This document shows, piece by piece, positions 1 to 64,000 of a stretch of DNA of 64,000 nucleotides. Source of the DNA: an uncultured Clostridia bacterium (GTDB taxonomy: Bacteria; Bacillota; Clostridia; Oscillospirales; Acutalibacteraceae). Below the pieces are notes generated by a model. It ran no database searches, was not told where the DNA came from, and was given only the letters and a program-made list of their open reading frames with translations. The position numbers and the translations under genes were made by a program. Location of the stretch: the NCBI GenBank assembly GCA_944384925.1, contig CALWVF010000039.1, positions 32,087 to 96,086 on the forward strand. The letters run 5' to 3'. Within the stretch, counting starts at the first letter, position 1. Every line of letters begins with the position of its first letter.

Positions 1-334
1 GGTCTGTATCCAATACAATGTCTGCAACAACTGAATCCGTCGCCCTTATACCATTAATATCAATATTTTGTACATAAACCCCATCAACAAATTCATTCCA
101 ATTAGTCCCAACTAAAACAGAATAAACAGCATTGACTCTGCTTAACTTATCTTTATCTGAATCTGTATAATCATTTGAAGATAGTCCTTTGTTCTTTACT
201 TTATCTACCTTATCATTAAGTGCAGATAATAAATCTAACTGACTTGATATAGTCCCTTTTATTTCACCCCATTTAGCACCAGATGACGATTGACCGACTA
301 CAAAACCACCATAAACATTACAATCCCCCGACAC
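1..334 (-). CDS. Tail-fibre-like protein, N-terminal part only (gene runs out of window)
   Basis: GTG at 334 lies 7 nt after a GGGGG SD. Translation VSGDCNVYGGFVVGQSSSGAKWGEIKGTISSQLDLLSALNDKVDKVKNKGLSSNDYTDSDKDKL... The KGLSxNDYT / AKWGEI motifs are shared with the 1483-1878 paralog and are typical of Firmicute phage fibre N-termini. Confidence 0.5.
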   Translation of the reverse strand, partial: MSGDCNVYGGFVVGQSSSGAKWGEIKGTISSQLDLLSALNDKVDKVKNKGLSSNDYTDSDKDKLSRVNAVYSVLVGTNWNEFVDGVYVQNIDINGIRATDSVVADIVLDTD

Positions 335-345
335 ACCATCACCCC

Positions 346-645
346 CTAATATATATAAGTAATAGTAACACTGGTATTTTCGCAAAATTTAAGTGATTCA
401 ATATCAACTAATCCATAAGCTAATTCAAAAGAGTTTGCTGGCATTAAAAATTCTATTCCGTTTATCATTAACTTAGTCGCTGACGGAGCCGCTATTGCAA
501 TCTTTTTAACAACTAATGGAGAAAAACGTAAAAATGACTTTGGATGCTTTTTTATCTCATTTTCTTTAAAAATTGGAATTAAATCTATATTAGCTTCTAC
601 ACTTCCAAAATAGCTTCCTGCTATACCTACTGCCAAAAATATCAC
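346..645 (-). CDS. Hypothetical phage protein (tail/fibre region)
   Basis: 99-aa ORF, co-oriented and tightly packed with neighbours. No recognisable motif. Confidence 0.4.
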   Translation of the reverse strand: MIFLAVGIAGSYFGSVEANIDLIPIFKENEIKKHPKSFLRFSPLVVKKIAIAAPSATKLMINGIEFLMPANSFELAYGLVDIESLKFCENTSVTITYIY

Positions 646-669
646 ATCCTTTTAATTTATTTTTATACT

Positions 670-1473
670 TTATGGATTACTTCTTTTCCATACTCCATTG
701 TCATTATAATAGCTAATACATGGTTTCCATATTTCATTATCTTTACAATATGGTACACAATTTTTCCAGATGCCTCTATCCATCACCTTTGAAGTGCCGC
801 CAATCACGCCTTCTACAAAAGCAGAGTTTATTCCCACTTCTTTATTACCTGACCATGTTCTAAGCGTAAATTTTATATTTGCCTTAAACCCTGCTTGTGG
901 CATTCCAAATTTTTGATAAATAGAAAGTATCTCATTATCTGAAAATGATATATATGTACCGCTGGAATACCCATACCATCCCTTAAACCATTCATTATTT
1001 ATATCAACATGTAAATCGTGGTTAAATGAATTACTATAAGACATATAACTCACGAAAAAAGGATTTTCAAATATTAATTGTGAGCAATCTAATATAATAC
1101 TCGGTTTTGCAACATCTACATCAATAGAATAATTGTATATATCCCCTGGGCAGCCTTCAGTCGGATAAAGCGAATTTAATCTAAAAAAGAATGATTGAGG
1201 CGTAGTTGTTACCCCATATTTCGCAATACTTAAAGAACCTGATTTAGCTGACCATCTATTAGTGCCTTTGGGAATTAAATCTATACGTTGTCCCAATGAA
1301 TTGTTTTCTCCATATTCTAATGCTACACCATATCCCCACCAGTCATATCCACCCATAGATGATAAAGTATAATTAAAATTAGCAGTCAGAGTACCACCAG
1401 AAATTGAATAATCAACTAATGAAATTACACAAGTTGGTCTAGGGTTTACTCCCATAATAAGGTTTATAGACAT
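670..1473 (-). CDS. Hypothetical phage structural protein (fibre-associated)
   Basis: 267-aa ORF between two fibre-like genes, Trp/Tyr/Gly rich. No enzymatic motif seen. Confidence 0.45.
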   Translation of the reverse strand: MSINLIMGVNPRPTCVISLVDYSISGGTLTANFNYTLSSMGGYDWWGYGVALEYGENNSLGQRIDLIPKGTNRWSAKSGSLSIAKYGVTTTPQSFFFRLNSLYPTEGCPGDIYNYSIDVDVAKPSIILDCSQLIFENPFFVSYMSYSNSFNHDLHVDINNEWFKGWYGYSSGTYISFSDNEILSIYQKFGMPQAGFKANIKFTLRTWSGNKEVGINSAFVEGVIGGTSKVMDRGIWKNCVPYCKDNEIWKPCISYYNDNGVWKRSNP

Positions 1474-1482
1474 ATAATCCCC

Positions 1483-1878
1483 CTAACTGTGCTTAAAGTA
1501 CAAGTCACCGTTTGAACCTCCTGATGGATTTCCAGTACCATGAGTAAATAAAGTAATATTGGAGGATAATGTTTTCCCATTTATCGTTCTAGTTATTGGT
1601 ACTGCTTGAATGTTGCCGGGTGTAACATTGACAACATTATTAGAATCAGGAATTATTAGTGTTCCATTTCCTTTTACCCCTTGTATTGCATTTAATGTCT
1701 TTGTTTTTTCCTCATCTGTATAGTCATTTGTCGAAAGACCTTTACCTTCAATTTTATCAACCTTTTTATCTAATTCATTTTTTAAATCAGTCTGTTCAGA
1801 AATTTCTCCTTCAATTTCACCCCATTTTGCAAATATAGTAAATCCTCCATATATATTGTTATCTTTAAACTCTGACAT
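1483..1878 (-). CDS. Short tail-fibre-like protein (paralog of the N-terminus at 1-334)
   Basis: Probable start is ATG 1878, after AGGAGG; the track start at 1902 lacks an SD. Carries NIYGGF..AKWGEIEGEIS..KVDKIEGKGLSTNDYTDEEK, matching the 1-334 product. Confidence 0.5.
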   Translation of the reverse strand: MSEFKDNNIYGGFTIFAKWGEIEGEISEQTDLKNELDKKVDKIEGKGLSTNDYTDEEKTKTLNAIQGVKGNGTLIIPDSNNVVNVTPGNIQAVPITRTINGKTLSSNITLFTHGTGNPSGGSNGDLYFKHS

Positions 1879-1903
1879 TAAATACCTCCTTAAAATCGTC
1901 ATA

Positions 1904-1934
1904 AAAAAGAGTGGATAAAATCTCCACTCTTTTT
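1904..1934 (-). terminator. Hairpin terminator after the putative tail tube gene
   Basis: AAAAAGAGTGGA / TCCACTCTTTTT stem with a 7-nt loop. U-tract on the minus strand immediately after the stop at 1945. Confidence 0.55.
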
Positions 1935-1944
1935 GATAAACACT

Positions 1945-2700
1945 TTATTTATAAATAGTATAAGTAGCCATGTCAGATGAATTTGTATCCTTTAATAAGT
2001 CAAATTCAATACTAAGCTTCGTTACATTCGCGGCATCCATTGTAATGGTAAAGTCTGATTTTGGCTTACAATTTAAGAAATCAATCTGTACAAATTCATC
2101 AACACCATCAGTTCCCCTAATATATGTGTCACCAATAACCTCAAAGTTTTCTGCAAACTTATTAGCATTAATTTTTAATTGCCTTATCTCTGGTGCGCTC
2201 TTTAAATAGTACACACATACTTTATCTCCCTCTTTAAAGTCAGTTGAGTTAACGGTAATTACCTTATCAGCTATAGAATATTCGCCTTCTTTTGTTTTAG
2301 GGTCTCCAACATTTAATTCCAAGGTATTAGTTATGCCGTCATCATCTAATTTATAGACTTGTAAACTTTCTGATACTGGTGTATCTAACAATGTAATAGT
2401 ATGTGTACTTGACACTGCTAAAGCTTCTCTTGCACAAATATTATTTGTACCCTTTTCAAATTCTGACCCTACTAACATAGAGATTAATTTTAGGTCAAAT
2501 ATTTCAAATTCTAACTTTAAAGTTCCTTCTCTGCCATAATCCCATCTTATTGCATTTACATCCTTCGACTTTGCATAAACATTTGATGCTTTCCACTCAT
2601 TTGTTGAAGTAGTTGCATAGTCCGCATACAAAAATACTTTTCCGTCTGATTTCTTTTTTATAGTTACATTTGCCGAGTCTTTAATACCATATATATTCAT
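1945..2700 (-). CDS. Putative major tail (tube) protein
   Basis: Start taken at ATG 2700 (MNIYGIKD...) after AGAAGGAGGA. About 250 aa, followed by a terminator, and sits between head-completion-sized genes and fibre genes. Assignment is by position only. Confidence 0.35.
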   Translation of the reverse strand: MNIYGIKDSANVTIKKKSDGKVFLYADYATTSTNEWKASNVYAKSKDVNAIRWDYGREGTLKLEFEIFDLKLISMLVGSEFEKGTNNICAREALAVSSTHTITLLDTPVSESLQVYKLDDDGITNTLELNVGDPKTKEGEYSIADKVITVNSTDFKEGDKVCVYYLKSAPEIRQLKINANKFAENFEVIGDTYIRGTDGVDEFVQIDFLNCKPKSDFTITMDAANVTKLSIEFDLLKDTNSSDMATYTIYK

Positions 2701-2744
2701 AAATTTCCTCCTTCTAAATAAAAAATGATTGCTCCCTACAATCA

Positions 2745-3431
2745 TTAATTTACTTTTATCTGTTCTAGCCAATGCTTATTTTCTATCAGTTCCTTTTCCC
2801 CTGATACGAGGAATATATCAAAGCTATCCTTGTATCCTGATTTACTCAATATAGTTTTATAACAATTGCTTATTCTCCATAAGCTCCATGTCATAATTTC
2901 AGACATAGGTATATGATACTCTCCCCCAAATTCACAAACATTTATCATGTCAAAAAGATGCAGTTGATTTTCTGATTCCTTTCTTTTTCTTCCTTTTTGA
3001 ATCTTATCCCAAATCTCTCTTTGCTTTTCAGAAGCAAATTTCGGTATTTTTTCAATTCTTGGTCTTTCTTTTGAATTGATTTTTAAAATTATATCTGAAA
3101 ATTCTTTAAAATTGTTTTTATCAAGATACCCATTATCTATATATAAACGCTTCAAACTTTCGTCAAACCTCATTTCATCAAGTCTGCAAAACTGTTTGAT
3201 AGCTGTTAACAAAATAGGAAGATTATTTTCCATTGTTAATACATCAAAGATTGATAGCTCACCAGTTTGTATAGGTAAGTTAAGTGTTTCTATATTAACA
3301 ATAAAAGGTAAAAGCTGATAATTATACTCTTCAATACCAACTTCTAAAATCTCCGACAATGACGGTTGATATATTTTTATCTTATTAAAAATAATTGGTT
3401 GTTGAGTGATTAATTGCAATCTAATATCCAT
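2745..3431 (-). CDS. Hypothetical phage structural/assembly protein
   Basis: 228-aa ORF in the late operon. No motif recognised. Confidence 0.4.
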   Translation of the reverse strand: MDIRLQLITQQPIIFNKIKIYQPSLSEILEVGIEEYNYQLLPFIVNIETLNLPIQTGELSIFDVLTMENNLPILLTAIKQFCRLDEMRFDESLKRLYIDNGYLDKNNFKEFSDIILKINSKERPRIEKIPKFASEKQREIWDKIQKGRKRKESENQLHLFDMINVCEFGGEYHIPMSEIMTWSLWRISNCYKTILSKSGYKDSFDIFLVSGEKELIENKHWLEQIKVN

Positions 3432-3439
3432 ATCTTCTC

Positions 3440-3937
3440 CTATTTTACACCATAAAAGTCTATAACCTTAAAATTAATACAGCCCCCTATATATCCACTC
3501 CCGTCATCAACCTCTATATCACCTCTAGTTCCAACCTCTAAGTCCCCTATTCCTGTCTCTGAAAACGTCTTTTCAAGTTCATCAATTATAAAATCATATC
3601 TAATCCCATAATCTGTATTTTCAAGACAAATGGGAGTAAGAACATAAAAATATATAATCCCACCTCTATACTTCATACCACTTTTTATGAAGTTAATATA
3701 TCGTGTCGTTATATAAGATTTACTATCTGTAGTAGCTTCAATGTTTTTTATATATGGAAATATTCTTTCCCTAATAAGTTTTGATGGCTTATTTAAAAGT
3801 TCGAGTTGTTGGTCTGAAGGAATCCTTGTAAGAAAATCAGGTGAATCTATAATTAATGCTCTAAGTATATTTTTGTTGCTTAAAATTTCAGCCATAATTT
3901 TATTTTTTATCTCCGTTAGAGTTTGACCCATTATCAA
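3440..3937 (-). CDS. Hypothetical phage structural protein (head-tail joining size class)
   Basis: 165-aa ORF, tightly packed in the late operon. Confidence 0.4.
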   Translation of the reverse strand: MIMGQTLTEIKNKIMAEILSNKNILRALIIDSPDFLTRIPSDQQLELLNKPSKLIRERIFPYIKNIEATTDSKSYITTRYINFIKSGMKYRGGIIYFYVLTPICLENTDYGIRYDFIIDELEKTFSETGIGDLEVGTRGDIEVDDGSGYIGGCINFKVIDFYGVK

Positions 3938-3952
3938 ACTAAGTTCCTCCTA

Positions 3953-4951
3953 TCAAATCAAAGACTTTATAGTAAATATTCTCTCACTTTTAATTTCCTT
4001 ATTTTCTTCCAGTACAGCCTTTAATATAAATTGTTTTCCTACATGTCTTCCATTAGTCCCAGCAGAAATTGTATATTGATTATCGCCATTTGAAAATAGA
4101 CTAGCATAAGTACATTTTGAACCATCCAGGTTAAACAAAGTGACACTTATATTCCCTACCTTAGAATCGTTTGTACTACACGTTAAGTTTAAACTTTCTC
4201 CTAAATATATAGTTGAGACACTAGGCATTATATTTATAATGCTATCGTCCCCGCTGATTGACTTTTGACTTGTGTTTTGTGTTTGGCTATAATAGTTAGC
4301 TATTCCTAATTCAAAATTGTCATCAGGTTCAGGCTTATCATCATTTAATTCAATTACTATAAGTCCTCCATCTATATCTCTTTGAGTTAAATTTTCAAGG
4401 CTTTCAACATTATAACATAACCCATTTATTATAAATCTTCTGCCTATATCCTTCACTCTATTTAAATACCCCAAGTCAGGGCAATACACAGTAAACTTCG
4501 ATGATGAATATCTTAAATAATCATTATCACTGGCATTTATATAATTTCTCGTTCCTACAGTAACAGCACATGGTAATTCTTTTATTTCGCCACTTTTATA
4601 AAACCTTAAAGTATGAACTGATTTAGCAAGTACACCTGTAATAGTAAGCATCTTATTTGTCATTATTTCTGTAACAAACCAAGTACAATCATCAAATGAT
4701 AATATATCCCCTACCTTTAAGTGTTCATTAGGTTTCGTCATTACTTTATAACTTTTTCCACCTATAACATTATTTGTGTCCACGTAATATATTACTTTTG
4801 TACTCTTTCCGTTTAGTAAAACCTCTTTACATGAAACATTGCTATCAAAGTCATACTTAAATGCATTTTTCATAGCAGTAATCTCGGTTTCTTGAACTGT
4901 TCTATTTAGTGAATTGTTTATCAAGCGATAATAAGATATGTCCTTTTTCAT
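3953..4951 (-). CDS. Phage structural protein with C-terminal Ig-like (Big_2-type) domain
   Basis: Probable start is ATG 4951 after AGGTGA. The C-terminal ~90 aa (IMPSVSTIYLGESLNLTC...YTISAGTNG...FILKAVL) has the alternating pattern of bacterial Ig-like domains common on phage virions. Confidence 0.45.
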   Translation of the reverse strand: MKKDISYYRLINNSLNRTVQETEITAMKNAFKYDFDSNVSCKEVLLNGKSTKVIYYVDTNNVIGGKSYKVMTKPNEHLKVGDILSFDDCTWFVTEIMTNKMLTITGVLAKSVHTLRFYKSGEIKELPCAVTVGTRNYINASDNDYLRYSSSKFTVYCPDLGYLNRVKDIGRRFIINGLCYNVESLENLTQRDIDGGLIVIELNDDKPEPDDNFELGIANYYSQTQNTSQKSISGDDSIINIMPSVSTIYLGESLNLTCSTNDSKVGNISVTLFNLDGSKCTYASLFSNGDNQYTISAGTNGRHVGKQFILKAVLEENKEIKSERIFTIKSLI

Positions 4952-4960
4952 AAACATCAC

Positions 4961-5446
4961 CTACAAGCCATACAAGGAATAATCAGTAGTTTTTAGTTTT
5001 CCTGTCAGTCTATCAGTAGCCTCATAGTCTTTTATTCTCTGCATATTATCCGCTTGAACATCTTTATACATATCCATAAATGTTCGTCTTTCATTAGCCG
5101 GACTAAAAGTATTCAAATCCTTTGTGGTAAACCTATTAGATTGAGCTTTTAGCATAGAAATGTCCCTTTCTAAATACTTCTCGAACATTATATCTACAAT
5201 TAAGTCTATTTCAGTTTGAGTCAAGTCCTCATTATGTACATCATTTTGTGTATCATAATTCATAAAATTTATATTAGAGGTGCATTTGAGGAAGAGATGC
5301 GCCAACGCTGACAATAAATATGACTTAGCACGTTCTCTTATTATTTCTTCTGCATCTTCAGGTTTGACATCGTTATACATAAAAAAATCCCTGTCCTTTT
5401 CTAATTTATCAAAGAACAAGGCATAAAAGGTTTCAAACTTTACCAT
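4961..5446 (-). CDS. Hypothetical phage head-completion/connector-size protein
   Basis: ATG 5446 lies 7 nt after GGGGG. About 161 aa, acidic. Confidence 0.4.
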   Translation of the reverse strand: MVKFETFYALFFDKLEKDRDFFMYNDVKPEDAEEIIRERAKSYLLSALAHLFLKCTSNINFMNYDTQNDVHNEDLTQTEIDLIVDIMFEKYLERDISMLKAQSNRFTTKDLNTFSPANERRTFMDMYKDVQADNMQRIKDYEATDRLTGKLKTTDYSLYGL

Positions 5447-5464
5447 TAACACACCCCCAATATT

Positions 5465-6139
5465 TTATTGTATTTTTTTAGATTTACTGCGTTTTGAACT
5501 TGATGTTGAAGCTTCTATATTAGAAGATTTTTCGTCTTTATCGTTCTTTTGTATATCATTAATCTTAAATAGTTGCTTTTTTAATTCTTCTATCTGTTCT
5601 TTTAATATATTTACATCATCGTTATCAGACGAGGTATCAACAGGGTTAATTATAATCTTTGTATTAACAATGCCCCTGCTAAGTTCCTTATACCTCGTTT
5701 CAATAATGCTTTGCACTCTAATTGAAATATCATATGTTCCACACTTCTTTAATTTAGAAAAGACTCCCCTTATCCTTTCAAAGTAACTTACTGTTTTAAC
5801 ATCAATTAACCTTTGCAGTCCTTTTTTAGTAGGATTCAATATGATATTTTCTATGTCCTTTTGAGAAAGTATTAATTGCCATTCTTTAATGCCCAAGCTC
5901 TCATACAGTATATCTTTATCTTCATGCTCGAAAAATAAGTAACCTTCTCTGAATATATTAGAAGTGCTATTAACCACCTTTATTTCCGAGTAAGGAATTA
6001 TTTGTACGGACGGCACACCATTTGTACAAGGTTCAAATTTATAGCTTGTAGCATTAGAATTAACAATAATAGGGCAAGGCATATAATTTAAGACGGTTAT
6101 CATACTCGTATTATCTATAGAACTCAAAATTTCTACCAC
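5465..6139 (-). CDS. Hypothetical phage protein with Lys/Ser-rich C-terminal tail
   Basis: 224-aa ORF directly downstream of the putative capsid gene. Coiled-coil and low-complexity C-terminus. Confidence 0.4.
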   Translation of the reverse strand: MVEILSSIDNTSMITVLNYMPCPIIVNSNATSYKFEPCTNGVPSVQIIPYSEIKVVNSTSNIFREGYLFFEHEDKDILYESLGIKEWQLILSQKDIENIILNPTKKGLQRLIDVKTVSYFERIRGVFSKLKKCGTYDISIRVQSIIETRYKELSRGIVNTKIIINPVDTSSDNDDVNILKEQIEELKKQLFKINDIQKNDKDEKSSNIEASTSSSKRSKSKKIQ

Positions 6140-6153
6140 CTTACAATCAAGAT

Positions 6154-7149
6154 TTATACCAATACTAGCTTAGATATATTTTCAGGTTTAGTGAACATGT
6201 AGCCAAACTCAAAGCCTGTCAGCTTAATTTCTACTACTTCTGATTTATTGTTAAAATCCTCGTACATTCTCAATGCACCACGCATATCAAGCGTACCAAT
6301 TTTATCCGCAAACCCAAAGAGCTTTTTATCAGGCAACGCTGGTATATCATTAACTTTAACAGCAGATGGAATATGCGCTATTCTAGCTCCATTGTAAAAA
6401 TTTATTAGACCATAACGGTTATAGTTATCTTTCATATCATTAGACATAAAGGAAGTTTGACCTGCCATATTAGCTATTTGCTGTGCATAAGCTGAACGGC
6501 ATACAACAAATGGATTTACTCCACGTTCTATAATATAAAGTATTAATGCATTTAAATCAGCCTGGGTAAGTACTGCCCCTGCCGCTCCTATGTATTGTTC
6601 TGTATTAGCCGCAGTTATTAAACTATCTATTGCATCAAATACACTTCTGAACATAGCATTCTTTAGAGCTTCCTCTGCAAACATTGTTAGATTTGAAACT
6701 GTCTTAAAGCCATTTTTACGAAGCTCTGTGTAACGTACTTCTGTTTCTACCTGTTTATGTTGCCACATAGGCTTCATTTCTTTATAGTCAATGTATGATT
6801 TAGGTACATTCCCTCCTTTAGCGGCATCATGTACTATCAAAGTGTTTTTGGGGTCAATAAGTCCCTGTATATCATCAAATTCATCAATTGTACCTCTATC
6901 AAAAAGTTCATCTAATAAGGCATCAGGATAGTCATAAATAACTGGTTCTATTGTCTTTATAACAAAAGCTGCTAATTCATGCTCTGGGTCTGACCCCCTT
7001 TCTCCAATACCTTTAGCCCATGCATTAACAACCTGGGATATCTCTTTTTCCTCTGAATTTAAGGTTTTATTGTATCTTGCTTTAGATGCAACGTGATAGA
7101 CCTTGTTATCATAATCTTCTACAATAGAAGCTATTTCATTTTTTAGCAT
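6154..7149 (-). CDS. Putative major capsid protein
   Basis: ATG 7149 after AAGGAGGA. About 331 aa. Position is scaffold/protease, then a small protein, then this gene. No motif-level proof. Confidence 0.5.
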   Translation of the reverse strand: MLKNEIASIVEDYDNKVYHVASKARYNKTLNSEEKEISQVVNAWAKGIGERGSDPEHELAAFVIKTIEPVIYDYPDALLDELFDRGTIDEFDDIQGLIDPKNTLIVHDAAKGGNVPKSYIDYKEMKPMWQHKQVETEVRYTELRKNGFKTVSNLTMFAEEALKNAMFRSVFDAIDSLITAANTEQYIGAAGAVLTQADLNALILYIIERGVNPFVVCRSAYAQQIANMAGQTSFMSNDMKDNYNRYGLINFYNGARIAHIPSAVKVNDIPALPDKKLFGFADKIGTLDMRGALRMYEDFNNKSEVVEIKLTGFEFGYMFTKPENISKLVLV

Positions 7150-7204
7150 ATTTAAGTCCTCCTTATTTTTATAAAATAAAAAGCTATCCACATTAATGGA
7201 AATC

Positions 7205-7651
7205 TTAATATAAAACCTCTATTTTATATAAATTTTTTACACCACAATCATTTACAATTCCTCTGCATATATATCCTGTTTCATCTGTTGATTTTTTACC
7301 AAGACCATTTGTCCCATAAGTTATATAATCCCCTGATGCAAGTTCCCCTGAAATCTGGTCGGTTGCAAAAACCTCTCCTTTTGTATAAGGTACTAAAACC
7401 ATTCTTTCTCCTGCTTTTACTGTTTCATATGCATCAGTATAATCTGGTCTAATTGTATAAGCACTCCCTAAGTCGCTATTATCTATTGGTTCTTTATCAA
7501 CAAAGAATACTCCATTTACTCCTTCCTTTGAAAGAAAAGACGTTAAACCATTCTCACCTTTTGTCACTGCCATTCCTCTTTTTAATTCAGCATGTGCCTT
7601 ATATGTAGCATCAACACCCTTTTGTGAATTATTAATAATATTTCTAAGCAT
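7205..7651 (-). CDS. Hypothetical head protein (decoration/DUF2190-size class)
   Basis: 148-aa ORF between the scaffold-like and capsid-like genes. Confidence 0.35.
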   Translation of the reverse strand: MLRNIINNSQKGVDATYKAHAELKRGMAVTKGENGLTSFLSKEGVNGVFFVDKEPIDNSDLGSAYTIRPDYTDAYETVKAGERMVLVPYTKGEVFATDQISGELASGDYITYGTNGLGKKSTDETGYICRGIVNDCGVKNLYKIEVLY

Positions 7652-7668
7652 AAAAATTCTCCTTACCT

Positions 7669-9126
7669 CTAATTTCTAATATATTCTTTCACAGAAAATG
7701 TAGATTTAAATTCATTATTCCCTGCAAGATTTATATTTGGTATCTTTTGTTTAAAACATGATGCTTCAATCTTTGATTCACTTTCATTATTTGAAAACTT
7801 ATCAACTAACCTATCAGCAATGATAGACTTAATTCCAACTATATCTAAATTATTAACCATATCTTTTATTTCTTTTGAGTTTTCAATTTCATCTTGCGTT
7901 ATATATCCAGACTTAATAGCATAATCACATAATTTAGTTTTTTCTTTTTCAAGTTCAGTTTTCTTTTCAGCTCTTTCCATCTCATCAATTTTATCTTTAA
8001 AAGGTTTAAGTCTTTCTACTTCATCTGAAAGGGCTTTAATCTTGGTAGACATTTCAATAATTGTATTGTTTTTAGCTTTTAATACATTATCCATTTCTGG
8101 AATAGCAACCGTAAGCTTACAGTTTTGGGGTTCTCCCAATATCAAATCATCATTTTCTATTGAATATGTAACCACTATATAATCAGTGTCTGTCGCTTTA
8201 TAATCCCATTTTCTAATCCAAGCTGTGTTTATATTAGGGAATAGTAAAAATACATCTACACACTCTTTATACTCTTCCTCCCAAGACTGTATTATCTTTC
8301 TTCGCATATCATTGTCTGTTAACTCCGATGCAATCACATTTTCAATATCATCAACTGAATTATTAACCCTATTAATAGCATCTTTTCTACTTTTCCCTTT
8401 TGATGGAATCATATTGTTTTCCTCCCTTATGTTATTATCTATATATAAACTTTTAAAAACGTCATTTGTTAAAGCTTCTGCCAGTAGCAATTCATTGTTC
8501 TTAAAAGAATTATTGTAATTAGCACACTCTAAAGACTCGCAATATTCCACTACTCCAGCATTTGGGATAGCTCCTAATACATTAGAGCCTAGTAATGTAT
8601 TACCTATAAATACTATATCCTCTAGTATTTTGCCCTGTGGTACTTTTCTTGATTTTCTTACACTTATCTCCCATGACGAAGAAATTTGATTCTTTCGATA
8701 CAAATCTTCAAAAACATCAAAGTACTCTGGGAACCTACTTGACCAAAGCTTTGCTTTTATTAAAATACATGCTCTTTCTCGGTCATATCCATTTACCTTT
8801 CTTTTTTCAATCCATGAATCTATTACAGACCCTATAGCTGTTGTTCCAAAAGTTGCTTCAATAACACCATTTTTATTAGCTTTATATCGTAATTCATGAC
8901 CTCCATAATCTATTGGGTTGCCATTCTTATCTTTAATTAATTTTGCCAGTATCGGGAAACCTATAATGCTTTTATAACATTTTTCTCCTACCTCTTTAGG
9001 TATTAGTCTATGGTTTAAATCCCACTCATCTAACACTGAAATTAAAAACGTAGCTATTTTATAATCCTCATAACTAGAAATATCAATAGGTTCGCCGCTT
9101 ACATAAATATTTTCATTCATACTCAT
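7669..9126 (-). CDS. Putative prohead scaffold (possibly protease-scaffold fusion)
   Basis: 485 aa. N-terminal globular half plus a C-terminal long charged coiled coil (KIKALSDEVERLKPFKDKIDEMERAEKKTELEKEK...). Sits upstream of the capsid-like gene. Confidence 0.4.
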   Translation of the reverse strand: MSMNENIYVSGEPIDISSYEDYKIATFLISVLDEWDLNHRLIPKEVGEKCYKSIIGFPILAKLIKDKNGNPIDYGGHELRYKANKNGVIEATFGTTAIGSVIDSWIEKRKVNGYDRERACILIKAKLWSSRFPEYFDVFEDLYRKNQISSSWEISVRKSRKVPQGKILEDIVFIGNTLLGSNVLGAIPNAGVVEYCESLECANYNNSFKNNELLLAEALTNDVFKSLYIDNNIREENNMIPSKGKSRKDAINRVNNSVDDIENVIASELTDNDMRRKIIQSWEEEYKECVDVFLLFPNINTAWIRKWDYKATDTDYIVVTYSIENDDLILGEPQNCKLTVAIPEMDNVLKAKNNTIIEMSTKIKALSDEVERLKPFKDKIDEMERAEKKTELEKEKTKLCDYAIKSGYITQDEIENSKEIKDMVNNLDIVGIKSIIADRLVDKFSNNESESKIEASCFKQKIPNINLAGNNEFKSTFSVKEYIRN

Positions 9127-9160
9127 TCACCCTCTTTCTTAATTTTATTTTTTTATTCTT

Positions 9161-9367
9161 CTACTTTTGCTTCCAAACTATTAACCCACGTACTGCAAGT
9201 AATGTATAGACTGCAAATAAAGCACCTTGTGCATACGCTCCAATTGAAAAATCATAAACCGTCCAGAACATATTTGACCCCAACCAAAGCCAAAAACCTG
9301 TCCTAATCTTCTCTGCGTTTAAAATTGTTCCTGCAAGTGCAACTGCTGATATAACCCACGTAAGCAT
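9161..9367 (-). CDS. Small membrane protein (2-3 TM, PnuC-like repeat; possible holin-like)
   Basis: 68 aa, strongly hydrophobic with Trp-rich ends. Immediately follows an XkdX-family gene. Confidence 0.4.
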   Translation of the reverse strand: MLTWVISAVALAGTILNAEKIRTGFWLWLGSNMFWTVYDFSIGAYAQGALFAVYTLLAVRGLIVWKQK

Positions 9368-9388
9368 AAGTCCAACCCCACTTACACA

Positions 9389-9532
9389 TTATTTTTCTGC
9401 TTCAACAAGCTTTTCGCCTGTTATTTCTTCATATTGTTCCGCTGTAATTACTTTCTTTTCTACTGCTTTTGCTACCATTTGTTTATTCCATAACTTTCGC
9501 TCAAAATTCTTTTTAATTTGTTCATATGTCAT
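9389..9532 (-). CDS. xkdX: XkdX-family phage protein (47 aa, missing from the ORF track)
   Basis: ATG 9532 after AAGGAG. MTYEQIKKNFERKLWNKQMVAKAVEKKVITAEQYEEITGEKLVEAEK. The ITAEQYEEITGE signature is characteristic of XkdX. Confidence 0.8.
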   Translation of the reverse strand: MTYEQIKKNFERKLWNKQMVAKAVEKKVITAEQYEEITGEKLVEAEK

Positions 9533-9546
9533 TTTTCATTTCTCCT

Positions 9547-9873
9547 TTACATATTTACTAGATTTTGATATTCCAAAGCCGCCGCTATCCTTTCTTCGGC
9601 TGTTGGATCTGCTTCTGGAATAGGCGCATTTCTAATTTCTTCTATTTTTGCAATGGCTTCATCCTCTGTTAAAGAAGATTCTATACCCATTTGTGAACGG
9701 ACAGCCGCTAAATTCTGCACTGCAAAACATACTTGCCCTGCTTCATCCGTTTCTATGATATGTGTAAATGTTTCTACTGCTGGGAAAGTTGTTTTTATTA
9801 TTTCCGGCGTTGCTAATTCTCCATTTGGGAACATATACGTTTTTGTGCCTGTGTATTTTTCAATTTTAATCAT
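9547..9873 (-). CDS. Hypothetical fibre-module protein (XkdW-position)
   Basis: 108 aa, between the propeller protein and XkdX. C-terminal PTAEERIAAALEYQNLVNM helix. Confidence 0.4.
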   Translation of the reverse strand: MIKIEKYTGTKTYMFPNGELATPEIIKTTFPAVETFTHIIETDEAGQVCFAVQNLAAVRSQMGIESSLTEDEAIAKIEEIRNAPIPEADPTAEERIAAALEYQNLVNM

Positions 9874-9884
9874 CTTTATTCCTC

Positions 9885-11111
9885 CTAAGATATTGTTGTA
9901 TTCTTTACTTTTACGTAGCCTGTTATCGGTGATGGAACGGTAATTGTTTCAAAAGCTGAGCTTACAGTTGATTCTGCACTCATATTTTGAAACTTATATT
10001 TTGAATCTTTGAATATGGTAAGTTCTGTCATGCTTTCATATGCATCCACTGTGGAATACTTAGAAGAGCTATCAGAACCTCCTCCAAATAAAGCATAATT
10101 CCCTACGCTTGCTCCTGCTAACTCCCATCTTGCTTGACTTAATGCTGTCGTAGTACTCCTAGTTAAGCTAGTGTCATATGCATCTACTACGGGAGTATAA
10201 GTGCCAGATGAACCCCCTGCAAACAAAGCATAATTTCCTGCACTTGCTCCTGCTAAGTTAAACCTTTTTTCACTTAACGCTGTTGGAGTGCTTTTCACTA
10301 AGCTAGTGTTATATGCATCCACTGTTGAATAAATAGTACCACTAATAAATCCCCCAGCGAACAATGCATAGTTTCCTACATTTGCTCCTGCTAAACAATA
10401 CTTCGTTGAACTCAACGCTGTGGATGTACTTCTAGTTAAACTAGTACTATATGCATCTACTGTTGAATAATTAGTAGAACTACTATCCTGAATATGTCCC
10501 CCTGCAAACAATGCATAATCTCCTACACTTGTTGCGGCCAATTCACCTCTTGCTTGACTTAATGATGTCGGTGTACTTCTCACTAAGCTAGTGTTATATG
10601 CATTCACTACAGAAGACCCAATATAAGTACCAGCAGCATATGAAGAATAACCTCCGGCAAATAAAGCGTAATTTCCTACGCTTGCTCCTGCTAAGTTGCA
10701 TCTTCCTACACTTAATGATGTCGGTGTGCTTCTTGTTAAGCTAGAATTATAGGCATCTACTTTGGTATATAATATGTAGCCAGAAGTTGAGCTATAGGTC
10801 AACCCTCCAGCAAACAAAGCATAATCACCTACGCTTGCTCCTGCTAAGGAATACCTTGCTTGACTTAATGTTGTTGTAGTGCTTCTAGTTAAGCTAGCGT
10901 TATATGCATATACGTCTGCATAGGTAGAAGAACCATAACCTCCGACAAATAAAGCGTAATTTCCTACACTTGCTCCTGCTAAGTCGGTCCTTCCTGCATT
11001 TAATGCTGTCGGACTATTAGCTTTCACAAGCGTATTGCCGTCTGGATTATAATTCTCAAATTTAATTGTTGCATATCCTCCACCACGTCGTGATATTATA
11101 GCATTTCCCAT
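9885..11111 (-). CDS. Kelch-like 7-bladed beta-propeller repeat protein (putative receptor-binding/fibre protein)
   Basis: Seven ~46-50-aa repeats of the form LAGASVGNYALFAGG...(S)TVDAYNTSLTRSTPTALSQAR. The GG doublet plus aromatic pattern fits Kelch blades. Confidence 0.6.
   Translation of the reverse strand: MGNAIISRRGGGYATIKFENYNPDGNTLVKANSPTALNAGRTDLAGASVGNYALFVGGYGSSTYADVYAYNASLTRSTTTTLSQARYSLAGASVGDYALFAGGLTYSSTSGYILYTKVDAYNSSLTRSTPTSLSVGRCNLAGASVGNYALFAGGYSSYAAGTYIGSSVVNAYNTSLVRSTPTSLSQARGELAATSVGDYALFAGGHIQDSSSTNYSTVDAYSTSLTRSTSTALSSTKYCLAGANVGNYALFAGGFISGTIYSTVDAYNTSLVKSTPTALSEKRFNLAGASAGNYALFAGGSSGTYTPVVDAYDTSLTRSTTTALSQARWELAGASVGNYALFGGGSDSSSKYSTVDAYESMTELTIFKDSKYKFQNMSAESTVSSAFETITVPSPITGYVKVKNTTIS
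10017..10979 (-). repeat. Seven tandem ~140-150-bp coding repeats (Kelch-like blades)
   Basis: Recurrent DNA strings gcataatttcctacgcttgctcctgctaa / ccctgcaaacaaagcataat, at the period of the protein repeats. Confidence 0.7.
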
Positions 11112-11458
11112 TATCTCACCACCTCCAATTGAATAGGGATTGCTGTCGTTGGCTTATCTTCTAAACATATAGCCGTTATTTGATTTGTCCCTGTTTCTAT
11201 CTTAGAAACACATCCCCATGCTTCAAGTTGTTTTAAAGCTGTGGATTTTGTAGAACTTAATACAGCATCTACTATCGGTACATCTGTACTTGTAATTCCT
11301 GTAACTGTCACTGTTTGTGTATAGGGTGCACTGCTCCCTGTCCATGTCGTTGAAAGACTTGCTGTATATGTTTTTGTAGTTGTATCGGTATTTACAGTCC
11401 TTGTATTAAGAAACCCACATAAATTTTCAAGGGCTTTCGCGGCAGTAGCTACGTTTAT
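11111..11458 (-). CDS. Hypothetical fibre-module protein; start uncertain (GTG 11311, ATA 11458 or ATT 11476)
   Basis: The track ORF starts at GTG 11311. The frame is open for 55 more codons, back to the TAA at 11477-11479, with protein-like sequence (NVATAAKALENLCGFLNTRTVNTDTTTKTYTASLSTTWTGSSAPYTQTV) and no ATG/GTG/TTG. Confidence 0.4.
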   Translation of the reverse strand: MNVATAAKALENLCGFLNTRTVNTDTTTKTYTASLSTTWTGSSAPYTQTVTVTGITSTDVPIVDAVLSSTKSTALKQLEAWGCVSKIETGTNQITAICLEDKPTTAIPIQLEVVR

Positions 11459-11466
11459 TCTGCTTT

Positions 11467-13080
11467 TTAAAACAATTTATTCCTTTCAGAATCATAATCT
11501 TGTTTATCAGATTTATCCCCCTTAGGTCTTCCGGATTCCTTTTTTCTATTTGATTGGGTATAAAAGCTTTCATGTGGTGTAAATACATTGTTCCACCCAT
11601 TTTTATCCTCAAACTCTCTTTGTTTTAGCTCACTTTCAACATTTGCTATTCCCATAATTTCATATGCCTTCTTAATACTGCAATTAAGTTTTGTATACAT
11701 AAACTCCGATAAACTTTTTCTCATTTCAAAGTTTAATACCTCACTGTCAAGTATTCTTATTGTAGGAGACAGTTCTGGATTTAAACCCTTATCTTCCATG
11801 ATAACTTTATAAAATTTATTTATAACTCCCTCGAACTGTTCACCTATTGCATTAATCATTTTCATAAGTGCTTCGATAGCGATATTACATACATTAATAC
11901 TTGAATTATATGAATCCAAAAAAGAAACGCCCAAAGCTGTGAACACCTTTGAGCGATAAAAATTCAGTGTTTTTTCATCTGTTGTCTCAACAGATGGTTC
12001 AACATATTTTACAAAGTCAACCCAATGCTGAGAAGTATATAAAACTGTATCCTGCCTAAAGGCATTAGCTAATTCTTTATGCGCATGTGTAGCTTCTGCA
12101 AAAGCTTTTCTATTGCCTTCACTTCCTCCTAATTCTTTTCTTAGTCCTTGATGAATAATCTTTTTGGATTTTGCTTTAATTGTATTCTCGTCTGCCTTTT
12201 CTATAGTCTCTAACATTAAGGCTGGTTTTAGTGCCTTGAATACTGGACTAAGACCATAAAGTTCATCTAAGTTGTTTACTCTAATTAACCCCACTCTTTT
12301 TGGGTTTAAGGCAACCCATTTTTCTTTATTATTGTATGCATCAACGATTTCTGATGGATAATTGTTTTTTATAATTTCAGACATATCATTAAAAAATAGA
12401 TTTTTACCGTTCTTCTTTTTCCTAGATGATGGTTTAAGTTTTCTTTTTAATTCATCTATATTAAATGCTATTATAGGCTCTCCATTATACATATATTCTG
12501 TTACTTCACATATACCTAGAGGATACTTGTCAATAACATAATTGCCATTGTCATCGTTACGTAAATACAATATGTACGTACCTTCCAAGTAGCTCATGGG
12601 GATACCGTTTCTAAGTAATCTATCTAAGTTTACTTTATTATTAAAATCGTTTATTATATTTTGAATATCAATTGTATTATCTTCAGATGTATTTTGAGGA
12701 ATATTGTTAGGGGCATCTATTGTGTAGTCAGTGCTAACATAATTTTGAATTGATTCATACACTTTACCGATGATGTCATCCTTATTTACATACTGCTTAA
12801 CAAGTGCATTTATTTGTTTCACTTTATTTAAATCATTCTGTGGGTCATTAGCAAGGTTATTAACAAAATCTATAGTAGGGTGTTGTACAGAAGCCGCTTG
12901 ATTATCTAAAAAACTACTATATAACCCTTTTCTATATATGTCCTCATAGTCTTTAATTGCACTTGATAGTATCCTCTTTTCTATTTTTTCCATCTTATCA
13001 TTGTCTATAACGTCTTCTGAAACAGATGTAGCTAATAATACCTCATCTGAATCTGACATTATAACTTTAAAATCTTCCAA
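11467..13080 (-). CDS. Portal protein (putative)
   Basis: 537 aa, TTG start, immediately downstream of the large terminase. Acidic/basic C-terminal tail. Assigned by size and position. Confidence 0.6.
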   Translation of the reverse strand: MEDFKVIMSDSDEVLLATSVSEDVIDNDKMEKIEKRILSSAIKDYEDIYRKGLYSSFLDNQAASVQHPTIDFVNNLANDPQNDLNKVKQINALVKQYVNKDDIIGKVYESIQNYVSTDYTIDAPNNIPQNTSEDNTIDIQNIINDFNNKVNLDRLLRNGIPMSYLEGTYILYLRNDDNGNYVIDKYPLGICEVTEYMYNGEPIIAFNIDELKRKLKPSSRKKKNGKNLFFNDMSEIIKNNYPSEIVDAYNNKEKWVALNPKRVGLIRVNNLDELYGLSPVFKALKPALMLETIEKADENTIKAKSKKIIHQGLRKELGGSEGNRKAFAEATHAHKELANAFRQDTVLYTSQHWVDFVKYVEPSVETTDEKTLNFYRSKVFTALGVSFLDSYNSSINVCNIAIEALMKMINAIGEQFEGVINKFYKVIMEDKGLNPELSPTIRILDSEVLNFEMRKSLSEFMYTKLNCSIKKAYEIMGIANVESELKQREFEDKNGWNNVFTPHESFYTQSNRKKESGRPKGDKSDKQDYDSERNKLF

Positions 13081-13105
13081 ATTCTAACCGCCCCCTTTCA
13101 CTTCA

Positions 13106-14935
13106 TTAAAACTCAATATTAGAAACACATGATTCAGCTTGACAAATATCTTGTTTTTCTATATTTCTTTCAACTGTATCCTGCTTCTTTAATAAATATA
13201 GACCCCATGCACACAAGGCTGTAACGTATGCTCTGTCATCGTTGCAGTTCTTTTTCTTTTCGGGTGATACATCGTATCGGTAACTATTATTAGTACCATT
13301 GTATCTATAAATATTTATAAGCTCCTCGTGCGCAAGTTCTATGTTTTTATAAACTGCTATCTCATCTTCTGATAATTGATATGTGTATGGTTCTTGCTCA
13401 CCCTTGTTATCCTTAAATAAAGTAATATACTCATTATTGTCGTAACCCCCAACAAACTTTATAATACCTAAATTTAAGTATTCAATAAGGGCATCAAACA
13501 TTTGTGTTTTATATTTAGATGGAGATATTAAATTTAAGCAGTTATAAGCATTTGGAAATATCTCTATATATTCTTTTGAAACATCTGTATCAATTAGTCC
13601 CCTATGTTTTTTACCGTTAAAGTCTATCCAATCCTCCATAAAGTAATCAGCTAATATTCCTCCTCCGCCTCCTGAACCAGCATCAACAAATAAATCAATA
13701 GCTTCATAATCAGGATTTTTGCCATTGTATTTTAATATAAACTCTTTTAATAACTGTACTTGTTTAGGAATTTGTAGAGGTTTTTTGTGTTTGGAGTCAT
13801 AAAAAATTCCACAGTTAACAAATGTTCCACACCAACCAACACTTTGCTCATATTTACACTCCATTACTGCATAGGCAGAATTGTCAACCTTTTGTGCTGG
13901 GTCATAGGCTAGAATATATCTTTTCCTTTTAGATTTTTCTTTGTTATCATTATAAAAAACAGGTAAGCTTACAACTATATTTCTCATAAGAGTACTACGT
14001 TTTATTGGTTGATTATCTCCTCCGTTTATTGAAAATTTATTGTAATATTCCCTCATAGCTTTTTCTTTATTTTCCCTCATGGCATTATCAATAGTGGACT
14101 GTGATAACAGTGGCTTTATAGATACACCATTGTACATAGGATGCAACCCCATTTCAGCGTTCATATCACAAACAAAATACTTAGGGTCTCCCATAATCAT
14201 CTTTTTTGACCAGTCTTTATATGCTTTAAAAAAGTATTGGTCAACATCTGAAGCTGAAGAACACATTAATGCTTGATTTGGCATTTGTTTTGGTTCAAGT
14301 TCTGCATTTATGTGGTCACTTACTTTAAAGTCAGACGTAACACTTAAAAATGGAAGTGAATTTTGTATCAATCTCTCATCTAAAAATCCACACTCATCAT
14401 ATACATTTAAATTACTACGTTTTCCTCTTATAGTATCAAAATCGCTGGAAAGACTTGTAATCTCACTGCCATTAAACAAAGAATAATGAAACCCACTAGG
14501 TGCATGAACAATACCATCTTTGTTTGAAACTGATGTTATTAATTCACTGGAAAATAAGTCAGTTAAATCAGGGAAACTTTCAATCTGCCGCTTCATTATT
14601 TTTTCTATCTTCATAAACGACTCTTGGCTCTGTGAGCTTATACCACTTAGGATATAAGAAATATGATTGTTAAACAGAAGTTGTTTTGCCATAACAAAAG
14701 GAGCAACGAGAGTTGTTTTCCCGATGCCCCTTGAACACGCCCAAAGTATAAATTGTTTGTCCCAAGACGATAAAAATATATATTTTTGATTGTCAAGAAA
14801 CTTAAAGCCTATAAATTGCTCAACAAATTTTGTTGGGCTACTTCGACCCCACTGGACTATTTCCGACCACTTTTCATAAAGCTCTAATTTTTTTGAAGTG
14901 ATTTCTCTATTAGTTTTTTGTACATAAAACTCTAT
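13106..14935 (-). CDS. terL: Terminase large subunit (extended 81 codons upstream of the track ORF; apparent ATA start)
   Basis: The in-frame upstream extension encodes ...FILWACSRGIGKTTLVAPFV (Walker A). Walker B-like NVYDECGFLDE. Nuclease-domain acidic motifs ILAYDPA, VDAGSGGGG, CNDDRAYV. Confidence 0.85.
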   Translation of the reverse strand: MEFYVQKTNREITSKKLELYEKWSEIVQWGRSSPTKFVEQFIGFKFLDNQKYIFLSSWDKQFILWACSRGIGKTTLVAPFVMAKQLLFNNHISYILSGISSQSQESFMKIEKIMKRQIESFPDLTDLFSSELITSVSNKDGIVHAPSGFHYSLFNGSEITSLSSDFDTIRGKRSNLNVYDECGFLDERLIQNSLPFLSVTSDFKVSDHINAELEPKQMPNQALMCSSASDVDQYFFKAYKDWSKKMIMGDPKYFVCDMNAEMGLHPMYNGVSIKPLLSQSTIDNAMRENKEKAMREYYNKFSINGGDNQPIKRSTLMRNIVVSLPVFYNDNKEKSKRKRYILAYDPAQKVDNSAYAVMECKYEQSVGWCGTFVNCGIFYDSKHKKPLQIPKQVQLLKEFILKYNGKNPDYEAIDLFVDAGSGGGGGILADYFMEDWIDFNGKKHRGLIDTDVSKEYIEIFPNAYNCLNLISPSKYKTQMFDALIEYLNLGIIKFVGGYDNNEYITLFKDNKGEQEPYTYQLSEDEIAVYKNIELAHEELINIYRYNGTNNSYRYDVSPEKKKNCNDDRAYVTALCAWGLYLLKKQDTVERNIEKQDICQAESCVSNIEF

Positions 14936-14946
14936 AAATCATCACC

Positions 14947-16179
14947 TCAAACTCTTTGATATTTACTCTTATTTAAAATCTCATACTTAGTTTCTAATTG
15001 CTCTATATAACTTTGCATTTGAGAAATTATAGATTTATTGTCATTATTTCTTACTTTCTCTTGTCTGTACTGCTCTTCAAGTTTTGACACTTTTCCTTCA
15101 AGTTCTACTCGTATTTCTCTTAATTCTTTTATCATATCCCATAATTCGGATTCCTGAAGATTAATTTGCTCAATAATTGATTTATGACTTATATCTGCAA
15201 CCTGTTTCATAGATTCAGACGTTTGTATATCATATAAATTAACTTTAGCATCTCTTAGTCCAACCTCTCCAAGCTCTTTTACAATTCCACTTAAAGTCCC
15301 TGCTCCTTTGCTCTTTTGGGTACTGTAGCTAACGCTAATCCCATTATCTTTTGCAAGCCTTAAACAACTTGTGTACAGTTTTTCTTTAGAAGCTACCAAT
15401 GTACTTATTTTATTTGCATTATCTTCAATGTTATCAGGAGAAGCCATCATATTTGTAAAAGTTACGTTTAGTCTTTCAACTTGTCCTAAAGTCTTTACTA
15501 TTTCTATTACAATAAGCCTTTTAAATGGGTCTTCAAGCGTTGAATCATCTAAAAAGCGTATTAACGAGTTAAACAAGAATTTTCGCTCTTTAATTTCATA
15601 AGAAATAAATGGGTCATATCCTAGCATTTTTATACAATCGTTTCGATTAGTAATATCCTCTTCGTTTTCTACATTAGGATTTTCAACTACATTGCCATTT
15701 ATTTTTACTGCTCCCTCACGATACTTTTGCTCCAATAAATCTATATCTAAAAAGTTTGCACTGTCTCCAAAACTCTCCCCATAACCGCTATTAGCCTTAA
15801 AACTATTATATATATTTACGTAAGCAGTAGCGATTGAAACATTCATGCTAAGGCTTTTCTTTAGCGAACCCTCAAATATATTATTCGCATAATATAAGTC
15901 TATTTTTCTGCACAAGTAATACATAGCTAAATTAGTGTCGCCATATTGCCTACACATCTCATTAAACATTTCATTTATACAGTTCTTGCAATACGGAAGT
16001 TTACTCATGTTGTAGTTATAAATAGGATTATGTGATAAGTAAAATGAGTTCGGTTTTCCATTTAGTCCGCATCTAACACATAAAGGTGTACACACTGTTT
16101 GAGGTGTTTTTGTGGGGTCGTTTAAGTCTTTCTTTTTTATGGGCTTTGTTTTGGACGTTCCTTTCGGTCTACCAGCCAT
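14947..16179 (-). CDS. Putative terminase small subunit / DNA-binding packaging protein
   Basis: 410 aa. Basic N-terminus MAGRPKGTSKTKPIKKK, Cys pairs (CVRCG...CKNCI), long C-terminal coiled coil. Directly upstream of terL with its stop overlapping the terL SD. Confidence 0.35.
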   Translation of the reverse strand: MAGRPKGTSKTKPIKKKDLNDPTKTPQTVCTPLCVRCGLNGKPNSFYLSHNPIYNYNMSKLPYCKNCINEMFNEMCRQYGDTNLAMYYLCRKIDLYYANNIFEGSLKKSLSMNVSIATAYVNIYNSFKANSGYGESFGDSANFLDIDLLEQKYREGAVKINGNVVENPNVENEEDITNRNDCIKMLGYDPFISYEIKERKFLFNSLIRFLDDSTLEDPFKRLIVIEIVKTLGQVERLNVTFTNMMASPDNIEDNANKISTLVASKEKLYTSCLRLAKDNGISVSYSTQKSKGAGTLSGIVKELGEVGLRDAKVNLYDIQTSESMKQVADISHKSIIEQINLQESELWDMIKELREIRVELEGKVSKLEEQYRQEKVRNNDNKSIISQMQSYIEQLETKYEILNKSKYQRV

Positions 16180-16193
16180 ATATGTACACCTTC

Positions 16194-16520
16194 TTATTTG
16201 ATATTTTTATCAAACTGTATTTCTTTTAAGGCATTAGTTATATATTTACCTGCTTTAATTACAACCTTATACTTATCAGGCACTTTTATCTTAACTGAAT
16301 TATCCCTAGGGTCTCCCCTTAAATGAGATGGAACAAATTTTGTTAAGATGGTTAAAAAACCTCTATCTTGTATAATGTCTCTATTCTTGACTACTTCTAA
16401 CATAAGATTTTGATATGCATTTAAACAGTATCTACACTTCTCTTGGCTTAAACCTGTTTCTTTAGACATATATTTAATTATGTCATTTTTTAAATATACC
16501 TTATTTATATTTACCACCAC
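16194..16520 (-). CDS. HU/IHF-family (TF1-like) DNA-binding protein
   Basis: 108 aa. Pattern ETGLSQEK...LMLEVV...GF.T......P...RGDPRDN..VKIKVP.KYKVVIKAGK matches the HU fold, including the beta-arm with the R.P motif. Confidence 0.6.
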   Translation of the reverse strand: MVVNINKVYLKNDIIKYMSKETGLSQEKCRYCLNAYQNLMLEVVKNRDIIQDRGFLTILTKFVPSHLRGDPRDNSVKIKVPDKYKVVIKAGKYITNALKEIQFDKNIK

Positions 16521-16642
16521 ACTTTTGTTCTTTATATAGCTTACTTAAATAATTTATTATCATATAGAGTATTTTAAGCTTATTATTGGCTTAGAAAAGA
16601 TTTTTTCTAGGACAATCTATAAATTTCTAATGGTGGTTATTC

Positions 16643-17416
16643 TTATTTAACTTGTTCTCTTTTTTTATTATATTTAATATATTTTTTCTTTACTTTTTCT
16701 TTTGAACAGTCATTACAGTAAATTTGTCTATTTGACAGCTTCCATATCAACTCATTGCAGGTTGTACACCTTATCACCCTTTTATTTTTGCAAACATATT
16801 TCTCCCACCATAGTCCACATGTATTAAATTCATCTACACTTTTAAAGTCAAATTTTCGTGGTGACCCAGTAAAGCTATTATTTAAAAACGATAAGTAAAT
16901 TGACCCTTTATCATTAATAAATATTAATTCATTCGATAGTAACTCATGCAATATATTCACTGTATATGAATTGCTTGCACAGCTGTTCATCTTTTTTAAT
17001 CTGTTAATCCCTATATTAATCCAAAACTTAGATTGATGACTTAGTTCATTAATTTTACTACAGCAAAGTAAGCAAAATAATAATCGCTTTGATTTCGGTG
17101 AGATAGCTAAATTTTTAATATAGTCTAATTCTCCACTTAAAAATTCAATACTCTTTATTTCAAATAGCTTTGCATCCTTTTTATAGGCATTATTAATAGC
17201 CTTTTTTAGTGTTAAATAATAATCTGTTAAATTATAATCACTTATGTTTCTGTTACAAAATTCAATTAAATCATCTTTACAATCTTTTTTACTCATGTTT
17301 TTAAGAAAACGGTTATACTTTGCAAGTATAAATAGCTCCAAGCCCCACTTTTTAGACTGGAACCCATTTGCTATAATCTCCAGCACATACATTTTTTCAT
17401 CTAGGATATTAAGCAT
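16643..17416 (-). CDS. Hypothetical protein with C-terminal zinc ribbon (possible transcription factor)
   Basis: 257 aa. C-terminal RCTTCNELIW...IYCNDCSKE (CxxC-x15-CxxC). Immediately downstream of the RNAP-like gene. Confidence 0.35.
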   Translation of the reverse strand: MLNILDEKMYVLEIIANGFQSKKWGLELFILAKYNRFLKNMSKKDCKDDLIEFCNRNISDYNLTDYYLTLKKAINNAYKKDAKLFEIKSIEFLSGELDYIKNLAISPKSKRLLFCLLCCSKINELSHQSKFWINIGINRLKKMNSCASNSYTVNILHELLSNELIFINDKGSIYLSFLNNSFTGSPRKFDFKSVDEFNTCGLWWEKYVCKNKRVIRCTTCNELIWKLSNRQIYCNDCSKEKVKKKYIKYNKKREQVK

Positions 17417-17436
17417 CTCTATTTTCCACCCTTTAA

Positions 17437-20205
17437 TTAAACTTTTAAATTTTCAATCTTATATTTTTTACCTAGATAATTAATCCTACCATTTTCATCT
17501 TCTATTGGGTATTCTATTGTTCCTCCAGTGTTATAAATTATATTCTCAAATATTTCTTTGCCAAACATTGCAAATAGTATGTCCTTGTTATAATTAACCT
17601 TGTCCTTGTAAAACAAATCAACTAAACAATTTACAATCTTATATGTATTAGAATCCAAGCAAAATAACTTGTTCCTATAAAGTGTATAGATATTAACCAC
17701 ATCATTATTTAAACCGTCATCGTATTTATTCTTTTCATGTGATTTAATAAGTCCTTTTAAAACCCCTCTAAGCTCATCAACTATTGAAGATACCCCCATA
17801 TAAAAAGCTTTATCAAAAGTATTCCCCTCTCTTTTATATAAATCAATAAAATTTATATTTCCTTCTGCCTTTACATTAAATTTAATATCTTTAGATACAT
17901 TTTCCATGTAATGTGACAATACATTCATGGCACTATTATTATCTATAACAGGGCAATGTTTATAATATCTTTTGATAAATTCATCCTGCTCTCTACTTCT
18001 TTTCTCTAAGCACAACACCTCCTTCAAGGTTATTCCCCATCTAGCCTTTGTACTTAACTCATAGTCCTGCCTCCACTTCTTATAATCCTTTCTTACATGA
18101 TTATAAAGATAAATAAAAAAGTATGGATATTTATTGCACAATAAAGAATTGTTTAACGCTTTTCTGCATTTAATCTCTTCACTATCCGTATTTTCAATCT
18201 CATTATACCTATTCCAAATATTAGGGATACCCTTTACAGGTTTGCCTATTTTAGCTTTATCAATTTGAGCAGACTGCATTTTACAAGCCATTCTCATTCT
18301 ATTAAGCAATATGTTATATTCTTTTGTATCACTCGAAAAATTATCCATTAATGTTCTAATTATAGTTGCACAGTTTGTAATTCTTCCTATAATACTCCCA
18401 AATGTAAATTTATCAGCTAATTGTAAATCTCTTTCAGAAAGCACCACCTTATTCGGTTTAGGAGCCTGATATAAAACTGGTAAGTCATCTGAATATGTAC
18501 TTTGAATAATAATTGGTTCACTTGTAGTTGCTAAAATATCGTAGTCAAAGTCACTACCCGCAAACCTTAACGTGTACTCATCATATATATTTGTAATAAT
18601 TCCTGTATAACAATATTTAAACCACTCGTCAAGACTATTATCCTTTTGTAAGTCTACAACCAAATGCTCACTTAAATAAGTAAGCGGTGAACGCATACAA
18701 TCTACTTTTGATACGTTTTTGTTATTCCAATAGCTAGAGTAAAAATGTCCTGATTTTATTAAGCCCTTTACCTCCAATCCACATGCATGTTCCATAAAGG
18801 CAAAGCTATCAGGTACAATGACTTGAAAATTTCCATCAACTAAAATTTTACCCATACAAGCATTGTTAATTTTTGTTTTTATATTTTTGTTTATTTTAGA
18901 CTTTATATATTTGTCATTTAAAAGCTCTTTATTGGCAATTAAACATTTAAGCCAATAGTTTGATGAACCCTTCATAAAATTTTTTAATTTGTCTTCCGTT
19001 AAGCTTGTACCCATTAAAAATAATATTGTATACCAATAATTATCATAAGAGACCCCTTTTAGATATTCTACTGTCTTTAAGCAAAGACTTTTTACTTTAT
19101 TACTGTCTAAATTAAGGGTCTGGATAAATTGATAATTTAATTTAAGGATATCCTTATCCTGCTTTGGTGTAAAAAGAGATACTCCCCAATCAAGCTTATT
19201 CTTTTTACAATTAGCCTTATACTCTTCCAAACTGCCATATGTATTCCAAAGTTTAAATTGACTTTCTGTAAGGATTATATCTATGTCCCTTAAATCAGCC
19301 TTTTTAGTAGTTCCATTCTCATCCTTATAAATCGTTTCAATCTCATAATTATCATTGTTGTAAATCTTACAAAACCTTTGTATGTCAAACACGCTTACCA
19401 TGCCTTTAATCCATGGCGCTCTTATGCACCACTGTGCTGGAATATAATCAAGTTCTAATTCATCCGCCCATTCCTTTGCCTTATGAGGAGTTATAAGTCC
19501 GTTGCCATCAAATAGGTTAAATTCAACAGGGACAGTTTTTCTTTCAATAATATCATCTTCGTCCTTACTGTTTGTCTCCGTAACCCACCACACATCAACG
19601 TCCTTTGTTCTATAGCAGTCTGGAATCACGCAAAAGCGAGGTGCTGTGACCACTTTTGTAGCCGAGCTTGATATACCTAAATATGCATTATATTTAGACG
19701 GTGTAATCGGTATGTCTCTATTCCTTCCATTGTCTAGTCTATTTAACAATTGTTCAGCTATACGTTCTTCAACAAACACAACTCTTGAAGTTCTACCCTG
19801 TGCAGCTGAACACGATACCCTGATATATTTTTTATTATTAACGTATAATCCATTTTGAAAGATATAATCGTAATCTTTATTTGATTCCATAGTAATTACA
19901 GCGTATTCTTCTATAAGCATTGTATCATAGATGTACCTCTGCAAATACTTTACTTTATTCAAATTTTCCTTATTTTTAGCTTGTCTCTTAATTTTGTCTC
20001 TCTGATTATAGTATACTTCTATAGATTGCTTATCATGCTTTTGACCTTTAATGTCCCTTATTAGTCTTAGCATTTGATTATCTGAAAGTGAAATAATCTT
20101 TTTATATTTTAATGCCTCCTCAAAGGAAATGTTTATTTTAAAATTATATTCTTTTAGCCATGAAGAATTAAATTTGTAAACATAAAACTGCCTATTTACT
20201 TGCAT
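17437..20205 (-). CDS. YonO/QDE-1-like single-subunit two-barrel RNA polymerase (putative phage late-gene RNAP)
   Basis: 922 aa. CMRSPLTYLSEH followed 45 aa later by FAGSDFDYDILAT. This parallels the RNPCLHPGD...GSDLDGD catalytic-loop arrangement of cellular RdRP/YonO-type polymerases. The gene heads the late operon. Confidence 0.6.
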   Translation of the reverse strand: MQVNRQFYVYKFNSSWLKEYNFKINISFEEALKYKKIISLSDNQMLRLIRDIKGQKHDKQSIEVYYNQRDKIKRQAKNKENLNKVKYLQRYIYDTMLIEEYAVITMESNKDYDYIFQNGLYVNNKKYIRVSCSAAQGRTSRVVFVEERIAEQLLNRLDNGRNRDIPITPSKYNAYLGISSSATKVVTAPRFCVIPDCYRTKDVDVWWVTETNSKDEDDIIERKTVPVEFNLFDGNGLITPHKAKEWADELELDYIPAQWCIRAPWIKGMVSVFDIQRFCKIYNNDNYEIETIYKDENGTTKKADLRDIDIILTESQFKLWNTYGSLEEYKANCKKNKLDWGVSLFTPKQDKDILKLNYQFIQTLNLDSNKVKSLCLKTVEYLKGVSYDNYWYTILFLMGTSLTEDKLKNFMKGSSNYWLKCLIANKELLNDKYIKSKINKNIKTKINNACMGKILVDGNFQVIVPDSFAFMEHACGLEVKGLIKSGHFYSSYWNNKNVSKVDCMRSPLTYLSEHLVVDLQKDNSLDEWFKYCYTGIITNIYDEYTLRFAGSDFDYDILATTSEPIIIQSTYSDDLPVLYQAPKPNKVVLSERDLQLADKFTFGSIIGRITNCATIIRTLMDNFSSDTKEYNILLNRMRMACKMQSAQIDKAKIGKPVKGIPNIWNRYNEIENTDSEEIKCRKALNNSLLCNKYPYFFIYLYNHVRKDYKKWRQDYELSTKARWGITLKEVLCLEKRSREQDEFIKRYYKHCPVIDNNSAMNVLSHYMENVSKDIKFNVKAEGNINFIDLYKREGNTFDKAFYMGVSSIVDELRGVLKGLIKSHEKNKYDDGLNNDVVNIYTLYRNKLFCLDSNTYKIVNCLVDLFYKDKVNYNKDILFAMFGKEIFENIIYNTGGTIEYPIEDENGRINYLGKKYKIENLKV

Positions 20206-20250
20206 AAAGTACAGCCCCCATAGTTTATATCAGTCATTTGATATCATTTA

Positions 20251-20280
20251 GATTATTACACTGTGTTATATATATCGAAA
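20251..20280 (-). promoter_or_regulatory. Conserved promoter-like motif upstream of the RNAP gene
   Basis: Minus strand reads TTTCGATATATATAACACAGTGTAATAATC, about 45 nt upstream of start 20205. Near-identical motifs occur at 37085-37113 and 38439-38465. Confidence 0.5.
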
Positions 20281-20336
20281 TGTGCAAAAAATAAATTCCA
20301 AAGCTATATATGTAATTATACATAATACAGTTACTA

Positions 20337-21323
20337 TTATTTTGCAGATTCTTGACAGTTACTAACTTTATTATTTTTAGATATATCTAGCAAGTAATTT
20401 GACAACTCTTTTTGTTCAGCTAAATAATTTGGAGGTAATGTAAAGTTATTTGTTTCTTTTAAAAGATTCTTTTCCGCTTGTAAATCAAAAAAACTTATCA
20501 ATCTTTTATTTAATTCAATGCGGTTTTCTTGATACATATTCACTGAATACTTATCACTGTTCACCCGGTTATCCCCATTTACTTTTATACAATAGGAGCG
20601 GTAAAAGTAGTCCCAATCATACTTACTATTAATTAACATATTTACCTTTTTATAATATTGCCTAGATTTAAATACAGAAAACACATCCGCTAAATTCTGA
20701 AAGTCCATATCTTCTAATACTTCACTTTCAATATCAATTATTTTATTTACATCACAAATGTCCGCTTTATATGTTCGATTTGCTTTGATTATCATATAAC
20801 ACTTCTCAAATGATATAATTCCTTTCTTTTGCATGGTTAATAATGCATTTTCAATAACCTTAATAAACTTAGATTTAGTACGACTCAAAAAGTTATTAAT
20901 GCTATATTTATCATAACCCATGCTTTTTAATTCTCTTAAAAGCTTTACATCCATATACCTTTGATTAGCCATTCCGCAAAGTATTATAGTTTGATTTAAG
21001 GTAAGATTTAATTCAAGCTCTTCATTGGTTTCTACATTGTCCTTACAAATAATAGATTCGATATGGTCTAAAAAAATATCCGTTATAAGCTTTTGATAAA
21101 GACTTCTTCCATTATTTATTCTGCCGTCATATTTATTAAGCGGAGGATTATTTATTTTAGTTATTTTTATTCTTTGCCCATTTTTAACATATGCAAAATA
21201 TCTTAGCCATTCTTTAATCTGCGCTTTTTTAGAGTTCGATGTTAATATGGGTTGGTTTAAGTAATTGCATAACTCTTTATAATTCTTAAAAACTTGTCCA
21301 ATCTTCAAATTATTTAAGTTCAT
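20337..21323 (-). CDS. Hypothetical protein
   Basis: 328-aa ORF, divergent from the 21514 operon. No motif recognised. Confidence 0.4.
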   Translation of the reverse strand: MNLNNLKIGQVFKNYKELCNYLNQPILTSNSKKAQIKEWLRYFAYVKNGQRIKITKINNPPLNKYDGRINNGRSLYQKLITDIFLDHIESIICKDNVETNEELELNLTLNQTIILCGMANQRYMDVKLLRELKSMGYDKYSINNFLSRTKSKFIKVIENALLTMQKKGIISFEKCYMIIKANRTYKADICDVNKIIDIESEVLEDMDFQNLADVFSVFKSRQYYKKVNMLINSKYDWDYFYRSYCIKVNGDNRVNSDKYSVNMYQENRIELNKRLISFFDLQAEKNLLKETNNFTLPPNYLAEQKELSNYLLDISKNNKVSNCQESAK

Positions 21324-21513
21324 TTAACCGCTCTCCATATAACCTTATTTAGCATTCATAAATTTATTCCTTCAGGTCTATACCAGACATAATAATATAA
21401 TAATACATATAAACTTTTGTGAAAATCTTTCCTCTTTTGCTCTCTATAGTGCAATATTACACCATTTTTAGAGGTATAGTGATATTAATTATATTTAATA
21501 GGGAGGCAACTCT

Positions 21514-23148
21514 GTGGTGGCATATTTAAATAATTCTGTACACTGGTGTAATAACTGTAAAATACCTATTATTCAGCCTAATATTAAACACTTTAAAAAA
21601 TGTCCTTTATGTGGAGAATATACTAAATATTTAAGTAAGGATTTACGTCCTGTTTTTCCAGAGGAGCGCTTACTGCTTGAATTAATTACTAAAGTAAAAC
21701 CTAATGCATATTCTACTTGTTCCGTTTGGTGTAATGCATCAACATACTATATAAACGGTGAAGCATGTAAACTAAATAACAATATTTTTAAAAATGTAGA
21801 CATAGAAAGAGTGAGAAGTTCTTTTTACAAATATAATAAATCAAACATATATAAATATTTTGACGAATACATGGAGAAGTTTACTATAGCAAATCTAGAA
21901 CATCTAAACTATATAAAATACTTAGCTACTAAGTTTATAATTGATGTATCAAATACATACCCAGACATGTATAAATATATATCATTCTCTGGTGGGAAAG
22001 ACTCAACTGTTGTTGCCGACTTAGTTATAAAAGCTTTAGGTAATACATCTATTCCATATATTTTTTGTGATACTACTCTTGAATATCCCTACACATTAGA
22101 CTACATAAAAAGACTTAAAGAAAACCCAAATATGTTAATAAAGATTGCTAGAAACAAAGAACATGATTTTTACAGTATGTGTGACGATATAGGAGTTCCC
22201 ACAAGAATGAAAAGATGGTGTTGCACTATATTCAAGACAGGAGCAATAAGTAAGCTCCTTAAAGTGCTCTTTGATGACAAAAGGTTAATATATTTTAATG
22301 GTCTTAGAAATTCAGAGTCTAATATACGAAGCAAATATGAAAGCATTAGTTCATCAAGTGAACAAAAAATACAAAACCAAATATCTGTATCTCCAATAAT
22401 AAAATGGAAGGACTATGATGTTTGGCTTTATATTATGAGTGAAAAAATAGACTTTAATTATGCCTACAGATTAGGATTCCCAAGAGTAGGCTGTTTTTGT
22501 TGCCCAAATGGTAGCACTAGAAATGAAATTCTTGCAAAAATATTTTTGCAAGATAAGACAGAAAGATGGTACAAATATTTACTAAACTTTGCGAATAAAT
22601 TAGGGGCTGATAATCCTTATAAATACGTAAATGATGGTCTGTGGAAGTCAAAGCAGGGTGGTAATGGTATAAAATCATACGATGAAGTGTCTATATCGAA
22701 TAAAGTTTGTACAATAGATGAAAACGCTGTCTCTTATAGCATTGGCAAAGATATTACAAATGAATTTTATACACTGTTTATCCCATTTGGAGATGTCAGA
22801 AGAGATTTAGGTAAAAAGCTATTAGATGAAACTTTTGTATTGAAAAATGGAACTCCTATTATTTCTATCCAAATAAAGCCCAATAATATAGTCAAAGTTA
22901 AAACCATGAATGTTAAAGACCATAAATCCCTTCAAAAACAGATAGCATACCAAATAACAAAATACAAGTTATGTCGAAGGTGTTATAAGTGTGAGGCTGT
23001 TTGTCCGAAGAAAGCTATAAGTATAGAAAATAATGAGTACATTATAGATAAAAGCAAATGTATCCACTGTATGTCATGCACAAAGAACGAATACATACAT
23101 AGTGGTTGTTTAATGAAAAAATATTTAAGGGTGAGTGAAGAAAAATGA
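21514..23148 (+). CDS. DndC-like PP-loop ATP pyrophosphatase (PAPS-reductase family) with N-terminal zinc ribbon and C-terminal 2x[4Fe-4S] ferredoxin domain
   Basis: GTG start after GGGAGG. CNNC-x15-CPLC. ISFSGGKDSTVV (PP-loop). MKRWCCTIFK and PRVGCFCCPNGS cysteine motifs. CRRCYKCEAVCP and CIHCMSC...GC ferredoxin motifs. Confidence 0.7.
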   Translation: MVAYLNNSVHWCNNCKIPIIQPNIKHFKKCPLCGEYTKYLSKDLRPVFPEERLLLELITKVKPNAYSTCSVWCNASTYYINGEACKLNNNIFKNVDIERVRSSFYKYNKSNIYKYFDEYMEKFTIANLEHLNYIKYLATKFIIDVSNTYPDMYKYISFSGGKDSTVVADLVIKALGNTSIPYIFCDTTLEYPYTLDYIKRLKENPNMLIKIARNKEHDFYSMCDDIGVPTRMKRWCCTIFKTGAISKLLKVLFDDKRLIYFNGLRNSESNIRSKYESISSSSEQKIQNQISVSPIIKWKDYDVWLYIMSEKIDFNYAYRLGFPRVGCFCCPNGSTRNEILAKIFLQDKTERWYKYLLNFANKLGADNPYKYVNDGLWKSKQGGNGIKSYDEVSISNKVCTIDENAVSYSIGKDITNEFYTLFIPFGDVRRDLGKKLLDETFVLKNGTPIISIQIKPNNIVKVKTMNVKDHKSLQKQIAYQITKYKLCRRCYKCEAVCPKKAISIENNEYIIDKSKCIHCMSCTKNEYIHSGCLMKKYLRVSEEK

Positions 23149-24338
23149 TTATAAATAAATCTATAAACAAAGACAACATAAGCCAGAAAACAAAAATAAA
23201 TAGGAAACAAGCAATAGAAATTATCCTTTCAGGTGGGAATCCATCAAACAAAGCGGTACATAACATTATTAGTAGCGTTTCACAACAAGACTTAGATTTT
23301 ATTTGTATACAGCATAAAATCCTACGTCCTTATATTAATTTCGGGGAAATATACAAATCATGTGAAAATTATGGTAAGGGATTTATCCCTGTTCTTATAT
23401 CTATGATTATAAAAAATAATATAGATTATATTGTTATTGAAAAGGACGGAGAAGAAGTGGATTTAAATTCCAGTATTTTTGAAGATATTGAACTTAATCC
23501 CTCACTCTATACATTAAAATTTATAAGCAATCATAGTCAATATGATTTATATAAAAATATATTTTCAAGGAATGATGATGGACTAAATATATTTTCTAAC
23601 ATAGTTTACGCCATGCAAGCATGGTTTTTTAATTTAAGTAAATATACAATAATCATATCTAAAAGCTATATGGGTCAAGGCAAATTTAATCCTATCAAAA
23701 AAGAAATTACTGAATTTAAATCTTCCTTAAAAGTTCTACAAAATAACCCTTACTATTACATTAGCGAGATTCTCCCACAAATATTTGAAATTGACACGTA
23801 TGCTCAATTAAAAGGTGCAAAAGAATATATTGATTCAACATTGGAAAGTTTAAGAAGTACCCTAGTTACAGACATTTACCACTTATTCCCCACAGGTTTA
23901 AAATCATGGTGTAAAAATCTACCAGAAGTAACTAAACAGAAAATTTTTGAAAATGGTGAAGAATATTTTTTATCTTTATGTAAATCAGATATTTTAAATA
24001 ATGAATTATTAGATAATATAGTAAATTATATTATAGGAATACCAATAGAAAATTGGAATGAGGATACCCCTTTAATATTTTATAATCGTCTTACGGAAAT
24101 CAAAAGTGTTATTGAAAACTCTACAATACAAAATGAAAAAAGCAAGTTTTTAATAAGGTATACACATGATGGTGAAGCAGAAATCTGCAAAGTATTAAAT
24201 ATGCATGATAATTTAGACAAACAAATAAAAGATATGTTTATAAATGATTTTAAAAAGTTATTTAATGATTATGGTAACAGCATATCCCACTCTGATAAAG
24301 TAGGACTAGCATTAAAAATAGCTATGGGGGTAGATTAA
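23145..24338 (+). CDS. Hypothetical protein (operon member, no recognisable domain)
   Basis: 397 aa. ATGA overlap with the upstream gene. No motif recognised. Confidence 0.5.
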   Translation: MIINKSINKDNISQKTKINRKQAIEIILSGGNPSNKAVHNIISSVSQQDLDFICIQHKILRPYINFGEIYKSCENYGKGFIPVLISMIIKNNIDYIVIEKDGEEVDLNSSIFEDIELNPSLYTLKFISNHSQYDLYKNIFSRNDDGLNIFSNIVYAMQAWFFNLSKYTIIISKSYMGQGKFNPIKKEITEFKSSLKVLQNNPYYYISEILPQIFEIDTYAQLKGAKEYIDSTLESLRSTLVTDIYHLFPTGLKSWCKNLPEVTKQKIFENGEEYFLSLCKSDILNNELLDNIVNYIIGIPIENWNEDTPLIFYNRLTEIKSVIENSTIQNEKSKFLIRYTHDGEAEICKVLNMHDNLDKQIKDMFINDFKKLFNDYGNSISHSDKVGLALKIAMGVD

Positions 24339-24342
24339 TAAA

Positions 24343-25476
24343 ATGATTTATTTAGATAATGCTGCAACAACATATCCAAAACCAATGTGTGTTTATGATG
24401 ATGCGGATAAATTTTATAGAGAATTTGGGGTATACCCTGGTCGTGGAAACCATTACATGTCTATGAAAGTAGATAACTTGATTAATGAGACAAGACAAAA
24501 AATATTAAATCTATTTAATGCTCCAATTAATTACAAAGCTGTATTTACTCCATCCGCTACTTTTTCGGCTAATTACATATTAAATGGTTTAAGTATAAAA
24601 GATAATGCAAACATCTATATTTCTCATTTTGAGCATAACTCTATTTTAAGACTGCTAAATAATCTAAAAAAGAGAACAAATATTAATCTATCATTTTTAG
24701 ATGCAAATCGTCAAACTTTGATGTATAATATAAATGAAATTAAAAATCAATTTATAGAATTTAATCCAGATATCGTTATTCTTAACCACGCAAGTAATGT
24801 TTTTGGCAATGTTGCCCCTGCTCTTGAAATATTCAGCCTAGCAAAAAAATATGGTGCTACTACAATACTAGATTGTTCCCAAACATCAGGACTTATAGAA
24901 GTTAATTTAAAACAAATAAAGTCTGATTTTACAATATTCGCAGGTCATAAAACATTGTATTCACCTTTTGGTATCGCTGGTTTTATTATGAATAATGCAA
25001 AGAATATTAAACCATTAATATTTGGTGGGACAGGCTCAAACTCTGCGAGCGCTAACATGCCAAAAACATATCCTGAAAGATTAGAAGCTGGGAGTATAGA
25101 TGTTTATGCGGTTGCTGGGTTATATTCATCTTTGGACTGGATAAATAGAATTGGTATTAATAATATATTAGAAAAAGAATTGTCCCTACATAAAATTGCA
25201 ATAGAACGACTTTCTAAACTAAAAAACGTAAAAATATATGTGCCATTATGCGAACATATAGGGATTATTTCTTTTAATATAAAAGGCTATAATACTGATG
25301 AAGTTGCCTTAATATTAAACAATAATAATATTGCTGTAAGATCTGGATTACACTGTGCTCCTGATGCACATAAATTTGTCGGTACTTTTCCTAATGGAAC
25401 AGTACGAGCATCCTTTAGTTATTTTAATGATGTTGAAGATATTAATATGTTGTTATCTATTTTAAAAAATATATAA
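24343..25476 (+). CDS. Cysteine desulfurase (class V PLP aminotransferase fold, SufS/CsdA-like)
   Basis: 377 aa. YLDNAATTYP N-terminus, FAGHKTLYSPFG (PLP lysine), VRSGLHCAPDAH (catalytic Cys). Confidence 0.8.
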   Translation: MIYLDNAATTYPKPMCVYDDADKFYREFGVYPGRGNHYMSMKVDNLINETRQKILNLFNAPINYKAVFTPSATFSANYILNGLSIKDNANIYISHFEHNSILRLLNNLKKRTNINLSFLDANRQTLMYNINEIKNQFIEFNPDIVILNHASNVFGNVAPALEIFSLAKKYGATTILDCSQTSGLIEVNLKQIKSDFTIFAGHKTLYSPFGIAGFIMNNAKNIKPLIFGGTGSNSASANMPKTYPERLEAGSIDVYAVAGLYSSLDWINRIGINNILEKELSLHKIAIERLSKLKNVKIYVPLCEHIGIISFNIKGYNTDEVALILNNNNIAVRSGLHCAPDAHKFVGTFPNGTVRASFSYFNDVEDINMLLSILKNI

Positions 25477-25502
25477 GAATAAATTATATTGGGGGTAACA
25501 AG

Positions 25503-28500
25503 GTGAAGATTATTGAATCAAATGATATATTTGGAAAAAAAACATCTTCTCTTTTAAAAGAACAACTAGAAGCCTCAAAAAATTTCATTTATATCTCTGT
25601 AGTAAGCAATATATATAACGAAAGATGCAAAACTAATCCATTTTTTAAAAGCTTAGAAATCAACTGTAATACTTTTAAATCTAAAAACGATTTTGAGTCA
25701 TTTATAACAAAACAAGTAAGAAAGCAAAAAAGCTATCTTCCTTTAGTAGACATGTACTTTATTCTAAAAAGATTAATAGATTCCTATTTTAATGAAAATG
25801 AGTCCAAACACACCTTATTTAAAACTTTATATTACAAGTTATTTGAATTATATAAATTTCTTATTTTTCATGATATAGAAAAGATTGATAACGAGACATT
25901 GCAATACATAAAAAAGAAATACTCCGATAGTTATTTTACTATATTTGATATTTATAATAAATATATAGATATAGTCAATCAGATTATTAATTATGTAAAT
26001 TCATGCGAACAAAATCAAATACATTATAAAATTCAAAAATTAAATGTAAGTCTATTTATAAAAAAATCTGAAGCTATACCTTTTAATACCTTTATTTCAA
26101 GGCAAAAAGAAGAAATAAATAACATTTTAAAAAATATTGACACACTATACTTAGATGGTTTTATTGCTTTCAATGATTTTGATAAATATATAATTTCTAC
26201 TGCTCAAAAGCTTAATAAAGAAATTGTATTTATTACTAAGAACCTACATGATGACATTAATTATGAATTTTTATTAAATAATGTTTATGGCTATGGAATA
26301 AATCAAAACATTGAAAATATTATTCTCTCTGAAAATGAAAATGGTACTACTAACAGTATAGATTATGTCAGAAATAATATTTATACACATAACATAAACA
26401 TTTCTCGTGATAAATCAGATTTAATAGATGACGGTGGAATAAACTTTATCTACCCCTTTCTTAATAGAAATGAAGAAATAAAATATATTGTTAATTCTAT
26501 TAGTGAAATAATACAGAAAGAAATTAAAAGTGGAAATGTAGAGCATATTACTGATTTAATAGAAAATGATATTTTAATTGTATCCGCAGTAAATAAAGAT
26601 TTAATGGCTAAACATTTTGATAATCAATTTACAAAAGTAGGATTATTTGTTTTTGATAAAATTCCTGAAGGATTATTTGAAAAGGAAATCGACATTAACA
26701 CATTTAAAAATATTTACTATAACATAAAGGATTTCCTTTCCGATAACGTGTCATACAAAGATGGTACTGCTCTAAATAATCAAGAAAAATTAGTACTATT
26801 TTATAAAGCATTTTTTAGAATAAAAGTACCCACAAGGCTAGATTCATTATTCTCATCTCCTATCTTAGATTTCATATTTCAATTATATAGTATCTCTAAT
26901 GAGGGCATAACCATAGAAAAATTTAAAGCTATTCTTTTTTCAAACTGGTACTATCATGTGGGTATAGATAATATAAAATGGGACACATTCCTGGGTGCAT
27001 TTTGCCAAATAGAGCTATACTTTGAAAATAAAGCATCCCTAAAAGAATGGATAGATGAGATAGTAAGAATAATAAAGCTAAGTGAAAATATAAAAGATGA
27101 TGATAAATATAAATTCCATCCTTTTAATTCTGTATCGCATTATGATTTAAAACAATTACTTAGTATCATGAGAGAGTTAGACTCTCTCTGTGTAATGTTA
27201 TCCTCTGCACCATCGGATTTAAATTCACACATTTCTCTACTCAAAGATAAAATTATCTATTCAAATAGGATGTTTGAATTAGAAGATGATAAACTGACGG
27301 ACTCTCAAAAGATAATAAAAGAGTTTTGCAATATACTTAATAATTTCACCTCTGATTCTTCCGTACAGAACCTTGATTCTGATTTCTTTATAAAACATTT
27401 AAAGAATATATTATCATCCATAGAAGTCGAAGAAGAAAGTAATAAACATAATTTTAATCTACAAATTCAAAATATGCTAAATCTTAAACATTATAAGTAT
27501 GTGTTTTTCATGGGGTTGGAAAATGAAGAATATCCTAGAAAGCATGAAAATATATTTCCATTTAATCAAGACATTATTGATATTATTAGGCTTCTTAAAA
27601 TCAATTCTTATAATATAGACATATATGACCATAATCTTTTGATGGAAAATTTCTTTTTCAAAAATGTACTAGATTTTACTGAAAAACATATTTGGTTTAC
27701 TTGTTCACAATATGAGGGCAAACGTAAAAATCATTTTTCTATATATGCTGAAGAAATTTCTACTTCATTCAATCATGAGCTAAGCTTTACTCCTCCGTAC
27801 ATAGATAAAGAGAATCACAACAGTACTAATATCACAAAATCCAAGACTATTAAAGCTATTGATAAAAAAGTATACCCATTGAAAGAATTGGTTACTTTCC
27901 CCCTTTGTCCAAAGCTATATTATCACTTGTACGTAAACCCTATACCATTATACTATAAAAGTAAAATACATCTTAAAATGTATGCTGAAGCTGTTATGTA
28001 TGCAGACCTAATGGAAAGATTTATGACGTATAATCTTTTAAATAAGAAATGGTACACATCCAATAGTGATGAATCCTTTAAAATACTTGATGATTTATCC
28101 GAAATAAGTATTAATGAAATTAAAAAATACTTTGGTTTTTTGCGAATACCTGACTTTGACCAAATAAAAAAAAGAGTACCTTTTAGAATTAAAAGAATTA
28201 TAGAAGATTACATAATTAAAAATCTTAAATATCATACTTATACCATTGTTAAATCTAACGGCAAAGTATATCCTTGTGGTGGATTCGATGTAAAACTTGA
28301 ATACGATACAGCTATATTCAGCAACGAAAAGGGTAGTAGAAAAATTGACCAAAATAAAATTTTCTTAGACTTTCTTACTTTAAAATGTACTGCCAGAGAA
28401 GTTAAAGAAAAACATTACAAAGACATGTTAAACCTGTTAAATAGTAAAAATAGATATCTTGATAGAATATTTTATGCTAATAGAATGATAAGCAAAATAA

Positions 28501-28706
28501 ATGTTCAGTTTGACAGCAATGTTGATAGGTTTATTAATGGATATGATGGTGGTATAGAACGTGTTGCAAATTTAAGGAAAGATATTCTTATCACTGATTT
28601 TTCTAAGGTGAAACCCTACCCTAGTAACTTTTGTGACTATTGTATTGCTAGAGATATTTGTATGGGAGGAAAAGAGTCACAGAAGGTTGTGGAGGTGATA
28701 GATTGA
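25503..28706 (+). CDS. AddB-like protein: degenerate helicase-like N-terminal region + C-terminal iron-staple PD-(D/E)XK-type nuclease domain
   Basis: 1067 aa. Vestigial P-loop (IFGKKTS). C-terminal Cys tetrad FPLCPKLYYH ... CDYCIARDIC (C-Xn-CxxCxxxxxC), as in AddB/Cas4/Dna2. The catalytic (D/E)xK motif was not cleanly identified. Confidence 0.6.
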   Translation: MKIIESNDIFGKKTSSLLKEQLEASKNFIYISVVSNIYNERCKTNPFFKSLEINCNTFKSKNDFESFITKQVRKQKSYLPLVDMYFILKRLIDSYFNENESKHTLFKTLYYKLFELYKFLIFHDIEKIDNETLQYIKKKYSDSYFTIFDIYNKYIDIVNQIINYVNSCEQNQIHYKIQKLNVSLFIKKSEAIPFNTFISRQKEEINNILKNIDTLYLDGFIAFNDFDKYIISTAQKLNKEIVFITKNLHDDINYEFLLNNVYGYGINQNIENIILSENENGTTNSIDYVRNNIYTHNINISRDKSDLIDDGGINFIYPFLNRNEEIKYIVNSISEIIQKEIKSGNVEHITDLIENDILIVSAVNKDLMAKHFDNQFTKVGLFVFDKIPEGLFEKEIDINTFKNIYYNIKDFLSDNVSYKDGTALNNQEKLVLFYKAFFRIKVPTRLDSLFSSPILDFIFQLYSISNEGITIEKFKAILFSNWYYHVGIDNIKWDTFLGAFCQIELYFENKASLKEWIDEIVRIIKLSENIKDDDKYKFHPFNSVSHYDLKQLLSIMRELDSLCVMLSSAPSDLNSHISLLKDKIIYSNRMFELEDDKLTDSQKIIKEFCNILNNFTSDSSVQNLDSDFFIKHLKNILSSIEVEEESNKHNFNLQIQNMLNLKHYKYVFFMGLENEEYPRKHENIFPFNQDIIDIIRLLKINSYNIDIYDHNLLMENFFFKNVLDFTEKHIWFTCSQYEGKRKNHFSIYAEEISTSFNHELSFTPPYIDKENHNSTNITKSKTIKAIDKKVYPLKELVTFPLCPKLYYHLYVNPIPLYYKSKIHLKMYAEAVMYADLMERFMTYNLLNKKWYTSNSDESFKILDDLSEISINEIKKYFGFLRIPDFDQIKKRVPFRIKRIIEDYIIKNLKYHTYTIVKSNGKVYPCGGFDVKLEYDTAIFSNEKGSRKIDQNKIFLDFLTLKCTAREVKEKHYKDMLNLLNSKNRYLDRIFYANRMISKINVQFDSNVDRFINGYDGGIERVANLRKDILITDFSKVKPYPSNFCDYCIARDICMGGKESQKVVEVID

Positions 28707-30787
28707 AATATACTGATTTAAATAATAATGAAGTTTTATTGACTAATGCACAATTAGAAGTGATAAAAAATGATACATACCCTTTATATATTACTGCCCA
28801 AGCTGGAACTGGCAAAACTGAAACTCTAATTCAAAAAGTTTTATATATCCTTGAACATGATAATAATGCAAGCCTTAAAAATATGGTTATAATCTCTTTT
28901 ACCAATAAAGCAACTGATGAATTAAAGCAAAGGATTTTTTATAGTCTTTATCGTAAAAGCTTATTATACTATAGAGACGGCAAAATAGGCACTGCAAATA
29001 GATTAAAAAATGAAGCATACATGGTTAATATTTCTAATATATCAACTATACATGTTTTCTGTGAAAGCTTATTGCGTGAATATGGGATACATATAAACTG
29101 CTCCCCCACATATAAAACTTCATTATCTTCAATTAAAGTAAATGATATAATCAGTAATATTGTTAGGCAAGCATATTCAAAAGAAAACGTCCAAGAAATT
29201 CCTGAAATAACAATGATATCATTAATATCTAAAATACTCGAATATAATAATAACTGCGGAATATACACAGTTAATAACATATACAGAAATACTCAAACTC
29301 CTCTAGGAAAACTAAGAAGCAAATTTATTGATATATATAATGAAGTTGTTTTGGAACTTGAAAACACTAAGTTAAGCCGGAATCTATTAAGTTTAAATGA
29401 TTCTATTATCAAAACTACTGAACTTCTAAAGAATGAATATGTAAGAGAAAAAGTAAAGTCAAAGTATAAATATATATTTATAGACGAATATCAAGATACA
29501 AATACTCCTCAATATAATTTAACAAAAGAACTAATTGATATAGGTATAAATGTATTTCTCGTTGGTGATGAAAAACAGGCTATATATGAATTTAGAGGTT
29601 CAGGAATAGAGAACTCTAAACAAATGCATAAATACATATCAAAATTCAATAATGTACAATTATCATTAAATGAAAATTTTAGGAGTGACCCAAATGTTAT
29701 AAAAGCTATTAATCATATCTTTACTAGCAATATTAAATTCTATAATAAATTAGTTGGTTTCGACAAATCACCATTATCCATACCAAACTGCAAAGAGATA
29801 TCAGAAGACAACCCTGTATGGATAGATTCAAAAAATAATATAATAGATATAATAAAAAAAATTAAAAAAGAAAAAACCATTAGATGTAATCCTATTAGCT
29901 ATAGTGATATTGCGATTCTTTGCCGTAATAATTATATGATTGACAGTATTGGAGAAGCTTGTAAATCTGCTGGTATCCCTGTAGAAATTATAGGAGGACG
30001 TAGCTTTTATAAAACAAAAGAGGTAATAGACATTTATAAATTTTTTAACTATATCATATATAAGCGTGATGAATATAAAAAGGAACTATATTTAACCGAT
30101 GCATACAATTCATTTATTAATTATGACTGTGGTAACTTTGATGAATTTTTAAACAGCTTATGTGAAAATTCCAAAAACAATTCTGCTAATGATGTAATAG
30201 ATTACATAATTAATAACACCATGCTAGAACAGTATTACATGAATAATAATTCATATCAAGCTATTTCAAATTTATCAAAATTAAGTGCTATAGCGAACAA
30301 TACTTTAAATACAAATTTCACTTCTGCACTTAACTTTTTAGATTTCATAGCAAGGAAAATAAATCATGAAGCCGAAGAGGACGAAGCTCCTATATCTGAA
30401 AACAATAGAAAAAAAGGAGTTGTTTCCTTATATACAATACATAAATCAAAGGGCTTGTCCTTCCCTATAGTAATTATAGCTAACACGGATAAAGCATTAT
30501 TAAATCCAAAGAAATTCCCAAAAGTCATAATGGAATGTAAAGATGGTAAAACAGCAGTCGGATTCAGTGAGACAATTATTGGTAAAGAGGATATACAGTA
30601 TAAAAAATTATTAGATATGCGTATATCAAAACTTATAGAAGAAGAATTACGGTTACTGTACGTTGCTTGCACAAGAGCTAAACATATGTTAGTTTTTTCC
30701 TCTAACACATCTATTGACAAATATGGTCAACAATTACCAGATTCATGGTTAAAATGGATTATAGAATCAGGATATTTTAATACATAG
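28703..30787 (+). CDS. UvrD/AddA-type SF1 helicase (no nuclease domain)
   Basis: Probable TTG start at 28703 (GGAGGTGA SD, TTGA overlap with the upstream stop); the track ORF starts at 28658. Motifs AQAGTGKTETL, FIDEYQDTN, VGDEKQAIYEFRGS, NFRS, TIHKSKGLSFPIV, LLYVACTRAK. Confidence 0.8.
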   Translation: MKYTDLNNNEVLLTNAQLEVIKNDTYPLYITAQAGTGKTETLIQKVLYILEHDNNASLKNMVIISFTNKATDELKQRIFYSLYRKSLLYYRDGKIGTANRLKNEAYMVNISNISTIHVFCESLLREYGIHINCSPTYKTSLSSIKVNDIISNIVRQAYSKENVQEIPEITMISLISKILEYNNNCGIYTVNNIYRNTQTPLGKLRSKFIDIYNEVVLELENTKLSRNLLSLNDSIIKTTELLKNEYVREKVKSKYKYIFIDEYQDTNTPQYNLTKELIDIGINVFLVGDEKQAIYEFRGSGIENSKQMHKYISKFNNVQLSLNENFRSDPNVIKAINHIFTSNIKFYNKLVGFDKSPLSIPNCKEISEDNPVWIDSKNNIIDIIKKIKKEKTIRCNPISYSDIAILCRNNYMIDSIGEACKSAGIPVEIIGGRSFYKTKEVIDIYKFFNYIIYKRDEYKKELYLTDAYNSFINYDCGNFDEFLNSLCENSKNNSANDVIDYIINNTMLEQYYMNNNSYQAISNLSKLSAIANNTLNTNFTSALNFLDFIARKINHEAEEDEAPISENNRKKGVVSLYTIHKSKGLSFPIVIIANTDKALLNPKKFPKVIMECKDGKTAVGFSETIIGKEDIQYKKLLDMRISKLIEEELRLLYVACTRAKHMLVFSSNTSIDKYGQQLPDSWLKWIIESGYFNT

Positions 30788-30887
30788 TTTTTGTTAATGT
30801 CTAACCTTTGTAGCTTTAGCTACAAAACCAAACGGAGTGAACGTATGTGAACGTAGTGCGGTAGAACTGTACATGTATCTAAAAAAT

Positions 30888-30954
30888 AAAAAGAGGACAT
30901 AATTAAGGCATAATATATATATTATATATTTACCCTTAAAGTTGTCCTTTTTTT
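30888..30954. terminator. Long imperfect hairpin between convergent genes (bidirectional terminator)
   Basis: AAAAAGAGGACA...TGTCCTTTTTTT arms with an AT-palindromic loop. A-run on the left and T-run on the right. Confidence 0.55.
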
Positions 30955-30967
30955 ATTTATGCAATTA

Positions 30968-31888
30968 TCATGTGATTTTGCCAATAAATCCATTAACTTT
31001 TCTTTTTAAATTATTTTTTGTTGGTCTGGTATATTTAAATGTTGTTTCGACTGATTTATGCCCTGCAAAATAAGCTATTTCATGAAGTTTTCCATCCTGC
31101 TCCAGTCCGTTTGTACAAAACCAATGCCTTAACTCATGTGGATGAATTTTTTTATTATACCTTTTAAATATCCTATTAATGCCTGATGTAGAAAGTTTAT
31201 CTGATTTTCTACTAATGAATACATATGGTGAATTTACATGCGCTCCATAATTTAATTTATTCCGTTCATTCTTTAGATACTTTTGCAATATCTTAGTACA
31301 CTCCATATCTAAATATACTGTTCTTTGTTTTTCTCCTTTCCCTGAATGTATCACAATTTCTTTTTTACTTAAATTCACATCTTCAAGTTCAATACATGCC
31401 ATTTCTTGTACTCTTAATCCTGTACATGCTAATAAATAAGCCATAGCATAATTTCTTAGATTATTGTCTTTTTTTAAATTACTTAAAAACTCCATTACTT
31501 CCCACTTTTCTACATCTGTAGGATTCAGGTATTCAGTTTGTACTTTTATCATATCTCTTTTTATTATTACTATTTCAACCATTTTTCCTATGTCAATCAA
31601 ATACTCATTATAACGCTTTAATACTGATAGTTTATGATTGATTGTCTTAGCATTTTGACGTAAACTCTCTTTAAGATACCTTTTATATAATAAAATATCA
31701 TCCCTTTTTAAATCTCTAATCATTCCAACATTGTTATACTGCCATTTATAATATAGGTTAAGTTCTATTCCATAGCTTTTAATAGTGTTTTCAGAGTAGG
31801 AATTACTTTTTAAATATTCTGTAAAGCCTCTAATACACCTCATTATGTCTTGATTAACACATGTTTCTATTTTATTATTTGTATCCAA
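30968..31888 (-). CDS. Tyrosine recombinase (XerC/D-phage integrase family)
   Basis: 306 aa. ACTGLRVQE (Arg I), HELRHWF (HxxR), AGHKSVETTFKYT (His/Tyr). Confidence 0.8.
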   Translation of the reverse strand: MDTNNKIETCVNQDIMRCIRGFTEYLKSNSYSENTIKSYGIELNLYYKWQYNNVGMIRDLKRDDILLYKRYLKESLRQNAKTINHKLSVLKRYNEYLIDIGKMVEIVIIKRDMIKVQTEYLNPTDVEKWEVMEFLSNLKKDNNLRNYAMAYLLACTGLRVQEMACIELEDVNLSKKEIVIHSGKGEKQRTVYLDMECTKILQKYLKNERNKLNYGAHVNSPYVFISRKSDKLSTSGINRIFKRYNKKIHPHELRHWFCTNGLEQDGKLHEIAYFAGHKSVETTFKYTRPTKNNLKRKVNGFIGKIT

Positions 31889-31944
31889 TTTCTTATTTAT
31901 ATTATACTTTAGTTTAGGTATAACTATCCCCTCTCATTCTTCAT

Positions 31945-32787
31945 TTAATTTATATCCACTTCCTCTAGCAAATTCTGAACAGCATTTATAACATCGTTCC
32001 ACGTTATATCGCTTGCATAGTTATATTCGTTTCTATACCTCTCCCATAGATTTTTAAGTGTTTCATCATTTTTTATTCTGTTCATATCTAAATCTAAGTT
32101 TGAAAATAAAACACTTGAATTTCTTGCCTCTGACGTAGCTTTTATTGCTTTTGAAAGTAGTTCTTTGTCAATAGTCCCTCCATATATTTTTTGCAGTATG
32201 TAAATATCATAAAAGTCTCTCATTCTTGTATTCGATATATTTCTTGATATTACTGTTTCAATCTTCTCCGCTAATACTGTTTCTAAAGTATAAGCAAGTA
32301 TATGTATTTTTCTTTCTTCAAACAATAGATTAAAACTATATGATATTTCTTTAGGTGTTATTTTATCGCCAGTTGTAACGTCAACTTTAATAGGAATTTT
32401 AATACCATCAAATGTTGTGTCTATAGTTAATCTTAGCCCCGTGTAGTCAGCTTCCTCTCTGATATCTTTTATGTCTCGTACCTTCATCAAAACCCCATCA
32501 TTAACTTGTATTGAAAGAATTTCATCAAACGCTTTTCTAATGGATTCCTCTGTTAATTTATATCCCTTTATTGTTGCATCTAAATCCATAGTTGAACGTG
32601 TGTCTATTCCCACTAATGCGGCTACCAGCATACCACCCTTTAATATAAAGTTTGTTTGATATTTTGATAATGATATTCTTTCAAGTAATCTTTCAAGCAT
32701 ATAGTTCCTCAAAATAATTTGTGCATTTATATCTTTCTCTTTAGCCATGTTGCGTATTATCGCCTTTAGCTGTCTTGATGATTTCAA
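31945..32787 (-). CDS. abiEii: AbiEii/AbiGii-family nucleotidyltransferase toxin (type IV TA)
   Basis: 280 aa. N-terminus LKAIIRNMAKEKDINAQIILRNYMLERLLERIS and FILKGGMLV...STMDLDATI (GG + DxD NTase motif). Confidence 0.8.
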   Translation of the reverse strand: MKSSRQLKAIIRNMAKEKDINAQIILRNYMLERLLERISLSKYQTNFILKGGMLVAALVGIDTRSTMDLDATIKGYKLTEESIRKAFDEILSIQVNDGVLMKVRDIKDIREEADYTGLRLTIDTTFDGIKIPIKVDVTTGDKITPKEISYSFNLLFEERKIHILAYTLETVLAEKIETVISRNISNTRMRDFYDIYILQKIYGGTIDKELLSKAIKATSEARNSSVLFSNLDLDMNRIKNDETLKNLWERYRNEYNYASDITWNDVINAVQNLLEEVDIN

Positions 32788-33407
32788 AGTAATACCTCCA
32801 TGTAATGCCTAACTTGATTTTCTACTCCCATTTTTTTTGCGTATTCAAACAATCTAGGAATATTTTTATTTTTGCTTTTTGAGTATGTTTGAAGTGAGCT
32901 ATTAAAAATACTACTCTCTATCCTACTTCTGCTCCTAACTACATCACAAATGGTTCTCTCCATGTCATATGCTTTAACAATGTTTCCATAAACAGTTTTC
33001 TTTTCTATAATTCCTAAATTGTAAAGTTCTCCTTTTATAGTGTATACCTTTGCTCCATATTTTTTTATCTTAGAGTACCCATACCCTGTTTTAACAGTAA
33101 CAGAATAATGTAAGGGGTCTCTATCTGTTAATTCATGGAGATATAATGCTGTCTCGTGAGAAAAAACAGATTGCTTGTACTTTACTTGAAGTATATACAT
33201 CTCGTCCTCTAAAACATCTGTCAAGACATATATTCCCCTCTCTACACGCTCAATTTCTCCTAATTTAACTAGCTTTGACAAACACTTATCTGAAATATTC
33301 ATCTCTCTTACTTGCCTTGCTAATATTAGTCCATTATTTTCTTTAATCATTCTTCTTAAAAAATCAACTTGATTCAAAAAAATCATCTCCTCTGCGTAAA
33401 TGTACAT
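32784..33407 (-). CDS. abiEi: AbiEi-family antitoxin/transcriptional regulator
   Basis: ATGA overlap with abiEii. N-terminal wHTH GLILARQVREMNISDKCLSKLVKLGEIERVERGIYVL. The true start may be TTG ~33377 after GAGGAG. Confidence 0.75.
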   Translation of the reverse strand: MYIYAEEMIFLNQVDFLRRMIKENNGLILARQVREMNISDKCLSKLVKLGEIERVERGIYVLTDVLEDEMYILQVKYKQSVFSHETALYLHELTDRDPLHYSVTVKTGYGYSKIKKYGAKVYTIKGELYNLGIIEKKTVYGNIVKAYDMERTICDVVRSRSRIESSIFNSSLQTYSKSKNKNIPRLFEYAKKMGVENQVRHYMEVLL

Positions 33408-33419
33408 ATATTAATTTTT

Positions 33420-33485
33420 AAATATGCCTGTTAATTAACATTGTCTGTACACATACATATATTATAAATCAAATATGCCTATTTA
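33420..33485 (-). promoter_or_regulatory. abiE promoter region with two direct repeats AAATATGCCTnTT (candidate AbiEi operators)
   Basis: Copies at 33420-33433 and 33471-33485, flanking a TATAAT (minus strand, ~33462-33467). Confidence 0.45.
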
Positions 33486-33499
33486 CGCAAGAGCGAATC

Positions 33500-33760
33500 T
33501 TAGATAGGCTTTCTTTCATACTTCCAGCCATCTAACAATATTAAACACTTTATATCAATATCGTAAAACTTAGATAGCCTAATCAGAGTAAAGAGGTCTG
33601 GAAGTGTTTTTGAACATTCATAGTAAGTATATGCCGAACGGTCAATCCATAAAAACTTTGCAACTGTAGATTGTGTGATATTATTATTGTCCCTTATCTT
33701 TCTCAAATTCTTTGCCAATTCTTCTTTAGACATTACATATCTTTCTTTATATAATCTCAT
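33500..33760 (-). CDS. XRE-family HTH transcriptional regulator
   Basis: NLRKIRDNNNITQSTVAKFLWIDRSAYTYYE (HTH_3 pattern). The start may be the internal ATG at 33733. Confidence 0.7.
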   Translation of the reverse strand: MRLYKERYVMSKEELAKNLRKIRDNNNITQSTVAKFLWIDRSAYTYYECSKTLPDLFTLIRLSKFYDIDIKCLILLDGWKYERKPI

Positions 33761-33904
33761 TTTTATTTTCTCCTATATAATTTAACTTTTAATTTGCACA
33801 ATGCCATTTTAAGTCTTAATATTAACCTTAATTTATAATTTGCCAATCTAATGAAAAATGTTGTTATTACAATACTAAACGATAGTGATAAAAATTTTAT
33901 TATA

Positions 33905-34498
33905 TTATCCATTACCTTTAATATTTTTTCTAATAGGTGATAAAATGGCTATACCGTTTTCACTTTCAAGAATTGCTGGTGATAATTCATTTGTCTGTGA
34001 CTGTCTAAAAATTATATTCCCGCCTAAAATATCATAACAATTAAGTATGTATTCTGCATTGTATAGGCTTATTCCTAAGTTGTATTGACATGTAGGATAT
34101 TTTCTTCCATATTTAGCTTTATGAATTTTAAAGGCTACTTTTATATCTTTAATATCTACGTTTATTTCGTTATTAGCATTTACATCTTTTAAAACTGTGT
34201 GTAAATCAAGATTTTGTTTTTCATTTTTTGGTAATCCCTCAATTTTATTCTTTAGAATAAATGCAGTATAACCGTCTGAGAAACACTGCTTATCCTGTTC
34301 TTCCCATGTTCCGTTAAATCCTGCAATACACCGCTTTTCTATGTTTTTTATGTACCTTTGTACGGCTTTAAATCGTTTTAATTCTTTGTTGCCTCCTTTT
34401 TCTTTTATAACTTGCCCTTTTATTTCTAATTTAGCAAGTCTTATTATTTCATCAACATTATTATTTGACACTAACTCTAATACTTTACATGCGTTCAT
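33905..34498 (-). CDS. Hypothetical protein
   Basis: 197-aa ORF in the minus-strand operon 35764->33500. Confidence 0.4.
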   Translation of the reverse strand: MNACKVLELVSNNNVDEIIRLAKLEIKGQVIKEKGGNKELKRFKAVQRYIKNIEKRCIAGFNGTWEEQDKQCFSDGYTAFILKNKIEGLPKNEKQNLDLHTVLKDVNANNEINVDIKDIKVAFKIHKAKYGRKYPTCQYNLGISLYNAEYILNCYDILGGNIIFRQSQTNELSPAILESENGIAILSPIRKNIKGNG

Positions 34499-34518
34499 TT
34501 TTATCTTCCCTTTCTACA

Positions 34519-34902
34519 CTAAGCTATTTTATTATTATTTTTATGCCACTTTAGTCCACGTGCTTTGTAAAGTGGCATCCAATGTTCCGAATAAAAATCG
34601 TAACCAGCTCCGTCTATACCAAATAGGATGCCTAAATCATCTTGTTCATAAACTCTAAAACCACATTTTTGCATTATATTAATATTATCTCTTGCCCATT
34701 CTTCATCAATGCTGTCTCCAAAAGTCCATAAAGTTCCCCACATAGGCAAAAAGTTGGTGTATTCATCTTCCGTGTATGTTAATTCGTATATACTATTAAT
34801 GTCATATTTACAAATTTTTTCAATAATGCTATATGGAATAGCATTGAACTCTCTAACCCATTCGTGGGTAGCGTCCTTTATTGTATTTATATTTTTTTGC
34901 AT
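34519..34902 (-). CDS. Conserved hypothetical protein (PMWGTLW...GIDGAGYDFY motif family seen on mobile elements)
   Basis: 127 aa. The motif string LPMWGTLWTF...CGFRVYEQDDLGILFGIDGAGYDFYSEHWMPLY looks like a conserved family, but I cannot name it. Confidence 0.45.
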   Translation of the reverse strand: MQKNINTIKDATHEWVREFNAIPYSIIEKICKYDINSIYELTYTEDEYTNFLPMWGTLWTFGDSIDEEWARDNINIMQKCGFRVYEQDDLGILFGIDGAGYDFYSEHWMPLYKARGLKWHKNNNKIA

Positions 34903-35522
34903 AAAAATTCTCCTTTCAATTTTGAGGCGGTTGTGATATAATAAACATGCAACTGCCTATATTTTAGCTTTTGTTGGTTAATTATTTGCTGTTGTGTCGC
35001 CGTCCACTGGTCGTAACAGTTGGGCGGCATTTTTTTGTCCTTTTCAACCTTGACACTTCCATATTTTGTACGTATTTCATTAAGTGTTGTCTTCCCTTGT
35101 GAACGTGTATGGTCCTCTGGTCTATGCCAACTCCATGCCTTTTTATTTTTACACCACCTAAATTTAAGTTTGGTTAATTCCTTTTTATAACTTTTTGTGT
35201 TACCTGTTATCCATATCCACCTTCCTATGAGTTCTACTATTATACCTTCCATATTTACAAGCATCGACATTATATTTCTAAATTCTTCTGGTGTTTCACT
35301 TACTGGTTTTTTATCTTTGTAAACTTCCCCTTTTGAATTTTTAAATACATTTTTAAGTTGTTTAAAAATTTCATCATACTGTGTATTAATTTGTTTCATT
35401 GTTTCTACTGCATTCTCTTCTTTGCTTACGTCCGGATGATATTTAAAACATAATTCTCTATACGTTTCTTTCAGTTCTTCAATACAAGAACAGTTATTAA
35501 AAAACTCCATTTTTATTTTCAA
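34887..35522 (-). CDS. J-domain (DnaJ-like) protein
   Basis: YRELCFKYHPDVSKEE (HPD motif) within an N-terminal ~60-aa helical domain. The start may be ATG 35510. Confidence 0.65.
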   Translation of the reverse strand: MKIKMEFFNNCSCIEELKETYRELCFKYHPDVSKEENAVETMKQINTQYDEIFKQLKNVFKNSKGEVYKDKKPVSETPEEFRNIMSMLVNMEGIIVELIGRWIWITGNTKSYKKELTKLKFRWCKNKKAWSWHRPEDHTRSQGKTTLNEIRTKYGSVKVEKDKKMPPNCYDQWTATQQQIINQQKLKYRQLHVYYITTASKLKGEFLCKKI

Positions 35523-35542
35523 ATCCTCCTTTCAAGAATATA

Positions 35543-35764
35543 TTAAGCTATTTTCATTTCATCTTCTAAATATTTAGAAAGGTCTTTCGCTTCCTCAAAA
35601 TTATAAAAATACTTTTTATAAGTGTATGTGCTTTGTGTTTGTAGTTTCTTATCCCTTGGTAAGTACTTCCTTTTACTAAATTTCTCCTTAACACTGTATT
35701 CCATTCTAGTACTTCCATCATCCTTTCTGGATAAGACAACAACTAATTCATAGTATTTAAGCAT
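35543..35764 (-). CDS. Hypothetical small protein
   Basis: 73-aa first gene of the leftward operon. Confidence 0.4.
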   Translation of the reverse strand: MLKYYELVVVLSRKDDGSTRMEYSVKEKFSKRKYLPRDKKLQTQSTYTYKKYFYNFEEAKDLSKYLEDEMKIA

Positions 35765-35871
35765 TTTATATTTGTCCTTTCTTGTTTAAGTTTTTATACT
35801 GTAATAAGAATATCAACTGTCGCTCTCCACCGTTTTGGTATCTCTTTATTACATTTATTATTATATACTAT

Positions 35872-35928
35872 CATCAGTATATTGTCAATAATATTAAACA
35901 TAGATAATATACTGATGCGAGTATATTA
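35872..35928. promoter_or_regulatory. Operator-like 12-bp inverted repeat plus third half-site in the divergent promoter region
   Basis: CATCAGTATATT (35872-35883) and AATATACTGATG (35906-35917). Additional GAGTATATT at 35920-35928. Confidence 0.5.
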
Positions 35929-35950
35929 TTTTGTGCAATATATTTAATGT

Positions 35951-35980
35951 TTGACTGCTAATTCTCATTTATGGTATTAT
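35951..35980 (+). promoter_or_regulatory. Sigma-A-type promoter for the 36013 gene
   Basis: TTGACT (35951-35956), 18-nt spacer with TG at 35972-35973, TATTAT (35975-35980). Confidence 0.6.
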
Positions 35981-36012
35981 ACTAACATCACTACATATAA
36001 AGGATGTGTCTT

Positions 36013-36249
36013 ATGGACAAAGAAAAACGAACTAAGGCAAGTACTAAAGCTAAAACTAAATACAATAAAAAAACGTACTCAAGAACAACAATATCACTTA
36101 AACACGACGAAATGGATAAATTAAACTTACACTGTCAAAAGTTTGGTTACAGTAAAAATGGTTTTATTGTGAAGGCAATAGAAGAAAAGATAAAAAGAGA
36201 TGAAGAACAACAGGGTAATGAAATAGGTTGCAAAGATAAAAATGATTAA
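36013..36249 (+). CDS. Ribbon-helix-helix (CopG/Arc-like) DNA-binding protein
   Basis: Start ATG 36013 lies 8 nt after AAGGA. YSRTTISLKHDEMDKLNLHCQKFGYSKNGFIVKAIEEKI fits a strand-helix-helix pattern. Confidence 0.5.
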   Translation: MDKEKRTKASTKAKTKYNKKTYSRTTISLKHDEMDKLNLHCQKFGYSKNGFIVKAIEEKIKRDEEQQGNEIGCKDKND

Positions 36250-36514
36250 CAAGGATTGATATCAATCTAGCAATGTTGTTGAAATTATATTATTAATGTA
36301 TAAATAAGAAAGTACGACAACTTATGATAATATAATTACTTATGTGTCGATAATCTATGTCTCAAAACAAAGTATGTAAATGAAAAAATACATTGAATAC
36401 CATATAATATTAATTATGTTGAATAGCTTTAAAGCTGATAATATCAGTGCTTTACATGGTTTTAAAGGGGGATATTTTTCATAATTTTGCTCTAGAATCT
36501 TTTATATAAAAGGT

Positions 36515-36645
36515 ATAGCTACCCCAACCCAAACACAAACTTATTTTCATTTCAATCAGTCCCCTAACCCAACTACTTAATCATAAAAATAATCCTTATT
36601 TCAATCGAATCTTTAATCGCTGAAATAAGGATTATTTCTTTGTTA
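36515..36645 (+). ncRNA. Candidate small RNA: two C-rich motifs followed by a 17-bp hairpin
   Basis: ACCCCAACCCAAACACAAAC (36521-36540) and CCCCTAACCCAAC (36561-36573). Then a perfect stem 36587-36603 / 36621-36637 followed by a T-rich tail. No ORF with an SD in the 530-bp gap. Confidence 0.3.
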
Positions 36646-36782
36646 TTACATATTAAATTTATAAACCCTGTCATTATCAACTTTATCAAAACTTCTTTTC
36701 CTGCTATAAGCCGACTAAATTTTACACCAGACACCGTATAAAATATAGGTACTATATTATATTATAAAAGGAGTTCGGTCGT

Positions 36783-37073
36783 ATGAAAAATTTAGTCAGA
36801 TATTTTGTTGTTGATGAGAACTTAAATTATCCTGTTCAATTTCTTACATTCCAGATAACTGATGGTACAAGTAGCACGTTATTACAAAGTATTCCTTCTG
36901 AAGATATTAATATAGCAAAAAGGTTATACTCCTTTAAAACACTTGATAAAGCTATAGAATTTGCTAATTTAATGCAACTTCAAAACGATAGACTTATGTT
37001 TGAACATACATTTAATATTCAGAAAGTTATTTTTAACTGTAACAAAACATATATCAAAAATATACGCTTTTAA
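36783..37073 (+). CDS. Hypothetical protein
   Basis: 96-aa ORF after AAAGGAG. Confidence 0.4.
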   Translation: MKNLVRYFVVDENLNYPVQFLTFQITDGTSSTLLQSIPSEDINIAKRLYSFKTLDKAIEFANLMQLQNDRLMFEHTFNIQKVIFNCNKTYIKNIRF

Positions 37074-37084
37074 ATTTTACTTAT

Positions 37085-37113
37085 TTCGACATGTAAAACA
37101 CAATATAATACTG
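37085..37113 (+). promoter_or_regulatory. Conserved promoter-like motif (copy C)
   Basis: TTCGACATGTAAAACACAATATAATACTG, with TATAAT at 37103-37108, ~59 nt upstream of start 37167. Confidence 0.5.
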
Positions 37114-37166
37114 ATATAATCTTTCTATACAAAATAAATTTTTATATATCATAAGGAGGAACAACG

Positions 37167-38237
37167 GTGCAAAAAAAACAGGAAAAAATATTGTGTAAAA
37201 ACGGTCGCTTACCACTAAGTAAAAGGGAGTTTAATGTTGATAAAGAGCTAAAGGAGGAATTTTTATCAGGGAAAACTCAAAGCACTTTAAAACAAATTCG
37301 TGTAACTCTTTTTAAAGTTGATGAAGTTGAATTTAAAAAAAACAAAAAAATATATGACTTTGATTTAACGGAAATTGAAAATATGATTTTAGCAAAATTT
37401 CCCTATAGGTCTTTAAATTCTCTCAACGCTAAAATAAGTCATATAAAGTCCTATATTGATTACTGTGTTCAAAAAGGTTATGCAAAAACAAATAACTGTA
37501 GATTAATAAAAGGACTTGGTAAATATACTGTTGACATCAAAGCAAAAGATTTATACGTTACATATTCTCAATTAAAAGAAGTAACTGAAAAACTTATAAA
37601 TACATCTGATAAATTAATCCTAGAGCTTGCATTTTTAGGATTAACAAAACCAGAACTTGAAAATTTAGAGGAATCTAACATTGATTATGAACATAACACT
37701 ATAAGAGTATCAGACAATGGGGAAAGGGAAAGAACGATAGACCATATTCCAGATGAAGTTATGAAATTGTTAAATAAAAATTGTTTAACTGACTACTATA
37801 TTATAAACAATGGTAAACCTGATAAGCGTAAAATGAACCTTTATTATAATCCTCAAAAGTCACATAAACCCACATATAGAGAACTTAAAAGTGGAAATAC
37901 ACACGTATTTAAACTTACCGTAACTGCAACTAATATTGAACCTCAATCTGGATTTTTCCAAAATCGAATGGCTAACATACATAAATGGACAGGCTGTAAT
38001 TTCACTATTAACACTTTACGGATGTCGGGTATAGCCCACTATACCCTAAATTATAAAAAAGTAAATAACTTAGAAAAACTCAATAACCAGGATTACGCTA
38101 ATATTTACCAACGGTTTTATTATAATGACCCCTTTATTAAAACTTGTAATGGAAAAAGGAAATGTAAAAATGCTGTTTGGGATGTCGTGTTTAGTTTGAG
38201 AAAAACAGTAAAGCTATTATATGGTCAAGATATTTAG
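37167..38237 (+). CDS. Integrase-like protein with degenerate catalytic residues (possibly non-catalytic DNA-binding protein)
   Basis: 356 aa. N-terminal SAM-like/core-binding features (IKSYIDYCVQKGY). LAFLGLTKPELENL where Arg I is expected. NTLRMSG in place of HxLR. Confidence 0.4.
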   Translation: MQKKQEKILCKNGRLPLSKREFNVDKELKEEFLSGKTQSTLKQIRVTLFKVDEVEFKKNKKIYDFDLTEIENMILAKFPYRSLNSLNAKISHIKSYIDYCVQKGYAKTNNCRLIKGLGKYTVDIKAKDLYVTYSQLKEVTEKLINTSDKLILELAFLGLTKPELENLEESNIDYEHNTIRVSDNGERERTIDHIPDEVMKLLNKNCLTDYYIINNGKPDKRKMNLYYNPQKSHKPTYRELKSGNTHVFKLTVTATNIEPQSGFFQNRMANIHKWTGCNFTINTLRMSGIAHYTLNYKKVNNLEKLNNQDYANIYQRFYYNDPFIKTCNGKRKCKNAVWDVVFSLRKTVKLLYGQDI

Positions 38238-38365
38238 TCTTCTAATTGAATATATAAAATATTTCTTTAAATTTTTATAACTACTAAATACTGTTCCTAT
38301 TTTATGATTTAGGGAAGTATTTTTGTATCCATAATATTCCAAAAAATGATACATTCTTTTTATGG

Positions 38366-38397
38366 AAAACAAGATACTAAAGTATCTTGTTTTTTTT
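38366..38397 (+). terminator. Rho-independent terminator
   Basis: ACAAGATAC-TAAA-GTATCTTGT followed by T7. Confidence 0.75.
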
Positions 38398-38438
38398 GCG
38401 TAAAAATTTATAAATCTCATCGACATTATACTGCCTTT

Positions 38439-38505
38439 CCGATATATATAACACAGTATAATATACCCATATACACTTCAATATATAAAACACAATATTA
38501 GCAAT
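38439..38505 (+). promoter_or_regulatory. Conserved promoter-like motifs (copy A 38439-38465; weaker copy 38481-38505) upstream of the replication operon
   Basis: CCGATATATATAACACAGTATAATATA and ATATATAAAACACAATATTAGCAAT. TATAAT at 38457-38462. Confidence 0.5.
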
Positions 38506-38528
38506 TAGTAAAAAGGACGTGATAAGCA

Positions 38529-38720
38529 GTGGTTGAAAAACAATACTCTAAAAGGACATTTGAAAAAATATTAAAAAAGAATGGCTTTGTTTATGTCCGT
38601 TCAAAAGGCTCTCATAACATCTACTACAAGGGATCAATACACATTAGCATCCCTGTTACCAGCTCCCCTAACAAAATGTTAATTAAACGGTTGATAAAAG
38701 AGTACAACCTAGTTGTTTAA
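38529..38720 (+). CDS. hicA: HicA-family mRNA interferase toxin (no HicB partner evident)
   Basis: 63 aa. FEKILKKNGFVYVRSKGSHNIYYKG matches the HicA/YcfA signature (G-S-H). Confidence 0.7.
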   Translation: MVEKQYSKRTFEKILKKNGFVYVRSKGSHNIYYKGSIHISIPVTSSPNKMLIKRLIKEYNLVV

Positions 38721-38747
38721 TGATTACTAAAAGGAGAAATAAAAGTT

Positions 38748-39929
38748 ATGAACAAACAAAGTAAAAGTATGTTAATAAAAAAAGGAATATCCTCTTTTTC
38801 ACTAGTTGGTAATACTAAAATTAATGATTATTCTTTTACAATTGATAAACCATCTAAATCCTCTGATTGGATATACAATTCATTAAATTTAGGTGTTGAT
38901 TGTGGCAACGGCAATGTAGTGTACTCATCTCTAATGGGTGGATATGGAGCAAACAGAAACAATATATGTTATGTTCATGGAAAGGACAAAAATGGAAAAC
39001 CTAACTACAGCAACACATTTCAAATAGATTGGGAGGATAGATTCAATCAAAATATATTAGACAACATTGCAAGTGATTGTTTTATTAAAGTCGGACTTGA
39101 AAAAGATAGCAAAGGACAAAATTTTATAAAGTACTTCCTTTCCCCTTACGATGCTATTGCTTATATAAAAGAACATTTATCATCTGACACTGTTGTAAGA
39201 GTAAACGGTAATTTACAGTATCAGTATTATCGTAGCTTAAATGAGATAAAAGTAAATAAAAATATTACATCAATATACTTATCTAAAGCTGAACCTAAAG
39301 ATTTTAAAGCTGCGTTTGTTCAAACTATTTTACTTGATAGTGACAGTATTGGTAAACCTGAAAAGGATTCTAATACTATACCCATATACGCTTATGTGGT
39401 CGATTACGTTAACAAATTTAATGACCAACAAATAAAGCAGAATGTTGTAATACCTAAAACATTTGAACTAGAAATAAATGAGGACAAGCCTGAACAATTC
39501 ACTAAATTTACCAATAATTTTTTTAAGGTAAAGAAAAAGAACAGTGTTGACTCAATTGTTGTTGAAGGCGAATTTAACGAAGGCATGTCAATTAACACCG
39601 CTACACTAGATGATTTACCAGAAGATATTATTAGTTTAATTGATTGTGGTTATTTAACTAAAGAAGAAGCCTTAGCAAAATACACAACAGGTCAAAAGGA
39701 TAGAAAAATGATAATCAAAAGACCATACATAAAAAAATCCACCGCCCCTGATAATGACAACTCCCCTACCCTGTCTCTTATAAAAGAAACGGACAAGTAT
39801 TCCCTTGATGACCTTGTATTCTTAGAGAATCTTTTAGAAAAGCAAGCTCCTGAACCATATAATGAAGCTGAAATAAATAAAGATGATTCTAATGATGCTG
39901 AATGGTTAAAATCCTTAGGACTTGACTAA
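38748..39929 (+). CDS. Hypothetical replication/recombination-module protein (possibly SSB-like)
   Basis: 393 aa with an acidic C-terminal tail, directly upstream of a Sak4-like ATPase. Function not supported by any motif. Confidence 0.3.
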   Translation: MNKQSKSMLIKKGISSFSLVGNTKINDYSFTIDKPSKSSDWIYNSLNLGVDCGNGNVVYSSLMGGYGANRNNICYVHGKDKNGKPNYSNTFQIDWEDRFNQNILDNIASDCFIKVGLEKDSKGQNFIKYFLSPYDAIAYIKEHLSSDTVVRVNGNLQYQYYRSLNEIKVNKNITSIYLSKAEPKDFKAAFVQTILLDSDSIGKPEKDSNTIPIYAYVVDYVNKFNDQQIKQNVVIPKTFELEINEDKPEQFTKFTNNFFKVKKKNSVDSIVVEGEFNEGMSINTATLDDLPEDIISLIDCGYLTKEEALAKYTTGQKDRKMIIKRPYIKKSTAPDNDNSPTLSLIKETDKYSLDDLVFLENLLEKQAPEPYNEAEINKDDSNDAEWLKSLGLD

Positions 39930-39948
39930 TAATTGGAGGTTAAAAGTT

Positions 39949-41001
39949 ATGGCACGACAATATAAAACAAATGAGGTAAAAGTTGACCTTGCTTCTTATG
40001 TTCATTATTGGAGAGGAATAAAAAAGGTTGGTAAAACAACTCTGTTTAAAGATTTAATAAATAAGTTATATGACGGTGATTTATCAAGAGGTCTACTAAT
40101 AAGCTGTGGAAATGAAAATGGATTTAAAGCCCTTGATGGTTTAGTTTATGATATTGCAGAAGACTGGGATGAACTTGATGAAATTATTACAGACTTAATT
40201 GAAAATAAGTCCGATAATAATTTTGAATTTATATGTTTTGACACCGTTGATGAATTAATTAAAATCGCACAACAAGAAGTAATTAGACTACATAGAAGAG
40301 AAAAAGGCGTACCGCCAAGCGGATTCAATGCTTGCTTTGGTGGATATGGAGAACCTAGAAGAATACTTACAGAACTCATTGACGATATTATGACAAGATT
40401 ATCAAGAGCTGGATATGGTTTAGTTTGGATCGGGCATACAAAATTTAAAGAGATTGAAGAAAAAGACGGAACTAAATATCAATTATTGACTTCAAATTTA
40501 AACACTGACTATGATTTAATTTTCTCTGCTAAAGCAGACATAAATATGCTTATAAACATAGAAAAAGAAATAGACCAGCATAAAATACAAAGTATTCAAA
40601 GATACATGTGGTTTAGGGGTGACGGATTTATTGATGCCGGAGGACGTTTTACTAATATTGATAGCAAAGTTGAATTTTCAGTAGATAATTATATAAACAC
40701 GGTTGAAAAGGCAATTAGAAAATCAATAAAAAAAGATGTAAATGACAGCTACATAGAAGATAAAAAACAGCAAGAAAGAAGTGATAAGGAATCCTATTAT
40801 CAAAAACACAAAGCAGAACTGGTATGTAATAAGGAAAAACTGGTAGAAAAAATAAAATCAGCACTATTAGTTTTAGATAGAGAGAAACAACCTTTAATCT
40901 CAAAAAAGATTAAAGCTCTAAGTATTAATATTAAAGACTTACAAGATAACGATATTAATAAATTAAATGAATTAATGAGTTTCATAGATAGCCAATTATA
41001 G
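39949..41001 (+). CDS. AAA_24/Sak4-like RecA-fold ATPase
   Basis: ATG 39949 after GGAGG. Walker A GIKKVGKTTL, Walker B FICFDTVDE. Confidence 0.6.
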   Translation: MARQYKTNEVKVDLASYVHYWRGIKKVGKTTLFKDLINKLYDGDLSRGLLISCGNENGFKALDGLVYDIAEDWDELDEIITDLIENKSDNNFEFICFDTVDELIKIAQQEVIRLHRREKGVPPSGFNACFGGYGEPRRILTELIDDIMTRLSRAGYGLVWIGHTKFKEIEEKDGTKYQLLTSNLNTDYDLIFSAKADINMLINIEKEIDQHKIQSIQRYMWFRGDGFIDAGGRFTNIDSKVEFSVDNYINTVEKAIRKSIKKDVNDSYIEDKKQQERSDKESYYQKHKAELVCNKEKLVEKIKSALLVLDREKQPLISKKIKALSINIKDLQDNDINKLNELMSFIDSQL

Positions 41002-41062
41002 AAAAGAAAATTATTATACTGCTACTTTATTTTCTATTCAAATACTTTTATAAGGATGTGTA

Positions 41063-41671
41063 ATGTATATGAGTTATTTAAAAAACATTTATAAAATAAA
41101 GAATGATAGAAAGCTTATGTTAACAATACTGACTGTCTTATTAATATTAATATCATCTGCACAGCTTACAATTTGCTTAACTAATAAAGTTAATAAAAGT
41201 AAAAATATTAACAGCTTATTATACGAAACACAAAATATAAATTCATCCTTAATAGATATTAAAAATAATTTGTGCCAAAATAGTGAACCCAAGGTTTTAA
41301 ATAACTCTGAACCTTACCCCTTAACTAAACAACAAAGAGACTATATAGAACAAATAACTATGGGAGAAATGGGCGGAGAAAGCTTTATAGGTCAAATGGC
41401 TGTAGCTCAATGTATTTTAGATATGTCTAGGTATAAAAACATAGACCCAATAGAAGCAATTAAAATTAGTGGATACTGTAAACCCAAAAAGGACGTCACA
41501 GAAAAAGTAAAATGCGCTGTATCTGAAGTATTTGATAAAGGGAAAAGAGTTACATACAGCAGGCTGTTATATTTCTATGCACCACATATTGTGGATAGCA
41601 GATGGCACGAAACACAAAAGTACATTACCACAATAGACGGAGTTAGATTTTTTGATGGCTGGGATAAATAA
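41063..41671 (+). CDS. SleB/CwlJ-type cell wall hydrolase with N-terminal TM anchor
   Basis: Hydrophobic LMLTILTVLLILISSA. MGEMGGESFIGQMAVAQCILD resembles the Hydrolase_2 core. Confidence 0.55.
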   Translation: MYMSYLKNIYKIKNDRKLMLTILTVLLILISSAQLTICLTNKVNKSKNINSLLYETQNINSSLIDIKNNLCQNSEPKVLNNSEPYPLTKQQRDYIEQITMGEMGGESFIGQMAVAQCILDMSRYKNIDPIEAIKISGYCKPKKDVTEKVKCAVSEVFDKGKRVTYSRLLYFYAPHIVDSRWHETQKYITTIDGVRFFDGWDK

Positions 41672-41672
41672 A

Positions 41673-42137
41673 ATGACTGAACAAGAAAAACAAAGCTGGG
41701 CAGAGCTTTGTTTATACGTAAAAAAAGAAATTTTAAATTATGATGACAACATGAAATTTCCAAAATATCTTGCACTAAGACTAAGAGGATTAAAATCAGG
41801 GCAGTTCATAGCCAATAAAAATATTAAAACACAGGCAAATTATAGCTTTGATATCATACTAAAAACTTTTAAAGAATATAGAAACACAATTTTAAATGCA
41901 GTCAGTCAAAAGAACTTTAAGTCAGAACAAAATAAAATTAACTACATTCTAGCTATCATTGAGAGAAATATAAACGATGTTTATTTAAGTGAACAAAAGA
42001 AAGATAAAGTTGAAAGTCAAATAAACATTGATGATTTTAGTCTCTTTATTAATACCCCCGAAGGTTCATCTTTACACAAAAATACAAAAACTAAAAGCCA
42101 AAAAACCTTTGATGCATTAGTAAAGGAGTTGTGGTAG
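41673..42137 (+). CDS. Hypothetical replication-module protein
   Basis: ATG 41673 (MTEQEKQ...) just after the upstream stop; the track start at 41652 overlaps the upstream gene. Confidence 0.4.
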   Translation: MTEQEKQSWAELCLYVKKEILNYDDNMKFPKYLALRLRGLKSGQFIANKNIKTQANYSFDIILKTFKEYRNTILNAVSQKNFKSEQNKINYILAIIERNINDVYLSEQKKDKVESQINIDDFSLFINTPEGSSLHKNTKTKSQKTFDALVKELW

Positions 42138-43636
42138 ATGTGGTATCGCAGAAAAATACTCTATGGGAAAATGAATGCCTTAAAGCAAAAAAGAAGATAT
42201 CAGAAAACTCTTTAGCATCTGAAGCTAACGTATGTGCAATCCTTTGGAAAGAACCAGATTTATATGATATGTATGAATCTTTAGCCTTGGATGACTTTCA
42301 AAATAATTGTTGGAAAGTGTTTTTTGAAATAGGCAGACAAATTATATCTGATGAAAAGAAACATACATTAGACGAATTAACTGTAAGCTTCTACTTAACA
42401 AAACACGATAAATTAAAAGAAAAATATGAAGAATATGGTGGATTTAATACTATAAGCCAAGCTATGGAATATGTAAACACTTCAAATATTGACGGATATA
42501 TTAAAGACCTGTATAAATTCAAGACTCTAAAAACCATGCTATTTTTAGGTTTTCCTGTTGCTAAAAATCTTTCAAAATACATGGATATGACTTTAGAACA
42601 AATATATCAAACATTTGAAGCCATTTTAAATCACACATTTGCCAATGCCCAAATTTCTACCCCCACATATAACGTAGCTGATGGCATATTTGATTTAATA
42701 GAAAGTCTTAATAAAGGGCAGCACTTTGGTTTACCGCTTGACAGCTCAACACTTTTGAATGAACAAATCGCAGGTATTCAAAAAGGACATATATACATGT
42801 TAGGAATGTCGAGTGGTGGCGGTAAAAGCTTTTTAATGTGTCGATGGCTCTTGCCCAGCATAATTAAAGCCAATGAAAAAATTTGCATAATACTTAATGA
42901 AGAAGACTATACCAGAGTACAAACAGAATTACTTATATATTTCGCTAACAATGTTTTGGGCGGAAACATCCATAAGATAACCCTAAGAAACGGTAACTTT
43001 GACGATAAGACAAAAGACTTATTATACCGTGCGGCTGAAGAAATACAAAAGTTAAAAGAAAATCACACAATTACTATTATTTGTCTTGAATCATATAATG
43101 TAGACACTGCAATAAAACACATAAAAAAATATGCTTCCCTTGGCTGTTCATATTTTGTTCTTGATACCTTAAAGCTTAGTAATAATTCCATTGGAGAAAA
43201 CAGTTGGCTATCACTTCAAACTGATGTAGTAAAACTATATGACATTATAAAACCCGCTGGAAAAAATGTAGCTTTATTCCTTACTATGCAACTTGGAAAG
43301 CAAAGTCTTAATCAAAGGTATTTAAACAGTTTTTCCATTGGGGTATCTAAAAATGTAGTTGACGTTGCCAGTTGTTGTCTACTTGCAAGAATGGTTCTAC
43401 CAGATGAAAGAGAAAACCAAAGAAATTCTATAAAGTGTTTCCGTAGAGAAGGAAAAAATGGTCTTACTGAAATACCCTTTACATTAGACACGGATGCAAG
43501 AAAAAATTATCTGTTAATTTTTATTGCTAAGAACAGATTTGGGTATGCTAACAGCTATCAAATTGTCGCTGAAGTTGACTTTAGCACCAACTATTACAAG
43601 GAAATAGGATATGCAAAGGTTTTGCCTGATTTCTAG
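42131..43636 (+). CDS. DnaB-like replicative helicase
   Basis: 501 aa. Walker A MLGMSSGGGKSF, Walker B-like YFVLDTLK, RecA-fold C-terminal half. The start may be GTG 42140. Confidence 0.65.
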   Translation: MVDVVSQKNTLWENECLKAKKKISENSLASEANVCAILWKEPDLYDMYESLALDDFQNNCWKVFFEIGRQIISDEKKHTLDELTVSFYLTKHDKLKEKYEEYGGFNTISQAMEYVNTSNIDGYIKDLYKFKTLKTMLFLGFPVAKNLSKYMDMTLEQIYQTFEAILNHTFANAQISTPTYNVADGIFDLIESLNKGQHFGLPLDSSTLLNEQIAGIQKGHIYMLGMSSGGGKSFLMCRWLLPSIIKANEKICIILNEEDYTRVQTELLIYFANNVLGGNIHKITLRNGNFDDKTKDLLYRAAEEIQKLKENHTITIICLESYNVDTAIKHIKKYASLGCSYFVLDTLKLSNNSIGENSWLSLQTDVVKLYDIIKPAGKNVALFLTMQLGKQSLNQRYLNSFSIGVSKNVVDVASCCLLARMVLPDERENQRNSIKCFRREGKNGLTEIPFTLDTDARKNYLLIFIAKNRFGYANSYQIVAEVDFSTNYYKEIGYAKVLPDF

Positions 43637-43657
43637 TTTGTTAGGTGGTGAATTAAA

Positions 43658-44707
43658 ATAAATGTCACCGAATTAAAACAATTTATTATAGATAATAATA
43701 AGCAAGTAAAAATTCTTGAAGCGTTAAAATGCCATCACATAAGCCAAAAATGTAACCAAATAAGAGCTGCATATCCTGACGGAGATAATACATCGGCAAT
43801 ATGTGTATATTTAGATAGTCTAAAAGTACGCACTTACACTCACAATCAATTCTGCGGTGATATTTTTACTCTTGTCGGAGAAATTTTAGACCTAAACTTT
43901 TCCGCTTCATTAAGATGGGTTCATAAAGTTCTAAATATAAAACAAAATCAATGTAGTTATTTAACTAATAAAGAGGATTTAAAACACCAATTCCTTTCAG
44001 TCTTTACAAAGCATTTGTCTTGCTCTAAGCAAAGCTATAAAGACCAGCAAGTCTATGATGAAAGAATTATAGATAATTATATTCCTGCTTTACATACTAG
44101 TTGGCTAAATGAAGGAATTACCGAACTAACACGCAAAACATTTAACATTCGATACTGTCAAAATAGCAACAGGATAATTATCCCATATAGAAGTATAAAT
44201 GAATATAAAAAGTACATTGGGATAGTTGGCAGAACTACTTGTGATATGTATAAAGAACTTGGTATACCAAAATATTTAGCTATAAAACCATTTCAAAAAT
44301 CCGCTACATTATATGGCTTTATCGAAAACTATAATTCAATTCAAAAAACATCTTATGTAGTTATATTCGAGGCTGAAAAGTCTGTTTTAAAAAGATATAG
44401 TAGATTAGACGGCACAGCTTTAGCTTTAGGTGGACATGCTATTAGTAAAAAACAAATAGAGCTTGTCTTAGGACTAAATGTAGATATTGTAATTGCTTTT
44501 GATAAAGATATCAGTATTCAAGATGTCAGAGCTACATGTGAGAAGCTTTGGCTATACAGAAAAACTTATTATATATATGACAAGTGGGATTTATTAGGTG
44601 ATAAGGACAGTCCTGCCGATTTAGATAATCAAAACTACAAATTCATGCTTGATAATAAAGTTTCTTATAATGAAAGCGAACATAAGAAGTATCTTTCTGG
44701 GAGATGA
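43658..44707 (+). CDS. Toprim-domain DNA primase (extended 119 codons upstream of the track ORF; apparent ATA start)
   Basis: The open frame from 43652 encodes NVTELKQFIIDNNKQVKILEALKCHHISQKCNQIRAAYPDGDNTSAICVY... with no ATG/GTG/TTG before 44015. Toprim E (VVIFEAEKS) and DxD (VIAFDKD). Confidence 0.65.
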   Translation: MNVTELKQFIIDNNKQVKILEALKCHHISQKCNQIRAAYPDGDNTSAICVYLDSLKVRTYTHNQFCGDIFTLVGEILDLNFSASLRWVHKVLNIKQNQCSYLTNKEDLKHQFLSVFTKHLSCSKQSYKDQQVYDERIIDNYIPALHTSWLNEGITELTRKTFNIRYCQNSNRIIIPYRSINEYKKYIGIVGRTTCDMYKELGIPKYLAIKPFQKSATLYGFIENYNSIQKTSYVVIFEAEKSVLKRYSRLDGTALALGGHAISKKQIELVLGLNVDIVIAFDKDISIQDVRATCEKLWLYRKTYYIYDKWDLLGDKDSPADLDNQNYKFMLDNKVSYNESEHKKYLSGR

Positions 44708-46098
44708 TGAGTTTAATGAATGAGATTACAAAACAAACCAGATTTGAAAGTTATTGCAGAACAGATAAATGTAATAGACAAAAAGTCATACTTGAAACTC
44801 TAGGCAATGAACAGCTTACTGCAAGGGAGATATCTAATAGATTAGGGTATAAAGATTTAAATTATGTAAGACCCAGAATTACAGAACTTTTGCAGAAAGG
44901 TGAAATTTTTATCGTAGGTACCAAAATGGATTATCAAACCAATAGAAACGTTGCAGTATATAGTGTGCAAAAAGATACAGCTAGAAGAAAAACACAAGAC
45001 GAAATTAATATTATAAAAAGTAAGCTTGGTATAGAAAGTCTCTGGTCTTGGTCAAGGTATAAAACCTATAAAGACGATAAATTTACATACTACCTAAAAT
45101 ATATTAAGCAAGTTCCACCAGATAGAGCAGATTCTTTATATGCTCCGCTTGGCAACGTCATACATGAAATTATTGAAAATTATCACAATGGGGAACTAGA
45201 TAAATCTGACTTAGTTGATAGATACAAAGAGAAGTTGTATGAACTCTCATTGTTTGGGTACAAGTTTGACCGAAATAATGAAGAAAAAAATCAAACAATA
45301 CATCAAAAGTATGACGAAAATATCAGTCATTTTTTAAGTAACTACACCAAACCAAACTATAAAACTATATTAGAGAAATTTATATTAACTAAAATAACCC
45401 CTAAAATATACTTTCAAGGTTATATAGACTGTATTCATGCTGTTAAAGATAACAACGGTATAGAAATTTGGATTACTGACTTTAAAACATCTTCACTATA
45501 TAAAGGAGATAAAATAAATGAAATGGCAGGACAGCTCTTGCTCTACGCTATGGCTGTTCATCAAAAATCAGGAATGCCCTATGATAGAATACACATACAA
45601 TTTCATTTTCTAAAATATTTAAAATGCACTATAAGGCAACCATCAGGTAAAACAAAAGAAAGAATATTAGAAAGACATAATTATGTTTATTCATTGTCCT
45701 CCAATATAAGAATGTGGCTTAAAAAATCATCAGAAAAACTAAACGATTTACAAATAGAATTAATGCTCCAAAAAGCTATTGATGAAAACAGTTTAGATAT
45801 TCTTCCCGACGATGTAAGGAATAAATTTATTATCAAAAACTGTTATTTAGAAGTAACTTATAGCAGTCAAGATATATATAAATTAAGGCAAGACATTATA
45901 AGCACAGTCACTGAAATAGAAAATAAAATTTCTTTATGTTCGGCAAGCCTTGATAGTATAGATATATATGAAAAAACCTTTTGGCAAGATGTTACTGATA
46001 AAGAAAGTTTCTTTATGGCTAACCTTTCAGAATATAGTGCTAAACTTCATAAACCTTATTTCGAATACCTCTCTAAGAGAAATCAATCCAATATATAA
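44704..46098 (+). CDS. Winged-helix + PD-(D/E)XK (Cas4/RecB-like) nuclease
   Basis: N-terminal wHTH (LTAREISNRLGYKDLNYVRPRITEL). GYIDCIH...WITDFKTSS...QLLLYAMA motifs. Confidence 0.5.
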   Translation: MMSLMNEITKQTRFESYCRTDKCNRQKVILETLGNEQLTAREISNRLGYKDLNYVRPRITELLQKGEIFIVGTKMDYQTNRNVAVYSVQKDTARRKTQDEINIIKSKLGIESLWSWSRYKTYKDDKFTYYLKYIKQVPPDRADSLYAPLGNVIHEIIENYHNGELDKSDLVDRYKEKLYELSLFGYKFDRNNEEKNQTIHQKYDENISHFLSNYTKPNYKTILEKFILTKITPKIYFQGYIDCIHAVKDNNGIEIWITDFKTSSLYKGDKINEMAGQLLLYAMAVHQKSGMPYDRIHIQFHFLKYLKCTIRQPSGKTKERILERHNYVYSLSSNIRMWLKKSSEKLNDLQIELMLQKAIDENSLDILPDDVRNKFIIKNCYLEVTYSSQDIYKLRQDIISTVTEIENKISLCSASLDSIDIYEKTFWQDVTDKESFFMANLSEYSAKLHKPYFEYLSKRNQSNI

Positions 46099-46127
46099 AA
46101 ACTATAAACAAGAAATGGGGTAACCTT

Positions 46128-49100
46128 ATGAACTATATTGTTTATCACCTTCACACCGAGCTAAGTTTACTTGACAGTTGTACGAATCACAAACTATACA
46201 CAGATAAAGCTAAAGAGCTTGGGCAAAAAGCCATAGCATTTACGGAGCATGGCAACATATACAAATGGATTGAAAAAAAGATGTACTGCGACAAGCAAGG
46301 AATAAAATACCTACATGGGATAGAATGTTATATTACCTTTAATGAAAGCAAAAAAATAAGGGACAATTACCACACAATCCTAATAGCTAAAAATTATAAC
46401 GGTGTTAGGGAAATTAATAAATTAGTAAGTACTGCCTCTTCCCCATCTCATTTTTACTATAAGCCTAGAATAACTGTTAGCGAGTTTTTTAATATTTCAA
46501 GCAACGTAATAAAAATAAGTGCGTGCTTAGCTTCTCCTCTTTCTCACAGAAACGATATAGACTTAGACATATATGATAAACTTTGCAGGCACTATGATTA
46601 TTATGAAATACAACCCCATATAAACAGTGAAAGACAAAAGCAGTATAATCTTTATCTTTTAGACTTATCCAGAAAGTATAATAAGCCGCTTATTGCCGGG
46701 ACTGACACTCATAGCATCAACAATTACAAAGCAGAGTGCAGAAGCATACTCCAAAAGGCAAAACACATAGAGTTTGAAGATGAGGATAATTTTGATTTAA
46801 CATATAAGTCTTATGATGAGCTTGTGGATATGTTCAAAAAGCAAGGTGTCTTACCAAAAGCTGTTTACCTTCAGGCTATAGAAAACACAAATGTAATGGC
46901 AGATAGTATTGAAAACTTTAACCTCGACTTCTCTATGAAATATCCAAAACTATATGATGATGAGGAAAAAGTTTTTAAAGAAAGAATTTTAAGTAAGTGC
47001 GAAGACAAGCTAAAGGCAGGGATTATAAAACCTGACAAACGTTATCTTGAAAATATAAAAGAAGAAATACATGTCTTTAAGAAAATAGGTATGATAGGGT
47101 TTATGTTATTTATGTCTGACTTAATGATATGGTGTAGAGAAAACAATATACCGTGTTCGCCATGCAGAGGGTCAGTTGGTGGAAGTACAATAGCATACAT
47201 TACTGATATAACAGACGTTGACCCTGTTAAGTGGAACACTGTTTTTTCAAGATTTGCAAATGAAGACCGAATTGAAATCGGTGACATTGATATTGATATA
47301 GCACCAAACCAGAGGGACTTTGTTTATCAACATATAATAGATGGCTTTGGACAAGACTACACAGCTTATGTATTAGCAATTGGTACAGTCTCTGATAAAG
47401 GAACGATTGATGAAATTGGTCGAGCTTTAAACATTCCTCTAGAGAAAGTAGCAAGTATAAAAAATGAATACAAAACCGACCCCATTAAGACTAAAAATAA
47501 ATATCCTGATTTATTTTATTACTTTGATGGTCTTATAAATACAGCTGTATCTCAATCTGTTCACCCTGCTGGAATTATTGTCTCTCCTATTACTCTACCT
47601 GACCACTACGGAACTTTTTGGAGTGATAACAAGAAAATTATTTGTATTGATATGGAAGAAGCTCACGAGGTTTCACTAGTAAAATATGATATCCTTGCTC
47701 TAAAGAACATTCAAATTATTAATGAAGCCTGCAAATTAGCAAATATTAAATATCCCCTTGCTCATGAGATTAATTGGAACGATGCAAAGGTTTGGGAACA
47801 CATGCTTATATCTCCTGTTGGCATATTCCAATTTGAGGGTGACTACGCATTTTCACTTCTTAAACAATATGTACCTAATAAAATTAATGACATGTCTTTA
47901 GTTAGTGCTAGTCTTAGACCAAGCGGAGCAAGTTATAGAGACAGGCTTATAGCAAAGCAAACTAATAAAAACCCATCCATACAAATAGATGAGCTTTTAA
48001 AGGATAATAACGGTTTTCTTGTGTTTCAGGAGGACACTATAAAATTCCTAAAAGACATCTGCGGATTAACAGGCAGTGAAGCTGATAACGTAAGACGTGC
48101 AATAGGAAGGAAACAAAAGGACAGATTAGATTCAGCCCTTCCTAGTATTTTAGAAGGGTATTGCAATAAATCTGATAAACCAAAAGAAACAGCAGAAAAA
48201 GAAGTTAAAGAGTTTTTACAAATTATCGAGGACAGTTCAAATTACCAGTTTGGATACAACCATTCCACAGGATATAGTATGTTAGGTTATTTGTGTGCCT
48301 ATATACGATACTATTATCCACTAGAATTTACTACAGCTTATTTAAATTGCTCAAATAGCATAGATGATACAAAAAAAGGCATAGAACTTGCAAAAGTACT
48401 AAACATAAAAGTTCTAGATATTAAATTTAAAAAGTCATCGTCAAAATACACACCCGATAAAAACACAAACACAATATATAAGGGAGTATCAAGCATTAAG
48501 TTTTTAAATGATAATGTTGCTGATGAATTATATAAATTATCAAAAAGTAAAAACTACGATAGCTTTATTGATTTACTTGAAGATATCAATAATAAAACCT
48601 CTTGCAACAGCAAACAGCTTGAAATCCTAATAGCCTTAAATTATTTTTCAGACTTTGGCAGTAATGGTAAGTTACTTGAAATTTATAACCTGTTTAAGAA
48701 CCTATATCACCGAAAGCAATTAAAAATATCAGATATTGATGCTCTTAAAATAGATAACAATATAATAAAACAGTTTTCAAAAGTTCAAACAAGTAAGTTC
48801 TATAAGGATATTGATATAAAAGGTTATCTAAAAGAAATATCAATGAAAATAGAGGATAAATCTCTTCCTATAAAAAAACAGATACAAGCAGAAATGGAGT
48901 ATATAGGTTATCCCTTATCAACTGTTACTAATGCAAAAGATAATTATTTTATCGTCTGTAAGTACAAGGTATTTAAAGACAAGTGTAACCCACATATAAT
49001 GCTCTACAGATTATTAAACGGTGAAACCATCAAAACAAAATTCATAAGCAAAGAAAAGTTTACCTATGCCCCATTTGGTTTATACAGTGTTCTAAAGGTT

Positions 49101-49199
49101 ATAAAGTGGGACAAGCAATATAAAACAAAAAACATAAACGGTAAATGGGTAAAAACAGATGAATTAATTCCTATTCTATCTGAATGGGAAGTTTATTAA
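46128..49199 (+). CDS. DNA polymerase III alpha-type (DnaE-like) replicative polymerase
   Basis: PHP domain (YHLHTELSLLDS, FTEHGN), CRGSVGGSTIAY, GDIDIDIAPNQR, HPAGIIVSP. Confidence 0.9.
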   Translation: MNYIVYHLHTELSLLDSCTNHKLYTDKAKELGQKAIAFTEHGNIYKWIEKKMYCDKQGIKYLHGIECYITFNESKKIRDNYHTILIAKNYNGVREINKLVSTASSPSHFYYKPRITVSEFFNISSNVIKISACLASPLSHRNDIDLDIYDKLCRHYDYYEIQPHINSERQKQYNLYLLDLSRKYNKPLIAGTDTHSINNYKAECRSILQKAKHIEFEDEDNFDLTYKSYDELVDMFKKQGVLPKAVYLQAIENTNVMADSIENFNLDFSMKYPKLYDDEEKVFKERILSKCEDKLKAGIIKPDKRYLENIKEEIHVFKKIGMIGFMLFMSDLMIWCRENNIPCSPCRGSVGGSTIAYITDITDVDPVKWNTVFSRFANEDRIEIGDIDIDIAPNQRDFVYQHIIDGFGQDYTAYVLAIGTVSDKGTIDEIGRALNIPLEKVASIKNEYKTDPIKTKNKYPDLFYYFDGLINTAVSQSVHPAGIIVSPITLPDHYGTFWSDNKKIICIDMEEAHEVSLVKYDILALKNIQIINEACKLANIKYPLAHEINWNDAKVWEHMLISPVGIFQFEGDYAFSLLKQYVPNKINDMSLVSASLRPSGASYRDRLIAKQTNKNPSIQIDELLKDNNGFLVFQEDTIKFLKDICGLTGSEADNVRRAIGRKQKDRLDSALPSILEGYCNKSDKPKETAEKEVKEFLQIIEDSSNYQFGYNHSTGYSMLGYLCAYIRYYYPLEFTTAYLNCSNSIDDTKKGIELAKVLNIKVLDIKFKKSSSKYTPDKNTNTIYKGVSSIKFLNDNVADELYKLSKSKNYDSFIDLLEDINNKTSCNSKQLEILIALNYFSDFGSNGKLLEIYNLFKNLYHRKQLKISDIDALKIDNNIIKQFSKVQTSKFYKDIDIKGYLKEISMKIEDKSLPIKKQIQAEMEYIGYPLSTVTNAKDNYFIVCKYKVFKDKCNPHIMLYRLLNGETIKTKFISKEKFTYAPFGLYSVLKVIKWDKQYKTKNINGKWVKTDELIPILSEWEVY

Positions 49200-49214
49200 A
49201 AAGGCGGTAATAAT

Positions 49215-51260
49215 ATGAATAGCCTCAATATTGAACATAACCATATTCGCTCTTTTCTTTCTTCCATTTCTCTTACTGAAAGTCAAATTAATGAGTTAAC
49301 AAGAGAATATCCTAATATAATTGAGCTTTGCATTGAGGATAGAACTAATGAAATAGACCTATCAAAGCTTTATGGAATAGGTAGTTATATAATAAAAGTC
49401 ATTCAAAGAAAAATTAAAAACAGTTATCCTTTAATTAACATTATGAGTGCATTTGGTGGATTACTTGATTACAGAACATCTAGTTTACTTTATTCTAAGT
49501 ATAAAAGCATTAATGAAATACTTAAAAAGATGTCGGAGAACCCATATAAATGTCTTTGTAGTTTAAATGGTATCTCATTTAAAACCGCTGATACTATTTT
49601 ACTTAATATGTCACGAAGATATGAAACTAACAAAAACAATATGATTTATAAAATAAATCCTAATCTTGAAAAATCATATGATAGGTGTTTGCAGGCATTG
49701 TTGTTTATCCTCTCTGAAAATGAACTGGAGGGAAACACTTGCATTAAAGTCTCTTCTCTAAAGACTAAAGTCTCAAATTTAGTACCTGAATGTAAACACT
49801 TTTTAAAGGAAATTTTAGACGCAGTAAAGCATCCTGAATGTATTTACATAAATGAAGAGCTAGGGACTGTTTCAAGAACAATCACATACAACACAGAAAG
49901 AGAAATCGCAAAGCATATAATAAGCGCACTTAAAATTAAATGTAATACATGGATTATAGATACCTCTAAATATAGAAAACTTGATAATCTCACTCTTACC
50001 GATGAGCAAATTAAAACACTTGATATTGTATGTAAAAATAGTATCTCCATCTTAAACGGCAGTGCAGGAACAGGTAAATCGTCTTCTATTCTGGAACTTA
50101 TAAATCTTTTAAAAGGCAATAGAAAAAGTTTTTTTGTATCTGCTCCAACAGGCAGAGCCGCAAAGGTAATAAGTAATTACACTAAATACCCTGCAAGCAC
50201 AATTCATAAATTACTACAATTTAATCCCTCAACTGATAAATTCAAATACGGTAAGGATAATAAGCTAAACTGCGATATTGTGATAGTTGATGAGATTTCA
50301 ATGTGTGATATCTTTCTATTCAATTCATTGTTAAATGCACTTGACTTTAATAAAACTAAACTACTTCTAATTGGGGATAATGCACAGCTTCCCTCAATAG
50401 GAGCCGGAAATGTAATATATGACCTTATTAACTCTGGTTGCGTACCTATTAATTCTCTTAGTACTGTCTTTCGTATGGATAATGGAGGAATACTTACAGC
50501 CGCAACACATGCCCGCAGTTCTACCCCATTTTTAAAATCTACACACAGTCCCCAAATAATTGGAAATGATGAAAGCTATATATTTATTCCGTCATCTGAA
50601 AATGATACTTTGCAAAAGTTAAAAACAGTGTATAAAAAACTTTTGAGGTTTGGTTATCACCCAAAAGATATATTAATTTTATCAGCTTATAACAAAGGTA
50701 ATTTAGGTACTAATATAATAAATAATTTAATCCAGCCTATAGCAAATAGAAACTGTGCACAAAGAAACAAATATATAACACTTACCTTTAAAGGAAATAA
50801 ACCGAAGTTTTATGAGGGCGATTTAGTTATACAAACCAGAAACAATTATAAAGCTAAAAAAACTTGTACGCATTTACAAGACTGCCAGGATACTGTATTT
50901 ATCCCCAACGGTGAAATTGGATTAATAAAAAGCATTGATGATGGCAACATTACAATAGAATTTGATGAAAATGCAGTGACTTACAGTAGGTCAGAATTAA
51001 ATCAAATTAATCTTGCTTACTCTATTTCCATACATAAAAGTCAAGGGGGTTGTGCAAAAGTAGTTTTATTAATCACACCTAAAAGTCATACATTCATGCT
51101 TAATTCAAACCTCTTGTATGTAGCTATAACAAGAGCTTATCAAAAAGTATTTCATTTTGGAGACCCATTAACTATAAATAGAGCCGTAATGAAAAAAATG
51201 GACTTTAGAAGACAAACTTCTTTACAAGACATTTTATTAGGAATCCATCAAGATATATAA
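49215..51260 (+). CDS. RecD/TraA-family SF1 helicase
   Basis: NGSAGTGKSS, VIVDEISMCD, LIGDNAQLPSIGAG, SIHKSQGG, LLYVAITRAYQKV. Confidence 0.85.
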   Translation: MNSLNIEHNHIRSFLSSISLTESQINELTREYPNIIELCIEDRTNEIDLSKLYGIGSYIIKVIQRKIKNSYPLINIMSAFGGLLDYRTSSLLYSKYKSINEILKKMSENPYKCLCSLNGISFKTADTILLNMSRRYETNKNNMIYKINPNLEKSYDRCLQALLFILSENELEGNTCIKVSSLKTKVSNLVPECKHFLKEILDAVKHPECIYINEELGTVSRTITYNTEREIAKHIISALKIKCNTWIIDTSKYRKLDNLTLTDEQIKTLDIVCKNSISILNGSAGTGKSSSILELINLLKGNRKSFFVSAPTGRAAKVISNYTKYPASTIHKLLQFNPSTDKFKYGKDNKLNCDIVIVDEISMCDIFLFNSLLNALDFNKTKLLLIGDNAQLPSIGAGNVIYDLINSGCVPINSLSTVFRMDNGGILTAATHARSSTPFLKSTHSPQIIGNDESYIFIPSSENDTLQKLKTVYKKLLRFGYHPKDILILSAYNKGNLGTNIINNLIQPIANRNCAQRNKYITLTFKGNKPKFYEGDLVIQTRNNYKAKKTCTHLQDCQDTVFIPNGEIGLIKSIDDGNITIEFDENAVTYSRSELNQINLAYSISIHKSQGGCAKVVLLITPKSHTFMLNSNLLYVAITRAYQKVFHFGDPLTINRAVMKKMDFRRQTSLQDILLGIHQDI

Positions 51261-51282
51261 CAATATGAAAGGACGTATAAAT

Positions 51283-51468
51283 ATGAGTTATCCATGCATT
51301 AAACATTGTGACAAAGACTGTGAGTGTTGCTATGAATGTGTTGAACGTAAAAGTGATATTATTTGCGATTACTGTGAAAGTAAAATTTATGATAAGTATT
51401 ACATGATTAAAGGAGAAATCTATTGTAAAGATTGTTTAGAAGATTTATGTGAAAGGTACATAGACTAA
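51283..51468 (+). CDS. Small Cys-rich zinc-binding protein
   Basis: ATG 51283, 9 nt after AAAGGA. Multiple CxxC pairs (CDKDCECCYECV, CDYCES, CKDCLEDLC). Confidence 0.5.
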   Translation: MSYPCIKHCDKDCECCYECVERKSDIICDYCESKIYDKYYMIKGEIYCKDCLEDLCERYID

Positions 51469-51566
51469 GAAAGAAATAACATAATGGAAACCCTCGAATA
51501 TCTAGTGGATAAATAAAAGATTGAAAACATTTAATAAAACATAAATCTTGTCATGAGAGGTGTGGT

Positions 51567-51962
51567 ATGGAAGCTAGTAACTTTAATAATTTGCCTGAAG
51601 TCTTTAACACTGTATTACTTGCAAAATTTATTGGAGTATCAAGGTCTAAGGTTTATGATATGGTGGTAAAAGATAATCTTCCTCATCTTAAACTAGAAAG
51701 AAAAATTATTATTTTTAAGCAACAATTTATAGACTGGTATATGCATAAGAAAATAACCCCATTTAATAAATTAAAAGTTATAGACAATCTCCCCGAAAGC
51801 TTTAGCATTGATATTTTGCATGATACTCTTAGTATATCTAAAAGCAAAGCCTATAACTTAGTCCGGCTAAAAAACTTTCCCCACTGGAACGTAGGAACAA
51901 GAATTATTATTTTCAAGTCTGAATTTGTTGCTTGGATATCATCTTTCTCACACGCAACATAA
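51567..51962 (+). CDS. Excisionase-type (MerR-like HTH_17) DNA-binding protein with two tandem HTH domains
   Basis: Internal duplication: LLAKFIGVSRSKVYDMVVKDNLPHLKLERKIIIFKQQFIDWY versus ILHDTLSISKSKAYNLVRLKNFPHWNVGTRIIIFKSEFVAWI. Confidence 0.6.
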   Translation: MEASNFNNLPEVFNTVLLAKFIGVSRSKVYDMVVKDNLPHLKLERKIIIFKQQFIDWYMHKKITPFNKLKVIDNLPESFSIDILHDTLSISKSKAYNLVRLKNFPHWNVGTRIIIFKSEFVAWISSFSHAT

Positions 51963-52077
51963 TTTGACACACCAAGACAAAAATCATATTATTAATTTTG
52001 TGATACTATATGTTTTTTTATCTTGGTGTAATTTATGTGTTAGTCTACTAATTGCTAACAAAGGAGTCAATTATATT

Positions 52078-53337
52078 ATGTCAAGAAAAAGGTCAAACAG
52101 AGAAGGAACTATAAATCAAAGAAAAGACGGAAGGTGGGAAGCAAAATATTCAATTGATGGTAAAAGGAAATCAATCTATGCTAAAACTCAAAAAGAAGTA
52201 AGAGCATTATTAAAACAAAAATTGAAAGAACTAGAAGAAGCAGAAGCAAAGGGCTGTAAAAATTATCTAGAAAAAAGTAAAACAACTTTTGGAGAATGGC
52301 TTGATATCTGGCTTGAAGATTTTTGTAGAACTACTGTAAGAGCCTCAACTTATTCTTGGTATGAAACATTTGTTAGAGTTCATATCAAGCCATCTCTTGG
52401 CAATTACAAAATGTGCGATTTAACATCAGAGCATTTACAGCAATTACTTAATGCTAAGAAAAGAACACCCGGTAATGAAAGCGCTGAAAGTACTTTAAGT
52501 AACAGAAGTATTGATGGCTTAAAAAGAGTATTGCGTGCTTCTTTACATCAAGCTAGGATACATGGATATATGTTAGCCAATATAATGGAAGGTGTAAAAA
52601 CTGAAAGAATAGATGATGAAGAAATACACTGCTTATCTAAAGAGCAACATATAAAGCTTCACCAAACGGCAAAAAAATGGCAGAAAGAGTGGCCTGCGGC
52701 TTTTAGTGTACTTGTATCTTTGTACACTGGCATGAGGAAAGGTGAAATTCTTGGTCTTAGGTGGTGTGACGTATCATTAGACCCAGTCAGACCTTATATC
52801 CATGTAAAACACACTTTATCAAGACATAAAAACATGGATAAAAATAGTGATAAAAAGACTGTCAGGGAACTATGTCCAACTAAGACAAAACGTTCAAAAA
52901 GAATTATCCCTATTGTCACAGAGCTTTATAAAGATTTTGTTGAATATGAAAAATCACAAATAGAATTAAAATCTAAACATGGTATTGAACATAAAGAAAC
53001 TGATTTTGTTTTTCAAAGTAATGCATTTAAAGAATTTGAACCTCGTAGATTCTATGATAAATATTGTAAAATTCTTGAAGATGCAGGTATATCAGAAGCA
53101 GATTTTCACACATTAAGGCACACTTTTGCAACTAGGGCAACTGAACTTAGTATGGACATTAATTCCTTATCCTCTGTGTTAGGACATGCAAAAAAATCGA
53201 CCACAGTAAACATGTACTGTCATGATTTTGAGGAACAAAAGGAACTAAGCATGAAAAGGATTTTTTATATTAATTCTGATATCCTTGAAAATGGAAATGA
53301 TAATAATTACAGCAGAAATCATCTAACTGTAGTCTAA
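52078..53337 (+). CDS. int: Tyrosine integrase (prophage integrase)
   Basis: ATG 52078 after AAGGAG; the track start at 51925 is an upstream extension. MSRKRSNREGTINQRKDGRWEAKYSIDGKRKS arm-binding N-terminus. LYTGMRKGE, HTLRHTFAT, LGHAKKSTTVNMYCH. Confidence 0.9.
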   Translation: MSRKRSNREGTINQRKDGRWEAKYSIDGKRKSIYAKTQKEVRALLKQKLKELEEAEAKGCKNYLEKSKTTFGEWLDIWLEDFCRTTVRASTYSWYETFVRVHIKPSLGNYKMCDLTSEHLQQLLNAKKRTPGNESAESTLSNRSIDGLKRVLRASLHQARIHGYMLANIMEGVKTERIDDEEIHCLSKEQHIKLHQTAKKWQKEWPAAFSVLVSLYTGMRKGEILGLRWCDVSLDPVRPYIHVKHTLSRHKNMDKNSDKKTVRELCPTKTKRSKRIIPIVTELYKDFVEYEKSQIELKSKHGIEHKETDFVFQSNAFKEFEPRRFYDKYCKILEDAGISEADFHTLRHTFATRATELSMDINSLSSVLGHAKKSTTVNMYCHDFEEQKELSMKRIFYINSDILENGNDNNYSRNHLTVV

Positions 53338-53383
53338 TTGTCGTCAAGTTATTTTATCTTATTGTCGTCAAAATTGTCGTCAA
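53337..53383 (+). repeat. Three direct copies of ATTGTCGTCAA (candidate integrase arm-type sites)
   Basis: Copies at 53337-53347, 53361-53371 and 53373-53383, immediately after the int stop codon. Confidence 0.6.
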
Positions 53384-53520
53384 AACTCAAAAATTTAAAC
53401 TTTTAAAGGCAAATTTGGTATTAGTCTTATCCCTAATTTAAACAAAAACATACATATTAATCCAAATCTTGCAAACAGTAAAAACTGCACCACAATGCGA
53501 TTCATACACATTACGACAAC

Positions 53521-53547
53521 AAAAAACGCTCGGTAATACCGAACGTT
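53521..53547 (-). terminator. Rho-independent terminator of the tRNA operon
   Basis: Minus strand: AACGTTCGG-TATT-ACCGAGCGTT followed by T6, 5 nt after the tRNA-Lys CCA end. Confidence 0.7.
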
Positions 53548-53552
53548 TATTA

Positions 53553-53628
53553 TGGTGAGCCATCGGGGATTCGAACCCCGGACACCTTGATTAAAAGTCA
53601 AGTGCTCTGCCAACTGAGCTAATGGCTC
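53553..53628 (-). tRNA. tRNA-Lys (anticodon UUU)
   Basis: GAGCCATTAGCTCAGTTGGCAGAGCACTTGACTTTTAATCAAG...GGTTCGAATCC...GGCTCACCA. Full cloverleaf, CCA encoded. Confidence 0.9.
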
Positions 53629-53712
53629 ATATTTACTTTTAAAAATAAACTTTAATACAAATTAATTAAGAATAATAAATATATGTACATTCTCAAAATG
53701 CACCTTTTTAAG

Positions 53713-53788
53713 TGGCTGGGATGGCTGGATTCGAACCAGCGCAATGACGGAGTCAAAGTCCGTTGCCTTACCGCTTGGCTACATCCCA
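53713..53788 (-). tRNA. tRNA-Gln (anticodon UUG)
   Basis: TGGGATGTAGCCAAGCGGTAAGGCAACGGACTTTGACTCCGT...GGTTCGAATCC...CCCAGCCA. Confidence 0.9.
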
Positions 53789-53826
53789 ACATATAATCAA
53801 ATTAAAATCCAATTACCTTTAGAACA

Positions 53827-53904
<78 letters not shown>

Positions 53905-53907
53905 ATA

Positions 53908-53984
53908 TGGCGCGCCAGAAGGGACTCGAACCCCTGGCCTACTGCTTAGAAGGCAGTTGCTCTATCCAGCTGAGCTACTGGCGC
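53908..53984 (-). tRNA. tRNA-Arg (anticodon UCU)
   Basis: GCGCCAGTAGCTCAGCTGGATAGAGCAACTGCCTTCTAAGCAGT...GGTTCGAGTCC...GGCGCGCCA. Confidence 0.9.
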
Positions 53985-54025
53985 AAATACAACTAACCAG
54001 CTTGTACTTTTACCTGATTAATTAA

Positions 54026-54099
54026 TGGAGCGGGTGATGGGAATCGAACCCACGCGACCAGCTTGGAAGGCTGGAGTTCTACCATTGAACTACACCCGC
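54026..54099 (-). tRNA. tRNA-Gly (anticodon UCC)
   Basis: GCGGGTGTAGTTCAATGGTAGAACTCCAGCCTTCCAAGCTGG...GGTTCGATTCC...CCCGCTCCA. Confidence 0.9.
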
Positions 54100-54175
54100 A
54101 TATCAACGACGTGTTATATAATACCATATAACTCATCGTTTTGTCAACACCTTTTTGAAAAATTTTTTCTTTTTT

Positions 54176-56437
54176 TTAACAAACTTCTATTTGTATTCCA
54201 TTATCGTATTTTATAACCATTTCTTTAATCGAAGATAAATTGTTTTTTATTAATTTTAATGCTATTTGATTCTCTATTTCTCTTCTTATTACATGTCTGA
54301 TATCTCTTGCACCACTTTTTTGGCCGAAAGATTTTTCAGCTATATAATCAATTATTTTTTCCTCAAATGAAAGTTTTATTCCCTCTTCGCTTAATGACTC
54401 TACATATTCGTTTAACATAATTCTAGCTATTTTTTTAAAATCATTTAAAGTCAACTTTTTGAATACTATAATTTCATCTATTCTGCTTAAAAATTCTGGC
54501 CTTAAAAATTCCGATAATGATTTCATTGCTTTTTCTTTGTTTATTTCATGCTCATCTTTTTCAAAACCCAACGATGCAGCTTTTTTATCACTGCCTGCAT
54601 TCGACGTCATTATTATTACAGTATTTTCAAAGTTCACTACTCTCCCATGAGAGTCTGTTATTTTTCCATCGTCTAATACTTGCAAAAGTATATTCATAAC
54701 ATCTGGATGTGCTTTTTCTATTTCATCAAATAAAATAATAGAGTATGGCTTCCTTCTAACCTTTTCTGTAAGCTGTCCTGATTCATCGTAACCTACATAC
54801 CCAGGAGGAGAACCTATTATTTTTGCAACAGAATGTTTCTCCATAAATTCAGACATGTCTAACCTTATTATTGTTTCTGGAGTGTCAAATAATTCATTAG
54901 CTAGAACATTTGCCAATTCTGTTTTTCCAACCCCTGTCGGTCCAACAAATATGAATGAAACTGGCCGTTTACGTGAATTTATCATAACCCGGCTGCAACG
55001 TATTGCATCTGATAAAGCTTTAACAGCATCATCTTGGCCAACTATCTTGAGCTTAAGTCTATCTTCCATATTAACAAGTTTTTTTAATTGATCTGTACAT
55101 ATTTTAGATGATGGAATTCCTGTCCATAATTCTATAACATGAGATATATCGTCCTCACAAACTTGTGCATTAATAGCCAAAGGTTCTATTTCCTTTACCT
55201 TCTTATCTAACCTTGCTAGTTCACATCTAAGTTCTGCTAATTTTTCATAGTCGATTTCTTCATCTTTAGATGAGATATTTTCCTGCTCGGATTTTATTTT
55301 TTGTATACTTTCCATTGTTTCATCATATTCTTGCAAATTTTTATTTCTTAAAGAAGCGTGTGTGCAAGATTCATCTAACAAATCTATTGCTTTGTCTGGT
55401 AAAAATCTATCATTTATATATCTTTCTGATAAAACAACTATTTTTTTGATTATACTCTCCGGTATAGACACTCTATGAAATATCTCATAATAGTCTTTAA
55501 TACCATTAAGAAGCTCGATTGTTTCTTTAATTGTTGGTTCTCCAATTGTTACTGGCTGAAACCTTCTCTCTAAAGCAGAATCCTTTTCAATATATTTTCT
55601 ATATTCACTAAAGGTAGTTGCACCTATTACTTGAATTTCTCCCCTTGATAATGCAGGTTTTAAAATATTTGCAGCGTTCATAGATCCTTCTGAATCTCCT
55701 GTCCCAACGAGATTATGTACCTCATCTATAAACAATATCACATTCCCAGATTCTTTTATCTCTTCTATTAAACTTTTTATCCTGCTTTCAAACTGTCCTC
55801 TAAATTGTGTACCTGCTACTAAAGAGGTTAAATCAAGTAAATACAATTGTTTTCCCTTCAACCTTATAGGAACATTTCCTTCTGCTATTCTTATTGCCAA
55901 AGCCTCTGCTATTGCTGTTTTACCAACTCCTGGTTCACCTATCAAGCAAGGGTTATTTTTGGTCCTCCTGCTTAATATTTGTATTGTCCTATTTATCTCT
56001 CTATCTCTTCCAATAATTCTATCTAATTTTCCATTTACTGCTTTCTCTGTTAAATTCACACAGTAATTGTCTAAAGTCTTTTTCTTTGATTTTTTTTCTG
56101 ATTTTTTGCCTTTACTTTTAAATTTTTTGTCTATCCCTTCATCATTTTGAGAATCACCTTGAAATAAATTTTGCAAAAATGGAAAAGTTGCAGCACCCCC
56201 AGGTGTAAATTCCTCTGTATCTTGTTGAAACATGTCCATATCCATCAATTCATCAAACTGTTCATGCATTTCTTCAAGATCTTCATCTGATATTCCCATT
56301 TTATCTATCAAACTCGCAATTGGTTTTATTCCAGCTTCTTTAGCACATATTATACAAAGTCCTTCAGGCTTGCTGTCTGAGATTCCATTAGCTAGGAATA
56401 CCACTGCAGGGCGTTTTTTACATTTTGAACAAATCAT
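54176..56437 (-). CDS. clpE: Clp/Hsp100 AAA+ ATPase, ClpE-like (N-terminal zinc finger, two AAA+ modules)
   Basis: MICSKCKK...GLCIICAKE (CxxC...CxxC). GEPGVGKTAIAE and GPTGVGKTELA Walker A motifs. LGF ClpP-docking tripeptide. Confidence 0.7.
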   Translation of the reverse strand: MICSKCKKRPAVVFLANGISDSKPEGLCIICAKEAGIKPIASLIDKMGISDEDLEEMHEQFDELMDMDMFQQDTEEFTPGGAATFPFLQNLFQGDSQNDEGIDKKFKSKGKKSEKKSKKKTLDNYCVNLTEKAVNGKLDRIIGRDREINRTIQILSRRTKNNPCLIGEPGVGKTAIAEALAIRIAEGNVPIRLKGKQLYLLDLTSLVAGTQFRGQFESRIKSLIEEIKESGNVILFIDEVHNLVGTGDSEGSMNAANILKPALSRGEIQVIGATTFSEYRKYIEKDSALERRFQPVTIGEPTIKETIELLNGIKDYYEIFHRVSIPESIIKKIVVLSERYINDRFLPDKAIDLLDESCTHASLRNKNLQEYDETMESIQKIKSEQENISSKDEEIDYEKLAELRCELARLDKKVKEIEPLAINAQVCEDDISHVIELWTGIPSSKICTDQLKKLVNMEDRLKLKIVGQDDAVKALSDAIRCSRVMINSRKRPVSFIFVGPTGVGKTELANVLANELFDTPETIIRLDMSEFMEKHSVAKIIGSPPGYVGYDESGQLTEKVRRKPYSIILFDEIEKAHPDVMNILLQVLDDGKITDSHGRVVNFENTVIIMTSNAGSDKKAASLGFEKDEHEINKEKAMKSLSEFLRPEFLSRIDEIIVFKKLTLNDFKKIARIMLNEYVESLSEEGIKLSFEEKIIDYIAEKSFGQKSGARDIRHVIRREIENQIALKLIKNNLSSIKEMVIKYDNGIQIEVC

Positions 56438-56472
56438 AGCTTTCTCCTTAACAAATTAAATAATTTATAAAT

Positions 56473-57066
56473 CTAAACTTGAGGTGTTTTTTCTATTTCT
56501 TCATCATTCTTTAATATGTCTATAAAAACAAAAAAATACTTAATTAATGCAAATAACATTAATATCATTGTTATAAGCATTAATGTGAGAGTCAATATAA
56601 CATTTTCTATATTCCAAATTGCTTTTAGTGCAACAATTATAATAATAGAAAAATAAAATACAATTGTTGCTAATTTACCATACCATTTAGATGGTGATGG
56701 TGTTTTATGCTTATTTAGCAGAATTACACCTGCAATTAACATAATTAGTTCCTTTATAAATAATATAATCGCTAAAGGCATTATAATCTTAAATTTACTT
56801 CCTATGCAAAATACAATAGCAATCAAGGTCAATTTATCTGCTACAGGATCAATCATTGAACCCAATTTTGTGATTTTGTTATACTTTCTTGCAATATAAC
56901 CATCGAACATATCTGTAATTCCAGATATTGAAAGCAGAATTGCAGAAATAATATACTTATCATTAATAAAGTAATAAACCTCAGGAAATATAAGCAATAT
57001 TCTTATTACAGAAAGCAAATTAGGTATATTTAAATTTTCTTTTAATTTTTCATCAAAATTAACCAT
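56473..57066 (-). CDS. pgsA: CDP-diacylglycerol--glycerol-3-phosphate 3-phosphatidyltransferase (CDP-alcohol phosphatidyltransferase family)
   Basis: NIPNLLSVIRILLIP. DGYIARKYNKITKLGSMIDPVADKL matches D-G-x2-A-R-x8-G-x3-D-x3-D. Confidence 0.75.
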   Translation of the reverse strand: MVNFDEKLKENLNIPNLLSVIRILLIFPEVYYFINDKYIISAILLSISGITDMFDGYIARKYNKITKLGSMIDPVADKLTLIAIVFCIGSKFKIIMPLAIILFIKELIMLIAGVILLNKHKTPSPSKWYGKLATIVFYFSIIIIVALKAIWNIENVILTLTLMLITMILMLFALIKYFFVFIDILKNDEEIEKTPQV

Positions 57067-57083
57067 GTTTTACCTCTCTATCT

Positions 57084-57815
57084 TTAAAGATGAAATGACC
57101 CTGCTAGTTCATATAAAATATTATTGTCATATAAAACCTTAAATAATATTGTAGATTCTATTGTATCGATAGATAAGATTGGTGGAATTTCAGTCATCAT
57201 TGGAATAATTAATTTTATTATAAAAATCACAAATATAAGTAATACTATGCATTTGAATGCTCCAAATACTGCTCCTAAAAATTTATCAATTTGCTTTAAC
57301 CCCGGTAATTTTAATACTGTTCTCATATTTTTGGTTATAATTTTAACAATTGCCATAACAAGCATAAATACTAAAGACATAACTATGACTCTTATAACAT
57401 TAACAATTGCAGGTTTAAGCATATTCGAAAGCTCTAATCCTATGTTACCCTGAGTACTATTTATTACTTGCACAACATAATCTTTTGTTATACCCATGTA
57501 TATAAGCATATTATATAAAATTGCAGGAAAACTTGAAAACATAAATTCTACTTTACGGGTTAAACCGCCAATGCCATATTGATTTATTATGGTGTTAATG
57601 CTTTCTGTAATTTTAACACTTATTATAGACGAATAAACAAAATTTGCAATTATATTAGCAATATATGCAGATAGTATTGTTGCCAATATTGCACCTAAAA
57701 GCCCCACAATAGACTTTATTATTCCACTTTTATATCCAGTTATTATAGATATAACCATTAAAATTACAATAGATAAATCCAAAAGTATACTCATATTTAA
57801 CCCCATTATATGCAA
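57084..57815 (-). CDS. cvpA: CvpA-family membrane protein
   Basis: Multi-TM protein with N-terminal LDLSIVILMVISIITGYKSGIIKSIVGLLG, typical of CvpA. The start may be the internal ATG at ~57794. Confidence 0.55.
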   Translation of the reverse strand: MHIMGLNMSILLDLSIVILMVISIITGYKSGIIKSIVGLLGAILATILSAYIANIIANFVYSSIISVKITESINTIINQYGIGGLTRKVEFMFSSFPAILYNMLIYMGITKDYVVQVINSTQGNIGLELSNMLKPAIVNVIRVIVMSLVFMLVMAIVKIITKNMRTVLKLPGLKQIDKFLGAVFGAFKCIVLLIFVIFIIKLIIPMMTEIPPILSIDTIESTILFKVLYDNNILYELAGSFHL

Positions 57816-57900
57816 AATACATACTGTATTAAAGTATAATATAACATATTTTCTCTAACAATACAACAATTTTTAACAAAATAATATTAACAATAATTAA

Positions 57901-59133
57901 TCACATAAATTTTATTTTTATTAGCCTAACTTCATTTATTCCTAATACATATGCAGATTTTGAAGACAGTAACTGTATTTTTTTTGAATCATTGCCAACA
58001 AAAGCTTTACCCTTTAGCTTACCATTATATGTATATTCATATATGTATCCATCTGATAAAAGTGCTATAACATCATTATTATACGAAATAGAATCAACCT
58101 TTAAATCTGTATTTATATTTGATTTTATATTTCCATATTTATCAAAAATAATTACTTCACAGTTTCTATTGTCTAAAGTAGATGAAAGCGATATTGCAAC
58201 CCCTAAATTAGGATTAACCTCGCAGCAAGTTAATGTCTTATTATTATAAAAATAATCAACTTTTTTATTTTTTCTATATTTTGAAAAACTTATAAGCTTA
58301 TCTCCGATAGCCGCAATAGATTTATCTGAAAAATATTCTACATGAAAAATAAAATCCTCAGGATATTCTAAAATAAACCTTGGCGACTGTTTGCTAAAAT
58401 TAAAAATATATACAGCTGAATTTAAAATCCCATCAACTGACGATATCCCTGATACCACTGCAGATTTTCCATCTTTGCTTATCGCAACATCCGTAACATA
58501 ATAATCAGCAAAATAATACTTATACTTTTCTAGGCCATTCGACGAAAAAGCCACCATTTCTGATAAATATCTATCTGAATCTGTTACAAATACATATTCA
58601 CCCAATGGTGATATAGCTCCAGATACTATATTATTTGATAGATTAATTTTATACAATGTGTCAGTTTTATTTTCTATCTGTGCATCATTTCCTCCGACAC
58701 TATATAAAATTGCTCTATTTCCAGCCGTTTTTAATATTGGTTCACTAATGCTATGTTGTTTGTTCACTAGCTTTTTTCCTTTTTTGTTCATTACAACAAA
58801 CGACGTATCGCTTACCATAGAAATGTAGTCATCTACAACATTAAAATTTCCATTGCTTACTCTATGTCCTGTTATATCAACAGGATATCCTAGCCTCATT
58901 GATTTAATACCTTTTTGGCTAAAGTCTATATTAAAAATAGATAATCTATTTTTGTTAACTATAAAAAAAACAATCATAAAACATAAAAGCAATATTAAAC
59001 TCACTTTTAACATCTTAGAATATATTAAATGTTTAGATTTATTTAAAAATGCCTTATTAAAATGTGTGTTATATTCAGAACTCACACTATCATCTGTTAA
59101 TCTCCTATATTTTTTATGGTAACCCTTTATCAT
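57901..59133 (-). CDS. Hypothetical membrane-anchored protein (beta-rich extracellular domain)
   Basis: 410 aa with a single N-terminal TM (VSLILLLCFMIVFFIV). 4-nt overlap with truA. Confidence 0.45.
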   Translation of the reverse strand: MIKGYHKKYRRLTDDSVSSEYNTHFNKAFLNKSKHLIYSKMLKVSLILLLCFMIVFFIVNKNRLSIFNIDFSQKGIKSMRLGYPVDITGHRVSNGNFNVVDDYISMVSDTSFVVMNKKGKKLVNKQHSISEPILKTAGNRAILYSVGGNDAQIENKTDTLYKINLSNNIVSGAISPLGEYVFVTDSDRYLSEMVAFSSNGLEKYKYYFADYYVTDVAISKDGKSAVVSGISSVDGILNSAVYIFNFSKQSPRFILEYPEDFIFHVEYFSDKSIAAIGDKLISFSKYRKNKKVDYFYNNKTLTCCEVNPNLGVAISLSSTLDNRNCEVIIFDKYGNIKSNINTDLKVDSISYNNDVIALLSDGYIYEYTYNGKLKGKAFVGNDSKKIQLLSSKSAYVLGINEVRLIKIKFM

Positions 59134-59912
59134 TTATAATTCTCCCTATAAAAAACCTTATTAAGGTATAAACCATATGGTACTGCTGTTGGACCAGCTA
59201 ACTTTCTGTTTTTAGCTAGAATTATACTTTCTAATTCTCTACAATTAATTTTTCCTTGCGCCACATGTAATAGTGTCCCAACCATAATTCTGACCATATT
59301 ATATAAAAAACCGTCTGCCTCTACTATTATAGAAATCAAATCACCATCTTTTTCTACCTTGAATTTTTTAATAGTTCTTTCCATGTCTTCTGCTCTTCTA
59401 TTGTCTAAAGTACAAAAAGAAGTAAAATCATGCTTACCAATAAAAGGTTTACATGCTTCATTCAACAACTCAATATCTATAGGATACCAATAATGATACG
59501 CATATCTATTTAAAAATGGATTTCTTATCTTATTATTCCATATTTTATAAACATACTCTTTACCAATACAAGAATATCTTGCATGAAAATCTCTTGGAAC
59601 TATTATGCACTTATTAACTACTATATCCTTAGGTAAAAACCTATTTACAGCCATTTGTAGTCTTTCACATGGTATTTCGTTTTCTATTTTAAAGCTTATG
59701 CAGTACATATTAGCATGTACACCAGAATCTGTTCGACTACAACCTTTTATATCTACACTTTTTCCGATTACTTTTTCTAAAGATATTTGAAATACCTCTT
59801 GTATACTTAACGCATTCTTTTGTATTTGCCAGCCATGATAATTGCTCCCATCATATGAAATACTCATTAATATATTCTTTATTTTACTGTCGCTGGAAAT
59901 TTCATATTGCAA
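59130..59912 (-). CDS. truA: tRNA pseudouridine(38-40) synthase
   Basis: ISYDGSNYHGWQIQ, GCSRTDSGVHA (catalytic Asp), FLYNMVRIMVGTL. Confidence 0.9.
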   Translation of the reverse strand: MQYEISSDSKIKNILMSISYDGSNYHGWQIQKNALSIQEVFQISLEKVIGKSVDIKGCSRTDSGVHANMYCISFKIENEIPCERLQMAVNRFLPKDIVVNKCIIVPRDFHARYSCIGKEYVYKIWNNKIRNPFLNRYAYHYWYPIDIELLNEACKPFIGKHDFTSFCTLDNRRAEDMERTIKKFKVEKDGDLISIIVEADGFLYNMVRIMVGTLLHVAQGKINCRELESIILAKNRKLAGPTAVPYGLYLNKVFYRENYK

Positions 59913-60694
59913 TATACCACCCCAAAAATAAATATTAGTGTTAAAAAAATTGAAAACAAATCTATCATTTTAAATTTTAAAATTCTCATTCTTGTTCTAT
60001 TTTCAGCTCCTCTATAGCAACGGCTTTCCATTGCTGTAGCTAAGTCATATGCCCTTTTAAACGATGATTCAAGCAATGGCACTACTATAGACATTAAAGC
60101 CCTTATTTTAACAAACAAATTTTTATTTTCAAAATCTGCCCCCCTGGATTTTTGTGCATTTATAATTTTTTCTACCTCTTCTATAAGCGTTGGTATAAAC
60201 CGTATTGCTATTGTCATCATCATTGCAATTTCAGAAATATTTATATTAATAAATGCAAAAGGTTTCAATAATTTTTCAACAGCATCTGTTAAATCTGTTG
60301 GTAATGTTGTAAATGTAAAAATTGATGCTAATATAACCAAACTTGTAACTCTTGAGCAAACAAATATGCTATTATTTATTCCAGCATCTGTTATTTTTAA
60401 AAATCCAAATTCAAATATCACTTTACCTCTATCATCAAATAAATTTAATAACCCAGTAAATATTGTAAAAAAAAGAATTATTTTAAAATTTTTCATATAC
60501 AATTTCATCGGTATATTCGAAAGATACATCATTAGAAATACATAAATAAGGGCAATGAATAAAGAAAAATAATTCATAGTATAAAAAATAAATATAATTG
60601 TAATCAACAAATTTAATATTTTTACTCTTGCATCGGTTCTATGTAAAACAGAGTTGGCTGGAAAATACTGTCCTACCGCTAAATCTCTAATCAT
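59879..60694 (-). CDS. ecfT: Energy-coupling factor transporter transmembrane subunit
   Basis: Multi-TM. AQKSRGADF coupling-helix motif. Downstream of two EcfA ATPases. Confidence 0.85.
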   Translation of the reverse strand: MIRDLAVGQYFPANSVLHRTDARVKILNLLITIIFIFYTMNYFSLFIALIYVFLMMYLSNIPMKLYMKNFKIILFFTIFTGLLNLFDDRGKVIFEFGFLKITDAGINNSIFVCSRVTSLVILASIFTFTTLPTDLTDAVEKLLKPFAFININISEIAMMMTIAIRFIPTLIEEVEKIINAQKSRGADFENKNLFVKIRALMSIVVPLLESSFKRAYDLATAMESRCYRGAENRTRMRILKFKMIDLFSIFLTLIFIFGVVYCNMKFPATVK

Positions 60695-61556
60695 TTAACC
60701 CACCATCACACCTAAATAAATTTAGTATTTCTTCTGCACCATCTTTTACACTAAAAACATCCCTTTTCACTCTGTATCCTTCGTTACTTAACTTGAACAT
60801 TATTTTTGTAATCTTAGGAACATCTAAACCAATTCTCATCAGTACATCACCATTTGAAAATATATCTTTAGTTCTATCAAACATCTCTACTCTTCCATTA
60901 TTCATAACCAATACTCTATCTGATATTTCTACAATATCCTCCATATTATGAGAAACTATAACGATAGTGTTTTTTTCCCTACTATGGTAAGTTTTAAGAT
61001 TCTCAATAAAATTTTTTCTTGATAATGGATCAAGCCCCGCAGTAGGTTCATCTAGTACTATTACATTTGGTTTCATTGCCATAACCCCAGCAATTGCAAC
61101 TTTTCTTTTTTCCCCACCAGAAAGCTCGAAAGGAGATTTATCTAATATACTAAAAGGTAACCCTACCATCCTTATACTTTCTATAACTCTATTTTGTATT
61201 TCATTTGGGCCAAGGTTCATATTACATGGACCAAACGCTATGTCTTTATAAACTGTATCTTCAAATATTTGATATTCAGGATATTGAAATACTAGACCCA
61301 CTTTAAATCTTATATCACGAATTTTTTTTGGATTCTTCCATATATCAAGTCCATTGATATAAATACCTCCAGATGTCGGTTTTAGTAAACCATTAAAATG
61401 TTGAACAAGTGTAGATTTTCCTGAACCGGTGTGTCCAATAATTCCTATTATCTCGTTGTCATATATGTCAATATTGATGTTGCTAAGAGCAGTTTTTGGG
61501 CAATTAGTATCTTTAGAATAAATATAAGACAAGTTTCTAATTTCTATCAAAGACAT
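60687..61556 (-). CDS. ecfA2: ECF transporter ATPase EcfA2
   Basis: GHTGSGKST, LSGGEKRKVAIAG, VLDEPTAGLD. Confidence 0.85.
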   Translation of the reverse strand: MSLIEIRNLSYIYSKDTNCPKTALSNINIDIYDNEIIGIIGHTGSGKSTLVQHFNGLLKPTSGGIYINGLDIWKNPKKIRDIRFKVGLVFQYPEYQIFEDTVYKDIAFGPCNMNLGPNEIQNRVIESIRMVGLPFSILDKSPFELSGGEKRKVAIAGVMAMKPNVIVLDEPTAGLDPLSRKNFIENLKTYHSREKNTIVIVSHNMEDIVEISDRVLVMNNGRVEMFDRTKDIFSNGDVLMRIGLDVPKITKIMFKLSNEGYRVKRDVFSVKDGAEEILNLFRCDGGLND

Positions 61557-62392
61557 TCCCTTCCCCCAACAATAGATTTTAAACTTAATATAAATTCATC
61601 CTCATCATATATACCCCTAGGCAAATCGCATCTATTATTCCTTAATATTTCTGTAAGTTCAGTTACTTCCGGAAGGGTAAATTTATGTTCTTTTAATAAT
61701 TCTACATTTGAAAATACTTCTTTAGGCGTTCCTTGAATTAGTATTCTTCCCTTGTCCATCATTACCACTTTATCTGCTAACACAGCCTCATCCATATAAT
61801 GAGTAACCAAAATAATAGCAATTTTTTGCTCTTTATTTAATTTTATTATTGTATCTAATACATCTTTTCTGCTTTTTGGATCAAGCATAGATGTCGGTTC
61901 ATCTAAAATTATACACTCCGGTTGCATTGCTACTATTCCAGAAATTGCAACCTTCTGCTTTTCTCCTCCAGACAACTTATATATTGAACTATCTTTATAT
62001 TTATACATCCCAACAGACTTTAATGAGTCGTCTACTCTTTTTCTTATTTCTTCAGGACTAAGTTGTAAATTTTCTGGGCCAAATGCAACATCTTCTTCAA
62101 CAGTTGCAGCTACTATTTGATTATCTGGATTTTGTTGTACAAGACCTACCTTACATCTTATATTATATTTTTCTTTATTATCAATTGTATTCAATCCATC
62201 TACTGTAACACTTCCATGTGTTGGCATCAGCATAGCATTACATAATTTAGACAAAGTTGATTTTCCAGAGCCATTGCTGCCTAACAATGAAACAAATTCG
62301 CCCCGATTAATGATAAGATTAATATCTGAAAGTATGTAATTTCCATCATTATACTTAAAGTTTACATTATTTATATCAATTAATTTTTCCAT
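61547..62392 (-). CDS. ecfA1: ECF transporter ATPase EcfA1
   Basis: Start ATG 62392 (MEKLIDINN) after GGGGGAGG. GSNGSGKST, LSGGEKQKVAISG, ILDEPTSMLD. Confidence 0.85.
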   Translation of the reverse strand: MEKLIDINNVNFKYNDGNYILSDINLIINRGEFVSLLGSNGSGKSTLSKLCNAMLMPTHGSVTVDGLNTIDNKEKYNIRCKVGLVQQNPDNQIVAATVEEDVAFGPENLQLSPEEIRKRVDDSLKSVGMYKYKDSSIYKLSGGEKQKVAISGIVAMQPECIILDEPTSMLDPKSRKDVLDTIIKLNKEQKIAIILVTHYMDEAVLADKVVMMDKGRILIQGTPKEVFSNVELLKEHKFTLPEVTELTEILRNNRCDLPRGIYDEDEFILSLKSIVGGRECL

Positions 62393-62459
62393 TAAACCTC
62401 CCCCGTCACCCAAGCATGAAATAAAATTTCTTAAATGCAATCAAATATAATCAATAAAA

Positions 62460-63320
62460 TTAACATTCCCATATTGCTGTAGAACCGCTAGGTAATTCTA
62501 ATTTACTCTGCGTTACTTTAAGGCCAATTTCATCGGATGACACTCTTCCACCTCTATTTTTCATAATAACTTCTCCAAGTAAATATGCCATAACTGAAGG
62601 TGAAAGTCCAGTTGTATAAGAGTTTAAAATAAAAAATAAAGCATCATTCGAAAGCAAGGTTTCACAAACCTCTACTAAAGAGAATAATTGTTCTTCAAGC
62701 TTCCATACTTCTCCATTTGGGCCTCTTCCATATGAAGGTGGATCCATAATAATTCCATCATATTTATTTCCTCTTCGTTGTTCGCGTTTAACAAATTTTA
62801 TACAATCATCTACTATCCATCTTATTGGTCTGTCTCTCATATCAGACATCACTGCATTTTCTTTTGCCCAAGCAACCATTCCTTTAGATGCATCCACATG
62901 GCAAACTTCTGCTCCTTCACTAGCCGCTGCTAAGGTTGCTCCACCAGTATATGCAAATAAATTCAGAATTTTTAACTGACGATTTGAACTTTTAATTTTT
63001 CTTTTTATAAACTCCCAATTTGTGGCTTGCTCTGGAAATATTCCAGTATGTTTAAACCCCATCATTTTCAGATTAAACTTTATATCTTCATAACTAATAG
63101 TCCATACTTCAGGCGTACTTTTTTTATTTTCCCAATATCCACCACCCTTATTGGAGCGATGATAAATTGCATCTGCCTGTTTCCAAAGCTTATTATCCCT
63201 CGGTGTGTCCCATATAACCTGTGGATCTGGGCGTATTAAAATAACTTCCCCGAATCGTTCTAATCTTTCGCCTCTAGATGCATCTATAAGTTCATAATCC
63301 TTTAAATTCGATATCCTCAA
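62460..63320 (-). CDS. Class I SAM-dependent methyltransferase (RlmI/RlmK catalytic-domain-like)
   Basis: LNLFAYTGGATLAAA (motif I), IIMDPPSYG (motif IV). Confidence 0.65.
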   Translation of the reverse strand: MRISNLKDYELIDASRGERLERFGEVILIRPDPQVIWDTPRDNKLWKQADAIYHRSNKGGGYWENKKSTPEVWTISYEDIKFNLKMMGFKHTGIFPEQATNWEFIKRKIKSSNRQLKILNLFAYTGGATLAAASEGAEVCHVDASKGMVAWAKENAVMSDMRDRPIRWIVDDCIKFVKREQRRGNKYDGIIMDPPSYGRGPNGEVWKLEEQLFSLVEVCETLLSNDALFFILNSYTTGLSPSVMAYLLGEVIMKNRGGRVSSDEIGLKVTQSKLELPSGSTAIWEC

Positions 63321-63335
63321 TATCTTTTCTCCAAT

Positions 63336-64000
63336 CTAACAAAGTCTTTGTTTTATTAAGCTGGCAACTTCATCTGCCAATGAAGTAATTTTATTATAGT
63401 CTTCTCCCTCTAACATTACTCTAATAAGCGGTTCTGTACCAGAAACTCTTACTAATATTCTTCCAGCATTCCCCAATTGATCTTTTACATATGATATTTT
63501 CTTTTTAATTTCTTCATCCGTATAAAACAATATCTTAGAATCTGAATTTATTTTAACATTAACCATTACTTGAGGGTACCGCTTCATCACTTTAGCCAAA
63601 TTAGAAAGCTTTTCTTTTTTCGATTTAATTATTGATAATAATTGTGCTGCTGTAAGTTGACCATCTCCTGTTGTAGTATAATCTAAAAATATAACATGAC
63701 CAGATTGCTCTCCTCCAAAGTTGTAATCTTCCCTAAGCATATCTTCTAAAACATATCTGTCTCCAACCTTGGTAGATACAAACTTTAAATCATTCTCATT
63801 GCAAAAATTGTTAAAACCCATATTTGTCATAATTGTACCAACAACAGTATCCTTTTTTAATTTTCCTCTTGCTTTAAGATCTTTAGCGCAAATAGCCATA
63901 ATAAAATCGCCGTCAATAATATTACCATTTTCATCAACAGCCAAACATCTATCTGCATCACCATCAAATGCAATTCCAACATCTAGTTTATGGCTTTTTA
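63336..64000 (-). CDS. glmM: Phosphoglucosamine mutase, C-terminal part (gene continues beyond window end)
   Basis: The frame stays open upstream of the track start: ...KSHKLDVGIAFDGDADRCLAVDENGNIIDGD. GEQSGH sugar-binding loop. C-terminal RVSGTEPLIRVM. Confidence 0.9.
   Translation of the reverse strand, partial: KSHKLDVGIAFDGDADRCLAVDENGNIIDGDFIMAICAKDLKARGKLKKDTVVGTIMTNMGFNNFCNENDLKFVSTKVGDRYVLEDMLREDYNFGGEQSGHVIFLDYTTTGDGQLTAAQLLSIIKSKKEKLSNLAKVMKRYPQVMVNVKINSDSKILFYTDEEIKKKISYVKDQLGNAGRILVRVSGTEPLIRVMLEGEDYNKITSLADEVASLIKQRLC

What the first reader, a model, noticed from the sequence alone, without database searches (positions are those of the whole stretch)
21514..23148. Unusual three-part architecture of the PP-loop enzyme: zinc ribbon + DndC-like core + dicluster ferredoxin
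SEEN: an N-terminal CNNC-x15-CPLC zinc ribbon, a ~150-aa linker, SGGKDS, RWCC/GCFCC cysteines, then a C-terminal CRRCYKCEAVCP ... CIHCMSC..GC domain.

ESTABLISHED: DndC binds one [4Fe-4S] cluster through three cysteines. Canonical DndC/SspD, as I know them, have no fused ferredoxin domain or N-terminal zinc ribbon.

INFERENCE: the fused ferredoxin could supply electrons or relay sulfur, replacing missing partner proteins. The zinc ribbon could be a nucleic-acid-binding module.
Basis: partly seen in the sequence, partly recalled or inferred. Interest (0 to 1): 0.6.

Follow-up and report, generated by a model that had tools for sequence, protein, structure and literature searches.

The report
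Long SspD/BrxP-type DNA-sulfur enzyme, known layout
This prophage gene encodes an intact member of a large, already described enzyme family that puts sulfur into the DNA backbone. Its zinc-ribbon and iron-sulfur add-ons are the family's normal make-up; only its gene neighbours are out of the ordinary.

Summary
The architecture is not unusual.

- **Family match.** The PADLOC BrxP model matches almost end to end (E 6.6e-81). More than 6,700 homologs were found, most about 571 aa long and covering 98% of the query.
- **Conservation.** Among 98 diverse full-length representatives, 91 keep all eight ferredoxin cysteines, 91 keep the four core cysteines, and 72 keep the zinc ribbon.
- **Prior description.** A 2026 NAR paper (PMC12839542) describes the layout for BrxP and "a subset of SspD": PAPS-reductase core, an alpha+beta domain, then a Cys-rich 4Fe-4S ferredoxin-type region.
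- **Canonical context.** The 571-aa relatives sit in complete sspD-B-C-A operons. The ferredoxin therefore does not stand in for missing partners.
- **Core cluster site.** RWCC and GCxxC align with the four [4Fe-4S] ligands of APS reductase, so three clusters plus one zinc are likely.

The context is less ordinary. This copy belongs to a small monophyletic clade that always sits in a five-gene cassette: enzyme, a 397-aa protein, cysteine desulfurase, a ~1,000-aa protein and a UvrD-like helicase. I show that the 397-aa protein is homologous to the C-terminal third of SspC.

This scan has reached the same verdict on the enzyme in other genomes (e1-1091270, e1-1468418). It has also noted an AddAB-like variant elsewhere (e1-4909370).

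The parts
21514..23148 (+). Gene for the 544-aa long-SspD/BrxP-type PP-loop enzyme (alternative GTG start at 21517)
   Evidence: ORF. PADLOC BrxP E 6.6e-81 over residues 37-543. Pfam PAPS_reduct E 6.4e-32. SD GGGAGG at 21501-21506.
21547..21612 (+). N-terminal four-Cys zinc ribbon (C12, C15, C30, C33)
   Evidence: Invariant in 20/20 homologs. All four are present in 72/98 diverse representatives. The model shows beta-hairpins at 8-12, 17-21 and 36-41.
21619..21963 (+). Conserved folded N-terminal region (residues 36-150) carrying the RPVFPEERLL motif; function unknown.
   Evidence: pLDDT 87-96. R45-L54 is invariant. P46, V47, F48 and E51 are kept in 83-95 of 98 representatives. No Pfam match.
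21979..22506 (+). PP-loop / PAPS-reductase-fold core (residues 156-331). It includes SGGKDS (159-164, nt 21988-22005) and the CC...CxxC cluster site (C236, C237 at nt 22219-22224; C327, C330 at nt 22492-22503).
   Evidence: Pfam PF01507. Foldseek best hits are CysH/APS reductases at 1e-8 and TtuA at 1e-5. RWCC and GCFCC align with HECC and GCAPC of M. tuberculosis APS reductase 7lhr. Core Cys kept in 92-97 of 98.
22720..22971 (+). alpha+beta domain (about residues 403-486), preceded by a low-confidence loop (385-402) that carries the partly conserved C399
   Evidence: Model strands at 405-409, 427-432, 435-444, 447-455 and 459-464, and helix 470-486. The position matches the Mog1p/PsbP-like domain described for BrxP in PMC12839542; I did not test that fold assignment. 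C399 is Cys in 64/98.
22972..23109 (+). Ferredoxin-type region with eight Cys (487, 490, 493, 497; 516, 519, 522, 532), read as two [4Fe-4S] sites
   Evidence: Pfam Fer4_9/7/10 at E 1e-5 to 8e-5, just below cut-off. Clostridial ferredoxins 1fdn/1fca and 9g03_E are hit at 1e-3 to 1.5e-4, with Cys aligned for seven of eight. All eight are kept in 91/98.
23145..24338 (+). 397-aa partner protein: stand-alone homolog of the C-terminal third of SspC
   Evidence: The profile of 7 orthologs hits the C-terminal ~365 aa of 1,175-1,217-aa ORFs in six other genomes, best E 4.6e-40. BLASTP residues 65-392 vs 841-1204 of a 1,213-aa protein, E 2e-14. That protein is SspC by PADLOC (1.9e-117). No Pfam, PADLOC or PDB-fold match of its own.
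24343..25476 (+). Cysteine desulfurase (SspA/DndA role), the sulfur donor
   Evidence: Pfam Aminotran_5 E 3.4e-77. NCBIfam TIGR01977 at 390.5 bits, above its 377 cut-off. PADLOC SspA 6.7e-30 and DndA 2.1e-29.
25503..28706 (+). 1,067-aa conserved partner of unknown family (AddB-like only by motif resemblance)
   Evidence: No Pfam, NCBIfam, PADLOC or PHROG match. hhalign against the genome's own AddB is not significant. C802 plus C1041-x2-C1044-x5-C1050 are seen in the sequence. It is conserved in every cassette copy.
28658..30787 (+). 709-aa UvrD/AddA-like superfamily-1 helicase, the only P-loop NTPase of the cassette
   Evidence: Pfam UvrD-helicase 2.7e-51 and UvrD_C 3.3e-33. NCBIfam AddA/RecB/PcrA models all score far below their cut-offs.

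Best explanation
The gene encodes a long-form SspD / BrxP-type PP-loop ATP pyrophosphatase, the sulfur-inserting enzyme of Ssp-related DNA phosphorothioation systems.

**Shown here**
- Family membership by end-to-end profile match and by tree.
- An intact SGGKDS PP-loop.
- An APS-reductase-type CC...CxxC [4Fe-4S] site in the core.
- A conserved eight-Cys ferredoxin-type tail and a conserved zinc ribbon.
- An adjacent, translationally coupled cysteine desulfurase.

**Inferred mechanism**
1. The desulfurase takes sulfur from cysteine as a persulfide.
2. The PP-loop uses ATP to adenylate a backbone phosphate. This follows the TdpC pathway cited in PMC12914056 (ref. 11).
3. Sulfide held at or delivered through the core cluster displaces AMP to give the phosphorothioate.
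4. The two ferredoxin-type clusters feed the electrons needed to turn the persulfide (S0) into sulfide, or keep the core cluster reduced.
5. The zinc ribbon is a structural or DNA-contact element, as in TtuA-type enzymes.

**Partners in this copy**
The usual partners SspB and full-length SspC are absent. A stand-alone homolog of the SspC C-terminal region is kept instead, together with a UvrD-like helicase and a ~1,000-aa AddB-like protein. These may present the DNA substrate, or may be the restriction arm.
For: **Profile matches**
- PADLOC BrxP E 6.6e-81, residues 37-543 against profile positions 21-517 of 779. SspD 1e-15 and DndC 1.8e-11 match on the core only.
- A bona fide sspD-position gene, next to SspB, SspC, SspA and PbeA/PbeC, gives the same score pattern: BrxP 2.4e-78, SspD 8.6e-16.

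**Family size and conservation**
- More than 6,700 homologs, mostly 571 aa, covering 98% of the query.
- 292 clusters at 50% identity with E<1e-30.
- Cysteine and PP-loop conservation.

**Tree**
- The window protein falls in a clade of 9 rows (SH-aLRT 100) inside a 27-row group that also holds the canonical 571-aa SspD clade. The forks within that group are not resolved.

**Structure**
- AlphaFold model with pLDDT 80.9 and pTM 0.70. The core resembles CysH/APS reductases and TtuA.
- RWCC and GCxxC align with the cluster ligands of APS reductase 7lhr.

**Context**
- Cysteine desulfurase two genes downstream.
- The cassette is conserved in five lineages.

**Literature**
- BrxP plus BrxC plus a desulfurase suffice for phosphorothioate synthesis (PMC12914056).
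- The same architecture is described for BrxP and a subset of SspD (PMC12839542).
Against: - No phosphorothioate has been measured for this organism, this clade or this cassette.
- The genome (99.98% complete) has no DUF4007/SspB, and the cassette has no full SspC, BrxC or DndD. PMC12914056 found the BrxC ATPase essential, found BrxC and SspC not interchangeable between species, and found some isolates with sspBCD but no detectable phosphorothioate.
- The Pfam Fer4 matches are below their curated cut-offs, and the second Cys motif is non-canonical.
- C532 lies in a low-confidence part of the model.
- Archaeal relatives of the same core (PRK13795) are uncharacterised and may act on RNA.
- The roles of the ferredoxin part and the alpha+beta domain are called unclear in PMC12839542.
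Confidence: 0.7

Rival explanations
1. The enzyme thiolates RNA (tRNA) or another non-DNA substrate. It would use the same PP-loop and Fe-S chemistry as TtuA, TtcA or NcsA, or as the archaeal PRK13795-type proteins.
For: Foldseek finds TtuA at about 1e-5. NCBIfam's best hits are the uncharacterised archaeal PRK13795 models at 1e-53, below their cut-offs. TtuA also has flanking zinc fingers (established knowledge).
Against: Its nearest relatives sit in sspD position in operons with SspB, SspC, SspA and Pbe restriction genes. Its own neighbours are a DNA helicase and an SspC-derived protein. The BrxP model fits end to end, whereas the PRK13795 models fit only from about residue 100. It lies on a prophage, next to defence-type genes.
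Confidence: 0.1
2. It is a sulfonucleotide (APS/PAPS) reductase with a fused ferredoxin as electron donor: a phage auxiliary metabolic gene for sulfate assimilation.
For: The best solved-structure matches are CysH/APS reductases. The CC...CxxC cluster site of APS reductase is kept. PHROG 424 is labelled PAPS reductase.
Against: The catalytic C-terminal ECG[LIV]H motif is absent here and in all 98 representatives. CysH and APS-reductase models score 57 bits against cut-offs of 165-235. This is the only PAPS_reduct-family gene in a 1.46-Mb genome, so no CysD is present. The operon partners are DNA enzymes.
Confidence: 0.03
3. One reading: the fused ferredoxin and zinc ribbon are special additions in this system that make up for partner proteins it lacks.
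For: This cassette does lack SspB and the SspC ATPase.
Against: The same domains, with the same invariant cysteines, occur in relatives whose operons hold every Ssp partner and in BrxP fusions of 700-840 aa. The canonical 571-aa form even has one zinc ribbon more. The add-ons therefore predate the loss of partners.
Confidence: 0.05
4. The cassette writes no lasting mark. The PP-loop enzyme acts with the helicase and nuclease-like proteins as an effector, for example by adenylating or sulfurating invading DNA, or as a phage counter-defence that marks phage DNA only.
For: It lies on a prophage, and in other copies next to recombinases, lysis genes or tail genes. The usual target-selecting partners are missing. 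TdpABC shows that small phosphorothioate systems with helicase/nuclease arms exist (PMC12914056, ref. 11).
Against: No precedent is known for this family. The coupled cysteine desulfurase and the kept SspC C-terminal homolog point to the ordinary writing chemistry.
Confidence: 0.1

Closest known systems
Long-form SspD of Bacillota sspD-sspB-sspC-sspA (+pbe) operons (571-aa family, e.g. L020 12872-14587)
   Same: 46-50% identity over 98-99% of the length. Same order of zinc ribbon, conserved N-terminal region, PP-loop core with CC...CxxC, alpha+beta domain and eight-Cys ferredoxin tail. Same PADLOC score pattern. A desulfurase sits in the operon.
   Different: The 571-aa form has a second zinc ribbon further upstream. 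It works beside SspB (DUF4007) and a full 1,200-aa SspC. Here those are replaced by a 397-aa SspC C-terminal homolog, a ~1,000-aa protein and a UvrD-like helicase.
BrxP of BREX type 4 (PADLOC PDLC02510; Bacteroides salyersiae, PMC12914056; architecture in PMC12839542)
   Same: The profile matches residues 37-543 (E 6.6e-81). It has a PAPS-reductase core, an alpha+beta domain and a Cys-rich 4Fe-4S ferredoxin-type region. BrxP is shown genetically to be needed for phosphorothioate synthesis.
   Different: BrxP carries a C-terminal DUF4007 (SspB-like) domain, profile positions about 518-779, which is absent here. No BrxC, PglZ or BrxL is nearby.
DndC (TIGR03183) and short SspD (PADLOC PDLC02782, 277 positions)
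   Same: PP-loop ATP pyrophosphatase core of the PAPS-reductase fold. Partnered with a cysteine desulfurase. Fe-S protein.
   Different: Only the first ~130-190 core residues match (41 bits against a 290-bit cut-off for DndC). DndC binds its cluster with three Cys and has its own Cys dyad (PMC10853773, PMC12839542). It has no ferredoxin tail.
Assimilatory APS reductase (M. tuberculosis 7lhr, P. aeruginosa 2goy)
   Same: Same fold. The CC...CxxC ligands of the [4Fe-4S] cluster align.
   Different: No ECG[LI]H catalytic tail, no sulfate-assimilation context, and extra N- and C-terminal domains.
TdpC of TdpABC (An et al. 2025, cited in PMC12914056)
   Same: A phosphorothioate-writing PP-loop enzyme in a compact system. 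It supplies the adenylated-intermediate mechanism I assume here.
   Different: I could not compare sequences, because no Tdp model or sequence was at hand. TdpC alone suffices for writing, whereas this enzyme keeps an SspC-derived partner.

Membership tests
BrxP / long-SspD family (PADLOC PDLC02510) | Near full-length match to the family profile | tested here: met
   E 6.6e-81, 270.6 bits, residues 37-543 against profile positions 21-517 of 779. A true sspD-position gene scores alike.
BrxP / long-SspD family (PADLOC PDLC02510) | PAPS-reductase core followed by an alpha+beta domain and a conserved Cys-rich 4Fe-4S ferredoxin-type region (PMC12839542) | tested here: met
   Pfam PF01507 at 156-331. 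The model has an alpha+beta domain at 403-486. Eight Cys at 487-532 are kept in 91/98 representatives. The Mog1p/PsbP-like fold assignment itself was not tested.
BrxP sensu stricto (BREX type 4) | C-terminal DUF4007 fusion, and neighbours BrxC, PglZ and BrxL | tested here: not met
   The protein ends 12 residues after the last ferredoxin Cys. There is no DUF4007 anywhere in the genome, although that search rang in no control genome. No BrxC, PglZ or BrxL among the neighbours.
SspD of SspABCD | Operon with SspB (DUF4007 nickase) and SspC (ORC/Cdc6-type ATPase) | tested here: not met
   Neither is present. Only a homolog of the SspC C-terminal ~365 residues is encoded downstream.
SspD of SspABCD | Adjacent SspA-type cysteine desulfurase | tested here: met
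   Gene at 24343-25476. TIGR01977 scores above its cut-off. PADLOC SspA 6.7e-30.
SspD of SspABCD | Produces phosphorothioate in DNA; ATP pyrophosphatase activity | not testable with these tools
   Needs LC-MS/MS of DNA and enzyme assays.
DndC (TIGR03183) | Score above the curated cut-off over the whole model | tested here: not met
   41.4 bits against 290.4. Only profile positions 18-204 of 447 are matched.
APS/PAPS reductase (CysH; TIGR00434, TIGR02055) | Score above cut-off and the C-terminal catalytic ECG[LI]H motif | tested here: not met
   57 bits against 165 and 235. The motif is absent here and in 98/98 representatives. The CC...CxxC cluster site is, however, kept.
2x[4Fe-4S] ferredoxin domain (Pfam Fer4 clan) | Two CxxCxxCxxxC(P) motifs and a score above the gathering threshold | tested here: inconclusive
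   The first motif is canonical (spacing of 3 in 96/98, followed by Pro in 70/98). The second has its fourth Cys 4-11 residues on. The best Pfam score is 25.7 against 27 bits. Clostridial ferredoxins are hit at 1e-3 to 1.5e-4. Cluster content needs Fe/S analysis and EPR.

The most novel reading that the evidence does not exclude
This enzyme clade may be the writer of an undescribed, mobile-element-borne fifth kind of phosphorothioation system. In it, SspB and the SspC ATPase have been lost. Only the SspC C-terminal module survives, as a separate 397-aa protein that docks or targets the enzyme. A UvrD-like helicase with a ~1,000-aa AddB-like Fe-S protein would then supply the motor, either to present DNA for sulfur insertion or to destroy unmarked DNA.
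Probability: 0.4. Interest if true: 0.6.

Novelty: new member of a known kind. Interest (0 to 1): 0.3.

Why it matters
For the architecture itself, little: it corrects the impression that this is a new fusion. It also shows that routine labels such as 'PAPS reductase' hide a large family of DNA-sulfur enzymes.

Two points have some value:
- The core keeps the four-Cys APS-reductase cluster site. Together with the tail this predicts three Fe-S clusters and a zinc, which is a concrete and testable cofactor count for a family whose chemistry is still unsettled.
- This clade keeps the SspC C-terminal module while dropping the ATPase and SspB. That marks the module as the part of SspC most tightly tied to the enzyme, and offers a natural minimal system for dissecting how Ssp/BrxP-type writers are targeted.

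Tried and rejected
**The 397-aa protein**
- Tested as a diverged SspB/DUF4007: hhalign probability 0.3%. No Pfam hit for any of 7 orthologs. Its model has no significant PDB fold match; the best is E 0.17, and only multi-winged-helix proteins appear, weakly. Rejected as SspB.
- The link to the SspC C-terminus came only from a whole-genome profile search.

**The 1,067-aa protein**
- Tested as AddB: no family hit. PDB sequence search found nothing relevant. hhalign against the genome's own AddB was not significant. TIGR02773 finds only the housekeeping AddB in this genome.
- The AddB likeness therefore rests on a short motif and the Cys pattern only.
- Tested as a relative of SspC: not significant.

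**Distribution of the cassette**
- Pattern scans for the 397-aa family in GTDB species genomes and in IMG/VR found nothing.

**Structure searches for the enzyme**
- The viral structure library holds only short core-only PAPS reductases.
- No coordinates of the model were available to me. I could not measure Cys-Cys distances or cluster-to-cluster distances.

**Literature and promoter**
- A literature search for the helicase/desulfurase/PAPS-reductase combination found nothing.
- The promoter scan was uninformative: 75 sites found against 74 expected.
Full report
**What is there.** The ORF at 21514-23148 (+) encodes 544 aa. A GGGAGG ribosome-binding site lies 7 nt upstream. A second GTG at 21517 gives the 543-aa form found in the protein collection.
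- C12xxC15-x14-C30xxC33 (the spacer is 14 residues, not 15)
- SGGKDS at 159-164
- RWCC at 234-237
- GCFCC at 326-330
- C487xxC490xxC493xxxC497P
- C516xxC519xxC522-x9-C532

**Family matches.**
- Pfam gives PAPS_reduct at 156-331 (E 6.4e-32). Fer4_9, Fer4_7 and Fer4_10 match at 483-524 with E 1e-5 to 8e-5, just under their curated cut-offs.
- NCBIfam's best hits are the archaeal 'hypothetical protein' models PRK13795, at 1e-53 and below cut-off. The DndC, CysH, APS-reductase and CysD models match only the core, at a fraction of their cut-offs.
- PADLOC is decisive. BrxP scores E 6.6e-81 over residues 37-543, matching profile positions 21-517 of 779. SspD scores 1e-15 and DndC 1.8e-11, both on the core only.

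**Is the architecture unusual? No.**
- A word-indexed search found more than 6,700 homologs. Most are 571 aa at 46-50% identity and cover 98-99% of the query.
- An exhaustive HMMER search of 50%-identity cluster representatives found 292 clusters at E<1e-30. Most of the best 150 align from about residue 6 to about residue 540 in proteins of 510-640 aa. A further set of 700-840 aa has BrxP length.
- In 20 close and mid-distance homologs, all sixteen motif cysteines are invariant.
- In 98 full-length representatives at 27-47% identity, 91 keep all eight ferredoxin Cys, 91 all four core Cys, 72 all four zinc-ribbon Cys, and 65 all sixteen. SGGKDS is kept in 95-98.
- The literature already has this. 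PMC12839542 (NAR 2026, section 34) describes the type 4 BREX PAPS reductase as having an extra alpha+beta domain (Mog1p/PsbP-like) followed by a highly conserved Cys-rich region reminiscent of a 4Fe-4S ferredoxin-type domain. It says the arrangement also occurs in a subset of SspD.
- PMC12914056 (Nat Commun 2026) shows genetically that BrxP plus BrxC, with a cysteine desulfurase, make phosphorothioate DNA. It treats BrxP as an SspD-SspB fusion.

**Anatomy from the model.** The AlphaFold2 model, built on the 20-sequence alignment, has mean pLDDT 80.9 and pTM 0.70. In order along the chain it shows:
1. A zinc ribbon, with hairpins at 8-21 and 36-41.
2. A well-ordered N-terminal region up to about residue 150 (pLDDT 87-96). 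It carries the nearly invariant RPVFPEERLL motif, so it is not a linker.
3. The PP-loop core.
4. A disordered loop at 385-402 bearing the partly conserved C399.
5. An alpha+beta domain at about 403-486.
6. The ferredoxin-type tail.

Foldseek against the PDB finds only the core: CysH/APS reductases at about 1e-8, FAD synthase and FMN adenylyltransferase, then TtuA at about 1e-5 and LarE. The viral structure library holds only short core-only phage PAPS reductases.

**Cofactor sites.**
- The phmmer alignment to M. tuberculosis APS reductase (7lhr) puts RWCC on HECC and GCFCC on GCAPC. From established knowledge of APS reductases, these are the four ligands of the [4Fe-4S] cluster.
- The catalytic ECG[LI]H tail of sulfonucleotide reductases is absent here and in all 98 representatives.
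- The tail aligns with clostridial 2x[4Fe-4S] ferredoxins (1fdn, 1fca, 9g03_E), Cys on Cys for seven of eight positions.
- The eighth Cys (C532) comes 9 residues after C522 instead of 3. In the family this spacing is 4-11, never 3.
- I therefore read the protein as carrying one core cluster, two ferredoxin-type clusters and a zinc. This is inference until Fe/S is measured.

**Context of relatives.**
- The 571-aa family sits in sspD-sspB-sspC-sspA operons. In the locus I scored with the defence models, the neighbours are DUF4007/SspB (PADLOC 2.4e-57), a 1,213-aa SspC (1.9e-117) and an Aminotran_5 gene, followed by PbeA and PbeC.
- The enzyme in that canonical operon gives the same PADLOC pattern as the window protein: BrxP 2.4e-78, SspD 8.6e-16.
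- Hence the ferredoxin and zinc ribbon are not replacements for missing partners. They were there first, and the canonical form even has a second zinc ribbon.

**Context of this copy.**
- The window protein and its eight nearest 90%-identity clusters (54-81% identity) form a clade with SH-aLRT 100. The clade lies inside a 27-row group that also holds the canonical 571-aa SspD clade; the forks within that group are not resolved.
- Every member I looked up, in four independent metagenomic lineages plus the window, sits in the same cassette: enzyme (545-549 aa), a 396-399-aa protein, cysteine desulfurase, a 984-1,070-aa protein and a UvrD-like helicase.
- In one lineage the last two are fused into a single 1,695-aa protein. 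In another the helicase carries a RadC domain.
- The cassettes lie next to serine recombinases, a sigma-70 region-4 protein, phage lysis or tail genes, or a type I restriction system.
- In the window the cassette lies inside a prophage, between the late genes and a tyrosine recombinase.
- The genome is 1.46 Mb and 99.98% complete. It has no other PAPS_reduct gene and no DUF4007. It has its own separate AddB.

**The 397-aa neighbour.**
- It has no family, defence-model or PDB fold match of its own.
- It is not detectably SspB.
- A profile of seven orthologs, searched over 399 genomes of the same class, hit the C-terminal part of 1,175-1,217-aa ORFs in six genomes, with best E 4.6e-40.
- In the locus I examined, that ORF is SspC. 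Residues 65-392 of the window protein align with SspC residues 841-1204 (BLASTP E 2e-14, 23% identity).
- The cassette has therefore kept the C-terminal third of SspC as a separate gene, and lost the ORC/Cdc6-type ATPase and SspB.

**The 1,067-aa protein.**
- It could not be tied statistically to AddB or to SspC.
- A helicase-like 'YVFFMGLENEEYPR' stretch and the C802 ... C1041xxC1044x5C1050 pattern resemble AddB. The comparison of the Cys pattern is from my own knowledge of AddB.

**How it most likely works.**
- Shown: family membership, an intact PP-loop, conserved cluster and zinc sites, and a coupled desulfurase.
- Inferred: the desulfurase forms a persulfide. The PP-loop adenylates the target backbone phosphate, following the pathway reported for TdpC (An et al. 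2025, cited in PMC12914056). Sulfide at the core cluster displaces AMP. The ferredoxin-type clusters supply the two electrons needed to reduce the persulfide sulfur, or keep the core cluster reduced.
- C399, on its flexible loop, and C223 are candidate persulfide acceptors. They are only partly conserved (64 and 56 of 98).
- The SspC-derived protein probably docks or targets the enzyme.
- The helicase pair is either the substrate-presenting motor or the restriction arm. I cannot tell which.

**Rivals.**
- An RNA-thiolating role cannot be excluded for the family's archaeal branch. It fits this copy's relatives and neighbours poorly.
- A sulfate-assimilation role is contradicted by the missing catalytic tail, the low model scores and the genome context.

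**Verdict.**
- The enzyme is a new member of a known, recently described family.
- The unusual part is the cassette, which is the subject of a separate note on this window (e1-2955306). A related form was flagged in another genome (e1-4909370).
- The same verdict on the enzyme's architecture was reached elsewhere in this scan (e1-1091270, e1-1468418, e1-2101544). I read those notes only after my own analysis.

Noticed in passing
window 23145-24338 (+): The 397-aa 'unknown' protein is a stand-alone homolog of the C-terminal ~365 residues of SspC (profile E 4.6e-40; BLASTP 2e-14 against SspC residues 841-1204). I found no description of such a split.
   Followed up: yes
window 17437-20205 (-): The 922-aa protein matches Pfam RdRP (PF05183, 8e-11) and PHROG 8308 (1e-150). 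It is a YonO-type single-subunit RNA polymerase at the head of the prophage late genes.
   Followed up: no
window 25503-28706 (+): The 1,067-aa protein matches no library. It has C802 plus CxxCx5C at 1041-1050 and a 'YVFFMGLENEEYPR' stretch that resembles the genome's own AddB, but the profile comparison is not significant.
   Followed up: partly
L004 14209-19296; L007 13414-16182 and 16286-17668: The cassette varies between lineages. In one, the ~1,000-aa protein and the UvrD-like helicase are fused into a 1,695-aa protein and the desulfurase lies on the opposite strand. In another, the helicase carries a C-terminal RadC domain and is followed by a DUF4417 gene.
   Followed up: no
L020 1-14587 (genome G380): A canonical Bacillota locus has sspD(571 aa)-sspB-sspC-sspA directly followed by PbeA- and PbeC-type genes. 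It is an Ssp writer joined to a Pbe-type restriction module.
   Followed up: partly
alignment A1, N-termini of the 571-aa family: The canonical 571-aa SspD form carries an additional zinc ribbon (WCxxCN...CxxCG) upstream of the one conserved in the window protein.
   Followed up: no
window 21649-21675 (residues 46-54): The motif RPVFPEERLL is invariant among close homologs. P46, V47, F48 and E51 are kept in 83-95 of 98 distant ones. Its function is unknown and I did not find it discussed in the papers read.
   Followed up: partly
whole genome G000: The host genome is only 1.46 Mb (99.98% complete, 40 contigs, about 30% G+C in the window). It has a single PAPS_reduct-family gene, the one in this prophage.
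   Followed up: partly
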